In this document: positions 1 through 64,000 of the stretch, piece after piece
How the letters are laid out: each line of letters begins with the position of its first letter
How positions within the stretch are numbered: position 1 is the first letter of the stretch
Origin: Camelus ferus
Taxonomy: Eukaryota
Assembly (NCBI RefSeq): GCF_009834535.1
Contig: NC_045716.1
Location: 24,614,001 to 24,678,000, forward strand
DNA length: 64,000 bases
Direction of reading: 5' to 3'
Notes under the pieces: generated by a model
The model's database searches: none
What the model was told of the DNA's origin: nothing
The model's input: only the letters and a program-made list of their open reading frames with translations
Position numbers and translations under genes: made by a program

Positions 1-1389
1 TCTACAAGAAATAAAGGCATTTAAGAGTGAATTAATAAAATTATATGTCAAGAAGTCAAAGCACTGGAGTTTGATGGTCAACAACAGTAGGTGGCTTCTC
101 CCACCTGACAGATCAACAGTAACAGGAACAGCAGCTAAGGCTGACTGCTCACTGTGCGCAGGTGCCTTTCTGAGAGCTGTGCGCACACTATATTGAAGAC
201 AGATTTTCAGTCTAGTTAGTCAATATCTCCAACAACTACCAGGGGGACCAGCCCCTGGCACTTTGGGATTTCTGTATCTAGAGTCCCTAGTAGAAACTGG
301 CAACAAGTGAGGTAGGGACTATCCATATGAGGCACATTCAGGCAGTTTAATGGAAAAAGAGTACTCACACCTCTCAGAAACAAAGAACAGTCAGATTTAC
401 AGCTGAAAGGACCCTGATAGATAATCTAGTCCAACTACCACGCCAGAGACGAGGAGACTGAGACCTGGAGAAGTTAAGAGATTTACCCAACGTCAAAGAG
501 CGAATCAAGAGTAACAAGCAGAAGTTTAATACATTGCTTTTCCCTCTGCCATGCTGCTCACTCACACACATCTGAGCAGAGATCTTTACGACTACCTCCA
601 GTCGGAAAAACAGGATTGGAGGAATATTCTCACCGCTCAGGTATCAATGGCAGAAAGAAATCAACAATCTGCTTTCATTTCTGATGGAGCAGACTGCCAG
701 AGGGTTCCAGAAAGATTCCTAGATGACTGTTTAGCCCTACCTATGACTATCTGCTCCTACCTATAAGAAGCCTCAAGCCAAAAAAAAAGAAAAAAAAAAG
801 CAGCAGCCTTAAGCCTTTTCCCTATAAGCCACTAGCTCTGGCTAAGTGACCTGAAACCTTTCTGATTTAAAATCAAAAGGGCACTATACAGAATATATCT
901 GTGGAAAGCCACTGGAAATGCCAAAATAACATGTCCATTGAAAATAAAAGCAAGCCAACCTGAGCTACACAGGATATAACCAAACGAGAGTGACAGCAGC
1001 CCCACGTGTTTCGATGCTTTAACACACGACATCTAGGCCTCTACTTTCAATTATTCTATGATAGCATCAGTCAAAACATAACACAGAGCATTTCCAAACC
1101 TCTGCTAATATAAGACTAAACATTTCAATCTGATGCAACTGGAGTCAAGGCAAACAAACTTGAAGCTGTAAAAATACAAAGGGATAACAGTCATTCTCTG
1201 ACATTGTTCAGCTGGCTGATTACATCACTTGGGATTTTTTTTTTCTTTCTGAAGCTCAATGATTCTACAACCCTTTTTCCTAGCTGTCTCTAACCATAAT
1301 TCTTTAACATTTCATGCAAATTAAATCTGCTGGAGATTTAAAAACAAACGAAGAAATAGTGATTCACCCAGCAGATATCCCTCACCTAC

Positions 1390-1506
1390 CTGCGGCTCTG
1401 TGTGAGCTGGAGAGGGGGGCTGATGCGTCAGCTAGAGCTGCAAGGGTGGCCAGCACTGAGGCGGTAGAATTTGAGAAGAGTGCTGTTGAGGAGGCATAGG
1501 GAGCAC
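1390..1506 (-). CDS. GABPB2: GABPB2 coding exon 5 (gene continues beyond the left edge of the window)
   Basis: tag|GT GCT CCC...GCC GCA G|gtaggt; encodes (G)APYASSTALFSNSTASVLATLAALADASAPLSSSHRAA, matching the GABP-beta SVLATLAALA segment; 117 nt, phase 1/1. Confidence 0.93.
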
Positions 1507-2260
1507 CTATTTTGGTAAAAAAGGCAAATGAGGTCTGGAGGAGAGAATAAATGGAGATGAACTAAGAATGGCTTACTAAATCAAAACTGTAGCTTTTCAC
1601 TCTGATGTCCTTAATCTTGCTCGCTAACATAAACTAATATAAACCAATTATCATGGTGCTAAAACTCTTCTAAGTTCTCCCTTTAAAAGGGTTTAAGGTA
1701 ATATGCTTGGTATAGGGCCACTACATTCCCCTCACTTGATCGTTCTCTTGGCACTGCCTGTGCTGAGCAGACCAAGAGTGCCACCCACTCCCTAGGCTGG
1801 CGGTGCAGAGCTCTCCCCGGCAGCAGGCAGTAAGGCAGCAGGCAGGAAGCATACAAAGCACGTCATGCCAGCCAAGAGCCAAGCAGCGGCGCGGGAACAG
1901 GTTCCTCCCGGGCTTTACTCAGCCATGCTACCTCTGTGCGTCAGCTAGAGAGGTGAGAAGACCAGGACTGACCTCTAGTGCGAGGACATTAAAAACCTTA
2001 AGTTTCACATGCTGACTGTCAAAGGGTAGTACAATTAATCCTAAAAAAATAATTATCTACTTTAGTTATGTCATGATGTGCTTTAAAAAATCTTGTGATA
2101 TTCTTGCAGCTAAGTTCCAACAGGGAAGTGCATTAGATCTGGCAACAGGCACACCTAACTTTATGAACAGAAAGTATTACTCAACAGTTCTGTGTAAATC
2201 AAACTTATAAAATGAATTGCATTTCTCTAAGTCTTTCACTATAATTTCAGAGATACTTAT

Positions 2261-2586
2261 TGTGCCAGTTGTGAATTTACTGTCCTTGGCTCCAAATCTG
2301 CCCTTCTTTGCTTTGCCTTGCAGTACTAAAGCTGGACCCCATAACTATTTCTTGTCACCTGGCATGAGATTAAGTTCTGTCATATAGAAGTAGCTCCCCA
2401 TACTGGCTATTCCTGTATTCTTTAGAGTTCTCCTCACCTCCTAGTTGTTAATCCACTGTTACTAACAATTCTTTATAAATTAAGTTTATAAGTTAATAAA
2501 TTATATATTTAGAAGTTATATATGTATGATAAAATTATACAAGTCACCATGTAGTTCTGCCTCCTGACTGAAATGTGACTGATACA
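2261..2586 (+). mobile_element. Old ERVL-class solo LTR (LTR33-like)
   Basis: TG...CA ends (tgtgccagtt...tgactgataca); 5-bp TSD CTTAT at 2256-2260 and 2587-2591; family name from recall. Confidence 0.7.
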
Positions 2587-3237
2587 CTTATCTTCTTTTT
2601 AAATGTATTCTTAATTTTTAACTTTTCCCACTACCTATGCTTAAAGATTCTTTCCAGTCTTTCTTCCATCAAAAAGTCAATTCTCTGTAAAATATTTAAA
2701 AACACTTAATGAACTTAAGTATTTAACACTCGTTATAATAAATCCTTCCACAGAGCAAGGAATCCTTTTCTGATATGATTAGCTAACCTGATTTAAATTT
2801 AAATTTCAGAAGATTTTTCCCCCAAAATGTGGATTTTTTCATCATTGCAAACTATCCTAATCACAGCTTTTAGATGATGACTATGGGAATGGAGATGAGA
2901 GTGGAGACAGTAATGATATCCCTATTTTATTCTAATTCTTTCATAAAATACTCAGGGAGCCAAATGGTCTGAGTAGAACACAGTGCTTGACCTCTAGAAA
3001 AGAGTCTGTGTCTATCTAATGACTTTGTAAGAGCAAGAGTCAGTGATAGCTTATACCCTAATTTTCCTGTTTAGTTCATGCTTTTCTCATCACTCAGCCA
3101 AATGCTGACATAAGAATTCACAAATGAAATAAACAAGGAACAAGCAATTCCTAGATATGTCTCTTGTGGAGGTTGAAATATATGTGACAATAAGTCAGTA
3201 GCAAAAAAAAACAAGGCTGTTATTATTTACCACAGTT

Positions 3238-3240
<3 letters not shown>

Positions 3241-3282
<42 letters not shown>
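3241..3282. repeat. (AC)21 microsatellite
   Basis: Perfect dinucleotide run. Confidence 0.97.
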
Positions 3283-3286
<4 letters not shown>

Positions 3287-4933
3287 TGACGATTAAAGTT
3301 CAAGTGGGACAAACATCAGTTAGGCCACCAAGCTAAAGGAGAACACCTAGCTAGAACTGCTCCATAAGAAAGGCATGTTACACCTTTTAGCATGATGATT
3401 CCAGCGTAAGGGTGCTCTCCCTTTGATTCAAACATAATGACTTACCCAGCTTCCCCTCAATAGCAAAATGAAGAAAGAACACTTATAAAAAATTAGGTTT
3501 AGTATTTTGACATACATAGCTGAAACTGAAAAGAGATGATGCAAATTACCTCTTTAGACTTACCCAGGGAAGTCTAGGAAAATAAACTACTTTGTTGTTA
3601 AATAATGTTAACTGTTTCGTTATCCTTTATATAAGATCCCACATCAAATAAAGTGATATGTGCATGGATGCTGTTATTTTTGGAAAGGAATGGCATTATT
3701 AGTGGCAACCCATTACCTACTCAGAATGTGGCTTACGTAAATAAACTCTTCAGACCAGGATTTAGGGGAGTGTGCTATGTCTGCTAGGTAATCTCTGCAA
3801 GTTAGTGAAAACTAGATGCAGAAAAATTAACTACTTTGCCCAAGGTCACGCAGCGAGTAAACACCGGAGCCCAGATTAGAACCTAATTCATTAGATTCCA
3901 ATACAGTCTTTATGAACCTATACAGAGCAATTTATATTTGACGTTGGAGTGCATCTTATGATTCTACAGAAATAGGAAACTGATCTTCACAACTTTGTTT
4001 TACCCTGATTAATGTTTAAATTAGTCTGTGTTCCCAATCACTGCAGTTTCACTGATGATGATTGATATTTTTAATCAAAAATGGAAAATTAAAAGCAAAC
4101 TTTGTAATCTGGTTTCTGATATCAAAAATAGCCACCAAAATGATAATCCTAGGATACTTTCAGTTAATTCTTAAAAATATTACTGGATGATGGGAAACAA
4201 GAGGCTGCCCCACCATTCAGGAAAAGAAAATCCTTTACCTCAGTTGAATAACACAGCCTGAATTTGTCTTATAATTTTTCTCCTTTCTTTTATCTGCACT
4301 GATTAAGCATCAGGTAGGCCAGTCCCCTAAAGGAGAATGGCTGGTAGAAATACTTCATGAGTAAGACGACATTGGAGAGATCGGCTCTAATTATGTGAGG
4401 GTTCAGCAGTTTCAATCTGTAGTTGTCAACACACAGAAGAGAGAAAGATGAAGAGGTTTGCCAAAAGCAGCATGACAAACGTGATATATAGGTCCATGGG
4501 AATCAAAGCTAAGAATCTCTACCCTGAATGTCTTCAACTTTGCTTATCATTCTAGATCAAAGTCTGGAGAATTTCAATAGTTAAAGACTTAACTAGCTCT
4601 TTTCACATGTTCGTGAACATGTAATTTTATCGGCTTCTAAAAACTTTTGGATTGTAAAAGTACTTTTCTAATCAGTGTCACCTGAACCACAACAAATCCA
4701 AATGACTGTGACTGCTCTAATTATATGTACACGTATATGTAAGCTAATTTTAAAAAATCAGCTAAGAACTAAAGCACAGTGATTTTAAGTAATTGGTAGC
4801 CTATTAAATGAAGGTCACTACTGCCCCCTTGTGGGCATGACGGAGTCAACCTTCACTGAGAAGTTGTATTTTCACTTAACACTGATTATTGAAGCCCTCC
4901 TATAAAATGGGCACTGAAATACAAAATCTCAGT

Positions 4934-5095
4934 CTCATAACAACCTCATGATATATGTATTATTATGTCCCAATTTTAAATATAAGGAAAGAAGGCTTGA
5001 AGACGTAAGTAGTTTTCCCAAGGTCAAACATCTAGTCAATTAACACATCAGTGTTTGAAAGCAGTTCTGAATGCAAAATTCCACGCGTGTACAAG
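4934..5095 (-). mobile_element. MIR SINE fragment
   Basis: ctcataacaacctc...cccaattt...cccaaggtca resembles the MIR core; limits approximate. Confidence 0.55.
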
Positions 5096-5853
5096 TGTGT
5101 ATTTTATCACATTGCCTCTCAATAATGATACCTCATTTAAGATCTTCCTTTGATATTTTACAAACTTAACTATGAATACAGTTGCTTATTTTTAAACGAA
5201 AGTCAGGAACAGAAAAAGAAACCAAGAGTCAATTGGAAATTTTATTTAAGTGAGGACACAAGTTCCCTCACTGTAAAGCAAGTATCTGTAAAGAGATGTT
5301 GAAAATAAACTCAATTTGCTCTTTTTAGATAAATATTTTTGTTAAAAACATACAAGTCTCAAAAGCTCAATACCAAGTGCTGCTCTTTGCTATTTTATTG
5401 TTACACATGTTCTCAGAAACAAATCAAGCCTCTCCTATTGTAGTCACATAACCACAGGTACCTGTATCAGCACTCCAACAACCACGTAAGTTTATTCTGC
5501 TTTATGTTTTACTGCTTTAGGCTGCAAATGTTTAACTATTTTCCTTAGCACGACCATACTGAAGCACCCTTGTATTTTCATTTTGGGGTCAGATATAACC
5601 CTTCAACAGATTAATCTGTAGAATAATATTACTTTTAACACAGTAAGCACTTATGTATAACCCCAATGTATGATCTTCCCTTTCCCCAGAAAGAGTAAGT
5701 GCATTAGCTTTAAAATCTATTATAAATTTTCTATTTTGGGAATATTTTAATAAAGGTGTGGATATCAGAGAGGGTATCTATTCATCTCATAGGAAAACCT
5801 GGGATTCTGTTCATTTTAAGATTAAAATAAATGCCCCATTATCAGAATATTAC

Positions 5854-5992
5854 CTGAGGTTGTTTTGGTGTTGGCTGAAGAAACAAGGCTTGCCAGGTTG
5901 ACAACCTCTCCTGATGTGAAGATGAATGGGGTGGCCACAGTCACAGGGTTGGCTCTCTCGGGATTAGCATTCACCTGATTCTGCATTGCTTC
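5854..5992 (-). CDS. GABPB2: GABPB2 coding exon 4
   Basis: tag|GAA GCA ATG CAG...ACC TCA G|gtaata; EAMQNQVNANPERANPVTVATPFIFTSGEVVNLASLVSSANTKTTS; 139 nt. Confidence 0.94.
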
Positions 5993-6691
5993 CTACAAAA
6001 CAGTGCAGAGTATCTCAAAATCAGAACACTTATTAGCCTTAGTTATACAGTTACTGAACAACTAATCCCCCACAATGCTCTATCAAGCAGAACTAGTTCT
6101 GGCATACAATGTCCCAGGGACCACAGAGTTCTCATTAAGACTACTGTTTTTTTTTTTTTAGACCAGAGCAACAAAGATGTTAGGTTGCTTTCCCAAACTT
6201 ATTTCTACTTTAGGAAAAAAAAAAAGGCATATTACTTGCAAAAACTTCTAGACAACTTACTTAACCTCTTTGAATCTTGTCTTTTAATTTGAAAAATGAA
6301 AGGGGTGACTTAAAAAGTAATTGCCAGCCCTAATATCCTATGATCAATTATCTACAAGACAGTGCGCTAGCTGGAGATCCCCGCAGATAATCTACAGAGA
6401 ATAATATTCTCCAGAGTTTTGTCCAACTACTTATTCTATTCTGCCACTGAAGAAATTCCTAAGAGAATATATAACAAGCAAATAAATGTGTGCCAGATTT
6501 TAATGTCTAGTTCCATATGCTGCACTTCTGCTTCCAGGGATATCTGCACAATTTTGGTGTAAAGATGCTTATCTTTACTCTATTTTTTTACTTTCATAAG
6601 CAGTTTTCTACAAACATGATCACTACTAAAAAGAAGTCAAATTATGCAAGGACCCTAAACAAGGAATTGAAAGTTGAAGAGGATAACCAGT

Positions 6692-6821
6692 NNNNNNNNN
6701 NNNNNNNNNNNNNNNNNNNNNNNNNNNNNNNNNNNNNNNNNNNNNNNNNNNNNNNNNNNNNNNNNNNNNNNNNNNNNNNNNNNNNNNNNNNNNNNNNNNN
6801 NNNNNNNNNNNNNNNNNNNNN
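6692..6821. other. Assembly gap (N run)
   Basis: 130 N. Confidence 0.99.
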
Positions 6822-6849
6822 CATCCATTCTCTGGTTACTGTTAAATTC

Positions 6850-7530
6850 CTTCCTGAATCTGCCCCTTCTATAGTCCATTATCATTTCCTTAATTCAGGC
6901 CCTCATTGGCTCTTGTCTGGCCTAATGCTGAAGAAACACATAGTGACTTTCATGAACTGTCTTCTCTCAAGTCTGCATATCACACCCCAAACAATCATTA
7001 AAAAAAACCTAATCACATCAATCCTCTATTTAAAAGCTTCTATTGGATCCCCCTTGCCCACAAAATCGTCCACACTCTTTGCACGCCACGTAACACCCCT
7101 ATGCTCAGAACCCAGCCTAACGCTCAGCCTTCACTCCTGCCACTCCCAAACTCTGCTGCCCTTGCCCGATCTTTAGTCACAGAATTACTTACTCGTTCCT
7201 GAACATTCCATGTCCTTTCACACCTCTGTGTCTTTGATTTGCTTTTTCTAGCCTATGATATCATTTTCTCACATCTCTGCTTACTTCTCCTCCACAACTC
7301 AGTTCAGATTCTACATACACTTTAATCCCTACCTTAAGTATCATCAATACTCCCTCTCTGCAGTCCTGTAACACTTACTAGGTACCTGTTATCACCACAG
7401 TAGTGTAATACTTTATATCTTGTCTTTACTTTCATCATGGTGTAAACACTCCAAGGGCAATTAACCTCTGTATCCCTCATCCCGTTATTTCTTGATATAC
7501 AAGTGCTGGCTTAAGAAATCCATGGATGAA
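6850..7530 (+). mobile_element. L2 LINE 3' fragment
   Basis: Degenerate L2-like 3' region; limits approximate. Confidence 0.5.
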
Positions 7531-7942
7531 ATTATCACAGCTGATTTTTAATTCTGAGATGGCTTCCTTATGACTCAATATGCTTTGTAGCTATGTACTA
7601 TCTCACATCAGTTGATGTATATTTATAAAACATAAAGAGGCTTTTAATACTGTCCCAAGTCAAGTTTAATTACAAAGGGAAATTTTCATGGAGGAAAAAA
7701 ACATTCTAAAGCCAAATAATCTTATTTTTGTCCTGACCACAACATTGTTCTTCAATCACCATGAATAATTCAGGGTTTTACAGAATTTTTTAAAAAGATA
7801 CTAATGTCACTGAGTCACAAGACTGAGACATACTGGAAGTACTACTTTGATGAGATAGGGAAGATTTCGTTTCGATTCAGCTCCTACAAAAAATCCTTAA
7901 CTTCATCTGAAGTATACTCTAGTGGTATACAAATAACAAGAC

Positions 7943-8137
7943 CTGAAGGATGACCAGAATCTCAGCATTGTTTTTCTCCAGGGCTATGTCAAAGGCAGAC
8001 TTATCGAACTTGCTGAAGGCATGGACGTCAGCTCCGTATTTGATGAGCAGCTCTACAACCTCTCGATGGTGGTGCTCTGTGGCCCAATGCAAAGCCGTCA
8101 TCTTCAGCATGTCCTTGGCATTCACATCTGCACCATT
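7943..8137 (-). CDS. GABPB2: GABPB2 coding exon 3 (ankyrin repeats)
   Basis: cag|AAT GGT GCA GAT GTG...CTT CAG|gtcttg; [65 protein letters not shown]; 195 nt. Confidence 0.96.
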
Positions 8138-8690
8138 CTGTCACAGAAAAGTAATTTTTTTCAAATAGACACTGGTTACAGTAGCACAGGTACAACATCC
8201 CATCACCAAATATAGAGGATTTCTAGAGAGATTACTCATATTCAAATTTAGATCATGTTTAAAAAATACCAAAGGGAAAAACATTTCTCAGATTCTCTTG
8301 AATTCTGACAGACATCATGCCTTAAGTGAGTGGGTCCTTTAAGGACATCACTGGGAAATTACAACAGATGGGAGAGGAAGGGGAAAAGAACAGATTTTTG
8401 TTGCATTTATTAACAGAAAGCTGAGTGCCTGAAAAAACAGGCATAAAAGCAGAGAACACCTGCAGAAGAAAAATTAAGAAAAATGAATAAAGTCTGTTTA
8501 GCCTTTAACAGATTAGAAAACAAAATCCTCATAGCCATGATGACACTCGAAAGAGATGCAACTCAATGCTATAAACCGTTCTAGGGTTAATCTTTCCCAG
8601 CCTAGTTTCCTACCACCTGTTTAAGTAAGGAAACAGGGAGATGTATGTCTTTTTTATAATACAGACCCGCCACCACTATTCTTGCTTTAC

Positions 8691-8858
8691 CCTAACAAGA
8701 AGTTCCACGATGTGTGCATGTCCATCAGCTGCAGCCATGTGCAAAGGGGTCCTGTCCACTTTGGTCCGGGCATCCCTGCTAACGCCTGCTCGAAGGAGCA
8801 CCTCTGCTGTGGAATAATGACCATACTGGGCTGCAAGGTGGAGGGGTGATGTTCCAAG
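8691..8858 (-). CDS. GABPB2: GABPB2 coding exon 2 (ankyrin repeats)
   Basis: cag|CTT GGA ACA...GTT AGG|gtaaag; [56 protein letters not shown]; 168 nt. Confidence 0.96.
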
Positions 8859-10266
8859 CTGTGGGAAAATAATACTCATTGAATATCAACTATGTGCAGG
8901 GTCCTAAATCATTACTGGAGGGGCAGAAATGAACAAGAGGTGAAGCTAGGGTCCTTTCTTGGAGAGAGAATCTGGTTGGGCAAATAGGCTGAAGAAATGG
9001 TTTAAATTAAAATCAACATACTAATGGGCAAATAAATATACCACCAATTAAATAAGTGCTAAGTATAATGGATTTAAGTCAGGTGGACTTACCAGGTAAA
9101 ATTCCCTAAAGGACATGCTTTTAAATAGGACTTAGAAGAAGGTAAAACAAATGGATAGAAAAGAGCATTCTGAGTCAGGGGTAAGGGAAAGGATAGGCAG
9201 GTTCAAAATAATTCTTAGGAAAAGGGCAGAGTCTAGAAAGTTGCATGTGAAATCTGGGATGCAAATTTAATTGGTTGAAATAGACGTTTGTTACCACAGT
9301 GAAGTAAAGCAAAAAGACTGACAGACGAAGTACCCCAAAAAGTAACAATAAAAATAGCAATGGTGTGTCAATAGCAATAAGCAAGTCTGTATCATCTCAA
9401 AGTAAATCTTCTAAGAGTTATCTATCAGCATCCATTTTGGCCAGATATCTGTTCCTTTCTTTGTGTTATGCTCTTTATTTTAAGCTTATTTCGTTTATTC
9501 TTTGCTTTTCATATATTCAGTCTTTCTGCCTGACTGGATTTAATTCACACTGCTCTTTTCAGGTCTATTTATAGAAATGCTAATCTCATGGGTTTCCTTT
9601 CTTCCTTTCTGTGAAGTGCTAAGAACTGCTGGCCTCTGAAGTTATGAATTAATCACCCCAGAACAGAGGACACTGCTCATCGAATTGTTAAAATTAGGCA
9701 ATACTTACAAAATCTATGAATACTAAGCAAGCCCATGTTATAACTGAGACCTGGATCTTGTGACTCTGCTCTCCAAGCTGGCTGGCTGAAGTCATGAAAT
9801 TACACCTTCCTCTGTAATGTTTTTTAACAGTGGGAAAGGAAGCAAAACGGCGAAACTACTCCTTATTAACCAGGACATTGCAGAGGAAAGGAAATAAGGG
9901 GTTTACTAGCTGAGAAATGCACTCTTAGTATACTGATTTTGTTTAATTTCTAGCTAATTACAGAAGCCTACAACCCAATTACACTCCAGGGAGAAGTAAA
10001 CCTTTAGAAAATACTCTGAAACAACATTATCGAAGACCACAAGTATATAATACCTTACAATTACCACCTATATATCCACAGGAGACTCTTTCAATTTGGA
10101 AAACTAGAAGAAAAAGAAAACCACATATTTGGATGAGTCAAAGAACATGAAACTCTTGTAGGGAGACTGAGGCAAAAACAGAATGAAGGAAAAGCAACAC
10201 AGTCTGCTTAGCCTTTAAGAAAAAGTCTGGGGACACCACACACTGGGAGCCGTTCAGAGAGCTTAC

Positions 10267-10374
10267 CCAGTCTGTGGTGAATGGGGCACCATTTGCCATC
10301 AGTGTTCTCACTTCATCATCTTGGCCTTTTCTTGCTGCTTCTAGCAACCTCTTCCCCAAGTCCACCAAAGACAT
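10267..10374 (-). CDS. GABPB2: GABPB2 coding exon 1 (GA-binding protein beta-2); exon begins at the ATG
   Basis: aag|ATG TCT TTG...GAC TGG|gtaagc; [36 protein letters not shown]; 108 nt. Confidence 0.96.
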
Positions 10375-10899
10375 CTTTATGCATAGGAACACAATTGTTC
10401 AGGAAGCTATAATTCAAACATAAGGAAAGTTGCCTGTAAAATGCTTTCAGAAGACCTCTTGTACGTGAACACATGTAACACACTTTCCAAGCCGACTCTC
10501 CGGTAAGGCACTTCTTTCCCACCGCATCTAACACAGATATTGGGGAAAGCTTCAGGCCCTAAACCACAGATCCCTCGCTTTCAATCTCCAGAAAAATACT
10601 TTGGAAATATGTGAAACACATTACCACCTTTCTAGCTTCAGGAAAAAATAAAACAGCATTTCATCCCTCTGAAACAACCATGGGTAGAAATAGCATGTTA
10701 CACGAAAGAATGAATAGACAAACCAAGGAGAGTGAGACTCAGGTACAAGGCAGACATTTTTTCAAAATGAACAAAGAGAGTCTGCGACTTCAAGAAGACA
10801 AACAGCAGTATTTACTGCCAATTATCAATTTTAATTTCAGCTCTGAAGCAAAAAACAGTAATTTTGGGGAACCTATTATTCACCACCAAGAGTTAACAG

Positions 10900-11630
10900 C
10901 TCATTACAACTTTTCTGATAAAATTAGTGGTGATACTAATGAATGCGATTTTTTATACTGTATAATAAAATGCATCAATATTTGGATGATCTGCATTATT
11001 TGGTGAATCAATATTTTTCTTTTTTTGGATGAACCAATATTTTTCAAATAACCAACGCATGTTACAAAATCATGCACGGGTAAAAAGACTGATTAAAAAT
11101 GAAAGCAGATCAATGGGTTTTAAAGTAATGGAATATAAAAATTCACTGACATGGTTTCAGATTCTTCACTGCAACTCACTTTTAAGAAATTGCCACTTGT
11201 CCAGTTTCTGTGTAACATCAAAGAATATTCACAATTACCTGAACAAGCTATTTAAAAACTAGTCCTTTCTCCAAGTACATATTGCAACAGATTGAATGCA
11301 GAAATAGATGTGAAAGTTAAGCCAGAAATTGAAGAGATTTGCAAAAATATAAAACAATGTCATTCTTCTATTTTTTTCTTGCTTGTGGGTTTTTTTGTTG
11401 TTGTTGTTATTCTTTTTTTCTTTTTTCTATTTCTTTAACTTGGAAGATATCTATTTTTCATAAAATTGTGCTATTTATGTTAACATGTAATGGATTCATT
11501 ATTATATTTTAATTAACATTTGAAAGTTAATTTTTAAAACAGTAAATATCAATAGATATAACACATTGGAGTCCTCAATAATTTTTAAGAATATTAATGA
11601 GTCCTGAAACCAAAAAACTTGAGAATCATT
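10900..11630 (+). mobile_element. hAT-Charlie1-like DNA transposon relic
   Basis: gcaacagattgaatgcagaa...gagatttgcaaaaat..aaaacaatg and terminus tcctgaaaccaaaaaacttgagaatcattg resemble Charlie1 as recalled. Confidence 0.65.
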
Positions 11631-13619
11631 GGGTTAGGCAAATCATTTAGCCACTATGCGATTTAATATTCCAATCTACATTATAGAACACTGTGTTCAA
11701 ACATGGGAATCCGGGAGACCACCAGGGGAGTTTGTTTAAAATGCATATATGCTTGAGGCTCTAGTCCAGGTCCTCTGATTGACTGGAGCAGAGGATGAAT
11801 TCTAACAGTGTGAAAGTTTATAACCTGTTCTAAGTGTCAGTTTTTACAACTTAAGAAAATGCTAGATTAAAAAAATGAAAGCATAACCTTCTTACGGAAA
11901 ACTGATACTTTGCATTTCTCCATGGTTATCATTCTCTAAAAATATCAAAACTTCCTTTCAATTTAGTTATCTTATTAATAACAAGAACAAAATTTTAGGT
12001 GACTCATTAGCAGAAATGACTCCTTCACATTTTCTCAGATTATACTATATACAAAAGGTTATCATGAAGGCTTAAACAGCTCTACGATAACTGATCACAA
12101 AGAGAAAGAATGCCCTACACAGCGATGTTCATAAATGGCTGGCACGAAGCAGGAGTAAATTAACCTAAATTTCAGCTCTATTCTCTACCACAAAAGATAC
12201 TCAGTGGTAGGCTGAGGTATCTGCTTAAGGAAAAATCTGGTTTGCTTCACATTCGCGGGAAGCTGACACTTCTGGAAAACAAGATCCTTTAGATTGATTT
12301 TATCCCATTGCAACTGGTGTCTTCAGCACCTGAACTCCTGCAAAATATTTCTGAGCCATCAATTTTTTTCACTGTAGTCTGCCTTCATATTTATGTTAAT
12401 TTTATCACTTTTCTTCAACCATATTTGTGAGTATGTGTATCAGTACCTCTAAATGGCAACTGACTCAAATGTTTCATCTCCATTGTTTATATAGGCCATC
12501 AAGAGGCTTAGTTTTTACTATACAAAGATACTGTAGCTAAACTTTGGGATTAGAATGTAAATAATCTGTTATATTAATCACCTGATATTTAAAAAGTCTC
12601 TTAGAATGTGTTCCTCAAGGTTCTTTTCTCTCCCTATTCTCAGTTACTCTTTTCTTTCAATTTAACCTGAAGCATCTATCTAAAGTAAAATGTATTTTTA
12701 AAACAACAGCATTTTGGGGAGACTATGTGCCATTCTCCCACATACTATCCACATCCTGTACTGGCAGTACCTACCAGATAAGAAATGTAGCTTAAGAATG
12801 AGATAGTCTAGGCCCTTCTTATCTCCTTGATTACTAAAAACAAAAGGAAAACATTCTCTCTTACTGGATGTACCTCCACTTTTCCTATATACAAAGTTCA
12901 GAAACAAAATCTGATCTAACTTGCCTCCTAGGATTTTAGAGATGAATAACAAGGGCACCCATTTCCCCTCCCATACCAACATACGAGAATTTTCAGTAAG
13001 TGTGTTTTAATAATTGATGAAATGCTTGAGCTCTTAACAACAAAGTACTCTATCAGAGAGTAATTTCCTTTGTTGATATAAGAATTTGGGTGGAGCTGTT
13101 CAATCATTGTTACCAAAGCGTGTATGAACACAGATGCTTAAGAACATCTCTGTTGTACTACGGGTGGGTCAAATGGTACGATGAAAATATGGTCCCAGAT
13201 GGCTAAAAATGTCAAATTGTTGAAGGTCAGTCATAGAATGTTCTTTTCCAAAGACGTTTTAAAAAGAGAGATGAGAGGGGAAAGTCCCTCTGGGAAAAGG
13301 GGGAGGAATGAGATGGTGTGTGCTGTCTCAAGGAAATCTGTGACAATTGGAGAAAGCTAACGGAAAGGAGAAACGGAATCGAAGAATCCATGATCTGACG
13401 ACCTTTTTATTTCTTTTTCTATTGCACACGTCCCCACTGGGCCGCCAGCTGTACAAACAACAGTGCAAGAACTGGAGGCGGGGCCCTAACGGCTCTTGCT
13501 CAGATTACTGAGCTCACTAATAATCTTTAGGCTATTGCTGCGGGCAGAGAATTAGGGTCCTCGCTTTCTGCTCTATCACAAATCCTCCAGTCCCTCACAG
13601 CGACGTTCTGTCTTTCTGG

Positions 13620-14700
13620 ACGAAGTCAATTTAGGGCGGGGAGCCCAGATCTCAGCCTAGCGGGCGGCCCCCGGCCCGGGCTCCGCGCTGCCCCCTCGTG
13701 GTCACCTCTGCGGCCTCGGCTTCCCACGGTCCAGCTCCCGAGCCCCAGGTCTTACACCCACCCCCTTCTTCACCTCCTTCCAGTCCCCTCCCCTTCCTCC
13801 CAGCAGCATCCCCTTCCTCTTCGTCCCCTTCCCCCAGCTGCCCCGGCTCGGATGAAGGGGCGCCGCTCCATCTGCACCCAGAAGTCCGGGGCTGGGCTGG
13901 GGAAGAGGTGCAACTTCTCACCGCAGTCTCCCTTCCAGCCCTGATGCCCCCCAGAGTCCACGCGTCTCTTCTTCCCCCTCACCTCCTCGTCCGGGACGCG
14001 GCCGACTGCGCTTTCACCGAGCCCGCCAGTTTGGTCCTGTTTCCTTCTCTAGTTAAGACTCCCTGTCACTGACGGTTACTTTTTGGCCTTTTCATATATG
14101 CATATTTTGGGGGCCTTTAACCCCCCCTCGTGGAGAAATGGAGGCAACAAAATGGCGGACCCGGAAGCGAAGACAGCGAATATAATTTCTGGCGGAGGAA
14201 TCTATGAAGAGAAAATGATTAGAAAATCCACATTTCCATTAGAACAAAAGGGTTATACACTTCTCAGTCTCATCTCTATCTTTCGAAGGCCCTCTGAGAT
14301 GAAATAGTGTATCTCCCAGACATTTTAGGCAGGACTATTTAGCGAGGCGGAGGATTATCGATTACGTGTCTTACGTGTCGTGTAGTCCCGGTAGGGGACG
14401 GACCCGAAGGTTTGTTTTGGCGCCAAGAATCCGGAGGACTGCTGAGGAGAAATCGGATTCAGCAGAGGTCCTGCACCGTTTTGCTTGCTTCTGGGGGGCA
14501 AGCCTTAGGGTTGATGAGAAAACTTGTTTTCCAGTCCCCACCTCGGGTGAAGATATTTGCGACGTTCCTGGCTTTGCGTGTGAACTGAGCTCTGGTACCC
14601 GGAGGACCTATGTCTAGTTGCAGTGTGAATGTGCGGACCCCAGAGCCAAGCTGTCAGCGCGAGCAATGAAACAAACAAGGAAGTGATTTCCCTGTGGGGG
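13620..14700 (-). promoter_or_regulatory. GABPB2: GABPB2 CpG-island promoter and non-coding first exon (candidate donor GCG|GTGAGA at 13921)
   Basis: CpG-dense GC-rich stretch 3.3 kb upstream of the ATG exon; YY1-type AAAATGGCGG 14149-14158 next to ETS CCGGAAGC 14161-14168; exon-1 limits inferred. Confidence 0.75.
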
Positions 14701-16386
14701 CCTGAAAGAGCACGGAGTAGGAGTTTGCAAATCCATTTAGGCACTTTATTTACCAGTTGGTAACCATCACCACTATTCGCCATGAACTTTAGGACATGAA
14801 CATGCTCTTTAGGTCAGCGAGAAGACCTTAAAAAAAATCGAGAAGGACACGTTACTGCTCCATTCTTTATTTGATTTAGGCTTTTGTCGTTGATGGTGGG
14901 CCTTTCAACACCTACGGGGTGTTGAACAACACCCCCTTTTCTGGACTTCTCTAGATCCTGTTCATGTTCTTCAGGGGACTTAACAGCATACTGCCAAACT
15001 GGTATTTATGGCATCCGTTTTTAAGTTTGAGGGTCAAAATCTTGTCTCACTCTTGTTTACATCCACTTAGTTGTCTGGTTCAGTGTCTTTCATATAGTAG
15101 GATTTCATAAACTATTTGTCAATTAATCCAATTTTTTTTAATTTAATGAGGCGAGTTATAAACTAAGCAGATAACATACTTTAGTTAATTCGTTTATTTT
15201 CTTAGGCACCAAGGCTGAGATAATGAAGGGCAGATTTACTGCCATCTAGAACTATTACCTCAAATATGTTGGTAGTCAATGGGCAAGCACAAGTGGTTGG
15301 TTACAGCTTTCTCCCGAAATACTTTAATTTTAAGTTGATTTCACCCGTTTTTCCTGTTGCTTATCTGTTCAACCTGAAGTTCATCATTTTAATGTGTAAA
15401 GGCTACTCAAATCCTTCTTCCTCAAAACTGAGTATTAGAAAGATAAAATACATAAGCTGAAAGTGAAAGCAAGGCTAATTGTTGAAATGTACACTCCTCC
15501 CCTGTGAAGAGAAAACTAGAATCCAGGTCTGGGATTGAATGTCTTTATTAAAGAAGTGATTAAATGGCAGCACAAATCAGCAGCAGTAATTTTGGAAGGA
15601 CTGGGGACAAGGTGTAGGGTCAGTGTGATTGTTCATTTCTCTGGTTTCAAGGTAGCTGAGGAAATGTGCCTGAGGCCCATTGATTAGTATTCTACACTGC
15701 AAATGCAGGAGGGCAAAACTAAAACACTACAACCAAATCCTATGCTTTTTAAAAACTGAATAAAACCTTACAAATTATCATAATAGTCAGCAAGACTGCA
15801 TCTTAATATTTGAAATCCGAGTGATTTTCCTCTGCTAGAGTTTTCAACCCACAGAAGAAAATTTGTAAAGTGAGTAGGCTTGAAGAAGGAACACTTTTGT
15901 GAGAGAGGGTGCCTATTTCTGACATGATTCAATGCTTTCCTTTATTGTCATTTCCCATGATGTATTATTTCCTCTTGTTTTATACCTTGAACTACCCCTT
16001 TCTCTGAGAAAAAGTGTATTACAAGAAGTAGAATTAAAAAAATGAGTCTTATCACCTTAGCATTTTAGAAATCCTACAGTATCCCACAGTCTTGTAGCAG
16101 ATAATCTCAAATTAAAAACTACAAGGTTTTCACCAACCCTTGAAGAAATATTTGTTCACAAGCCTGGAGCAAGAAATTAGGAAGGTTTGAGCAATCTCTG
16201 AAGCTGTTCAAAAAGAAGTAAAAAAAATCAGTCCTCCATTTTCACTACTATACCGCTCTCGGGTGCCCTCACCAGGCCTGTTTTCTGGAATTAACATCTG
16301 GAGGAGGGAAAGGAGGACTCCCTGTGATCCAATACTCCATTGCTTGAACCCTTTACTTTGTGGCTTGAGGGCTTTTGAGAGAAACT

Positions 16387-16493
16387 GATAGATAGACAGA
16401 TAATAAATAAACAAACAAACAAACAAATAAATAAATAAATAAATTAGTAAGTAAATAAATAAATAAATAAATAAACCGACCAACCAACCAACC
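16387..16493. repeat. Compound (GATA)/(AAAC)/(TAAA)/(CCAA) microsatellite in the MLLT11 3'UTR
   Basis: Directly visible tandem arrays. Confidence 0.93.
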
Positions 16494-16629
16494 ACAATTC
16501 TGGCAGATTCATCAGCACCACCTCAACACAATAGAGGGGAGAGAGCAAGATTAATAGGGGAAAAGTGTGGAAAGTAAGGGGCTTGAAAGGGCAGACAATG
16601 AGGGCAAGGTGGCGGGAGAGGTCTTGGGC

Positions 16630-16902
16630 TTAGAGCAAGTCCAATTCGAAGGAGTGGATGCTGGCAATGGGCGCTCTCCAAAAGTTGAAGGTGCTGTACT
16701 CAAGGAGGGCATCGCCGTCAGGGCTTTTCTCCTGTTCTGCTCCAGTTGCTTGCCCGGTCATTTTGCCAACGCTGCTGTCCTTGATCTTGTAGGTGGGTGT
16801 ATCTGACAGACCCAGGCCTTCCAGCTCCGACAGATCCAGTTCTGGAATGGGCATCCTCCAGAAAAGAAAGGAGCTGTACTGGCTACTCACAGGGTCCCTC
16901 AT
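16630..16902 (-). CDS. MLLT11: MLLT11 (AF1q), single coding exon, 90 aa
   Basis: ORF MRDPVSSQYSSFLFWRMPIPELDL...FELDLL*; acceptor tttttag|GAAGTT ATG, exon starts at 16908. Confidence 0.97.
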   Translation of the reverse strand: MRDPVSSQYSSFLFWRMPIPELDLSELEGLGLSDTPTYKIKDSSVGKMTGQATGAEQEKSPDGDALLEYSTFNFWRAPIASIHSFELDLL

Positions 16903-19900
16903 AACTTCCTAAAAAGAAACCACTTGTCAGTCTTCATGCTATAGCCACCTGTTTGTGGCCCATGGCCTTTCCTTACTGAGAAATTTTATATCCCATTTGC
17001 CCCTGTACATAACCCAAATTCCCTAGGACAAGATTCAGGAACTCTTCCTCTATTACTGCTTTCAACCATTTGCTAACTCCTCCCCATCTTGGAATGACTT
17101 ATTTACTGCCTGCTGCTTGGGTCTGGTTTTATGGCTTCCAGAATCTGGCTCCATTCTTCCTAGCAGTAGTACATCCTGTGCTACAGCTACGCTCATTCAT
17201 GTCTTGCTTAACTCTCTCCACTCTCCATCTTAAAATAGTACCCAAGTTTCAAGACTCCATTCAAGTCCTTAGAGGGATCTTTCCCCTGAACTCATATGTC
17301 AAAGACTTGATTTCTTCCTGCCTTTAGATTAGTAGGTCATGGTACCGCTGCAAAGGGCTGCTATAACATTTCTGCTTACTGTTTTCCTCCCTGCTTTCTA
17401 AACCCACTATAAACTCCCCTCTTCCAGGAGGACATCCTTACTTACATCCTTACTCAGCTCCATCTACCCTATTTTTTCCAGCATCTCCCCCAACACCTGT
17501 ATAATTTTACCTGACTGTATCAGTTTGGGGTTACAGATCACTATTATGTGTTTTGTATAGAGATAATCTTATCTTCTTCAAGGGGCTGAGAGTTTCCCCA
17601 AGAGTGAAAACCAGTCTGCATTGTACCTTCTTCACAAGTGCTAGGCTTTGCAAACCAAAGACATTCAAGGCTGCTGATTAATTTTCCCTCACTATTTAAT
17701 ACAATGAATACCTTGCCACTACCATTTATAAGCCCACAAATAAACCTTAACAGCCTATTTCTCTCTAGCCTACCTCTCCTTCAGAACAAAATCCAGGTGC
17801 TAAAAGAATTTTCCTATGCTATAGCAGGATCTCTTTTCTCTGATCTCAATGCTAGAATAACCTGATGATAGAGCAAATGGATTGGAAATTTCAGATAAGG
17901 AAAGTATAGATTGGAAGAAGAAAGTCTTTTAATAGAATTAGGTACTTTTCTATATTTTGATGAATACTTCTATCAACTTTGCTCGTCCCACCCACACCCT
18001 GATGTTAGACTATTCTACCTCCCTGCAGCCTCCATCCAGCTGCTTACTAGCCAAAAGAAGGGACAAGAAGCATTAGTTGAAATGTTCCCGAAGGAGCAGA
18101 AAGAACATTCCACTACCTCCAAAAATAGAACCCATCTCAAAAGGCTGTCCTCCAGCACACTCCAGTGGCTCTCACCAGGCCTTGAAGCTCCTAAACAGTG
18201 GCCTTAAAGAGGTTCCAAAATGCCCCTAAATAATGTGGCAGGAAGAGTAGACTTTAATCTAGAACACGGTCACGTGTGAGTGTAGGGGCTTTAGGAATGC
18301 TGAGTGGGTAGACTAGGATGTTTTTAATGTTAAAAGTGGATTCTGAGTTGCTTTCTTCTTAGGTTCAGGCTCCAAAATAAACCCTGGGAACTGACTCAGC
18401 AGAGAAGCTGCTTGGAAGGAGAGTGATTTGGGGACTGGAACAGGGTGGGGGAGCATGTTGGAAAGGTGAGGTCATCGTTCCGTGATCTTCAGCCCTGATC
18501 ATCTCCACAGTAATTTGCAGAGGTATGTGCACAGAAAGCTACAAAAAATGTCCCTATCAACCAACCAAACAACTCTGGCTTAGGTCTGGGACTACTGAGA
18601 TCCTAAGGAGCAAACCTTAGGAACCAACAGTGTTGTTGACGTCTTCTTAAGGGATTTTTTTTTAAAACTAATTGCCATTTTTGTCTACCTAGCTGGCTTC
18701 TTTTACATCCCCTCCCTTACCAATCCCCTCCAGAGTGAGCTTAATAAAATGCTGGGCATGTAATAGACTCTTTAAAAAATGGAATCATAGGGAGAAAAAA
18801 AAAAATCATAGAATTTTAAAACTAGAAAACATCTTAGAAATTATCCAGCCAGTTTGGATAGTGTCTCCTAAGCCCCAGTTTGGTCCTTTTTTGATGTGTT
18901 GTACATAGATAGTTGCCTGCAGTTTTATATAATCTTATACCAATATTTTCAAAATTTGCAAGAATTCTTAGTTCCTGAAGAATAGATATTCAGTGGGTTA
19001 GGTGTTGATTGTTCCTGTGATTCTGATCTGAATAGTGAAATTGCAAAAGGCAGAAGAGAGCAGGCTGGGATTGAGCAAAGGAAAAATCTCTTTGACAAAC
19101 TGACTCCTTTTCTTACATCCAGCTATGTATAAAAACTGCCCAAACAATTCTGAATATCTGACAGAACTTCTCTTGCAATTAAAAAAGCTAAAGGAAATTT
19201 TACAAAATATTAACTCAAAGACATGCACCGAATACCAAATGCATTTCAGAAAGGCACTCAATCAAGCATATATGTCATTTAATATCAAATTAAGGACGCT
19301 GACTATACAGAAAATTGAAGCTAAAAATACCCTTTACATTAGTAGTGAAAATTTTAAATTTAATATAGTATGGATTTAATTCCCAAGTACCCAAATTTTA
19401 CGCAAAGTCCCTTTTCAATTAGCTTTCTCTTCCCCAAATATTCTCTACCCGTACCTCATCTATCTTTATATCTCTCATTTACTTATCTTAAAGGACTCGG
19501 ACAGTGACTTGTGCCACAATATATGCTCAATAAATGCTTCCCACTTTATTCACTTTAAATTATTCAGATATTTTAGGCAAAGGTAATTTCTTTATAAATA
19601 TCATTGTCTATTCTTAGAGAGACACAATTAGCAAATACATAGTATCAGGTGGCTTTCTCTGAGCCACACAGACACACCCAAATACGCTTTGTCCAGACCC
19701 TCTGTGGGAAATTCGGGGCCTACCCAACAGGGCCTTGCTGTGTCATGCTGCCATCATAGAGGGGAAGGACAAGGGATGGTGGTGGAGGGGAATAGAACCT
19801 CTCGGGCATCTCATTATATGTGTCTCATTCTGGGCTTGGATTTTCCTGTTAGCCATGTCCTTCCCCCACGTATTACACTGAGCTGCAAATAAGCCTTTCT

Positions 19901-20616
19901 TTTCCAGAATCTGCCCCCATACCTAGCTCTTGTTGTCTGTACTGATTTCAATATGGAATCAGGCAGTTCTCCAGCACAGAGGCCCCTACCTTCATACCTC
20001 AAGCTGCCCCTTTTTTTGGAGCAAAGGTTTGACAATGGGAGGAGACTGTTCAAAGAAAGGTCAAGATTAATCTCAATATTATTGAATATCTCTCCCCCTA
20101 AACTCCTTCCTACAGAGACAAATAAGTTTGGAGTGAGGGTAGACACATCAATGGAACATGACAGAAAAAAAATGGAAATATAGGGAAGTAGAGGCTAGAG
20201 CGACCCAGTAGGACTATAGATTCATCAAAAATCTGGTAGAACATCAATAAAACATGTTAAAAAAAAAACTGGTAGAACAAATTACGGCTTGAGAAGGAAG
20301 ATATAGATAACTAGACTGAAGATAATAAAATACACAGGACAATAAATTATAGGCCAATTGATAACTGAAATAAAGGAGATAAATGCTGAAAAATGATAAC
20401 TACATGTAAATTATTAGAAATTAACGTCTGTGTGAAGGATTGTAAGGCATGGATGGAGACCTTAGCAGAGATGTGAAACGCTGAACAAGTAACTACCCAT
20501 TGTTCACAGCGCTGCCTTCTCTCCTCTTGAACTGTACCCCAACCTCACCCTCATTTGGGGTCTTCAGCCTCTTCTATCTTTGCAGCCCCCTGCCCCCCTC
20601 CCTCAGTTTAGTTTAC

Positions 20617-20954
20617 CTGTTACCAGTGAATTACTAGCGTGTTCCAAAGATGCAGGGAGTACCTCAGGGCTCCGCTGTCTGCTCTGGGCTGGAGAAAAAG
20701 AGCGACTGGGGCTTTGACGGCTTTGTCTTCTCCCTCTCTCTTCAGTGACTGAGTCAGTCTGCTCAGCCTCCCCCTGCAATGCAGCCCCTCCTAAGAAGGG
20801 CGGAAGGACTCCCCGCCCCCTCCCTGCCTGACTCGGCTAATTCAAATGATAGGTTCCAGAACACTTCGGGCAGGGAGACAGGATTAAAGCATCTCCGTAG
20901 GCTTATTGGTCTGCACTATGATTCCCGAGCTCTTCCATCAGTACCATGCTGACT
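20617..20954 (-). other. MLLT11: MLLT11 non-coding exon 1 (5'UTR)
   Basis: Donor TAACAG|GTAAAC at 20616; sequence resembles the human AF1q 5'UTR as recalled (...catctttggaacacg...taacag|gaagctATG); 5' limit approximate. Confidence 0.8.
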
Positions 20955-21960
20955 GAGGGTGCAAATGAACGAGCAGTTAATTGTCCTTTAATTTTAGGCT
21001 TTATGGGTTTATGGATTAAAAATCTTAACTGTAGACAGTGATGGAAGAGTGTTCCTTTATTCCCCAATTTAAGAATTTCAGGTTACGAAGTGGTTTTGAG
21101 AATCAGAAAAATTCTCCATCTCTCCGTTCAATCCTTACTCCTCCCAGTTCACCTCCCTACCCTCGCAATGGGTAAACCTAGTCCTTTTCCATTTGGGGTA
21201 GAGCACAAGAAGGCTGGGGGCTGTGTGTGCTTCTCCGAATCTTTGAACTTGGTTGGGGCCGGGGGTTTGGGGGCTCCGCTTCCTTTGCCCCGCAACGCCT
21301 GGCGCGCCAGGGGAGCGCGCGATTCGGGGTGGGGGGCGGCTAGCTGGGGTGCCTGGCCCTCCACGGGGACCCACTCTCCCGGGTCCTCCCAGCAGGGGCT
21401 GCGGCCTCGGGGGGCCCCTCCCACGTCCCTCCGGCGCGCAGCGCCGCCTCCGGCCGCAGGCGAGCGGTGCGTCGGGCTCCCAGCCGGACGGCTTTCGTAA
21501 GCGCGTCGCGGCCGTTTCCGCCCTCGGCCAGCCCCACCTCTGCCGGCGCGCCCTCGGCTTCCCCACCGCGCCGAGGAGCGAGCCCGGGAGCCCCACTCTG
21601 GCGGGCGCCAGGCAGGAGCCCCCCCACACCAGCTGTCGCCGGACGCCTTGATGTCGGAGCAGAGCAGGTGACGCCTTGGAGTCGGTCCCTCGGCCCGTGC
21701 GCCCCGCCTGCCCAGCCAGGCGGAGACGCACCGGATGCTGGGGGTGGGGAGGGAGGGTGTCCAGGGCTGTCGAGATGCTGGGCCGGTGGCAGAGGGGTGC
21801 GCTCCGTGAGTAATCATGCCCCTCCGCTCCCGGGCGTGCGAGGGTGAGGCCGCCGAAGAGTAGAAGGGAAAGAGGGTCTGGAGTGTTGGGGGAAGCTGGG
21901 AGGGGGAGAAGGTCCCTTTTGAGACTCACCGACCTCGGTGGGGCGTGTGCCAACAAACTG
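20880..21960. promoter_or_regulatory. Head-to-head MLLT11/CDC42SE1 promoter and CpG island; CDC42SE1 non-coding exon 1 ends at candidate donor CC|GTGAGT (21806)
   Basis: CpG island about 21250-21900; ATTGG (CCAAT on minus strand) near 20905; divergent gene orientation. Confidence 0.75.
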
Positions 21961-24900
21961 AAGCAGAGCTGGTCCGGGAAGGTCTAAATCAGAGCCAGGC
22001 AGCCACGGAAGACAGTGACAAAGTCCGAAAGATTTACAGAGAAGTCTCAATCCCAGTTCAACCTTGGGAAGGGCAGAGAGTTTCTGGGTAGATTTGGGGG
22101 GTGGGCAGAAATGGAGTCTATGTGACTGAATATACTGGGGAGGGAGAGGTTAGGCCTAGCTCTGTTTCCTCTTAAGCCTCTACAAGACCTTTCCTGGGGA
22201 AGGGCACGTTGGTCCTGGGGCAAATGCCTGTCACTTGACTGAAACGTGGGGTCCACCCCCACTTCTCTAGAGCCCCGCAGCAGCCCTCCACGTCTGGAGG
22301 TCTCCACCGGGGACCAGCTGCAGCCCTGGGCGCATAGCCAGGATTGCCCACTCCATTCTCTCAATTCTCTTTCTCTCCAGCTGCTTCTTGTGAAGGCTTG
22401 TCAGGCAGCGGGTTGGAGGCCTTGGGGCTGGAGGCAGCGGGACCGGGAGAACCGGTTTGGGGCTCGAACAGGACCAGGGAACTGCCTCTGTACATCCTTC
22501 CTCCCTGGAACCTTTCTCCCGGCCGTTCTCCTGCTCACTCCCCAGTAGTTTTAAAGCTCTTAAGCCCCATTATGACCTTGGTGTCTCTCCCAGCTCTGTA
22601 TTTCACCCTTCCTTTTTGGGACTCGGGCCCAGTTCTCAGCACTACTTGGCTGTCAGGATATGGCCTTATAGCGTCTAATCCTGATCCCTCCTGCTGTTTA
22701 CCCTGCCCCTTCCCCTTCACTGAGGGGTGGGTAGTGGGTTCAGGACTTCGTTTTTCCTCAACCCACTTTTGTCTAGATATTTTAAAGGAGAGTGGCAGCC
22801 AATCACCCTTACTTCCTTTCCGGGCCTTGTTCCCCTCCTCCCTCACCACCACCACCTTCACCCTGCCCAGTCTTCTCCTCATGCTGACCCCACCCCCAAG
22901 TTTCAGAGACCCTTATGTCCTGTGTCCTGGGGAATGGAATTTCCTGGTCACTTCTCATCATCATTGGTCATTTCATGCCAAGTCTCCCCCCCACACACTT
23001 TCCCTCCACCCAGCTCTGGCCAGGTCCCTGGAAAAGGAACAGAAACGTCCTTGTTCCCTTCACTGCCCCTTTCCCTCTCTCCCTTCTCGCTCTCTTCTCT
23101 CCTCTCCCCTCCCACCATCCGCTTCTGTCCACTCAGCTTTGAGCAAGGGGGGTGTTGAGGGAGAATCCAGTCTCAGAACAGCCTGTCTGGTAGTGTTGGG
23201 GGGTTTCCTCTGATTCTTCATTGTTTTCTTCAACCTTCCCACCCCACTAACCCTTACCACCCAATATCACCACCAGCACGACAAACCCTGTGACCGGCTG
23301 ACTTCCCCACTGACCACAGCTCCCCTCTCTGGACAGCTGTGTTCTGACTTCCGCCCTGTCTCATTACTCCTCCCCTCCAGTGGTGGGAAGGGAAGTAAGA
23401 GAAAGCCCAGGCTCCTGCGTCTTTCCCCCGCTGTATCTCAGTGTTTGTGTGATCTCATCTCAAGGCTGATTTTAAAAAAGCCTTCTCAGTTCTTAGATCA
23501 GTGTGGGGTGTCAGAGCATCAGGATTCCAGTCCTGGAGGGAGGGGAGATTCCTGTTCAGGCTAAAGTGTAATGTTCGTGAAACTGCCCTGTTTGGAATCT
23601 TTGAGGTTGCCTATTTTATGGGACTGGGGGAGTGCGGTGACAACTGAGGAAACCCATCTGTGCCCTGTGCTGGCTGGCAGTAATGAAAAGGCGAGGAAGT
23701 TCTTCCTTGGACACTAATGCTATTGGAAAATTCCTCGTGTCTGGTTGGCTGCTGAAGCTTGGGGTTGGAAATGGTGAGGGAAGAGACGACAGGTTACAGC
23801 ATGAGGGGAGGAGGAAGAGAGGGAGGACCAGGCCCTGTGGGGTGTGAGGCAGAGCAGAGCGGCACGATAGGACATGTGAAGAGGTGGGGAGGCCGGGAAA
23901 AGATTCCTCATGGGACAGAAGATACTGGCACATGTACCTACAGCCTGCTCACAGATGATCTATGCAGGACGCACACGCAGGGATGTGGCCATGCCACGTA
24001 TGTGCAGACAGGTGCACACACAAGAGTGCATTGATACAGAACACAGATAAACTGTGTATACAGCCCTCAGGAGGGATCTCAAGGTTAAATAATAAAGGAA
24101 CTGTTAAATGGCTTCTGGGAGGAGTTGGATCTTGGTTGAGGGAAATGAGGAGGAACAAGGGCAGGGAAGAGAGAGGGAAGCATTCCTCACTGCAGAGTCT
24201 TGAGTTCCGACCTGCTGCAGTCAGTCACCTAGAACCTAGGTAGTCAAGGCCTCTCTTGGTCTTAAAAAAAATCTAGGTGTTCAGGGTAAAGTAAGGAAAA
24301 AGGGAGGGTCAGGGGTGGAGTTCTTGTTTGTGAGACCGAAAAACCACCATTTCCTCTTCAGAGTCATTTAAATGTCCCTCCCCTTCTGCCCTGAACCCAG
24401 GGAGAAGGGAGGTGGAGCTGGTAGCACCCCGACACTTTGCTCATTTCTGCCGGTATCCTCTGGTCCCTTCCCATCCTCGCTCCAGCCCCAGCCCCGCTCA
24501 GCTCCAGTTGGTACCAGCAGCTGCTGCTTCTTAACCCCTTGGTGACCTTCTGGTTCTCTTCCTTTGTCTGAGAGTCAGGCTTTGAGGTGCTTATGTTCAG
24601 AGCAGGTTAGTGCTGGGTGTAGGACTAGGGCTTTTAAGGGAGAGCAGGAAGGTGTGGGCTCATCAGATGGCTTCTCAGGAGATGGGCAGGGGGTTCTTAT
24701 TAACCTTTCTTCTCTCTTTACTTTCTGCTCATCCAGGGTTCCAAGTCTGTGGAAGACATAACCTTGTGCCTGCCTGCCCACCCTACTCTCAGGATCTGAG
24801 ACACTGACCTTCACTGCTCAGCTCAGGGCTCCAAGGACTACTTTCTCCAGACCTGTCCAGCTGAGGCAACCCAGGGTGTTGTTAGAGCTGAGGGGAGTGA

Positions 24901-24979
24901 GGAGTGGGCGGTCACAGCACCAGAGCAGGAGCCCTCCAGGGCCTCAGGCAGAGGAGTGAAACTGGAACCATCAGGGAAC

Positions 24980-25033
24980 ATGAGTGAATTTTGGCACAAA
25001 CTGGGCTGCTGTGTGGTAGAGAAACCCCAGCCG
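24980..25033 (+). CDS. CDC42SE1: CDC42SE1 (SPEC1) coding exon 1
   Basis: ATG AGT GAA...CAG CCG|gtaagt; MSEFWHKLGCCVVEKPQP; candidate exon acceptors at 24736 or 24850. Confidence 0.96.
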
Positions 25034-25566
25034 GTAAGTGTCCCCAACCCCACCCCAAACACACAGAAACCAGGTACCAGACACTGTGAAGTAGACATGC
25101 CATCTAGGATCTGCCGTCCACAAAGCACGTTTCTTGCCTCCCTGTCTGTCAGGATGGCTTCTGTGGCCAGGCAGGTGTGTACATAGGATAAAGGGGACTG
25201 GGTGATGGAAGAAGTAAATGGTCCTAGCTGTCACCTCCTGTTCTTGTCCATTCTGAGTTGGGCAGGAGTTGTAGGTAGAGCTTAATACCTGCCAGTTTTT
25301 CCCATTGTTTCCTTATCAGCCAGAGGTGACTTTGACATGTCCTTTCTTGGTCCAGTCTTCCCTGTACAGGCCACTGCCCTTACCGCCCTTCCCTTTCTGC
25401 ATTTATGTTGTTCCGCTTTGTCCTTCATACCCTAGTGATTTCCCTATTACAATGCCCTGTCCCCTTTCCCACCAGGCCCTTAGCTCTTCCCTTAGTGGTT
25501 TTCAAGACTCTTTTCCCTGTGACTGGAGGAAGGGATTTCAGACATAACTCCATCTTCTCCAAGCAG

Positions 25567-25677
25567 AAGAAGAAGAGGAGACGGATTGACCGGACCATGA
25601 TTGGGGAACCAATGAATTTTGTCCACCTGACTCACATTGGCTCTGGGGAGATGGGGGCCGGAGATGGACTTGCCATG
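25567..25677 (+). CDS. CDC42SE1: CDC42SE1 coding exon 2 (basic tract and CRIB motif)
   Basis: cag|AAG AAG AAG...GCC ATG|gtaaca; [37 protein letters not shown]; 111 nt. Confidence 0.96.
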
Positions 25678-26392
25678 GTAACAAGGGAATGGGGAGAGGT
25701 TGATATGGGATTATGGCCTTGAACTATGCCCCTTTTTGAAAGTTCAAGCTGGAGGCATAGCAAAATACTCTATGGGAAGCAAGAATCTAGGATTCTAGTC
25801 CCGGTCGCAGGCTGCATAAATCTGAGGCCTGGCATTTCAGATCTCTGATCTAGGCTCCTCTGTCTTTATGCTTAGCAGATTGCTCTTCACTGGGATGGGA
25901 GATACACGGTCTTAAGATTTACTTGGGGGGCTTTTTCCAAAAACCCTAACCTTCCTTTCTATTAATTAAAAACTGCTATCTCAGCACCACAGTAAATTGT
26001 ATTGTGTTCGGGAGTGTTGGGACAGGAAAAGGTCTGAGCACCTTTGTCCTTTGATGTCTTGTATGCATTTCTGCCCTCAAAACAAGGGAAATGGGCTTGG
26101 AGCTAGTGAAGGAGTCTTCACCAATTATGAAACTCAGATAAATATGAGAGAGTCCTTTGTGAGGAAATCTTATTAGTAAAAAACCCTTTTTCTCTCATCC
26201 TCATGAGGGTCAGTGTGAAGGGAGGCACTGAGACTTCCCTTGGAGGAATGGAGGTTAGTTTTTACCATTTCAGATTGATTTTGTGGTCAAGGAGCTGGAG
26301 GCACGCCTCCTCTTTGCTGGAGGGCGCAGGGGAGGTCTCTTACTGTGCCGTATGGAGACTTGGGAGAGGGTCTCACATGTGCCTTTTCACAG

Positions 26393-26467
26393 ACAGGTGC
26401 CGTTCAGGAGCAGATGAGATCCAAGGGAAACCGAGACAGGCCGTGGAGCAATTCTAGGGGCTTGTAG
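26393..26467 (+). CDS. CDC42SE1: CDC42SE1 coding exon 3 (stop codon); exon ends at 26481
   Basis: cag|ACA GGT GCC...GGC TTG TAG; TGAVQEQMRSKGNRDRPWSNSRGL*; donor G|GTGAGT at 26482; total 79 aa. Confidence 0.96.
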   Translation, partial: TGAVQEQMRSKGNRDRPWSNSRGL

Positions 26468-26629
26468 CTCCAGCAGGAATGGTGAGTGATTAGAGAAACC
26501 CATCTTACGCCTCTAGCCTCCTGCCAGCACATTGTGATTCCCTGCCTCAGAACCCTGATCCCCTGCAAGAATGGGAAGTGAACGGAGGGAAAAAGAATTA
26601 GAATAGAAGAGGCAAGAATGTAGGGTCCA

Positions 26630-27184
26630 TATAACAGCGAGAAAAGAACTGAACAAAATAAACTATGCGTCCAGTATTTAATTTTGATATTAAATAATTG
26701 AACCCCAGATATTTAAGCTCAAAAGAAGACTGTCTTGATAGAGCCCCTATATTTTATTGGATGAATTTATATTCTATAAAATGGAATGAAATTGAGAAGG
26801 TCTATGATTTTGCTGCGACTAAATTTGGTGAAACAAAAAGTTATAAGGACAACTTAGTTGATGAGTTTCTTAAAATAAATCTGTCAAGTTAATTTTGACT
26901 GAGGGGGGAAAAGGATGGTATCTTTGAACATGAACATATTTAAGATAAAATTTATAAATAAAATTCTAAATTGAAAATATATTCAATTTAATAAAGTTAT
27001 TACCAATTTACTAGGCTTTTTAGCAGTTTACTTAATTAAAAATTATCTGCCTACAGAGAAGAGTTAATTGGAAGTGTCATGTATTTCAAATTGTTAATCA
27101 TAAAAATACATCTTTAAACACAGGTAACTATTTTGTAAGCCATCAATATAATAAAACTTGTTGGTCAATCAGTTAAAAAAAAAA
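26630..27184 (+). pseudogene. Retroposed poly(A)-tailed RNA fragment, parent unidentified
   Basis: AT-rich 555-bp insert; AATAAA 27150-27155, A-run 27175-27186; flanking direct repeats AAGAATGTAGGGTCCA 26614-26629 and AAGAATGTAGGATCCA 27185-27200 (15/16 identical). Confidence 0.72.
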
Positions 27185-27359
27185 AAGAATGTAGGATCCA
27201 GAAGGGCAAAGAGAAAGGGATGTGCAGGCAGAAATAGAAATAGAAAAAAGAGCATAATGTAGAAATAGTTAAGAGTCTGAACCAGGTGGTGCCTTCTGCC
27301 TGAGGCTGGAGGTTTTCTTCGAGGCTAATCTTTCTTGTTTTTCTTTTTTTTAAAATCAG

Positions 27360-29670
27360 GTTCTACTGTGTGTCCAGCCTCCACCCTGTCCAGCCCAGAA
27401 GAGATGCTGCCCCCACCAGATGCCCTCCTAGAATCAGTGACCCCAGGGCCCCTCTTTTCCCTGACTAATAGTGCCTCACAAGGCGTGGGGGCTGGACTCC
27501 CTCCCCTCCCTCTGGCTGTAGCCCCTCCTGGAGATGGGGTCAAGGCAGCAGGACTGACCAGGTGACTACTGGTTGGCCAGAGGAGCTCAGCTGGGGCCTC
27601 GACACTCTCAGATCTGAGATAGGAGTTTTCTGGGAACCTGGAATGGGTTCCTTTCTCCTGAATGATGGTCTAGGTGCCATATGTTTTTAAACTCTTAACC
27701 TGAAACTCCTTAAATGTGGTGGGTGAGTGAGATTATGGAAGCTGAAGCCGGCTTTGCTGAGAAGCTCCCTCCCTCCCTGCCCTTTCCTCCTGGAATGAAC
27801 TGAAGCAGACGTCAGCCAGGGGCTGGGCGGGTGACCACTAGCTAGTCTACTCTCTCTCTCTAGATCTCTGACTTACAGTCCCTCAGTAGCTCTCTGCCAA
27901 TACAGGGTCTTTTTCTAGGTAGGCCTCTAACCCTGTTTCTGTAGCATAGCTAGCTCCCTAAGAGCTTTCCTTTTTTTTACAAAAAAATACTTTTTTAAAT
28001 TCGACTTCTCTTAATTACCCCCATCCTGCTACTACCTCTTCCTTAATCCTGTCCCTGTTAGGAACCTTACTGTTTCCCACTGGATAAGAGTTAAGCTAAG
28101 AGGTGGATCTTAACCTGAAGACATTCCATGTAAGTTTTGGGGATCTGGCCTACCCTCTGCCAACCTCCTTGCTGGCCTAAGTGAGAGCAGGAAGAGGGAT
28201 CTGGAGAGAAACCCAGAACGCAGCCAAACTAGGAGGTATGTCTCAGGGTGTACTATTGATCACTGAGGATGGGAGGGCTGGTGAGATAAACGGGTTGACA
28301 ACAATCATTGAGTGAGCTTAAGATCCTTACAGCATGGGAGCAGAAAGACCTCTAGAGCAAGGNNNNNNNNNNNNNNNNNNNNNNNNNNNNNNNNNNNNNN
28401 NNNNNNNNNNNNNNNNNNNNNNNNNNNNNNNNNNNNNNNNNNNNNNNNNNNNNNNNNNNNNNNNNNNNNNNNNNNNNNNNNNNNNNNNNNNNNNNNNNNN
28501 NNNNNNNNNNNNNNNNNNNNNNNTCACCCCCAGGGGAGAGCCACTGCTCTAGAGTCAAGGTATGTTTCTCTTGAGTGATTTCCACTTACTCATCCTAAGC
28601 CTGAGCCACGGATGAACTAGGGTTCCTTGTAAAGTAGGCTCAGGGGGCCGCACATAATCTCCAAACTTCTTTATTCCATGTGCTGCCTGTGCTTGCGTGG
28701 GTTCATGTCTCTACGATGGACATGTACTGTGCTCCATTCTTAATGCTCTCTGGAGGAGGGGTTCCTGCAGGGTGGAGGCCTGGACAGGATATCGTGGGAT
28801 TATGGAACAGAAGGAGAGAAAAGCAGTAGAGTTGCAGATACCCCAGCTTATCCTCCCCAAATTTTAAGCTCTGTATCTGTGCCGTAGTCCTAGAATCAGA
28901 CACAAATAAGACTCAGGGAGTTTTGTCTGAAGACCAGGTCCCACTCTCCACCTGGCTGAGGAGTCTGCTTTAGGTGGGAAAATAATGTAGGAGCAGGGTC
29001 ATTAGGCACTTTCAGTTTTCTCAGGTGTTTTTTGTTCTGACCCCTTCCTTGCAGGGTGACTGAGGGGCAGAACAGGACAGATGAGCTTCTGCCTGCTCCA
29101 TGAGAAGGTGGTCTCATTAGCTTGGTAACAGGAAGCATCCTGTCTGATGGTAGTGGGGGTCAGGAATGTGGGAATTAGGATCCACTCTGCTGATTCCACT
29201 ATCCATCCAGTTCACCCCCTCCTGTAGTGACTGAGGCGCTCATCTTTTGGAACCTCCGTGTATTTCCTGCAGGTTTTTAGTGTCTAAGCTTGGTCATAGA
29301 AATACATTCCCAATTTATTCAGTTCCGGTCTAGCTAATTGCTCTGAAGGTAGCTCACCTTGTTGCCCTAAATTCTCTCAAAAGCCTGAGGGTTACACTAG
29401 ATCTAAAGGGTTAACAGGATAGGGTAGACAGGTGGGGGCCTCCTGGAATCTGGTCATCCTGATCTTGAGCCTTATTCTGATGCCTGCTCTTTGGACACAA
29501 TCTTCTTTTCTTTGGTGCTCTCTCACCTTCAGCTGCCTTCTCTAATGTGTATGCTGCCATCACTTTAACAGTATTTAGAGTGATGGGAATGGGTTTGAGA
29601 GTCATAATTTATATTAAAAATTGTTGGACTTTTAAATACATTTTCAAATAAAAAATGTTTAAGCAAAACA
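27360..29670 (+). other. CDC42SE1: CDC42SE1 terminal 3'UTR exon
   Basis: Long pyrimidine tract then aatcag|G at 27360; AATAAA 29647-29652 followed by a GT-rich stretch; 3' end approximate; spans N gap 28363-28523. Confidence 0.72.
28363..28523. other. Assembly gap (N run) in the CDC42SE1 3'UTR
   Basis: 161 N. Confidence 0.99.
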
Positions 29671-30213
29671 GTTGCAGAGTAATCACTATAGGTGTGTTGT
29701 TGGGTTAAAGGATAGACGTGGTTAATGAAGGCAACTCCCAGGAAGTGACTGTCAGGGAATTTTGTGCCGACATTGCCCTTTCTGAGGAGAGAAGGCTAAG
29801 TGTTGTGAAGGCAGGAAGCCCACCATCATCTTCCAAGGGCTTAGCTCGTCATTCCTGTTCCTTTTTCTTGGCATTCATCTGAGATTTTTCAGGTCTTTAA
29901 AAGAAGTAATTGTTTAAAGACAACTTTGGAGATGAGCAAGATGAGCAGCATCAACATTTTTATCCTGTGGGACAGGGTAGGGACCAAGCCAGAGGCTGCT
30001 AGCTACACAGTTCAGTTTTTAAGAGTCCAGAGATTTATGGTCTCTCTCTCTCTCAGATACCACTGTAAAAAGACACAAAAAGACCAAACAATGTTTTTGG
30101 GTTTTTTTTTCCTAGTTTTGTTTTTCTGTACTAAAAATATCCAGTGGGTGCTGGGATTGAAAGGGGAGGAGAGGTAGAGATGCTGACACCTCCTCTTGTG
30201 GTTGAAGTGGCCA

Positions 30214-30234
30214 TTACCTCTGATTTCTGTTTAT
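30214..30234 (-). CDS. C1orf56: C1orf56/MENT coding exon 2 (INRNQR*)
   Basis: ctcag|ATA AAC AGA AAT CAG AGG TAA; matches the recalled human C-terminus IDRNQR. Confidence 0.88.
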   Translation of the reverse strand: MNRNQR

Positions 30235-30629
30235 CTGAGTAAGGAAACAAAATAGAGAAAAGGGAAAATATTATAACCACATCTATATTCTTTTCCCTTC
30301 CTTGCTTCTTCATTTCTTTCTCCCCACAAACTCAACACTCATTCCCTCAACACTACTGCCCACTATTTATGCTGCTTTTTTATATTGAATAATGGTATCG
30401 GACACACAAGGAGAAGGACAGAAACAAACTGCTGAAATGACCAAGTAGACATGTTACTGTCCTTCCCCTCTCCCCAGGGCCCTGTCATCCTGAGACCTTG
30501 AGGATATTTTATCAGATCAGTTAGAAACTTTGGTAGCTCTTTTGGTAAAGTAGAGGACTATCCTTCCTTGAGACTTCTTAGGTTTCTGGGAATAACCCCA
30601 GAAGGACAGTTCTAAGGGACGGCGGTGGT

Positions 30630-30785
30630 GAAGAGCATGGGGACTACTGAAAAACAGACTTGGCTTAAATCTTGCTGTGACTCTGTCACTTACTAGCTTT
30701 GTAAACCCAATTCATCTCTAAAGTGGGAATAATTCTACCATAGGGTTGTTGTGAGAATTGAGCCAGGTAAAGTGCACATGCTAAG
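30630..30785 (+). mobile_element. MIR SINE fragment
   Basis: cacttactagct...catagggttgttgtgagaatt core. Confidence 0.6.
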
Positions 30786-31153
30786 ACCTCAGATATTGGC
30801 GGCTGTAACTGTTAAGTTGTATTAGTAAGCTGAAAGCTATTAATATCTTCCATATCCATTACTTATCTGTGCATCAAGAATTCTTTATATACCTACAGTC
30901 TTAACAATTTGGTCAGTAATCATCTGATGACCAACAATACATGTTGCCTAACAGGCTAACAGCAGTTACTTAAAAAATAATTGGTGGAATCAGTGGCTAA
31001 TGATGTGAATAACCAATGCATATTATGAATCAAGAACCAAACAGGTAAGTAATAGTTCATGCAGACACACTGGCTGGCTTAGCAGCAGGGTTTTGGGTAT
31101 CAGGACTTTTCAGATCCATTAACAAAGATCCTGGCTCAACACCAAACACTTAC

Positions 31154-32161
31154 TGGTTGCATCTCTGTGAACACTGAAGAGAGGCTGTTCCAAATATCCT
31201 CCAGCCCAATCCTGACCCGTTTCCAAAAAGCAAGGGCTGAGCTGTACCTGGGGCTGGGGCTGGGGATGAAGGGGGTGGGTCTGAGTCTGGTGACCAGGGG
31301 AGGAATGGGGGTGGTGGTGGTGGTGGTGGTGGCCTTAGTGGTGGTCTGAGTGGTGCAGCTGGTGTCAGGACAGAGACCTGCGTCCAGGGGGCACTCCTCC
31401 CGTTGCCGGTTGCAGGGGCATATGTGGTAGGTGCAAGGTCGGTGCTCAGTGTGGAGTTGGCTCAGGGCCCCAACGCGGAGGCGCCCGGAAAGGCCGTGCA
31501 GCTTCCCGCCCCGGCTCCGGCTCATGGTGCCTGACTTGCAGTGGCAGTGCCACGGGCCCCAGGGCCCCAGCACCAGCTGCAGATCCTCGGGAGCTGGCAT
31601 GGCTGTGGGCGAGGGCGGTGGCCACGGGTTCGAGGAGGACCTTGCTGTTGACCATTGGCTCCGGGTGCTGTCGGAGAACGGCTGATCCGCAGCGGTCTTC
31701 CCGGTGGAGGGCGGCTGGCTTGAACTCATAGTGTTTTCAGAATCATGGCCATTCGCTGCAAACCCTCGGGTGGGAATCGTACTGGAAGTCTCCGAGCCAG
31801 TGTCATTCTTTCTGGTGTAAATTACTACTCCTTCTTCCAAAGACCCATCCTCCTCCTCCGCCAAACGCGACCGGCTACCTGTGGACACCGTGGAGGCCAA
31901 GAGCTCGGCAGCAGCCGGGCCTGCCATGCGGTCGGCCGCGGCCACAATGTCATCCTCATCCTCCATTGTTACCCTTATTTTCTGGGTAACACGGCTCCGG
32001 GCAGTGGTCCGGTAGCTGTGGGTCATAGGGCCCCCGAAGCGGAAAGTGTCCCGCTGCGTCGCGGTGGCGGTGGCGGTCGAAGTCAGGCCTTGGGCCCCCG
32101 CCGCCCGGGACCGCAGACTCAGCAGCAGGGCCCAGAGCAGTGCGGCGGCGGCGGGGACCAT
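31154..32161 (-). CDS. C1orf56: C1orf56/MENT coding exon 1 (signal peptide, Ser/Thr-rich and Cys-rich regions)
   Basis: ATG at 32161: MVPAAAALLWALLLSLRSRAAG...FRFGGPMTHSYR...GPAAAELLASTV...LEDIWNSLSSVFTEMQP|gtaagt; 1008 nt; total 342 aa. Confidence 0.93.
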
Positions 32162-32400
32162 GGGGCTGGACGGTGTGGGGTTGGGAGGGAGGCCAGCGAG
32201 GAAGGCCGGGGCTCCCACCTTCTCTCCCTCCCTTCCACTCTCGACCCTCGGGGTCGTTAGAACCGAGGCCCGTGGGGGAGGGGCGGGGGCTCCGCCGCGC
32301 GCCCCTCCCCTCCCCCAGACCCCCTCCCCCATGCCCTCTCCCCGCAGGCCCAGGCGCTCAGCTAAAAATCCCAGGGAACCTGTAGCGTGAACCCTGTGCC
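31450..32400 (-). promoter_or_regulatory. C1orf56: MENT CpG island and GC-box promoter
   Basis: CpG-rich across exon 1; GGGGAGGGGCGGGG GC boxes at about 32274-32290. Confidence 0.7.
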
Positions 32401-32481
32401 AGAACGGACAGATTGTGATGTAAGGGGCTGGGGAAAGAGGAGTTCACTTCCTCGGAGCAGAGCTTAAACCTCTCATCACAG

Positions 32482-32511
32482 TTTATTAACCGCTACAGAT
32501 CTGAATTTATT
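32482..32511 (-). terminator. BNIPL: BNIPL poly(A) signals (two AATAAA)
   Basis: TTTATT on + strand at 32482-32487 and 32506-32511, about 580-600 nt past the stop codon. Confidence 0.65.
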
Positions 32512-33085
32512 AAAGAGGACAAAAGTACAGGTTTGAGAACAACCTTTCCCCAGGCTCACAGGCCAGTGTCACAGGCAACAGACGTGACTACTGAAGGAGA
32601 GAGGGTAACCTTGTTGTTGACTGTTCCTTTAGCATTTGGGGCACTGACTGTGGACTCCCAGTAGGCAGGCTGGCTGTGGTCAGTCAAGCCCTGCCCTCCC
32701 CATTCATCCCTCACCTTCACAGACTGCTAGAACACCCCAGGGGGAAAGGATCTCGGCCCCGAAGGATCTCAGACTCAGGGAGATGAATTTGCCCAAGGTT
32801 CTACAGCTAAAGCAGCACCGCTTTGCACTTTCCTATACAAAATGGCACCACAGGCACCCCTCCAACTGAAAGGAAAGTCACCCACCAGATCAGGTTCTGG
32901 ACCTCAGAGCCTACTCTGAAGGCACCGTCACAGAATGAATGACGTCTCACTGAGGTGTGAAGACCCAGCGATACTGGGGTTGAGGATAAGATGTTTACAA
33001 GACAGCTCAGATGTTTCAGGGGTTAGGGTGTAGGCAGATCAATTATCTTTGCTTGGTTATGAGGTCCTTTTACTCCAGTCCTATG

Positions 33086-33122
33086 CTAGATCCCGCCTGA
33101 GCCATAGAGATCCTGGTCCAGC
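33086..33122 (-). CDS. BNIPL: BNIPL exon 10 (stop)
   Basis: tag|G CTG GAC CAG...ATC TAG; LDQDLYGSGGI*; spliced CDS totals 1071 nt (356 aa). Confidence 0.92.
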
Positions 33123-33607
33123 CTAGGAGAAAGAGAGGAAAAGAAAGTGGTTCAGGAGCAGGACCTGGGTCTTGCTCAGGGGTTTAGGGAGAGAAGCCAG
33201 GTGAACTGGAACAACTAGAAGATTGGATGCTTGGGTTGGGTCGGTCATCATATAGCACCCTTTGCTCCCTAGCACCCTCCCCTCATTGGATATTCTCTCC
33301 TATTTGCTGCCAACGTATTCTTCCTTAATTTCTAGGGCTAGTCTGAATCGCCTCTAAATTCTGTGCTGTGATTACTCTTTTATTCGTTGATCACTTATGT
33401 GAATAATTTTTTCATTTGTTCTTGCTAGATACAGTAGCGTCTTTAATTTCCTCTCTGGGTGTGTGGAGTTTTCCCGGATACACTGAAGTATCTGAAAGCA
33501 GGGCCGCGGTCTTTTAGTTCCTTTGTATCTCTCCCAAGACATTAAGAAAGTGGGAAGTGGCTTTACACATCCCATCCCAAACTTTTATCCTTAAGCTCAG
33601 GACTCAC

Positions 33608-33706
33608 TGTCTGACAGCTTCCGGGATGTGGATCTGATCCATGGAGATGAGTTGGGTCAGCTCTCCCAGGCTGCTCAGAAAACGAATCTTTCGTGTAAAC
33701 TTAGAA
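33608..33706 (-). CDS. BNIPL: BNIPL exon 9 (BCH domain)
   Basis: cag|T TCT AAG...AGA CA|gtgagt; SKFTRKIRFLSSLGELTQLISMDQIHIPEAVR; 99 nt. Confidence 0.94.
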
Positions 33707-33957
33707 CTGAAAAGAGAGGATCAACCAAGTGTGTTTTATACCGGGAAGAGGGCTCCTGGAGACCCTTACAAAGGGAAACATAATAGGTGGAGAGTGGCTA
33801 AGGGTAGAAAGAGTCAGGGTGGGGCAAGAACGTCTTAATCTTTTTTTTAATTAAAAAATTTTTGAATTAAATAAAAATTTTATTTTAAGGAGCTTCTTAA
33901 TCTTGATTGTGAAGACAGGGAGACGGGGAAGGGGGTCTTTGTCCCCAAAGCTAGTAC

Positions 33958-34044
33958 CTGATGAAGGGCCGAAGCAGCGCCAGGAATGCCTTCACATACC
34001 ACGTCGCATGGACAACCAGCAGGGCGCGCAGGTTCTTCCGGAGC
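33958..34044 (-). CDS. BNIPL: BNIPL exon 8 (BCH domain)
   Basis: cag|G CTC CGG...ATC AG|gtacta; LRKNLRALLVVHATWYVKAFLALLRPFI; 87 nt. Confidence 0.94.
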
Positions 34045-34644
34045 CTGCGGAAGAATATGAGACCGTCCCACTCTCCTTCCACCTTCACACCTGAAGATCA
34101 GGTGGAGCTGTCTTCTGTTCTTCTCTCACTTCTCCAACCTCCAGACTTCCTTTCGCAGCTGGGTCTCATCTCCCTTCCTTTAACTGCAGTCTCAGCTCCA
34201 TTGATCTTGTTTAGCCTCCTCATTTTTAGGAAATTCTCTCAGAATCCCTTAGCCTGGTCTCCTCTACCCACTTCCTTCTGTGTCCTACCTTTGCACAGCT
34301 CCTTCTGTACACTCCTCCATCACTCCATGACCAGGACGATTTATAAAACTCCAGGTAAAGAAGACCAGTGAGAAGGAAAAAAAGAAAAGGAACGAGAAAA
34401 GTGTGCAAATGGCAATGGCAGATGGAGGGAAGAAAGAAAAAAAATAAAGGAACATCGGGGGGAAAAAAAACACATGGGTCAGGGATGAAGGCAGACAAGA
34501 AAAGAAGAAAAGAAAGCAATGGAGATGTGGAAAGTGAAATAAATGGCAAGACTGTGAGAAAAGGAAGGGGGGCCTTCCACATGCCGGGCAATGTGCCACG
34601 TTGATTTACCTGATTTTCACAAATACCCGGTGGCAAAAAGTATT

Positions 34645-34760
34645 CTCATCGCCATTTTACACAGAAGGAAACTGAGTCCCAGGAAGGTTAAGTGACTTGT
34701 CATACAGCTAGTAGATGACAAAGGCAAGATCTGAAACTAGATTTCCACGACTCCAAGTAA
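34645..34760 (-). mobile_element. MIR SINE fragment
   Basis: ccattttacacagaaggaaactgag...aggttaagtgacttg. Confidence 0.65.
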
Positions 34761-34902
34761 GGACAGAAGACAGGAAAGGTTTGAAGAGGGGTGTAGAGGG
34801 ACAGAGAAAAGCGGAAGAGACTGAAGGAAGAAGAAAGCGTGGAAAGCTAGAAAAGAAAAGGATAAGACAGAGAGCTGCAGCCCTTTTGTCCTAGAGGCTC
34901 AC

Positions 34903-35034
34903 CGCCGGTCCAGAGTACGGTAACACTGGCGTATCCAGCTCAGAGGTGGAACCTGGGCCCTACTTGTGCCTCCGCTCAGGTGAACCAGCAGATAATTTTC
35001 AGCTACCAGCAGCTCCAGAGTCCCCACCATATAC
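34903..35034 (-). CDS. BNIPL: BNIPL exon 7 (BCH domain)
   Basis: cag|G TAT ATG...CGG CG|gtgagc; YMVGTLELLVAENYLLVHLSGGTSRAQVPPLSWIRQCYRTLDR; 132 nt. Confidence 0.94.
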
Positions 35035-35166
35035 CTGAGGAGATGAAGGTGTCAGGCAAGGTATGTGTTTTGAATCTATAATCAGTTACTGATCATAGGA
35101 AGGGTTCTTTTCAACTTTTCCCTCCCTTGACATCCACCCTGGAGCCCTTCAGGCCTCCCACCTCAC

Positions 35167-35269
35167 CTAAACAAGTGTTCCATGACGTAGGTGTAGTTGG
35201 GGATGCTGCTTCTGGGCAGATAACAGGAAGTGAAGACGATGACCGCATTGAGGCCATCACCGTGGTAGC
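35167..35269 (-). CDS. BNIPL: BNIPL exon 6
   Basis: cag|GC TAC CAC...TTT AG|gtgagg; [33 protein letters not shown]; 103 nt. Confidence 0.94.
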
Positions 35270-35463
35270 CTGGGGATGTGAAGGGGAGAACTCATTCAGT
35301 CAACAAGTAAGTATTGACGGACAGTACATCTGTTTAGGGTGAAAGACTCTGAGGGTCTCTGAAAGTTGCAAGAAGTCATTCTGAACCCAATAACTGAGTT
35401 TCCAGCTTAGCATTTCATTCAAGAAGTCACAGTTCTCACCCCTCCACTTAGGCTAGCCAGTAC

Positions 35464-35646
35464 CTCCATGAGACAGCACTTTCTTATAGGGCTCAATGGC
35501 AGTCATGTCCACTCGCTGCTCCTGCTGTCCTGTTCGGAACACCCTCCAGTGATGACCATCTTCTCCAGCCACATCCCACATGCAACCCCGGCCCAGCCTC
35601 TCAGCTGCCTCGCTGGCCCCTAGACCCTCTGCCCGGGGCAGCTCAT
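35464..35646 (-). CDS. BNIPL: BNIPL exon 5
   Basis: cag|AT GAG CTG...GGA G|gtactg; DELPRAEGLG...WRVFRTGQQEQRVDMTAIEPYKKVLSHGG; 183 nt. Confidence 0.94.
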
Positions 35647-35899
35647 CTGAAAAAGAGGGATGGGGGAGGATCAACAAGACAGAATATACAATGGCCTTGA
35701 GGCCACTGCACTATGGCAGGTTGATAGCCCTTGTCATTACTCTTGATTCTTTCTTTCTTCTCATGCTTTTCCTTCCTTGGGTGAGTTCATCTGTTCCCCT
35801 GTCTTCAAGTACTGCCCGTAAGGTGATGATTCCTCTCGAACCCAGGCCTCTCTCCTAACACCAGACCCACATCCCTAAATGGCTAGAGTGGACATCTCT

Positions 35900-36640
35900 A
35901 GCCAATTTTGTGTTTCTCTATTATCTCCAAGTCACCAGACTCCAAGTGCAACTCAAATTCATCCTCTTCCTCCTCTCGCCCATATTTCCTTTCTTGATGA
36001 GCCCATCCATCTAGCTGCCTGAGAGAGAAAACTGTGTATCTCCTGAGACGCTTTCTTCTCTATCAGCCCTTGAGCCAGATGGACCCACATCCTCCTCCAT
36101 CTACCTCTATTACATCCTTTTTATCATTCTTTCTGCTACTGCTGTCCTGGTACAGGTTCTCAGCCTTTGTCACCTGGCCTTAGTGCTAGCCTCCTAACTC
36201 GTCTCCCTGCCTCTTGTCTGTTCTCCTCCGTGCCACCCTTTGCATCACTGCTAGAGCAAGCTTTCCTTTCTCCTCTACCTTTTTCACTCAAAGGATAATA
36301 TACTATACCCGCTAATTCTGCATGATCTTTCCACAGCAATAGAAAGAGCTGCTTCACCACAAAAAATAAATGCCTAGTCTTTAGTATTCCACTGTATGGA
36401 CGGATGTGCCACAACAGAATATCCTACTGATGGAACTTTAGGCTGTTTTTAATCTTTTAAAAGCCGTTAAATCTGACCATGTTACTCCCTTGGTTAAAAC
36501 CATTCAAGAGACTCCCTACTGCCTACAGGACAAAACCTCAATTTCTTAGTGTGGCAGCAAGGACCTTCATGACTTGCCCCTTGCCTACTTAACACAGCAC
36601 TGTCTTTTGTCTTTCTCTCTTCACCTCCCAGGCCTTCCTA
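35900..36640 (+). mobile_element. L2 LINE fragment, 5' part, interrupted by an LTR
   Basis: aaatctgaccatgttactccc...ttaaaaccattcaag L2-like; resumes after the LTR; limits approximate. Confidence 0.55.
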
Positions 36641-36642
36641 TA

Positions 36643-37460
36643 TGTGACAGAATAAAATATAGCTTGGTTTTGTCCCTAGTTCCTGAAACAGCTCCTGATG
36701 ATAAAGGTCAAGGTGGTATCTTTCCCTGTTCATAACAAGCCCCTTTCCACCACACAAGTTTATGTTAATGAAGTGACTCTGGAAGGCTCCCACGGATGGG
36801 TGGCTGCTTGCCAGGGGAAACCACCACATGATCAGAGGGTTGGAACTTTCACCCTCTGACCTCTGAGGAGGAGAGAGGGACTGCAGGTTGTGCTAAATCA
36901 CCAGTGGTCGATGATTCAATCACACCTACATATGAAGCCTCCATAGAAAGCCCTAACTGAAGGGGTTCCAAGAGGTTCCAGGTTGGTGAACACATAGAGA
37001 TGCTGGGGGGGGGGGTGCACCCCTGGGGAGGGCACAGAGCTCACCCCATTCCGTGCACACTTTGTCCTACATATCGCTTCCTTCTGGCTGTTTCTGAGCT
37101 GTATCCTCGGAAAATAAACCTGTAATCTAGTAAGTAAGCTGTTTTCCCAAGTTCTGGGAAATGTTCTGATAAATATGAAACCTGAGGAGGGAGCAGTGGG
37201 AACCTCTGATTTATAGCCTGTTGGTTAGAAGCAAAGGTGTCAACCTGGACATGTGACAGGTGTCTAAAGTCTGGGGGCAGTCTTGTGGGTGAGCCCTTAG
37301 CCTGAGGTGTCTGTGCTAGCTCCAGGTAAGTGTCACAGCTGAATTGTAGGACACTCAGTTTGTGCCTGGAGAGTTGGAGAATTGGTTGTTGTAGGGAAAA
37401 CCCATACGTTAGGTGTCTTAAGTGTTGTGAGTAGAGAAGAAACAAAATTTCCCTTAATAC
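36643..37460 (+). mobile_element. MER21-like ERVL solo LTR
   Basis: tgtgacagaataaaatat start; cataacaagcccctttccaccacac...atcagagggttggaactttc and aaaataaacctgtaat resemble MER21 as recalled; 3' end approximate. Confidence 0.7.
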
Positions 37461-37464
37461 TTAA

Positions 37465-37815
37465 AGTCATGCTTCACACTTTGCATTTCCCAGCATGCCA
37501 TGCTCTCGCCCAAGCTGCTGCTTCCACCTGGAATGCGTCTCCAACCACCGACAAGCTCAGCGCCGCCTCCTCTGTGGAGTATTCCCCAGCACCTCTCAGG
37601 CAGAGCGGACCTTTGCCTTCTCCCTGCTTACACAGTACCCTGTGCACGTGTAGATCACAACCTGTAACTGCACTCGTTTGTATATATGTTTATTTCATAC
37701 TAAACAGAGAATTCCCTGAGGATAGGGACTGTCTTCTTCATCTTTATAACCCAGTTCTAGCTCAGTGATGGCATATAACCATTATTCAAAAAAGTTTTCC
37801 TTAATAAACGAAGCA
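37465..37815 (+). mobile_element. L2 LINE 3' terminus
   Basis: ccctgaggatagggactgtcttcttcatcttt...ttaataaacgaa resembles the L2 3' end. Confidence 0.55.
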
Positions 37816-38006
37816 CACCCCCCACCTGCTGACTACCCTCACACTGGACCCATGGGCTCTACCTTTCCATCCTGAGGAGACTTTGCTGGCCTTGCCTCGT
37901 GGTCCCCACCTTATTAGTTCTAACTTCAGTCCCATTAAATCCATCCTGAGTGTCTTTAATCCTGGGCTCTACTTCAACCAGCTCAGTCCTCAGCTTTCTT
38001 TCTCAC

Positions 38007-38231
38007 CTTCCCATTCAAATTCATGTCCACTGTCCAGCTGCTCCGAGTCTGAAGGTGTCTCCAACTCGTCTACCTCCAGGTCAGAACTGCCCTCGGAGGA
38101 GGAAGGATCAGAGTGGGTGGGAGACGCTCCATCATCTCCAGGCCCCTTGGTCAGATCCAGTCGCAACTCTGGGGCAGAAAGACGCTTACGCATGGGGCGA
38201 TGGCCACATAGGGCTAAAGTGTTGGGGGTAC
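38007..38231 (-). CDS. BNIPL: BNIPL exon 4 (ends in HEFEWE|D, the W-acidic kinesin-light-chain-binding motif of the BNIP-2 family)
   Basis: cag|GT ACC CCC...GAA G|gtgaga; TPNTLALCGHRPMRKRLSAPELRL...DSGHEFEWE; 225 nt. Confidence 0.94.
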
Positions 38232-38455
38232 CTGGGGTTGAAAGAGGGGAAAAAAAGAAGAGAAACATGTATGAGTGTTGATGGGAGAGGTTAGAATTCC
38301 TGTATGTGTAAGTGACGATATGGGTTGAATTCCAAAGAATGACCAACACAAGGGACATTTGGGAAAACAAAAGTTGAACCACAAAGGGACAGGATGGCAT
38401 AATCTTTCTCTGGACTAGAATCAAGAACTTGAAGCCTGGGTTCTGATTTACCTAC

Positions 38456-38520
38456 CTGCCTGTGAATCTCCTTCAGGATCAACAGGATCTTCAGAAGGGT
38501 CAGCCTCTTCAGGAAGCAAT
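38456..38520 (-). CDS. BNIPL: BNIPL exon 3
   Basis: tag|A TTG CTT...GCA G|gtaggt; LLPEEADPSEDPVDPEGDSQA; 65 nt. Confidence 0.92.
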
Positions 38521-38715
38521 CTAGAGGGGAAAAGATTAAAAGGGAGCAGAAACTGAGGCTAAAGGCATCAAGACAGGTATGGATTCTCTCTCCGCCATGA
38601 TTTTATCACCTCTTCTCTCTTTTCCCCAGCTCATTCCTTCAAGTCTCAATTTACCTTCCTGCCCTCCATTTGTGACCAACCCTCCCTTTTCCCAACCTCC
38701 CTCACACTTCCTCAC

Positions 38716-38811
38716 CTGGGGAATTCTTCATCCTGCCATTCCTCCATCAGCTCCAGTTCCCCAAGTCTCAGGGATGCTCCTAGCCCTGCTGTTTCTGCAT
38801 TCTCCCTGACC
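38716..38811 (-). CDS. BNIPL: BNIPL exon 2
   Basis: cag|G GTC AGG...CCC AG|gtgagg; VRENAETAGLGASLRLGELELMEEWQDEEFP; 96 nt. Confidence 0.92.
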
Positions 38812-39198
38812 CTGATAGTCCCCCAGAAGAGATTATCATGAGACAAACGAGGCAGTGTTTTAAGGGAGCTGGATAGTAGGTGAAACACTGGGATGAAGAA
38901 CAGTAATTAAGCTTTCAGAATATACATACAGCTTATACAACTCAATAACCAAAAAAAAAAAAAAAAAAAAACAAACAAAAAAACCCAACAATCCAATCAA
39001 AGTAATGGGCAGAAAACCTAAACAGACATTTCTCCAGTGAAGACATACAGACGGCCAATAGACACATGAAAAGATGCTCAATATTGCTAATTATCAGAGA
39101 AATGCAGATCAAAACTACAATGAGGTATCACCTTATACCAGTGAGAGTGGCCATCATTAAAAAGTCCACAAACGATAAATGCTGAAGAGGGTGTGGAG

Positions 39199-39328
39199 NN
39201 NNNNNNNNNNNNNNNNNNNNNNNNNNNNNNNNNNNNNNNNNNNNNNNNNNNNNNNNNNNNNNNNNNNNNNNNNNNNNNNNNNNNNNNNNNNNNNNNNNNN
39301 NNNNNNNNNNNNNNNNNNNNNNNNNNNN
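39199..39328. other. Assembly gap (N run) in L1
   Basis: 130 N. Confidence 0.99.
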
Positions 39329-39464
39329 CATACAGCCAGAGAAAACTAATTTGAAAAGATACATGCACCCCAATGTTCATAGCAGCACTATTTTTTTTTT
39401 AATGAACTGGTGATTTTTAAAAAATAACTTGCAGATACTATCAATGAGCTTTTGTTGCACAGCC

Positions 39465-39639
39465 NNNNNNNNNNNNNNNNNNNNNNNNNNNNNNNNNNNN
39501 NNNNNNNNNNNNNNNNNNNNNNNNNNNNNNNNNNNNNNNNNNNNNNNNNNNNNNNNNNNNNNNNNNNNNNNNNNNNNNNNNNNNNNNNNNNNNNNNNNNN
39601 NNNNNNNNNNNNNNNNNNNNNNNNNNNNNNNNNNNNNNN
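39465..39639. other. Assembly gap (N run) in L1
   Basis: 175 N. Confidence 0.99.
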
Positions 39640-40761
39640 GTGAAGTAAGTCAAAGATAAATATCATATGTTACCACTTATATGCGGAATCTAAAAAACAA
39701 AAGAACACAAGTGAACTTATTTGCAAAGTAGAAACAGATTAAAAAAATATAGAAAACAAACTTAGGGTTACCAAAGGGGAAAGGGAGAGGAATAAATTAG
39801 GAGTTTGGGTTTAGCAGATACAAACTACTATATACAAAGCAGATAAACAACAAGGACCTACAGTACAGCACAGGGAACTGTATTCAATAGCTTGTAATAA
39901 CCTATTATGACAAAGAATATGAAAAAGAATATATATATATATATATATATATATGTATAATTCAATCACTATGCTATATACCAGAAGCTAACACAACATT
40001 GTAAATCAACTATATTTCAATTAAAAAAAAAAGAAAAAAGAAAAAAACAATAATTAAGGAACAGAACAGAAAGCAGGCCTTAAAAAGAACTCAGATCTCT
40101 CATCGCTGAGATGTTTTTACCACCTTCACCACTTGTTGGAAACCGGTCACCCCTACTGTTGGGTTTAGGGGCGGAGAAAGCACGGAATGTCAAGCTAGTT
40201 ATTTTTACCTGTGCGGCAGTTGCTCCACCCGCACAGTGGGGGTGAGAGGTATTTCACATTACAGCTGGCTGGAACCCGACAGACCTGCCCAGCTGTCACT
40301 GCGCAAAGTTGGGGAAGATGGCACCTTGTCAGGCCTGCCTTTCCTCGACCACACTGGGGAGTGGTTAGGGGAAACCACGGCATGGGTGGAGGGGTGGGGG
40401 AAGAAGGTAAGAGGGAAGGGAGATTTGCTGGGAAAAAGAATCTGGACCTAAACATAGTTCTGGGTCAGCTTTCCTGATGGCCATTCTGGAGGATGGGTTG
40501 TTAGAAAACAGAGAACAGGGGCATAATATGGAAGCTTCCTTGAAAAAAAAAAGCAGTAGGAACTATCCTGAAATCCCCTGTTCCCTAATTCTCATATGAT
40601 ACTGGCATTTCCTACCTAGAACCACCCCCATCCCTTCTCTGCAAATTAATTCTTGTCTCCTCTAGGAACTCGAGATTTGACTTGGTAAGAGCTGGATGGT
40701 GGGAAAGTCCCAAGACCATTCACTCCTTGTTTCCAACCAAGTTAGCCAAGATCTTACTCAC

Positions 40762-40805
40762 CCAGGATCGGATGTCTTTTCTCCTGCCTCTTGTAGAGTT
40801 CCCAT
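40762..40805 (-). CDS. BNIPL: BNIPL exon 1 (start)
   Basis: aagATG GGA ACT...CCT GG|gtgagt; MGTLQEAGEKTSDPG; 44 nt. Confidence 0.9.
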
Positions 40806-41463
40806 CTTCGCAGGTCTCCCTGTCTCCTTCTTTAAACACTGAGAGTTGTCGGGGAGCTGGATATCCCAGCTCCCCAACACTTCTGAACGCTTTTTCTCTG
40901 TCTCAACTGTTTGTTGCTCTTGCCTCCAAGGAGGAGGGAGATGTGGAAAGGAGGTAACCTCCCCTTCAAACAGGTTTGGCCACCTCCCTTCCCAAGAAGC
41001 AGGTTTGCCCAAAAGAAAAAACCTGCCTATGTGGGGGCGGGTTTTGGGGAGGAGAGTGCATTTTCTAAAGTGGCTAGTCTTGGGTGAGTCTAGGAAGGCA
41101 ATTTTCCAGATTCCTTAAAACCTTAAGGAATCTGCTTTAAAAAAAAAAAAAAAAAGAGAGAGAGACAATGGTAGAAACCATTTTAAGACTATCTTGGGCC
41201 TACTTCTTGAGCATAAGGAAAATCAAGGACACAGAAGTATATCATAAGCAGGGTTCTGGAAGAAGAAACAAAGGAAAAACTGAGGATGAGGGGAGATAGA
41301 AGATTGTTGCTCCTTATTCCCAAAAAGAGTCAATAGAAGGAAGACATTAAGTTTAGCAGAAAGAAGGGAAATGAATCTTGAGAAGGTTAAAGTAATTATC
41401 AAGGGGAAAGGCCTGACCCTAGTTGTAAAAAGAGACAATAAGACTCCAAACAGGAAAAAAGTA

Positions 41464-41469
41464 TTTAAT
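41464..41469 (-). terminator. PRUNE1: Candidate PRUNE1 poly(A) signal ATTAAA
   Basis: TTTAAT on + strand about 1.45 kb past the stop, with a U-rich tract downstream on the minus strand; inferred. Confidence 0.4.
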
Positions 41470-42918
41470 ATTTTAACAAAATGCAAAATAAAGTACCCAA
41501 GTTACAAAACATAAATTCCTTTGGTTCAGTAATCACACCACTATTTTACCTTCCAATGACTACAAACATCATCCCCTCAAAGTGAAGCCAGACTGTTCCC
41601 CTCATATGAAGACATCATGCCAAAACCATCACATACCCCACTGTTCATCAAAACTGTCAACAACTTACAGGGAATAGAGCTAAGGGGGAGGAAAGGGGCA
41701 ACAGGTTGGTCTGAAGAAGAAAGGGAGACTCTACACATGCAGAACAGGTCAGTGGGAGGGAGCCCTTTGCTGGTCACTATGGTATGAATCATACCCCTGT
41801 ACATGCTACATGAGGCTGAGTACCTTGGTACAATCACACATAAACAGACAATCCAGTGACCCTGAGCATTCCCAGGGAAAACAAAAATAAAAACAGAAGC
41901 AGAGGCGAGAAAGGACAGTGGCAAGAGGCAGATCACAGAAATCAGGGAACATCTAATCCAGACCCTCAGTTTTATAGATGGGGGAATGAGACCTAGAGGA
42001 GTGAGTGTCTTGGCAAGACACACAGTTTACAGCAGTCAGTATGAAACTCCACGTTCCCTTGTACTGTTAGCAAAAAGAGAATTAAATGGATACGAAACCG
42101 ACAGACCCGCTAAGGCAGGGGACAGAGCCGGGGTGCTCACTGTAGTTCTGCTGTCTTTTGGGAAGAGTGCCTATGAGGTCTTAAGGCTTTCCCGGGTGTC
42201 TCCTGGACTCTCAAGAGCCAGGGGTCTTTCTAGGTCTCTTCAGGGTCCCTGTGGCTCTGGGTCAGAGGGATCCAGAGAAACTGAGAGCCACGCCACACGA
42301 CCAGAACGGAAGATAAAGGTCTCCAGTCTGCTCCCAAGCAATTCCGAAAAAGTTACAATAAACTCAGAATAGAAATTTAGCCATCTGGGAATCAGACACC
42401 ATCACCTAACTGGGGGCAGAAAGTGGAGCTGGAAATCTGCAAAAGGCTGAAAACTGGAAAAGGAATTTCCAAAACCTAAAGTGGGTACTGTATTCAGTAA
42501 ATACTTGAGTTAATAAGAGAATAAATGAATACATGGAGAAAATGAACGTTTGGTCCCAATGGAAAATACTGGTTCTGTTAAAGAGCCTGCCTGCGGGCAC
42601 TTTTGGGGTACGCATTCTTTTTGTGCTACTTTTCTGGAACTGTGTATGTTCCTATATTACGACCCTGGTAAATGAAATAGAGGTGAGCCAGTGTAGATTT
42701 AAAGAGTTAAGTTAAATAATAAAATTTGTCTGCTCGGTAGAGATTGTGGGGAAAAGGTAGAAAGCCAGCTCAGCTTTCTTTCACTTCTTTCTCCTCCTAG
42801 GTTTGAGAACAGTACACCAGGTCCTGGAACAATAAAGACAGAACTGCTGAAACATCTCAAAACATGCATTCAGGGTGGTTCAAGCAACCTCTCTCACTTT
42901 CCCCTCCCCTCCCAACAG

Positions 42919-43347
42919 TCATTTCTTGGACAGGGAGGCAGTGGTAGATTCTGATAGCGAGATCTGACTACACTTCTCAAAGATGACCTCGGCTGAGAAT
43001 TTAGGCAGCCCCTGATCCAGAGGGCACTCATCCACCAAGCTGTTCATGGGCGTGGGGGGCAGCGGAGGCTCCTCGTCATCTTGACTCAATCCAGAAATCA
43101 GGGAGTTACCTGCCCTGTCCAATTCCTTGTCCGCCTGTTCCCTGGACACACCCACTGTCTCAGGCTGTCCCGAAGGGATCTTCATGGAGTCAAAATATGC
43201 TGACAAGGCTTCCTGGAGCAGAGGCAGAAGTTTCTTTCGAGAGACCTGGGTGTTGCCTTGAAGATAGGCTTGGAGGTTAGGGTGGATGCTCGGGGCCGGA
43301 GTCAGCTTCAGGGACGGAGAGTGGGAGCGTTCCAGGACTCCACAGAT
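42919..43347 (-). CDS. PRUNE1: PRUNE1 exon 8 (stop)
   Basis: tag|ATC TGT GGA...; [11 protein letters not shown]...[23 protein letters not shown]...[13 protein letters not shown]; 429 nt; spliced CDS 1362 nt (453 aa). Confidence 0.96.
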
Positions 43348-43789
43348 CTAAAGCGGAGACAAGACAGGGAGATGGTGCGTAAGATGGTGAAGCAAAGAGC
43401 TGAGGCTTCTAAGTTAGACGCTTCTCTTATAGAGGAGACCCTCCCCCTCCAAAGTTGTTTTTTCAATTAAGTCATCCAGAGTTGTTTTATACATCTGCTA
43501 ATATACGTAGTATTTTAGAAACAGAAGAAACTTTTGAGATCATGTATTTTATTAATAATTAAACCAAAGTCCAGAGAGATTAAGTGTCTTGAACAAGATA
43601 ATGTAGATGATGGGAGACTCTGAACCAGAACCTGGAACCCCTAGCTCCTAACCTAGTGTTGCTTCCAAGTGTATTCCTGTGCTCAAAAACTTGAACTCTG
43701 CCCTTAGCTGAGATGGAACGAGCATCTATACTGAGGTCAGGGGAAGGACAGAGACAGAAGGAATGAATAGATCAAGTCAGGGTGGCAGG

Positions 43790-44015
43790 TATGCCAGGCA
43801 TTGTGCCAGGTCTGGCCATTTACAAATATTAGCTCATTTGCTCCTTACAACTGCCTTACAAGTTGGTATTACTATTACCCTCATTTACAGGTAGGGAAAC
43901 TGACGCTCAGCTAGATAAGGTAACTTGCCAAAGGTCAAGTCTGAATGGAGCAAAGCTGATACTTGAACCCAGGTCTGTCACCAGAGCCGGTGTTCTCAAT
44001 TACTATATTATACTA
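43790..44015 (-). mobile_element. MIR SINE
   Basis: ccctcatttacaggtagggaaactgacgctcag...aacttgccaaaggtca...gaacccaggtct. Confidence 0.7.
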
Positions 44016-45161
44016 TTCCCAACACTGGAGGAAGGAAGGAAGCGGCAGGGCAGGCTGTGAGAAGAGGATGCCCGTTTCCCAGCACGGAGGCAGCCTGGGC
44101 AACAGCAGAGGCATCAGACGTCTAGAGTTTCAGAGGGACTGTGGCGGGGAAATTTGGGAAGGTGGGTAGAGGCACTTCTTACAGCCAAAGCGCCCTTTCC
44201 TTCATGACATGATTAGTAACAGCCCCTGGTTACTGAGAGCCTACTTTGTGCCCAGCAATGTACTTTACACATGATATGATGTTTAATGGTCATATCAGGC
44301 TAATTAGTAGGTAGTATTATGCCATTTACAGACTCAGAAGTCAACTGACTTGCCTTTGGTCAAAGAGCAAGTAAGTGGCAAATCTGGGACAGAAAAGCAT
44401 ATCTATCTGCCTTTAAAAACTGCAGTTCAAACTACCTTCCACTGAATGAAATTACATTTGGTTCCCGAAGGAGAAGATAAAGGCAAAGAGAGGTGGGAAA
44501 GGATGGACATACCTTTTATGGACACGAAAGATTATCTGGCTATATTCAGACCAGTCTTCAGCAGTCTTCTCTGCTAGGAAACCCAAAGGATCCCTGGACT
44601 GCCTTAAGTCCACTTTTAAATTCTTCCCTGATCTTATCAGTAACCAACAGAGGAAAAAAAAGGGAAGGAGGTGGGAAAGGTGGCCAAATGGAAGATGAGG
44701 GGGGAAAAAAACAAACCCGCTGCTGGATTACTTCTCTACTTTGCAAATACAGATTATTTAATCCTTGCATGGTTAAGCAGTAGAAAAGGTTTCTCTTGTA
44801 TTTCTAATTTTCAAGGCAATAAGGTAAAAAGGAGTTTTCAGGGTAAGGAATTAACGGTTAAACCAAGAATCAAATTTTAACTCTAGATTTAAAACATGTC
44901 TTTTTAACCCAATTTTGATTCATTCTAAGTAGGAACTATGTCTCTAATTCTTTTTGGACTCTCCCTTTCTCAACAACAGTATGAGTAAGGATACTCATAT
45001 ATATATTGAATGGAAAAAAGCAGAGAGGAGAGACTCTGGAAATAGATCAAGGAATCCCTACGTAAATACAAGAACCACGGAGAGATCCTTTTCAGCACAG
45101 GGCAGTGAGTACAGGCAGAGCTCTGCAGGGCCCTCAGGCTGGAAAAGGGACAGAGACTCAC

Positions 45162-45320
45162 TGTCATTCGAAGTGCTGCGTGGGGACAGAAAACAGCCAA
45201 CTGCCGCACTGGCTCATTGTGAGTGTTGAAAAAGATAGTCATGGCGACCAGGGCGTCATAGCTGTGAGCCTGGCAGAGGGCATGGAGGTCTGCGATGAGG
45301 CCAGACCTCTGCAGAAAGAC
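45162..45320 (-). CDS. PRUNE1: PRUNE1 exon 7 (DHHA2 region)
   Basis: cag|GTC TTT CTG...ATG ACA|gtgagt; [53 protein letters not shown]; 159 nt. Confidence 0.95.
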
Positions 45321-45489
45321 CTGGAAGAGAAGAAATGGACAGGGATGAGGGCTGCAGCTGGACCCCCCCTATCACCAGCAACAGAAAATGCTTATGAAGG
45401 GTGTCTTTGCATGTTAACCTGGGACCTGTACTCCATACAAAAGGTATCTAGTATTTACTCTGTGCTATTTATGGCTGGAAAGCAATATA

Positions 45490-45690
45490 CAGAATGGGGA
45501 AAATACAGGCTTTGGGTTCAGAAAGAACCGGTTTGAAAATCAGTTCAATTACCTATTAGCTATATGATCGAGGATCCCTAGACTTAAGTTTCCTCATCTG
45601 TAAAATAAGGGTAAAACATGTACCAAACATGATTGTTTTAAGAATTAAAAAATAATAATGTATGTTATGTGCTTGGCATGTGCAAAACTC
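45490..45690 (+). mobile_element. MIR SINE
   Basis: agtttcctcatctgtaaaataaggg core. Confidence 0.65.
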
Positions 45691-46169
45691 TCCTGCTCTT
45701 GCAATCAAACAAGCAAGGTCTTTGCCTCGTGGGTATTTTTATTCTAAAAGAGAAGGAGGGGCGCGTACAAGGAAGTGCAGACACGTGACCACTGCATCCT
45801 TGGTTCTTCATTCTTTGTCAATTTATATTCTTCTCCAAAATTTTATGCAGTATTTCCTCCAATGAATAATAGCACCAGCTGCTTAAGATCAGGGCTTTTC
45901 TTTATCCTTGGCATTTCTAACAAGCCGATTTGTACTGAGATTATGATACTTGGCAAACATTTTGTGCTCCTGTGTTTGGCTCCCAAACTAGATTATGAGT
46001 TGCAAGGGAAGAGGTCATGCTATTCTGTTTTATTTAATTATTTAGTATTCTTTACATTATTATTTAGTAGAAATCTGTGCAGTCTATGACAGCATGTGTT
46101 CAGATCAGATTGTTGAATGATTTAAACCAATATGACATGGAACCAGGTATTAAAATACTTTATGAAAAT

Positions 46170-46870
46170 TATAGTCATTCACCCATTCGACAAAATTTAC
46201 TGAGTATCCACTCTGTGCCAGGCACTGTCAAAGGTGCTGGAGATACAGCAGAAACAGGGTGCTTGCTCTGGTGGAGCTGATAAACTAGCAAAGTGTTATA
46301 GACAGTAAACAAGGAAACCGTGAAACATGATTATTTCAGTGTTAAGTGCAAAGAAGAAAACAAAGTAAGATAATTTTTAGAAACTTTTGGGCACAGAGGA
46401 TATTACTTTAGTTAGGGTGGTCAGGAAGAAGCTCTTAAAAGAGGAGACACCTGAGCTAAGTCCTGAATGATAAGAAGGAGCCAGCTCTGCAAAAGAAAAA
46501 GCAAGTGCAAAGGCCCTGAGTTCGGAGTGAGCTTAATGGTTCTGAAGAACAGAAAGGAAACCAGGATGGCTGCAGTATTGTGATTACAGGCATGAGGCTG
46601 GAATGAGGTTAGGTCAGACAGAAAGACGAACGCCTGATCAAGGAAGGCCCTGCAAACCACAGTAGGCCTTCAGATTTCATCAGAAATGCAATGAAAATGC
46701 AGTAAGGGGAAGGCGCCGATATGATCTGAGGGAGATCACTCTGGCTGCTGTGAGAATGATTTGTAGGAGTCAAAAGTGGAGGCAGGGGGTTATTACAGTG
46801 AAGTGAGAGATGATGGACTGTGGGAGTTGCAGTAGGGATGGAGAAAAGCAGACAGGTACAAGATGTATTC
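46170..46870 (-). mobile_element. L2 LINE fragment
   Basis: cattcacccattcgacaaaatttactgagtatccactctgtgccaggcactg is the reversed L2 3' end. Confidence 0.65.
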
Positions 46871-46931
46871 TGGAGGTGAGCCAAGAGTGAGGGGCAAGGT
46901 TACATACAAAACTGAAGGTTTTTTCTCTCTA

Positions 46932-47069
<138 letters not shown>

Positions 47070-47524
47070 CTAGGGGTCACACAAGAGAACCCAAAGAACC
47101 CAGGGTCCTAAGACAGACCAGGAAGGTGCAGACACCGAGATAGGTCAAGGAAGAGGAAAAACACAGCCTCTCTTTGGGGCAATGAACAGAGCTGACAACT
47201 CAGGAGGTAATTATATAGTAGAAATTTACTTAAATTACTGGATCATGATATAGTTACCTTTAGAGCAAGGGCCTTTGGGGAGAAGGGTAAATGGAAGAAG
47301 AGAGGCTTTCACACCTGATTTTTCTCCTTTCTGTGTTGTTTCACCTTTCTAAAAGTACATGTGGGACCCTTCTTTTTTTTTTTTTTTTTTTTTAATGTCA
47401 ACAGGCGGTAGCTGGGTAAAAAATTATGGAAGTTCTTTTGTTCTCTTCCTTTGTCTTTTGTATATTCACCCTAAATGTTTCTTCTGCTTCCTTAACCAAT
47501 TATCTAGACCTCACTCTACTAATG

Positions 47525-47700
47525 CAGTTCGGTTGACCCTCTGAGGCCATGGGTTTCACATCCCTAGATAAGGAGAGCCGACTGTATTCTTCATACCACG
47601 TCATTTTACGTGAGGGACTTGAGTGTCCGAGGATTTTGGTATCTGTGGGGGCTCCTGGAACGAGTCCCCCACAGACACCAAGGCTCACCAGTATTCCCTC
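47525..47700. mobile_element. Tigger/MER2-like DNA transposon relic
   Basis: gggacttgagtgtccgaggattttggtatctgtgggggctcctggaac resembles the MER2 end as recalled. Confidence 0.55.
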
Positions 47701-47951
47701 AGCATATTTTATGTCTCTACATTCTCTAATTAGACTGGAAACCTCTGAGACGCAATATATTCCTTCTCATCCTCCCAACAGCCAGGGTGGAAAAATGTAG
47801 TGAGTGGCTGATTAGTGCACGCTCGGGCTCACACATTGCTTAGTTTCTTCTGGTTTACAATTTAAATCATCATGCGTGCTCTGCAATTGTTTTGATGGTA
47901 CTGAAGTGTGTAATGAACAAGGCTCCTGCCCACCAGTTTAACACTCCATAC

Positions 47952-48110
47952 CTGATACATCAAACTTTGCCTTTTGCAGAGAATCAAAGATGTCATTTCT
48001 CCTGGGCAGATCTGGGAAGAGGGCCTCCAGTTTCTCCACATATTCAATGTCCTTTAGGGTTGCCTTTCCAACTTTAAGGTCCATGTTGACACAGTCCAGG
48101 ATGATTGTTC
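47952..48110 (-). CDS. PRUNE1: PRUNE1 exon 5
   Basis: cag|GA ACA ATC...TCA G|gtatgg; [52 protein letters not shown]; 159 nt. Confidence 0.95.
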
Positions 48111-48548
48111 CTGTAGAAAAGGAAGATGGCAGAACTCAAATCCTGTGGCCCTCCATTCCTGACCACTAGGACACACATAACCCTCTAACCTAATACAGAG
48201 GAGACTGTATGGCAACTCACTGAAAACAAAACAAGAAACTGGGATGACGTCCTGAGTAAGATATCCCAAATCCAAACTAAAATGCAGGCAGGGAAATGGG
48301 GAAAAGGCAGAAAGGAAGTGTGAGCTCCTCAATCCTTAGAGATTTTGGAACCTAGTCAGAGGGAGATGACCTCTCTTCTGTAGGCCAAATTCTAGCTGGA
48401 AGAGATAGCGAGTTCGAGGCCAATTCTCTCTCTCTCTCTCCTTTTCTTTAACAAATGGAGAAAATCAGAACAAGAAAGGTTAAGAGATTTGCTCAAGGTC
48501 ACGTAACTACCTCCTGGGCAGAAACGGTATTAGAATTCATTTCCTGCT

Positions 48549-48698
48549 GCTGCTGCTGCTGCTGCTGCTTTTTGGTGGGAGGAGGTGGGGGGAGGTACTT
48601 AGGCTTAATGTATTTATTTTTGGAGGAGGTGCTGGGGATTGAACCCAGGACCTCGTGCTAAGCATGCGCTCTACCACTTGAGCTACACCCTCCCCCAC
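48549..48698 (-). mobile_element. tRNA-Ala-derived SINE with (CTG)n at its tail
   Basis: Reverse complement gggtgtagctcaagtggtagagcgcatgcttag..gggttcaatcccc; TSD CATTTCCTGCT at 48538-48548 and 48699-48709. Confidence 0.9.
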
Positions 48699-48787
48699 CA
48701 TTTCCTGCTTCTTAATAGGCATCTTCTAGGCCTGCTGTTCTGGGCTTCCTTTCTGCTTTCTCTGACAAAGTATCCTGCAGGCCTTTA

Positions 48788-49219
<432 letters not shown>

Positions 49220-49379
49220 TCAATCAATCTCTACCTCGCTCGTGAAGCAAATACAGACATCTTAGGCAAACAGACCCTTGCTCACTTCTACTTCTGCCTC
49301 GCTCCTCTCAACTCTTTCTTAAATATTACAACTGAAGTCATCTTTAAAGAGTGTATAAGTGAATCTGATGAAGCATCTG

Positions 49380-50390
49380 CTACCAATATCTCACCCACAT
49401 AATCTAATATCCTTTAGGGTTGACTCTTCAATTGACACCCTGGACACCCAGCATCTAAATCTTTCCTGTTCCCTCAATTCACTTAATATCCAAATTCCAT
49501 GCAGGTCGCCAGATCCTGTGGCTTCTATTTCAATTCCCATTCATTCCCTCCTTTCCAACCTTCCGCTACTGCCTTATTCTAAGCCCTCTCTCTCTGAACT
49601 CTCTCTCATCTGAGTTATTCCAATAGATATTTAACCAAATACCTGTTTCCAGGGCTCTCCTAAGCTGTCCTTCAAACGCTACCTGAATGACCATTTGAAA
49701 AATGCAAATTTGATTCTGCTAGGACCTGGAATAAATGGAATTAACATTAGTTCCCCACTGCCCTAAAATGAAGTCTAATCTCCTTGGAAGGGCCTACAAG
49801 ATCTCCATGATGTAGCCCCCGACTACCTCTCCAGTCTTATCTTTCTCTATGCCCTCCTTCTTCCTCATATTTTGGGCTCCGGTCATGCAAATCAAATCCC
49901 AGTTCCCCCAACTCACCATGCTATTTCAGGCCTGCCTGCATTTGCTTATATTATCAGCTCTGCCTGGATGCTTTTCCTAATTACCTCACCTCCCCATCCA
50001 CCAAGCAAATACCTAGTCTTCTTTCGGGACTGAGATCAGCATCAACTCTGTTAGGAAACCTTTCCTGATACCCCCTACTCCCCTCTAGTATATATATTTT
50101 TTTAAACATTTTTTTTTATTGAGTTATAGTCATTTTTCAATGTTGTGTCACATCCCAGTGTAGGGCACGATTTTTCCTCCCCTCTAGTATATTTAACTAC
50201 TTCATCTTTCATGCACCTGCTGTCCCTAGAGTGACAGTTAACGCTTACCTCTAACGCCCATTACAATGACCTGTTTGCCTAGTTCCCTCTTCCTGACTGA
50301 CAGCTTCCTGAAAACAGAGACTCATATTACCTTCATCCTCTAAACAGAAGTTTATTAATGACTGAGTGAATAGATGGATTAGTGCCCTTT
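49380..50390 (+). mobile_element. L2 LINE fragment
   Basis: Degenerate L2 ORF2/3' sequence ending atgactgagtgaatagatgg; limits approximate. Confidence 0.6.
50094..50176 (-). mobile_element. 83-bp extremely 5'-truncated L1 3' tail
   Basis: Reverse complement ...gacacaacattgaaaaatgactataactcaataaaaaaaaatgtttaaaaaaa; perfect 16-bp TSD CTCCCCTCTAGTATAT at 50078-50093 and 50177-50192. Confidence 0.85.
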
Positions 50391-50934
50391 GGCTGTCCTA
50401 ATATAACCAGTGTGCTCAAGGGAAAAATATACACATTAGTATTAGCAGGAGCCAGGCAGATTTAGGAAGATCTCGTATTCACATTGCTTTGTTGGCAGTT
50501 TTTTCCAGTCCTAAATTAGGGATGGAATTATTATAGGCGTGCATTTGTTAAACAGGTACTAATGAAATACTGGTTTATGTAGCAAATAATTTTGCTAACT
50601 TTTTAAAAGCTACAAATACAGTTGCAACCACTATTCAAAGGTTTCTATTACAATAAATCTGCCACGAAACCTTAAAATAATGATACCAAAGGTAGATTTA
50701 AGTTATTTCTGAGTTAGCCTTTAGTTTGAACTCTCTGTGTTTCTGTTTCTTTTTATTACTTGTGTAACTAGAGGACCGACAATATTTCTTGCTGACTTTC
50801 TATACCTGCTATCACCCAGCGACTACAATTAGCCTGTGAGACCTGTGACAGCAAACATTCTTTCTTCTCTTTATATGTTACTCATCACAGCCCATGGCAC
50901 ATGACAAATATCAGCTTAGCTTCCTTCTACTTAC

Positions 50935-51137
50935 TTGGGTAAGACATGATGGTCAACAAGGATGAGGGTGAGCTGCCCAGCCTGATGCAATGCATGCAGG
51001 TCAATCTCATCCCGGAAAATCAAAAGGGACTCTGGAATGTGAATCTTCTGAAGGAAGAAGACATTGTCGCCTCGCAGAGGTAGCTCAGAGCGTTTTATAT
51101 TTAAAACTGGCACAAAGACCTCCTCAGTCTCAGTTGT
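50935..51137 (-). CDS. PRUNE1: PRUNE1 exon 3 (DHH motif)
   Basis: cag|ACA ACT GAG...CCC AA|gtaagt; [25 protein letters not shown]...[12 protein letters not shown]; 203 nt. Confidence 0.96.
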
Positions 51138-51489
51138 CTGGATAGAAAAGTGAAAAGCAGGTATGGCAATATTATGTCACAGGACAGGAAAAGTAACAAG
51201 ACTATTGGGACCAAGGGAGACATGACCTTGGATAAGTTACTGCCCTTCTCAAAGCTGCAATCGCCCAGTCTTATCAAAATAAAAGGACGACTCTTGCCCT
51301 CTCTCCTTCTTAGCAATAACATGAAGGTCAACAAGATAACACTTGGAAAAGACCCAGTTCTAGATGCTGCAGAGAAGGGACTACTGGTCCTCAAGAGCTG
51401 ACACGGCCCTGAGGAATATACCCTAGATCACTGATACCCATAAGGAACTCAGTAATTAACTATTTGAATATTGCTTATGGTTTACAAAT

Positions 51490-51665
51490 TCTTCAAAATA
51501 CACCTGCTCATTTGATCCTCACAGCAACACTGCAAAACCTTAGCATTTTAGATTTTACAGATGGTGACATGAGTCTCAGCACAGTCAAGGGATTTAACTT
51601 ACTCAAGGCTAAATGCTGTTAAGTAGCAGAGCTGGGTCTTAAATGCAAATCTTTTCATTCTAAGG
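51490..51665 (-). mobile_element. MIR SINE
   Basis: tttgatcctcacagcaacact...attttacagatggtgac. Confidence 0.6.
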
Positions 51666-51685
51666 GACTCTTCCTAGGTACTCAC

Positions 51686-51778
51686 CTTTGCCAGGTAAAA
51701 AGCCAGGGCGAGAGCTGACACCATGGAGTCCAAGTCACAGGCTTCATTTCCCAGCACAACATGTATCGGTCGGGACAC
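51686..51778 (-). CDS. PRUNE1: PRUNE1 exon 2 (GNEACDLDS motif)
   Basis: ttgag|GTG TCC CGA...GCA AAG|gtgagt; [31 protein letters not shown]; 93 nt; acceptor trinucleotide is GAG. Confidence 0.92.
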
Positions 51779-52240
51779 CTCAAGATACAGGAGAATGGGA
51801 AATTAATGAAAGCATCTCTATTCATTTCCATTTTCCTTATATTTAAGTAGGGCTGCACGCACACCCTCTCCGATCTTCACAGAGGGGGTAGGTCAGATAG
51901 TCTTATGGGTCCTTGTTTCATGAAGATATTAACTGAGAGAGCATATGTTTTAGCTTTAAGCATTCCACACATGCCTAGTTAGTGGGAAAGTGCTCCTTCC
52001 TCTCTCCTACACTATCTCCTTGAATGTTAACTTAGCGACGAACAGAGAAGTAAATAATTCTCTGATTCCTTGTGCTTCTTTGGGCGCTCTAGGAGAAGTC
52101 AAAGGTAGAGCCTTTGGGGTAGCCGATGTATTCAAACCATATCAACCCTGGTTTGTTTTTTCTCTATTTTCAAAACAGGGAAAAGAATCCTTGCACTTCT
52201 AGATCACGAGAACAGGTGAAGAGACTCTGAAGATAAAGGC

Positions 52241-52466
52241 TGGGGGTGGGGGAGGGATAAACTGGGAATTTAGGATTAGCAGATACAAACTACTATACAC
52301 AGAATAGATAAACACAAGGTCCTATGTACAGCACAGGGAACTATATTCAATAACTTGCAATAACCTATAATGAAAAAGAATATATGTAACTGAATCACTA
52401 TGCTGTACAGCAGAAACACAACATTGTAAATCAATTATACTTCAGCTTAGAAAAGAAAAGAAAGGT
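52241..52466 (+). mobile_element. L1 3'UTR fragment, same type as the end of the BNIPL-intron L1
   Basis: ttagcagatacaaactactatac...tacagcacagggaact...acacaacattgtaaatcaa shared with about 39810-40020. Confidence 0.85.
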
Positions 52467-53114
52467 TAAAAACAAGGTCTAGTCCATCATCCAGAAATCT
52501 AGTCCATGAAAACTCTCCCTACCCAGAGGCGCTTCAGTGATAACCAGATATAACCAATATACACTCACAACCCAAGAAACTGACACCTTCCCCAGCAGGT
52601 TCAGATAAAAGCAGGAACAGTTGCTGCTACTGCTGGAAGTTTTATTTTTAAAGCTTTGAGAAGTCCAGCTGCTGATGGGAACTCTGAGGAGGGAGGCATA
52701 TGTGCTATTATTAACCTTGTTCCCTTGCATCCTATCAGAATTTTAAATAAAATACATTTAGACCTACAGGTGCCCACAATAGCAGAGACAAGGGTTTTGT
52801 TTTAAACATGTATTGAGTGTGCCAGGCACTGTTCTAATGTTTTTATGTGCATGAGCGAATCATTTAACCCTCAAAACATTCCGAAGAGGTAGGCATGTTA
52901 AGAATTATTATTTCATTCCAACTGTTTGCATTTGGCCAGGTGGAATAAGACCACAAAGTCCACGGCTCAGCTTAGAGCACAAGGATTCTCTCTACCCAAT
53001 TTACTCTTGAATTCCTGTCTCAGCCTCCTTCTTTGCCTCCGCTGCCGGCTAGAGGGGCAGAGCCTCCTCGGCCTACTTCTGAGAGAGGAGGGGATAAGAG
53101 AGACCAATGAGACA

Positions 53115-53323
53115 CATGGTTTCTCAATTTCAGCCCTGCTGGCATCTTGGCCTGGATAGTTCTTTGCTGTGGGGCTGCCCTGTGCACTGTAGGATGTTTG
53201 GCAGCATCCTCTGACTCTACCCACTAGTTGCTGGGAGCACCCCAAGTCACGACAATCAAAAATGTCTCCAGACTTGCCAAGTATTCTCCAGGAGGCAAGC
53301 TCACCCCTAGCTGAGAACTACTG
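53115..53323 (-). mobile_element. MER20 hAT DNA transposon
   Basis: Terminal catggtttctcaa...tgagaactactg; internal aaaatgtctccagac and tgtaggatgtttggcagcatcc resemble MER20 as recalled. Confidence 0.8.
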
Positions 53324-54599
53324 GGTTACAGAAAGGTGAAAATCCAATCTGGCTTCTTCAATCAGGGACGATTTGCTAGATGGAATAGTTTAGAAAAGTG
53401 CAAAAGGTGTTTAGAGGAACAAAACGTAACAAGGAATAGTTTAACAAGTAAGGTAACTTCAGGGGAGAAGACGATTGAGGGGAGCCTAGAATCACCTCTC
53501 TGTACTGGTGTCACCCCAGCCCCTCACCCCCCCAAGAAGCCACAGCCAGAAAGGGACAACTTAGGAAGACTTTTGGTGGAATTAATTGTGCCATCTAGTA
53601 ACTAGATATGTTTTTGTTTTTAAACCACCCTCTTCCCCATCTCCCACTCCCACCGCTAGAGAGAAGGGCAAGCGGCAGAGGCTATCTGTCGAGGTCTGGG
53701 GCAAAGGACCTCTGGGGAAGGCCTGCCCTTAGGCTCTCCCCTGTGCTCATTTCTCAAAGCCTGTTTCGAGAGGGTGGCCGCCAAGAGCCGGTCGCCCTGA
53801 GCAGCCTGGGAGAGGGAGGATTCTTTTCGATATTAAACTCTTTCCCAACACAACGTGAGAATTCTGTACCCAAGACCCGAGTCTTAGAGTAATTTTTCTG
53901 ACTTGCAATTCCTCCTCCTGATACCAGAGAAGGCCCCTCTGTTTCCTGGATACCAACAACTGCCCAGATGGCTGTGGACCAAAGTGACAACAAAGCACTT
54001 GAGATAAGTGGCTGCAGAGATAGCTGGCTCACTGAAGCAGTAAGGGAGGGCACCATGTTCTCTAGACAGGGAACTATACAAACACGAGAGGCCGTATTGC
54101 CCTGACTCTGGAGAATAAAGGCAAGAGGAACAGAGAAAAGGCAGAGTAAGGGGAAGAGGCCTATCTCTGGGCACAAAGAGGCCCTCGGAGAACCTTTCCA
54201 AAACTCACATCAGTGCTGCTTCATTCCGAGTGGCAGCCAAATAAGGATCAGTCAGATCCCCAGCACCGAGAGGAGGCTAAGCACAAAGGAGGGACCAAAT
54301 ACAACTTCATGGCTCTAAAGGGAAAGGAAATGATTCCAGAGGAAGGTGAACAACTAACCCCTTGTGCTCAGCCCAGGTCAGACGGCAACCAAAAGGAACT
54401 GGTACAAAAGGAATACGCTGGGATTTTTAGCAAATCTTGGAACGGGAGCACCTGAGGGAGGTGGCGGCATTCCCTTCCCCTGTCGCACCCACCAGCACCG
54501 AGCCTGACTGATCCATTCACCACCCGCATGACACGATGTGCACGTTCCCAGCTCTGTCCTCTGCACTATTTGTTCTTCTCTGTCTGAAAGCAGCAGAAA

Positions 54600-54750
54600 T
54601 GATCACAGACTGGGGTTGACTCCCAGCTCCGTTTCTTACTTGTTGTGGGACGTTGGCCTAAGCCTCATTTTTCTCATATAAAAATGAGGATACTACCGTA
54701 ACCAATTTCAGCAAGCTGTTATGAGGATTGAGTAAGACAGCATATGAAAG
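54600..54750 (+). mobile_element. MIR SINE
   Basis: agcctcatttttctcatataaaaatgagg...gttatgaggattga. Confidence 0.6.
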
Positions 54751-57299
54751 CCTGCCCTGTAGTAACAGAGATGAGCTCCTTCCCATCTTCTCCTTTTTCT
54801 GGCCCTCCTTGTCCAGTCAAGCCTTATCTAAAGCCCCCTCTGTCTGAAGTCTTCCCTGACCACCCAGGCCAAAGCGACCTCTTCCTGTCCAGCTCCAGCT
54901 CCTGGGGTTCTCATGTGGAACTCAACTACCACCTTAAGGAGCTTGCCATCTTTTCCTGGGCATGTACTACAAATCCTTAACATTGCTTACCACTTAGGTG
55001 CCTGTAAGCTTTGTTGTTCAAACTAGTACACTTCTGAGAATGAGAAGGGATGCAATGAATGATTATACCTCAGTAAACTCAGCTTGTCCTGGGCAAGCCG
55101 GTCGTATGGACGCCTAACCTACAAGGCACCATTCCCCTCCACGTTGAGGGAAAATACGTGTAACTCTTAACCCCCAGCCCATCCTCCACCAGCTGAAAGC
55201 ACAAGCCAAACGGCCTCTGTTTTCTGACCATCAGACGAAGAGTTCAGGGCAAATATAGCTATACTTAGAGCACAAGGAAACCTGAGTTGCCAATGGAAGA
55301 AATACAATCTGAGAGCCACAAGCAGATATAAAGTTTTCTTTTCTTAAAAAAAAAAAAAAAAAAAATGAAAACCACTAGTTGAAATGACTATGTCCTAATG
55401 TTCTCTGTGGCCTCAACAGCGGGGGAGAGGGGATGGGTTTTAGCGCTGGCAAAGCCAACCACTTCCCTTCTCAGGCTGAATATGGCCTGATGCCTACTCT
55501 ACACAATAGTTAATGGGAGGAAAAAAAAAAAGACAAGGAGCCAGAGATAGAGAAGCCCTCCCAGCAGGGAAAATGGGACTGACTGACACTATCACCAGGA
55601 CTGCAAATTTCTAAGGAGAATCAGCACTCCTGATTCTGGCCTCAGGCTGACAAGTGCAGAAAACACAGATTATCCAAAGGCTTCTGGATGAACACCTAAA
55701 CTTGAATGCAGCCCCACCCTGAAGCAAAGATTTTTTTTTTTTTCCTCACCAAAAGTGCAAGATGACTCACCATGATTAGGACATTTAGTTAAACAGGATT
55801 TCTTTTCAGTGGAACAACCTACTATTATTGTGGCCAAGACTGGAGAAAATTTATCTGGTATCAAATGCTGAAAATATGGTACCAACAGGAGAGTTGGCTG
55901 GGTTATCAGCTGTTTCTATCTTGTGTAAAAGTTGACAATTTCCTAAAAGTCATACTGTAATTCAACAGAAACACTCAAACTTAACAGTGTCTCTGTCTAA
56001 ATCACGTCTTTCTTTACACAAGAAACAACAGTGTGGCCACTGGGGAACTGGAGAGAGAGAACAAAATGATCTTTTTTTCTAATTTCATATCCTTTTTGTA
56101 TTAAAATTTTCTCACTATGTACATTTACTACTTCTATAATTAAAAGCAATCTAAATTGTTGCTGCCCATGTTCACCGGCTGACATTCCCAGTGTCTAATT
56201 TTCTCGTTTCTCCTGGCACTGGATAGGCTGTGTGGTGATGATAAGAGCTCCAAGACAGGACTTCGCCTTCACAACTCTACAAGTTTGGAAAAAGGAAGGT
56301 CTAGATTTTGTTCCTTGGGGGATGAATGCCGGCAGAGAAAGGTCACCACGATACCAGTAATACTGAAAAAAATCCAGTGTTTTTCAGCTTCATACTCCTG
56401 AGGAAGATACACTCTTAACCTGGGGGTATTTCTGGAGGGTGGATGCTGCAGAACAGATGCATGCCATGAAGTGTTATCTGGTGAGGTTTCAGGTTCAAGG
56501 ACTCTTTACCAAATGGTGAAAAAGAGACTGGTCATTTGGGTTATTGGGGGAAAAAATCCAACCGCCTAGCACTGGGAATGGTGCCACAAAGGCTGTATCA
56601 GTCCTCCAATGAGTTCTCTGTGATAGAAGTCAGAGGTAGCCAAAACGAATTGGCCCCAGATAACTTTATGCATTAAAACAACTTTCCCAAAATTTGAATT
56701 TCACAAGGAAAAATTTTTGTGTAATTGATGTTAAAATTGAACTTCACCCCTATTTTTCAGGTGAGGATATTCATTTATGACAGCAGCTGAGTCTGCAGGA
56801 GGAATTAGGTAAATTTTAGGATTTGTTAAAGACCAGAATCTATCACCCAGGGGAATCTGTAGAGTTTAAGATACTCAAAAAGGAAGAATAGTCAACCATC
56901 TGTCTAGATTTCTCCAAGGACAATATAACTCGAAGTAGGGGGGCCAGATGATCTCCTGGAGCCTTTCTCTAGCCAGCTTTTTGCTGCTAACTGGGGACAG
57001 CAGCCTAATGCTACACGACCAGTCAACATGGCTGGGCGATTCCAACCGGCTCAGAGAGTACCAAAAATAAGCCACAAGGCATTCAGGAGTCATGTTTATA
57101 GTTTTGATTCCAAACACACTTTGTGCTTATCCTGTCCAGGCCACGGATTTTTATGCAATTTGTGTGTGTTAAGGCCTAAGAAGAAAACTGAAGGCAAAGG
57201 AATGCAGGTTATGGGTCAACAGACATGCCTGTTGTATTGTGTATGTTTACCTTAAGAACAGATTTAAAGTAAAACACCACCACCACCCCTAATGTACAA

Positions 57300-58150
57300 T
57301 GAGTTAGGCCCGCCGGACAGCAACCGCCGTTCAGAGGCAGCAAAGCCGCGGGCACCGGTTCCCTCGTCCCCCAGGGGTTCACCTGGAGGCCAGTGGGCCA
57401 AGGCCGCCTCGCGAGCGGAGAACTGAGAGAGGGGCGGGGAGAAAGGGACAAATACACCTCGCGGCAGCACAGCCCGGTCCTTTTGACGGAACCGACCCGC
57501 GACAGCCAGCAGCGGCTCAGGGGCAGGACCCAGACCCATGCATCCTCCTCCCCGCTCTCGGGCGGACCCCAAAGGCAGGGGCCCCCAAACGGGGTGACCG
57601 AGCAGCACTCCCACTCTCAAGGGGTAGGTTCTCGCTCCTCACTTCTTAGGCCCTAAGCTTGATCAGATCCCGAGCCCCCAACCCACAATTCCACGTTCCC
57701 TCCACACACACCCTCGGGCTCCCCCGGATCCCACATCTTCGTCCTTCCTGAACCCCAGGCTCCATTCCTTACGATCACAGACAGGGGTCCGTTACCTGCA
57801 GAGCAGCTCGACAACCCTGCAGGTAGTCCTCCATGGTGAAGCCCAAAGCGTGCCACCGCCCCTCTTCGCGGAGAGGTTACCCGGAGAATGCGCCCCGCCC
57901 CGCACTCAGGGGCTTGAGGCGAGAGTCAGGAGGCGGGACTCGAACCCGCTACACCGCGATGCGGCCCTGACCCCTGGAGGAAGTGCGTAATCGGGCGCCC
58001 CGGGAGTCCGACGTCGCCCCTCCCCCAGCGGCGGAGGCCGAGCTCTGCGCCCTGGGACTCACGGGACGCCATTCCGGAGGCGCGAAGTGGGGCGTGGTGT
58101 AGGGCATCCTGGGAAATGTAGTTCAGAAGCTCCGAAAAACCGAGGGAAGG
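57300..58150. promoter_or_regulatory. Bidirectional PRUNE1/MINDY1 CpG-island promoter
   Basis: CpG island; GC box CCCCGCCC about 57893-57900; ACTACATTTCCCAG (ZNF143/SBS-type) on minus strand at 58109-58122. Confidence 0.8.
57796..57834 (-). CDS. PRUNE1: PRUNE1 exon 1 (start; exopolyphosphatase, DHH phosphoesterase family)
   Basis: accATG GAG GAC...CTG CAG|gtaacg; MEDYLQGCRAALQ; 39 nt. Confidence 0.96.
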
Positions 58151-60640
58151 AGAATTTTCTGAGATCACTTATCTGACACACAAATGTACAGGTGTCACCT
58201 AACCTATCTTTGTGGCATCTGAACACGCCCTCTCGAGTCAGGCTAAATGTAGCATCTGTCCATATGTTACCCCAGCCATCAGGTTGACATCTTAAATTAC
58301 ACTGGGCAAGAACAGCCCTTCAACCTCCTTCCTCGAATGCTCCCCTTAACCAAACTGACCCATTGCCACCAATTTTGTGATTTTCTGTGTTATAAAACTT
58401 TAGAATAATCTCTGACCTCTCTTTTTTTCTTAACACCTAGTCTCTTGCCAACTCCTGGCTTCTTTCACAACTCTGTATCCTGTTTTTTTATAGCAACGGC
58501 AAATGTCTCCTCATTCTTTTCCTAGACTGTTGTAACCCGGGTTCTTTGCTCTCTGCCTCCTTAATTGTTCCGACTGCCCATTTCAGCTTTCAGAGTTGCT
58601 TAAAGTTTTCATCCTGCGGCAGCCCTGTAAGTAGAGATTGGAGGGCCTTTCAGAATGTAGGGTTGGGTTCCAACCTCCTTTAACTGCCACCTTCCAGCCC
58701 CAGAGTTATGCAGAGTATTGCACATAAATGTACTCTCATCATCAAATGTTCCCTCGTTTTTAATGCATCCTTCTATTTCCTACCATCAGCTTTTCCTGCT
58801 CCCCACTCTAGGAATGGAGAGGACATGACAGATGAGAGCTGGGGCCTGTGGTGGGAACAGGGACCAGAGCACAGGGGTGCTGGGTCTCCGGCTTGCAGCT
58901 AGTTTTCTCCCCGCTGCACTCTTCCCAGAGCCTGGGGCTTCTTCCACACCTTCTGCACTACCAGGGTACAGCCCAAACAGCTTCATTTCTAGATTTTAAA
59001 ACATGATATAGTAAGGACTTGGAAAGGAGCAGGATTTTTTTTTTCACTTTAAATGAGTAAATATGCAAATACCATGTTCTTTGGCCCTGCCTCTATGGAT
59101 CCAGAGCAAAGCACTGCCATACCCAGGGAGAAAGCCCAGCTCCAACAAGCTGCTGCTGTCCAGCCCTGCTCCTCCCCTCAGCAAGGGCACTTGCTCTTCC
59201 CTATTCTCACCAGAGAGGCACAAGTGCTCCGTCCCTTCCAGCGGCAGGCGAAGGCAAGAGAAAGGGTCTGTTGTTTTTCTCTCCTTGTTTCTTTCCCTCA
59301 TTTGCTGATCACCAAGCTGCTGACCAGGTCAGAAAGCCCTAATGGAAATCCTCCAGTGCTGGGCAGGCTCCTCCTCCTCCAGGAAGCTTGTCCTTGACTG
59401 ATTTTTCTTTGTCCCGATGGGAAAAAGAGAGAGAGAGAGAAAGAAGAAAAAAGAAAAACCACAAACTTCCTTTGAAAACCAGCTTATGGACAGGGCCTGG
59501 AGCGCACGCCCTAGACTCGGCGACTCAGAAATCCTGAAGACATTCTGAGCCACCGGGTAGCACCTGGCAGCACCCCTGCCCGCCTCCACCTTCCTCCAGT
59601 GCCCGGGTCATGGGCGTGAGTCCGGAAGTGGCCACGATCCAGCCAGGACCGCCGCTCATAAACCCGTATAAGCTCTGGTGTTGACAGCTGGGAGGCAGCT
59701 GCGACTGTGGCGGCGCCCCTCACTGTACCCTCCTCCCCCATCGTATGGCCAGAGTTGAACCCTCCTTCTAAGTCCTGGAACAGCACCCACTTCTTTAAGG
59801 TAAAAACTGTTTTAACCATTTCCTTCACCTCTTCTCCTAACCCCCAGTTCTCCCCTTCCTCTCCAGCTCTGGGGTGGTGACACGGACTTGTCCTTCCACC
59901 TTGGGTCTCTACAAGTCTGGACTTCGAGGGGAACTAAGGCAGGAGGAAAATGTAAAGGAGGTGCTGCTTGGTCCCTACATTTCCTCTTTTTAATGACACC
60001 TTCCCCCTCTCCCTTGCTGGCCAGTAGACAGCAGACTTGGGTCTGACTGAGAAGGAGATTAAGGTGGGACAGCAAAGCACTTGAGGGGAGAGTAAAGTTC
60101 CTGGGGAGAAGGGCCGGGAGGGGACGTCTCATTAAAGCTACATACCTGTTTTATACGCTTCTTCCAACTTCTGGCGATTTACTGCCACTGGCTGGGGAGG
60201 GGGCCGGGGCTGTTTTAACCCCCTCACTCATCCCCAGAGGATAATTCCAGCCGGAGAGAAAATGTAGAACTTGAGTTAAGAAAAGAGGAAAAGAATGAAA
60301 TCCTGATTTGTTTGACTAGGACACTCCCTTCACCCTCCCCTGCTCTGATCCTCCATGCACCCCCATCTGGTGAGCGCCTTGTAGAGGGGGAGCCCTCCAC
60401 CGCGCCTCCTGCCCCTCTCCTGAAGCCTTAGCCCCTTAGCTTTGCCCAGTGTCTGAGGCCCAGCTCTCTCCTGTGTCCAGCCTCTCTTGGCTCAGCCCTC
60501 CAGCCAGCTAGCTGCCCAGCCCCCACTTAATTACTGATCATTTCTGGCATTGACAGAAAAGATAAGAAATAAGCCCTGCTTTTCTCTAAGCTTTTAAAAA
60601 ATTTTCCCAGGTGCTGGTTTCTGCTTCTGAAGCTCATTCT

Positions 60641-60791
60641 TTTTTATTTTTTCATTTTTATTTTTTGGTAGGGGGAGGCAATTAGGTTTATTTTTATTTA
60701 TTTATTCATTTAATGGCGGTACTGGGGATTGAACCCAGAACCTCGTGCACGCTAAGCAAGCACACTACTGAGCTATATCCTCCCACCCCAG
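60641..60791 (-). mobile_element. tRNA-Ala-derived SINE
   Basis: Reverse complement ggatatagctcagtagtgtgcttgcttagcgtgcacgaggttctgggttcaatccccag; TSD GCTCATTCT at 60632-60640 and 60792-60800. Confidence 0.88.
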
Positions 60792-61393
60792 GCTCATTCT
60801 AAGTGTAATTTGGGAAGGGAGGGGAAAAAGGAGAGAGAGAAAAAAAAAAAACCTGTAAGGCCTACAGGCAATTTTTGCTGCTTTGATTCTGTTTCTTTCT
60901 TTCTTTCTTTCTTTTCTTTTTGAAATTAACACTAATTCTAAATTAACAACATGTAAATGAGATGCAGCTAGCATAAATTATATTTGAATCAGGAGGATGA
61001 TCGATTTGAGTGACTAGGCTTATTTCGGTGGCTTCTGTGTTTCTCAACTTCATCCACAGGCTTTACCTAGCCCTAAATTCCTGCTGGATTGCAAGAGGAC
61101 GCATAGTCTCAGGTTAAGAGGAAGCGAGAGAAATGATTTCTAACAAGTTTCATTTCTCCCCTTTTCTCACCCTGAGTAAGGGGGAGAGGGGAGCAAGGTG
61201 GAGAGGGGAGCAAGGAGGTTGCAGGGAGATGTTTTTCAGGGGGGTTTGTGGCTTTATATCTTTAACAGCCCATGGTGTTAATAAAATGTCTATCTACGCT
61301 TAGTGCTGACAGAGAGCAGGTTAAACAGGTCCAGTGTTGACATCTTAAATGACCTAGGTAGGAATACACAGGAAGAACATACACACAGGTAGA

Positions 61394-61871
61394 TGAACAA
61401 AGATGCTGGGCCAACTGACGTCCTTCAAAGTCAAATGACCCCCACTCCTGGGCTCTCAGGTGTCTGCCTGCCCTCTGTCAACAGATAAAGTACATTCTTT
61501 ACTGGGCCTGTTTCCCCTAGCAAACTAATAACCCTAGGTAATGCCTAATCTCGCAACAGCTCAGGCCAGCTTGCTTCAGTCCACCTTATCAGAGTCATAA
61601 ACCCCACAGCCTTTCGCAGACCCTAAACCTCTTACCTCACCTACAATCAATCAGACTTGGCTGCAAGCCGATCAGGCATCCTGCCACCCGACCTTATAAA
61701 ACCCCCCAACAGCCGGCCCTCGGGGCTCAGCAGGCACCTCTCATCTGTGTGGCCCACTGTGGTCTATGGCAGTGTTCCCTAATAAACTCCTTTCCACTCC
61801 CATACTTAATCTCTGGTAGATTCCTTTACCAACCCACGTGTCACTGGCTTACCTACTGACTGGCCACAACA
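61394..61871 (+). mobile_element. ERV solo LTR (478 bp), family not determined
   Basis: TG...CA ends; 5-bp TSD GTAGA at 61389-61393 and 61872-61876; TATAAAA 61695-61701; AATAAA 61781-61786. Confidence 0.82.
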
Positions 61872-61911
61872 GTAGAGGGAGCACTTTTTTACATAAATCA
61901 ATAATCAGGGT

Positions 61912-62047
61912 GGAGGAGGGTATAGCTCAGTGGTAGAGCGCATGCTTAGCATGCACAAGGTCCTGGGTTCAATCCCCAGTACCTCCATTAAAATAAATAA
62001 ATAAACAAACCTAATTACCTCCTCCCTCAAAAAAGTTTTTTTTTTTT
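61912..62047 (+). mobile_element. tRNA-Ala(AGC)-derived SINE with near-intact tRNA head
   Basis: A box TAGCTCAGTGG 61923-61933; B box GTTCAATCC 61967-61975; head 61916-61987; A-rich tail and CCTAATTACCTCC; possible TSD TAATCAG. Confidence 0.9.
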
Positions 62048-63073
62048 TAATCAGCATTTTCATATTTCATGTAGTGGGCAAGAGGGTATCTCTGGGTTGG
62101 GTAGTTTTTGGAGCAAAGAGGAACTGAGGAGAAGTTGCTATCCCAGCTCCAGCTGTCTAAGGAAGCTTCCTGGAAGAGTTTGGGGCGGGGATGGTTTTGG
62201 TGCCTCTAATCTGAAGTTACTTATCGGAACCAATCTATGATTCAGATCCCCAGGGCGCACACTTCCCCTCTCTAGCCTACAGGAAGCCCCTCCTAGGATC
62301 TTTCTGTTGTGGTTTGGGATTGTGTAAAGTTCAGTGGAGTTCTTGGTGGAGAAAGACTGCTTTCTCACTGGTATTTCTCCTCTAGGGTCATAATATTGGC
62401 TCTCTGCAGTTTCATTCTTCACCCCAAACGCTCTATGGGTGTTCATCGTTTTGCCCTTGGGGTGAGGCAGAGAGAAGGTAGCCCTAAAGGTACAAGCCCT
62501 GAACAGCCAAGGGGTGGGGCTAGGCTAGGACAGAGGAATGACTCTTGTCCTGGCTGCGGTGGGCCAACCACAGGATGAGCTAAAGAGCGTGCTCTTAGTA
62601 ACCATTAGTTTAGTTGTAACATTTCTTCCTCCATCTCTTTTCCTTCTTTCTCCTTTTGCTCTTCCTTTCTCTCTGCCTTTCCTCCTTTCCTTGTCCTTAC
62701 TCTTTCAGGGAAGCTGACTCCACCCAGTGTCTTCACTCCCGCTGGAACCATCCCTCCCGAGCCTGGAAGCCCTGCACGTGCGCTGGTCCCACCTGGTCAC
62801 GGCAAGTTAGGGGTGAAAGAGCTCAGCCCGGGCCCTTTCTGTTTACCCGAGAGCTGTACTGCCCAGAGCCCAGAGGGACTGAACAGACACTAGCCACGCC
62901 TTCCACGCTACACCGGTTTTCCAAGACTTTTCTGGGTCTAGTTGCTTTCCGGCCTGATGACTTCCTTCTTATTGGATCATTCTCTCTTTCACATATCGAG
63001 CCTGGATTAGGTCAGTCCCTGAGGACAGTAAAGCCCGCTGGGACCCCTCAGCTGCCCCCCCCCCCCACTGACC

Positions 63074-63526
63074 ATGGAAGACCATCAGCCTGAGCATCCA
63101 GCCTCTACTAAAGACAGCACTGCAGACGCAGTCAGCCCAGAGAACCACGAGGTCCCGTCAGAAGCAGAGGAGCACCCTCAGGACAGGGATGCCAAAGATG
63201 CTGATGGGGCAGCTGGAGAACGGGAGCTGGCCGAGCAAAGTTCGCCGCTGGCCCAGGGCCAGGATAACCTCAAGCCCCTCTCACCTGACGCTAGCTCAAG
63301 CCAACCGGGGCCAGCTCAGGGGACGCAGCCCGAGGCAGAGACGGTGGGGGCCTGCTCCAGGCCGCAGGAGCTCCCCCAGTCCCCCAGAGCCCGACAGCCT
63401 GAGCTAGACTTCTACTGTGTAAAGTGGATCCCCTGGAAGGGAGAACGGACACCCATCATCACCCAGAGCGCTAACGGCCCGTGCCCTCTCCTCGCCATCA
63501 TGAACATCCTCCTTCTTCAGTGGAAG
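63074..63526 (+). CDS. MINDY1: MINDY1 (FAM63A, K48 deubiquitinase) first coding exon; exon acceptor at 62708
   Basis: accATGG; MEDHQPEHP...DFYCVKWIPWKGERTPIITQSANGPCPLLAIMNILLLQWK|gtgaga; catalytic Q131 and C137 present; 453 nt. Confidence 0.95.
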
Positions 63527-63888
63527 GTGAGAGAGAATTTGGAAGGGGGGCTCAGAAAATGTTGCTCATTCTGATTTTCTCAAACCTGTCAAAACTTTCC
63601 AGATTATCCTTCCTACTCTTCCAGCTTGAACAAATGAGATAAGATATTCGTAAAAACAAAACAATTATCTGTCCTGCTCCTGTGTCTTCTACTCTCTAGC
63701 AAATGGGAATGCCTTGCAGTATCTCACATTCAGTCCTTTGTTCCAGTTGCCAAGGCCTTTTCCCCACCCCCACCCCCCACTGCTGGACAGCCCCCCTCCC
63801 CCACCCCTGCCTTTCTGAGGTTTCCTCCTTCAGTGCTGCGTGAAGGAAAGCACACGCCTGGCTGACTTTGATCACTCCTTGCCCCCAG

Positions 63889-63946
63889 GTGAAGCTGCCA
63901 CCTCAGAAGGAAGTGATCACATCAGATGAGCTCATGGCCCATCTTG
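63889..63946 (+). CDS. MINDY1: MINDY1 second coding exon (gene continues beyond the right edge)
   Basis: cag|GTG AAG CTG...CTT G|gtgagt; VKLPPQKEVITSDELMAHL; 58 nt. Confidence 0.94.
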
Positions 63947-64000
63947 GTGAGTGACTGGGCCTTGAAGAGGACTTACCCAAAAGGTTCCAGTGCTATCCAC

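What the first reader, a model, noticed from the sequence alone, without database searches (positions are those of the whole stretch)
26614..27200. Orphan retroposed poly(A)+ RNA in the post-stop intron of CDC42SE1: a possible 3'UTR swap
Seen: a 555-bp AT-rich insert (26630-27184) that does not resemble any L1, SINE or LTR I recognise. It ends in AATAAA (27150) followed about 20 nt later by an A-run, and is bracketed by 16-bp direct repeats with one mismatch. It carries further sense AATAAA at 26874, 26957 and 26990. Established: a TSD plus poly(A) tail is the signature of L1-mediated target-primed reverse transcription of a cellular RNA or of a 3' transduction. Inference: this intron starts only 14 nt after the CDC42SE1 stop codon, so cleavage inside the insert would give the full 79-aa protein with a roughly 0.7-kb borrowed 3'UTR. 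That mRNA would lose the 2.3-kb native 3'UTR and its probable antisense overlap with MENT. I could not identify the parent gene.
Basis: partly seen in the sequence, partly recalled or inferred. Interest (0 to 1): 0.7.

Follow-up and report, generated by a model that had tools for sequence, protein, structure and literature searches.

The report
Retrocopied transposase fragment in CDC42SE1 intron
A 555-base insert in a camel gene's post-stop intron is a real reverse-transcribed RNA copy, but its source is the tail end of an old hAT "jumping gene" transposase, and public RNA data show reading straight through it, so it looks like an ordinary passenger, not a new gene ending.

Summary
A 555-bp, 26% GC insert (26630-27184) ends in AATAAA (27150) and an A12 tail. 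It is bracketed by 16-bp direct repeats matching 15/16 (26614-26629, 27185-27200). It lies in the 878-nt CDC42SE1 intron that begins 14 nt after the stop codon.

It is not an orphan. From its first base to its poly(A) signal it is homologous to the 3' third of a hAT-superfamily transposase reading frame:
- 78-80% DNA identity to a longer fossil copy at a different locus in ruminant contigs;
- 62-64% identity to copies in other eukaryote contigs that carry the hAT C-terminal dimerisation signature.

So an L1-type reverse-transcription event copied a 5'-truncated, polyadenylated RNA read from a dead DNA transposon.

The 3'UTR-swap idea gets no support. Two contigs from RNA libraries of two studies run without a mismatch through the A-tail into the downstream intron. 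The terminal AATAAA now faces a T-poor downstream sequence. The site lies within 700 nt of a 5' splice site. Contigs cannot show RNA ends, so the idea is unsupported, not refuted.

The verdict is an ordinary retrocopy with a mildly unusual source.

The parts
26393..26481 (+). Last coding exon of CDC42SE1; stop TAG at 26465-26467, followed by 14 nt of 3'UTR
   Evidence: Translation TGAVQEQMRSKGNRDRPWSNSRGL*; GTGAGT follows at 26482. The gene name rests on my memory of the protein.
26482..27359 (+). 3'UTR intron, 878 nt; 307 nt before the insertion
   Evidence: GT at 26482 and polypyrimidine tract plus AG at 27358-27359; lengths.
26614..26629 (+). Upstream copy of the target-site duplication, AAGAATGTAGGGTCCA
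26630..27174 (+). Retroposed body: a 5'-truncated copy of the 3' third of a hAT-type transposase frame, decayed by frameshifts, stops and small deletions
   Evidence: 62-64% DNA identity over q1-534 to L001-L003. 78-80% identity to L004/L005. Alignments A2 and A5. Protein hits P0001-P0023.
26698..26892 (+). Longest surviving open stretch (64 codons) of the transposase frame
   Evidence: phmmer finds 9 relatives with E-values from 3e-7 to 9e-4. The profile search finds 20.
27047..27106 (+). Remnant of the hAT C-terminal dimerisation motif (LPTEKS*LEVSCISNC*S*K, against family ...STEKSQLKVSTISNLLTIKCNF). The ER-FS core just upstream is lost in a 14-nt deletion.
   Evidence: Frame translations; alignment A2 columns 490-600. 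Pfam and atlas hits on the matching pieces of L001 and L003.
27150..27155 (+). AATAAA used by the source RNA. It aligns with AATAAG near the end of the transposase frame in related copies.
   Evidence: A2 columns 637-645.
27175..27186 (+). A12 tail; its last two A also belong to the repeat
27185..27200 (+). Downstream copy of the target-site duplication, AAGAATGTAGGATCCA

Best explanation
An L1-type endonuclease and reverse transcriptase nicked the bottom strand of the CDC42SE1 3'UTR intron at ...CATTCTT/GCC. It primed on the poly(A) tail of an RNA and copied its last 545 nt before stopping (5' truncation). Repair duplicated 16 bp of target.

The RNA was read from a decayed hAT-superfamily DNA transposon of the ZBED5/FAM200/GTF2IRD2-like group, or from a transcript containing such a fossil. 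It had been cleaved about 20 nt after an AATAAA lying in the last codons of the transposase frame.

The insert is a passenger. It lies in an intron after the stop codon, is spliced out with that intron, and appears in RNA libraries only as read-through (pre-mRNA or retained intron).

Shown: the anatomy, the homology, the read-through contigs. Inferred: L1 as the enzyme, the parent locus, the lack of function.
For: Retroposition marks:
- A12 tail, AATAAA 20 nt before it, and a 15/16 repeat of 16 bp. It is the only such flank repeat among the 19 long A/T runs in the window.
- The repeat starts AAGAA, so the nicked strand ends in TTCTT, a loose match to the L1 TTTT/AA preference (read from the sequence; the preference is established knowledge).

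Sharp boundaries:
- Homology to L004 starts within the first bases after the repeat, and the upstream flank does not align.
- Homology to L001-L003 ends at the poly(A) signal, while those copies run on for about 350 bp more.

hAT source:
- Related copies carry, in order, an NNTNTNFGG...GCGTHVIHN block, a GSTRFLSLV block and LSLPVTSAPIERVFSEL.
- Pfam Dimer_Tnp_hAT matches at E=0.002 and E=0.066 in two copies, at the right place.
- Atlas feature search gives Dimer_Tnp_hAT clusters at 0.95 (203/256 features) and FAM200/GTF2IRD2/ZBED5 clusters at 0.93.

A longer copy elsewhere:
- L004 extends about 680 bp further 5' and has unrelated flanks.

Passenger status:
- RNA contigs X17 (26973-27282) and X19 (27068-27218) cross the tail with 0 differences.
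- The 50 nt downstream of the terminal AATAAA are 12% T.

The insert is real and not an assembly error:
- All sampled words are held by 16 DNA or unclassified runs under two organism labels.
Against: - The parent locus in the camel genome was not found. The one DNA run laid showed no second copy at 80% likeness or more, though a filter drops records and even this locus's own contig was missing.
- The Pfam hits are below the gathering score (18.2 and 13.5 bits, against 21.4).
- AlphaFold plus Foldseek and the PDB sequence searches gave nothing.
- No empty orthologous site could be examined.
- Four RNA runs hold 62-84% of the insert's words, more than the two laid contigs explain. The upstream part of the insert is therefore also in RNA libraries, in a form I could not see.
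Confidence: 0.75

Rival explanations
1. Orphan L1 3' transduction. An active L1 lay upstream of the hAT fossil in the source locus. Its transcript read through into the fossil and was polyadenylated at the fossil's AATAAA. On insertion it was truncated so far that no L1 sequence remains. The enzyme and outcome are the same; only the origin of the RNA differs.
For: The insert has every mark of L1-mediated insertion and no L1 sequence. Its source is non-genic repeat DNA, which needs a promoter from somewhere. Orphan transductions with target-site duplications are well described for L1 (PMC7058536, found; its content as I recall it).
Against: In the ruminant copy (L004), at least 680 bp upstream of the truncation point is still hAT fossil. 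I recognised no L1 in the 786 bp before that. That is another species, though, and the L1 could be lineage-specific or further upstream. The camel parent locus was not seen.
Confidence: 0.2
2. 3'UTR swap. Cleavage at one of the insert's AATAAA signals yields a CDC42SE1 mRNA with the full 79-aa frame and a short borrowed 3'UTR, in place of the native 2.3-kb one.
For: Five sense AATAAA and two ATTAAA lie in the intron. The one at 26874 has some GT/T-rich sequence downstream. The position after the stop codon would leave the protein intact. Four RNA runs from two studies hold 62-84% of the insert's words.
Against: - Both laid RNA contigs bridge the tail into the downstream intron.
- The number of AATAAA is about what 26% GC predicts.
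- A retrocopy does not bring the downstream element of its parent's poly(A) site, and the new downstream sequence is purine-rich (12% T).
- All signals lie 175-670 nt from the 5' splice site, within the range where U1 snRNP suppresses premature cleavage (established knowledge; e.g. PMC10404622).
- Intron words in RNA-seq are expected from pre-mRNA or intron retention.
Confidence: 0.07
3. A hAT fossil that reached the intron by cut-and-paste transposition or is ancestral there, with the A-run and flanking repeat arising by chance.
For: The sequence is derived from a DNA transposon.
Against: - There are no terminal inverted repeats and no 8-bp duplication.
- The copy starts in the middle of the frame and ends at a poly(A) signal about 350 bp short of the element's end in related copies.
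- A 16-bp repeat at exactly the two homology boundaries has a chance of about 1e-5 (and my arithmetic).
Confidence: 0.02

Closest known systems
Processed pseudogenes and retrocopies made by L1 (target-primed reverse transcription)
   Same: Poly(A) tail, upstream AATAAA, 16-bp target-site duplication, 5' truncation, T-rich nick site, insertion in AT-poor host DNA without its own promoter.
   Different: The template is not a mRNA of a cellular gene, as far as can be seen. It is RNA read from a decayed DNA-transposon (hAT) transposase frame, and no parent with introns is available for comparison.
Orphan L1 3' transductions
   Same: A unique, non-L1 sequence with tail and duplication, and no recognisable L1 part.
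   Different: No L1 was seen next to the related ruminant copy, and the camel source locus is unknown.
hAT superfamily transposons, ZBED5/FAM200/GTF2IRD2-like (Buster/Charlie-type) group
   Same: The related copies carry the CxxH-type block, the R-[WF]-x-S block and the C-terminal ...P.ERVFS... dimerisation motif in the canonical order. The insert keeps decayed remnants of the last part.
   Different: The insert did not move as a hAT element: it has no inverted terminal repeats and no 8-bp duplication, and it has a poly(A) tail. Whether it matches a named Repbase/Dfam family could not be tested here.
Intronic polyadenylation sites supplied by transposable elements
   Same: Sense-oriented, AT-rich insert with several AATAAA in an intron.
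   Different: No evidence of use. Because the intron follows the stop codon, use would change only the 3'UTR.

Membership tests
L1-mediated retrocopy (processed insertion) | 3' poly(A) tail preceded by a poly(A) signal | tested here: met
   A12 at 27175-27186; AATAAA at 27150.
L1-mediated retrocopy (processed insertion) | Target-site duplication of about 7-20 bp directly flanking the insert | tested here: met
   16 bp matching 15/16 at 26614-26629 and 27185-27200; unique among the 19 long A/T runs in the window.
L1-mediated retrocopy (processed insertion) | Nick site resembling TTTT/AA on the primed strand | tested here: inconclusive
   The bottom strand reads ...CATTCTT/GCC. The 3' end is pyrimidine-rich, but a G follows the nick in place of an A (read).
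L1-mediated retrocopy (processed insertion) | A source sequence elsewhere that extends beyond the copy's 5' end (truncation) | tested here: met
   The ruminant contig L004 carries the same sequence at 78-80% identity with about 680 bp more hAT homology upstream and unrelated flanks. The camel source itself was not found.
L1-mediated retrocopy (processed insertion) | Empty orthologous site with one repeat copy in an outgroup | not testable with these tools
   No mammalian genome collection is available. The metagenome scan gave only chance hits.
hAT superfamily transposase (source sequence) | C-terminal hAT dimerisation domain (Pfam PF05699) | tested here: inconclusive
   Below the cut-off but consistent: E=0.002 (18.2 bits, cut-off 21.4) in L001:6431-6709 and E=0.066 in L003:4267-4521, both on profile positions 33-81 of 84. 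Atlas features score 0.95 with 203/256 shared against Dimer_Tnp_hAT clusters.
hAT superfamily transposase (source sequence) | RNase-H-like catalytic region with the CxxH and RW blocks upstream of the dimerisation domain | tested here: inconclusive
   GCGTHVIHN and GSTRFLSLV blocks are present in the right order in L001. The atlas places L001:5735-6001 in FAM200/GTF2IRD2/ZBED5 helical-domain clusters at 0.93. No Pfam hit. The motif reading rests on my knowledge.
hAT superfamily transposase (source sequence) | Terminal inverted repeats and 8-bp duplication around the element | tested here: not met
   Not met for the insert in the window: it begins mid-frame, ends in a tail and has a 16-bp duplication. 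The insert is therefore a copy of hAT-derived RNA, not a hAT insertion. Not examined for L001-L004, which are fragments.
Named mammalian repeat family (Repbase/Dfam) | Match to a curated consensus | not testable with these tools
   No repeat library is available. Rfam and the tRNA scan found nothing.
Functional intronic poly(A) site (3'UTR swap) | RNA 3' ends with non-templated A inside the insert | not testable with these tools
   Only contigs were available, and they cannot show ends. The two laid contigs read through the tail.

The most novel reading that the evidence does not exclude
In camels the insert gives CDC42SE1 a lineage-specific alternative 3' end, or a small 3'UTR cassette exon (27057-27123, AG...GTAACT), used in some tissues. 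The reproductive-tract RNA libraries hold most of the insert. A dead DNA transposon, moved by L1, would then have rewired the 3'UTR of a conserved gene without touching its protein.
Probability: 0.07. Interest if true: 0.4.

Novelty: new member of a known kind. Interest (0 to 1): 0.15.

Why it matters
It matters little. The case shows that the L1 machinery also copies RNA read from dead DNA transposons, and that a post-stop intron is a tolerant landing place for a sense-oriented, AATAAA-rich insert. It also serves as a caution: a unique insert with tail and duplication that matches no L1, SINE or LTR need not be a cellular mRNA. A protein-level search identified the source family where DNA recognition failed. 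If the insert proves absent from New World camelids or other artiodactyls, it could serve as a clade marker.

Tried and rejected
1. Pfam on the window's 64-codon frame and on several family members gave nothing, or only a chance DUF1413 or APOBEC_C hit.
2. PDB sequence searches, with one piece and with a five-row profile, gave only chance hits.
3. The AlphaFold2 model of a 137-residue family piece from a 19-row alignment was poor (pLDDT 70, pTM 0.32, all helices). Foldseek against the PDB gave no match with E below 6. This is not evidence about the fold.
4. The metagenome scan for a 20-mer shared by the window and the ruminant copy returned two contigs with no further similarity, so they are chance hits.
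5. The contig of P0017 (an NCBI record) was withheld.
6. I tried to name the host of contigs L001-L003 through the RTE-like LINE frame in L001. There were 7970 or more hits, all unnamed JGI proteins. Contig L008 (104 kb, same sample as L003) shows only one Nop52 exon.
7. Read laying on DNA run X2 to find the parent failed. Only 18-45-nt chance pieces were laid, and the locus's own contig was dropped by a filter, so the blank says nothing.
8. The second run search, on a control intron (25690-26385), was meant to show whether other species hold the flanks but not the insert. The list was filled by 20 runs of organism A, so it gave no information.
9. Rfam and the tRNA scan of 26400-27400 found nothing. 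The bacterial promoter and terminator scan is irrelevant here.
10. I kept the reads tools on intron sequence only, to stay clear of conserved exons. The N runs were left untouched.

Full report
**1. What is there.**

- An AT-rich block (26630-27184, 555 bp, GC 0.26) sits in sequence of about 50-56% GC.
- It ends in AATAAA (27150-27155), 19 further bases and an A12 run (27175-27186).
- AAGAATGTAGGGTCCA (26614-26629) recurs as AAGAATGTAGGATCCA (27185-27200).
- I scanned all 19 A or T runs of at least 10 bases in the window for a 16-mer directly after the run that recurs upstream with at most one mismatch. The scan found only this case. By my arithmetic the chance for this run is about 1e-5.
- The insert has no second copy in the window.

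The gene context is also as stated.
- 26393-26467 translates to TGAVQEQMRSKGNRDRPWSNSRGL*. I recognise this from memory as the end of CDC42SE1.
- Fourteen bases after the stop comes GTGAGT (26482). The acceptor AG is at 27358-27359.
- The intron is 878 nt, 307 nt without the insert.
- From established knowledge, a junction 14 nt after the stop is too close to trigger nonsense-mediated decay.

**2. What the insert is.**

One frame stays open for 64 codons (26698-26892). Pfam does not recognise it. An exhaustive phmmer search against 1.8 billion representative proteins found nine relatives with E-values from 3e-7 to 9e-4. A profile search found twenty. All are short unnamed frames called on eukaryote contigs. 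The alignments show that the ancestral frame runs on in both directions past the window's stops.

I fetched the contigs behind four of these proteins (P0008, P0012, P0002 and P0001).

*Contigs L001-L003* come from three JGI metagenome samples.
- They match the insert from base 1 to base 528-534 at 62-64% DNA identity.
- They match one another at 77-80% over up to 1.35 kb.
- In the four-way alignment the window's copy stops at its AATAAA. This aligns with AATAAG 8-26 codons before the end of the frame in the other copies. Those copies continue for about 350 bp to a common end.

*Contigs L004/L005* come from ENA assemblies and carry two SINEs that I recognise from memory as ruminant Bov-tA.
- They match 26634-26825 and 26819-27079 at 78-80% identity, interrupted by one of those SINEs.
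- Their flanks do not match the CDC42SE1 intron.
- Their homology to L001 continues about 680 bp further 5' than the window's insert.
- The 5' boundary of homology falls at the first bases after the upstream repeat.

**3. The family is hAT.**

In L001 the frame pieces carry, in order:
- ...GNNTNTNFGG...GIGCGTHVIHN...
- ...GSTRFLSLVPVIHRILEMF...
- ...LSLPVTSAPIERVFSELVILRSTEKSQL...LTTKC....

From my knowledge these correspond to the DN..N/CxxH block, the RW block and the C-terminal dimerisation motif of hAT transposases.

Tool support:
- Pfam Dimer_Tnp_hAT matches at E=0.002 in L001 and E=0.066 in L003, on the same profile positions. Both are below the curated cut-off.
- The atlas feature search puts the C-terminal piece in Dimer_Tnp_hAT clusters (0.95, 203 of 256 features, recognition above the usual threshold).
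- It puts the middle piece in FAM200/GTF2IRD2/ZBED5 helical-domain clusters (0.93). A first query had already given the same families as weaker leads.

The structure prediction and the PDB searches added nothing.

The window's insert keeps a decayed remnant of the dimerisation motif at 27047-27106 (LPTEKS*LEVSCISNC). The ERVFS core is lost in a 14-nt deletion.

**4. How it got there.**

A hAT element moves by cut and paste, with inverted ends and an 8-bp duplication. This copy instead starts in mid-frame, ends in a poly(A) tail 20 nt after AATAAA, stops about 350 bp short of the element's end, and is flanked by a 16-bp duplication whose first bases are AAGAA. The nicked strand therefore ends in TTCTT.

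That is the signature of target-primed reverse transcription by the L1 machinery acting on a polyadenylated RNA. The RNA was read from a hAT fossil. It came either from an independent transcript or from an L1 read-through (orphan 3' transduction). I could not separate the two, because the camel source locus was not found.

Timing is only loosely bounded.
- The 78-80% identity to the ruminant copy is about the neutral camel-ruminant distance (my estimate). It fits any date after that split.
- One mismatch in 16 between the repeats argues against a pairwise divergence above about 0.3 (binomial, my arithmetic).
- All sampled words of the insert are held by 16 DNA or unclassified runs under two organism labels. 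The insert is therefore real and shared by two closely related taxa.

**5. Does it change the CDC42SE1 3' end?**

- It laid two informative RNA-library contigs. X17 covers 26973-27282 and X19 covers 27068-27218. Both have no differences, and both have more than 31 bases on each side of the A-tail.
- These molecules read through the putative cleavage site into the downstream intron. This is expected for pre-mRNA, a retained intron or contaminating DNA.
- Four RNA runs from two studies hold 62-84% of the insert's words. More of the insert is therefore present in those libraries than was laid. The tool drops contigs that match human DNA, so contigs joined to the conserved exon may have been hidden.

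Nothing speaks for ends inside the insert.
- The terminal AATAAA lost its parental downstream element on retroposition and now faces purine-rich DNA (12% T in the next 50 nt).
- Five AATAAA against two expected is what 26% GC gives.
- All signals lie 175-670 nt from the 5' splice site, where U1 snRNP is known to suppress premature cleavage (established knowledge; see PMC10404622).

I think it better explains why a sense-oriented, signal-rich insert was tolerated at this spot than it argues for a function.

**6. Comparison and verdict.**

The insert works like, and meets the tested criteria of, an L1-mediated retrocopy. Its template belongs, with good but sub-threshold support, to the hAT superfamily. 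Whether it matches a named mammalian repeat consensus cannot be tested here.

It is a new member of a known kind, with the small curiosity that the copied RNA came from a DNA transposon. Earlier notes of this scan say the genome is a camel's and that it carries domesticated hAT genes (ZBED10, ZNF862). None of the protein searches linked the insert to a full-length gene, so I do not propose either as the parent. The scan holds no other note on this stretch except the same finding.

Interest is low. The 3'UTR swap remains possible but unlikely, and needs 3'-end sequencing.

Noticed in passing
L001:5300-6990, L002:4400-5730, L003:3890-4770, L008:10001-10198: A moderately young hAT family, with copies 77-80% identical to one another, occurs in eukaryote host contigs of three JGI metagenome samples (3300042591, 3300042609, 3300042621). 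It is still 61-65% identical in DNA to the camel and ruminant fossils over up to 0.94 kb. Atlas relatives are mostly arthropod, and the neighbouring LINE looks arthropod-like to me from memory. My rough distance arithmetic does not call for recent horizontal transfer.
   Followed up: partly
L001:4381-4797: An intact 139-codon C-terminal piece of an RTE-like LINE frame lies next to the hAT copy. It has at least 7970 relatives at E below 1e-10, all unnamed JGI proteins. It is a very high-copy, recently active LINE in that host.
   Followed up: partly
L004:1660-1785 and 300-510 (the same locus appears reversed in L005): The ruminant copy of the hAT fossil is split by a Bov-tA-type SINE. The gene caller fused the two into the chimeric 80-residue frame P0001, which is what first linked the window to ruminant DNA.
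   Followed up: yes
window 27057-27123: Inside the insert, a weak acceptor (ctgcctacAG) and a good donor (CAG/GTAACT) frame a possible 67-nt pseudo-exon in the 3'UTR. The X17 contig covers it unspliced, and there is no evidence of use.
   Followed up: no
The count is in line with the AT richness of the insert.
   Followed up: yes
   Followed up: no
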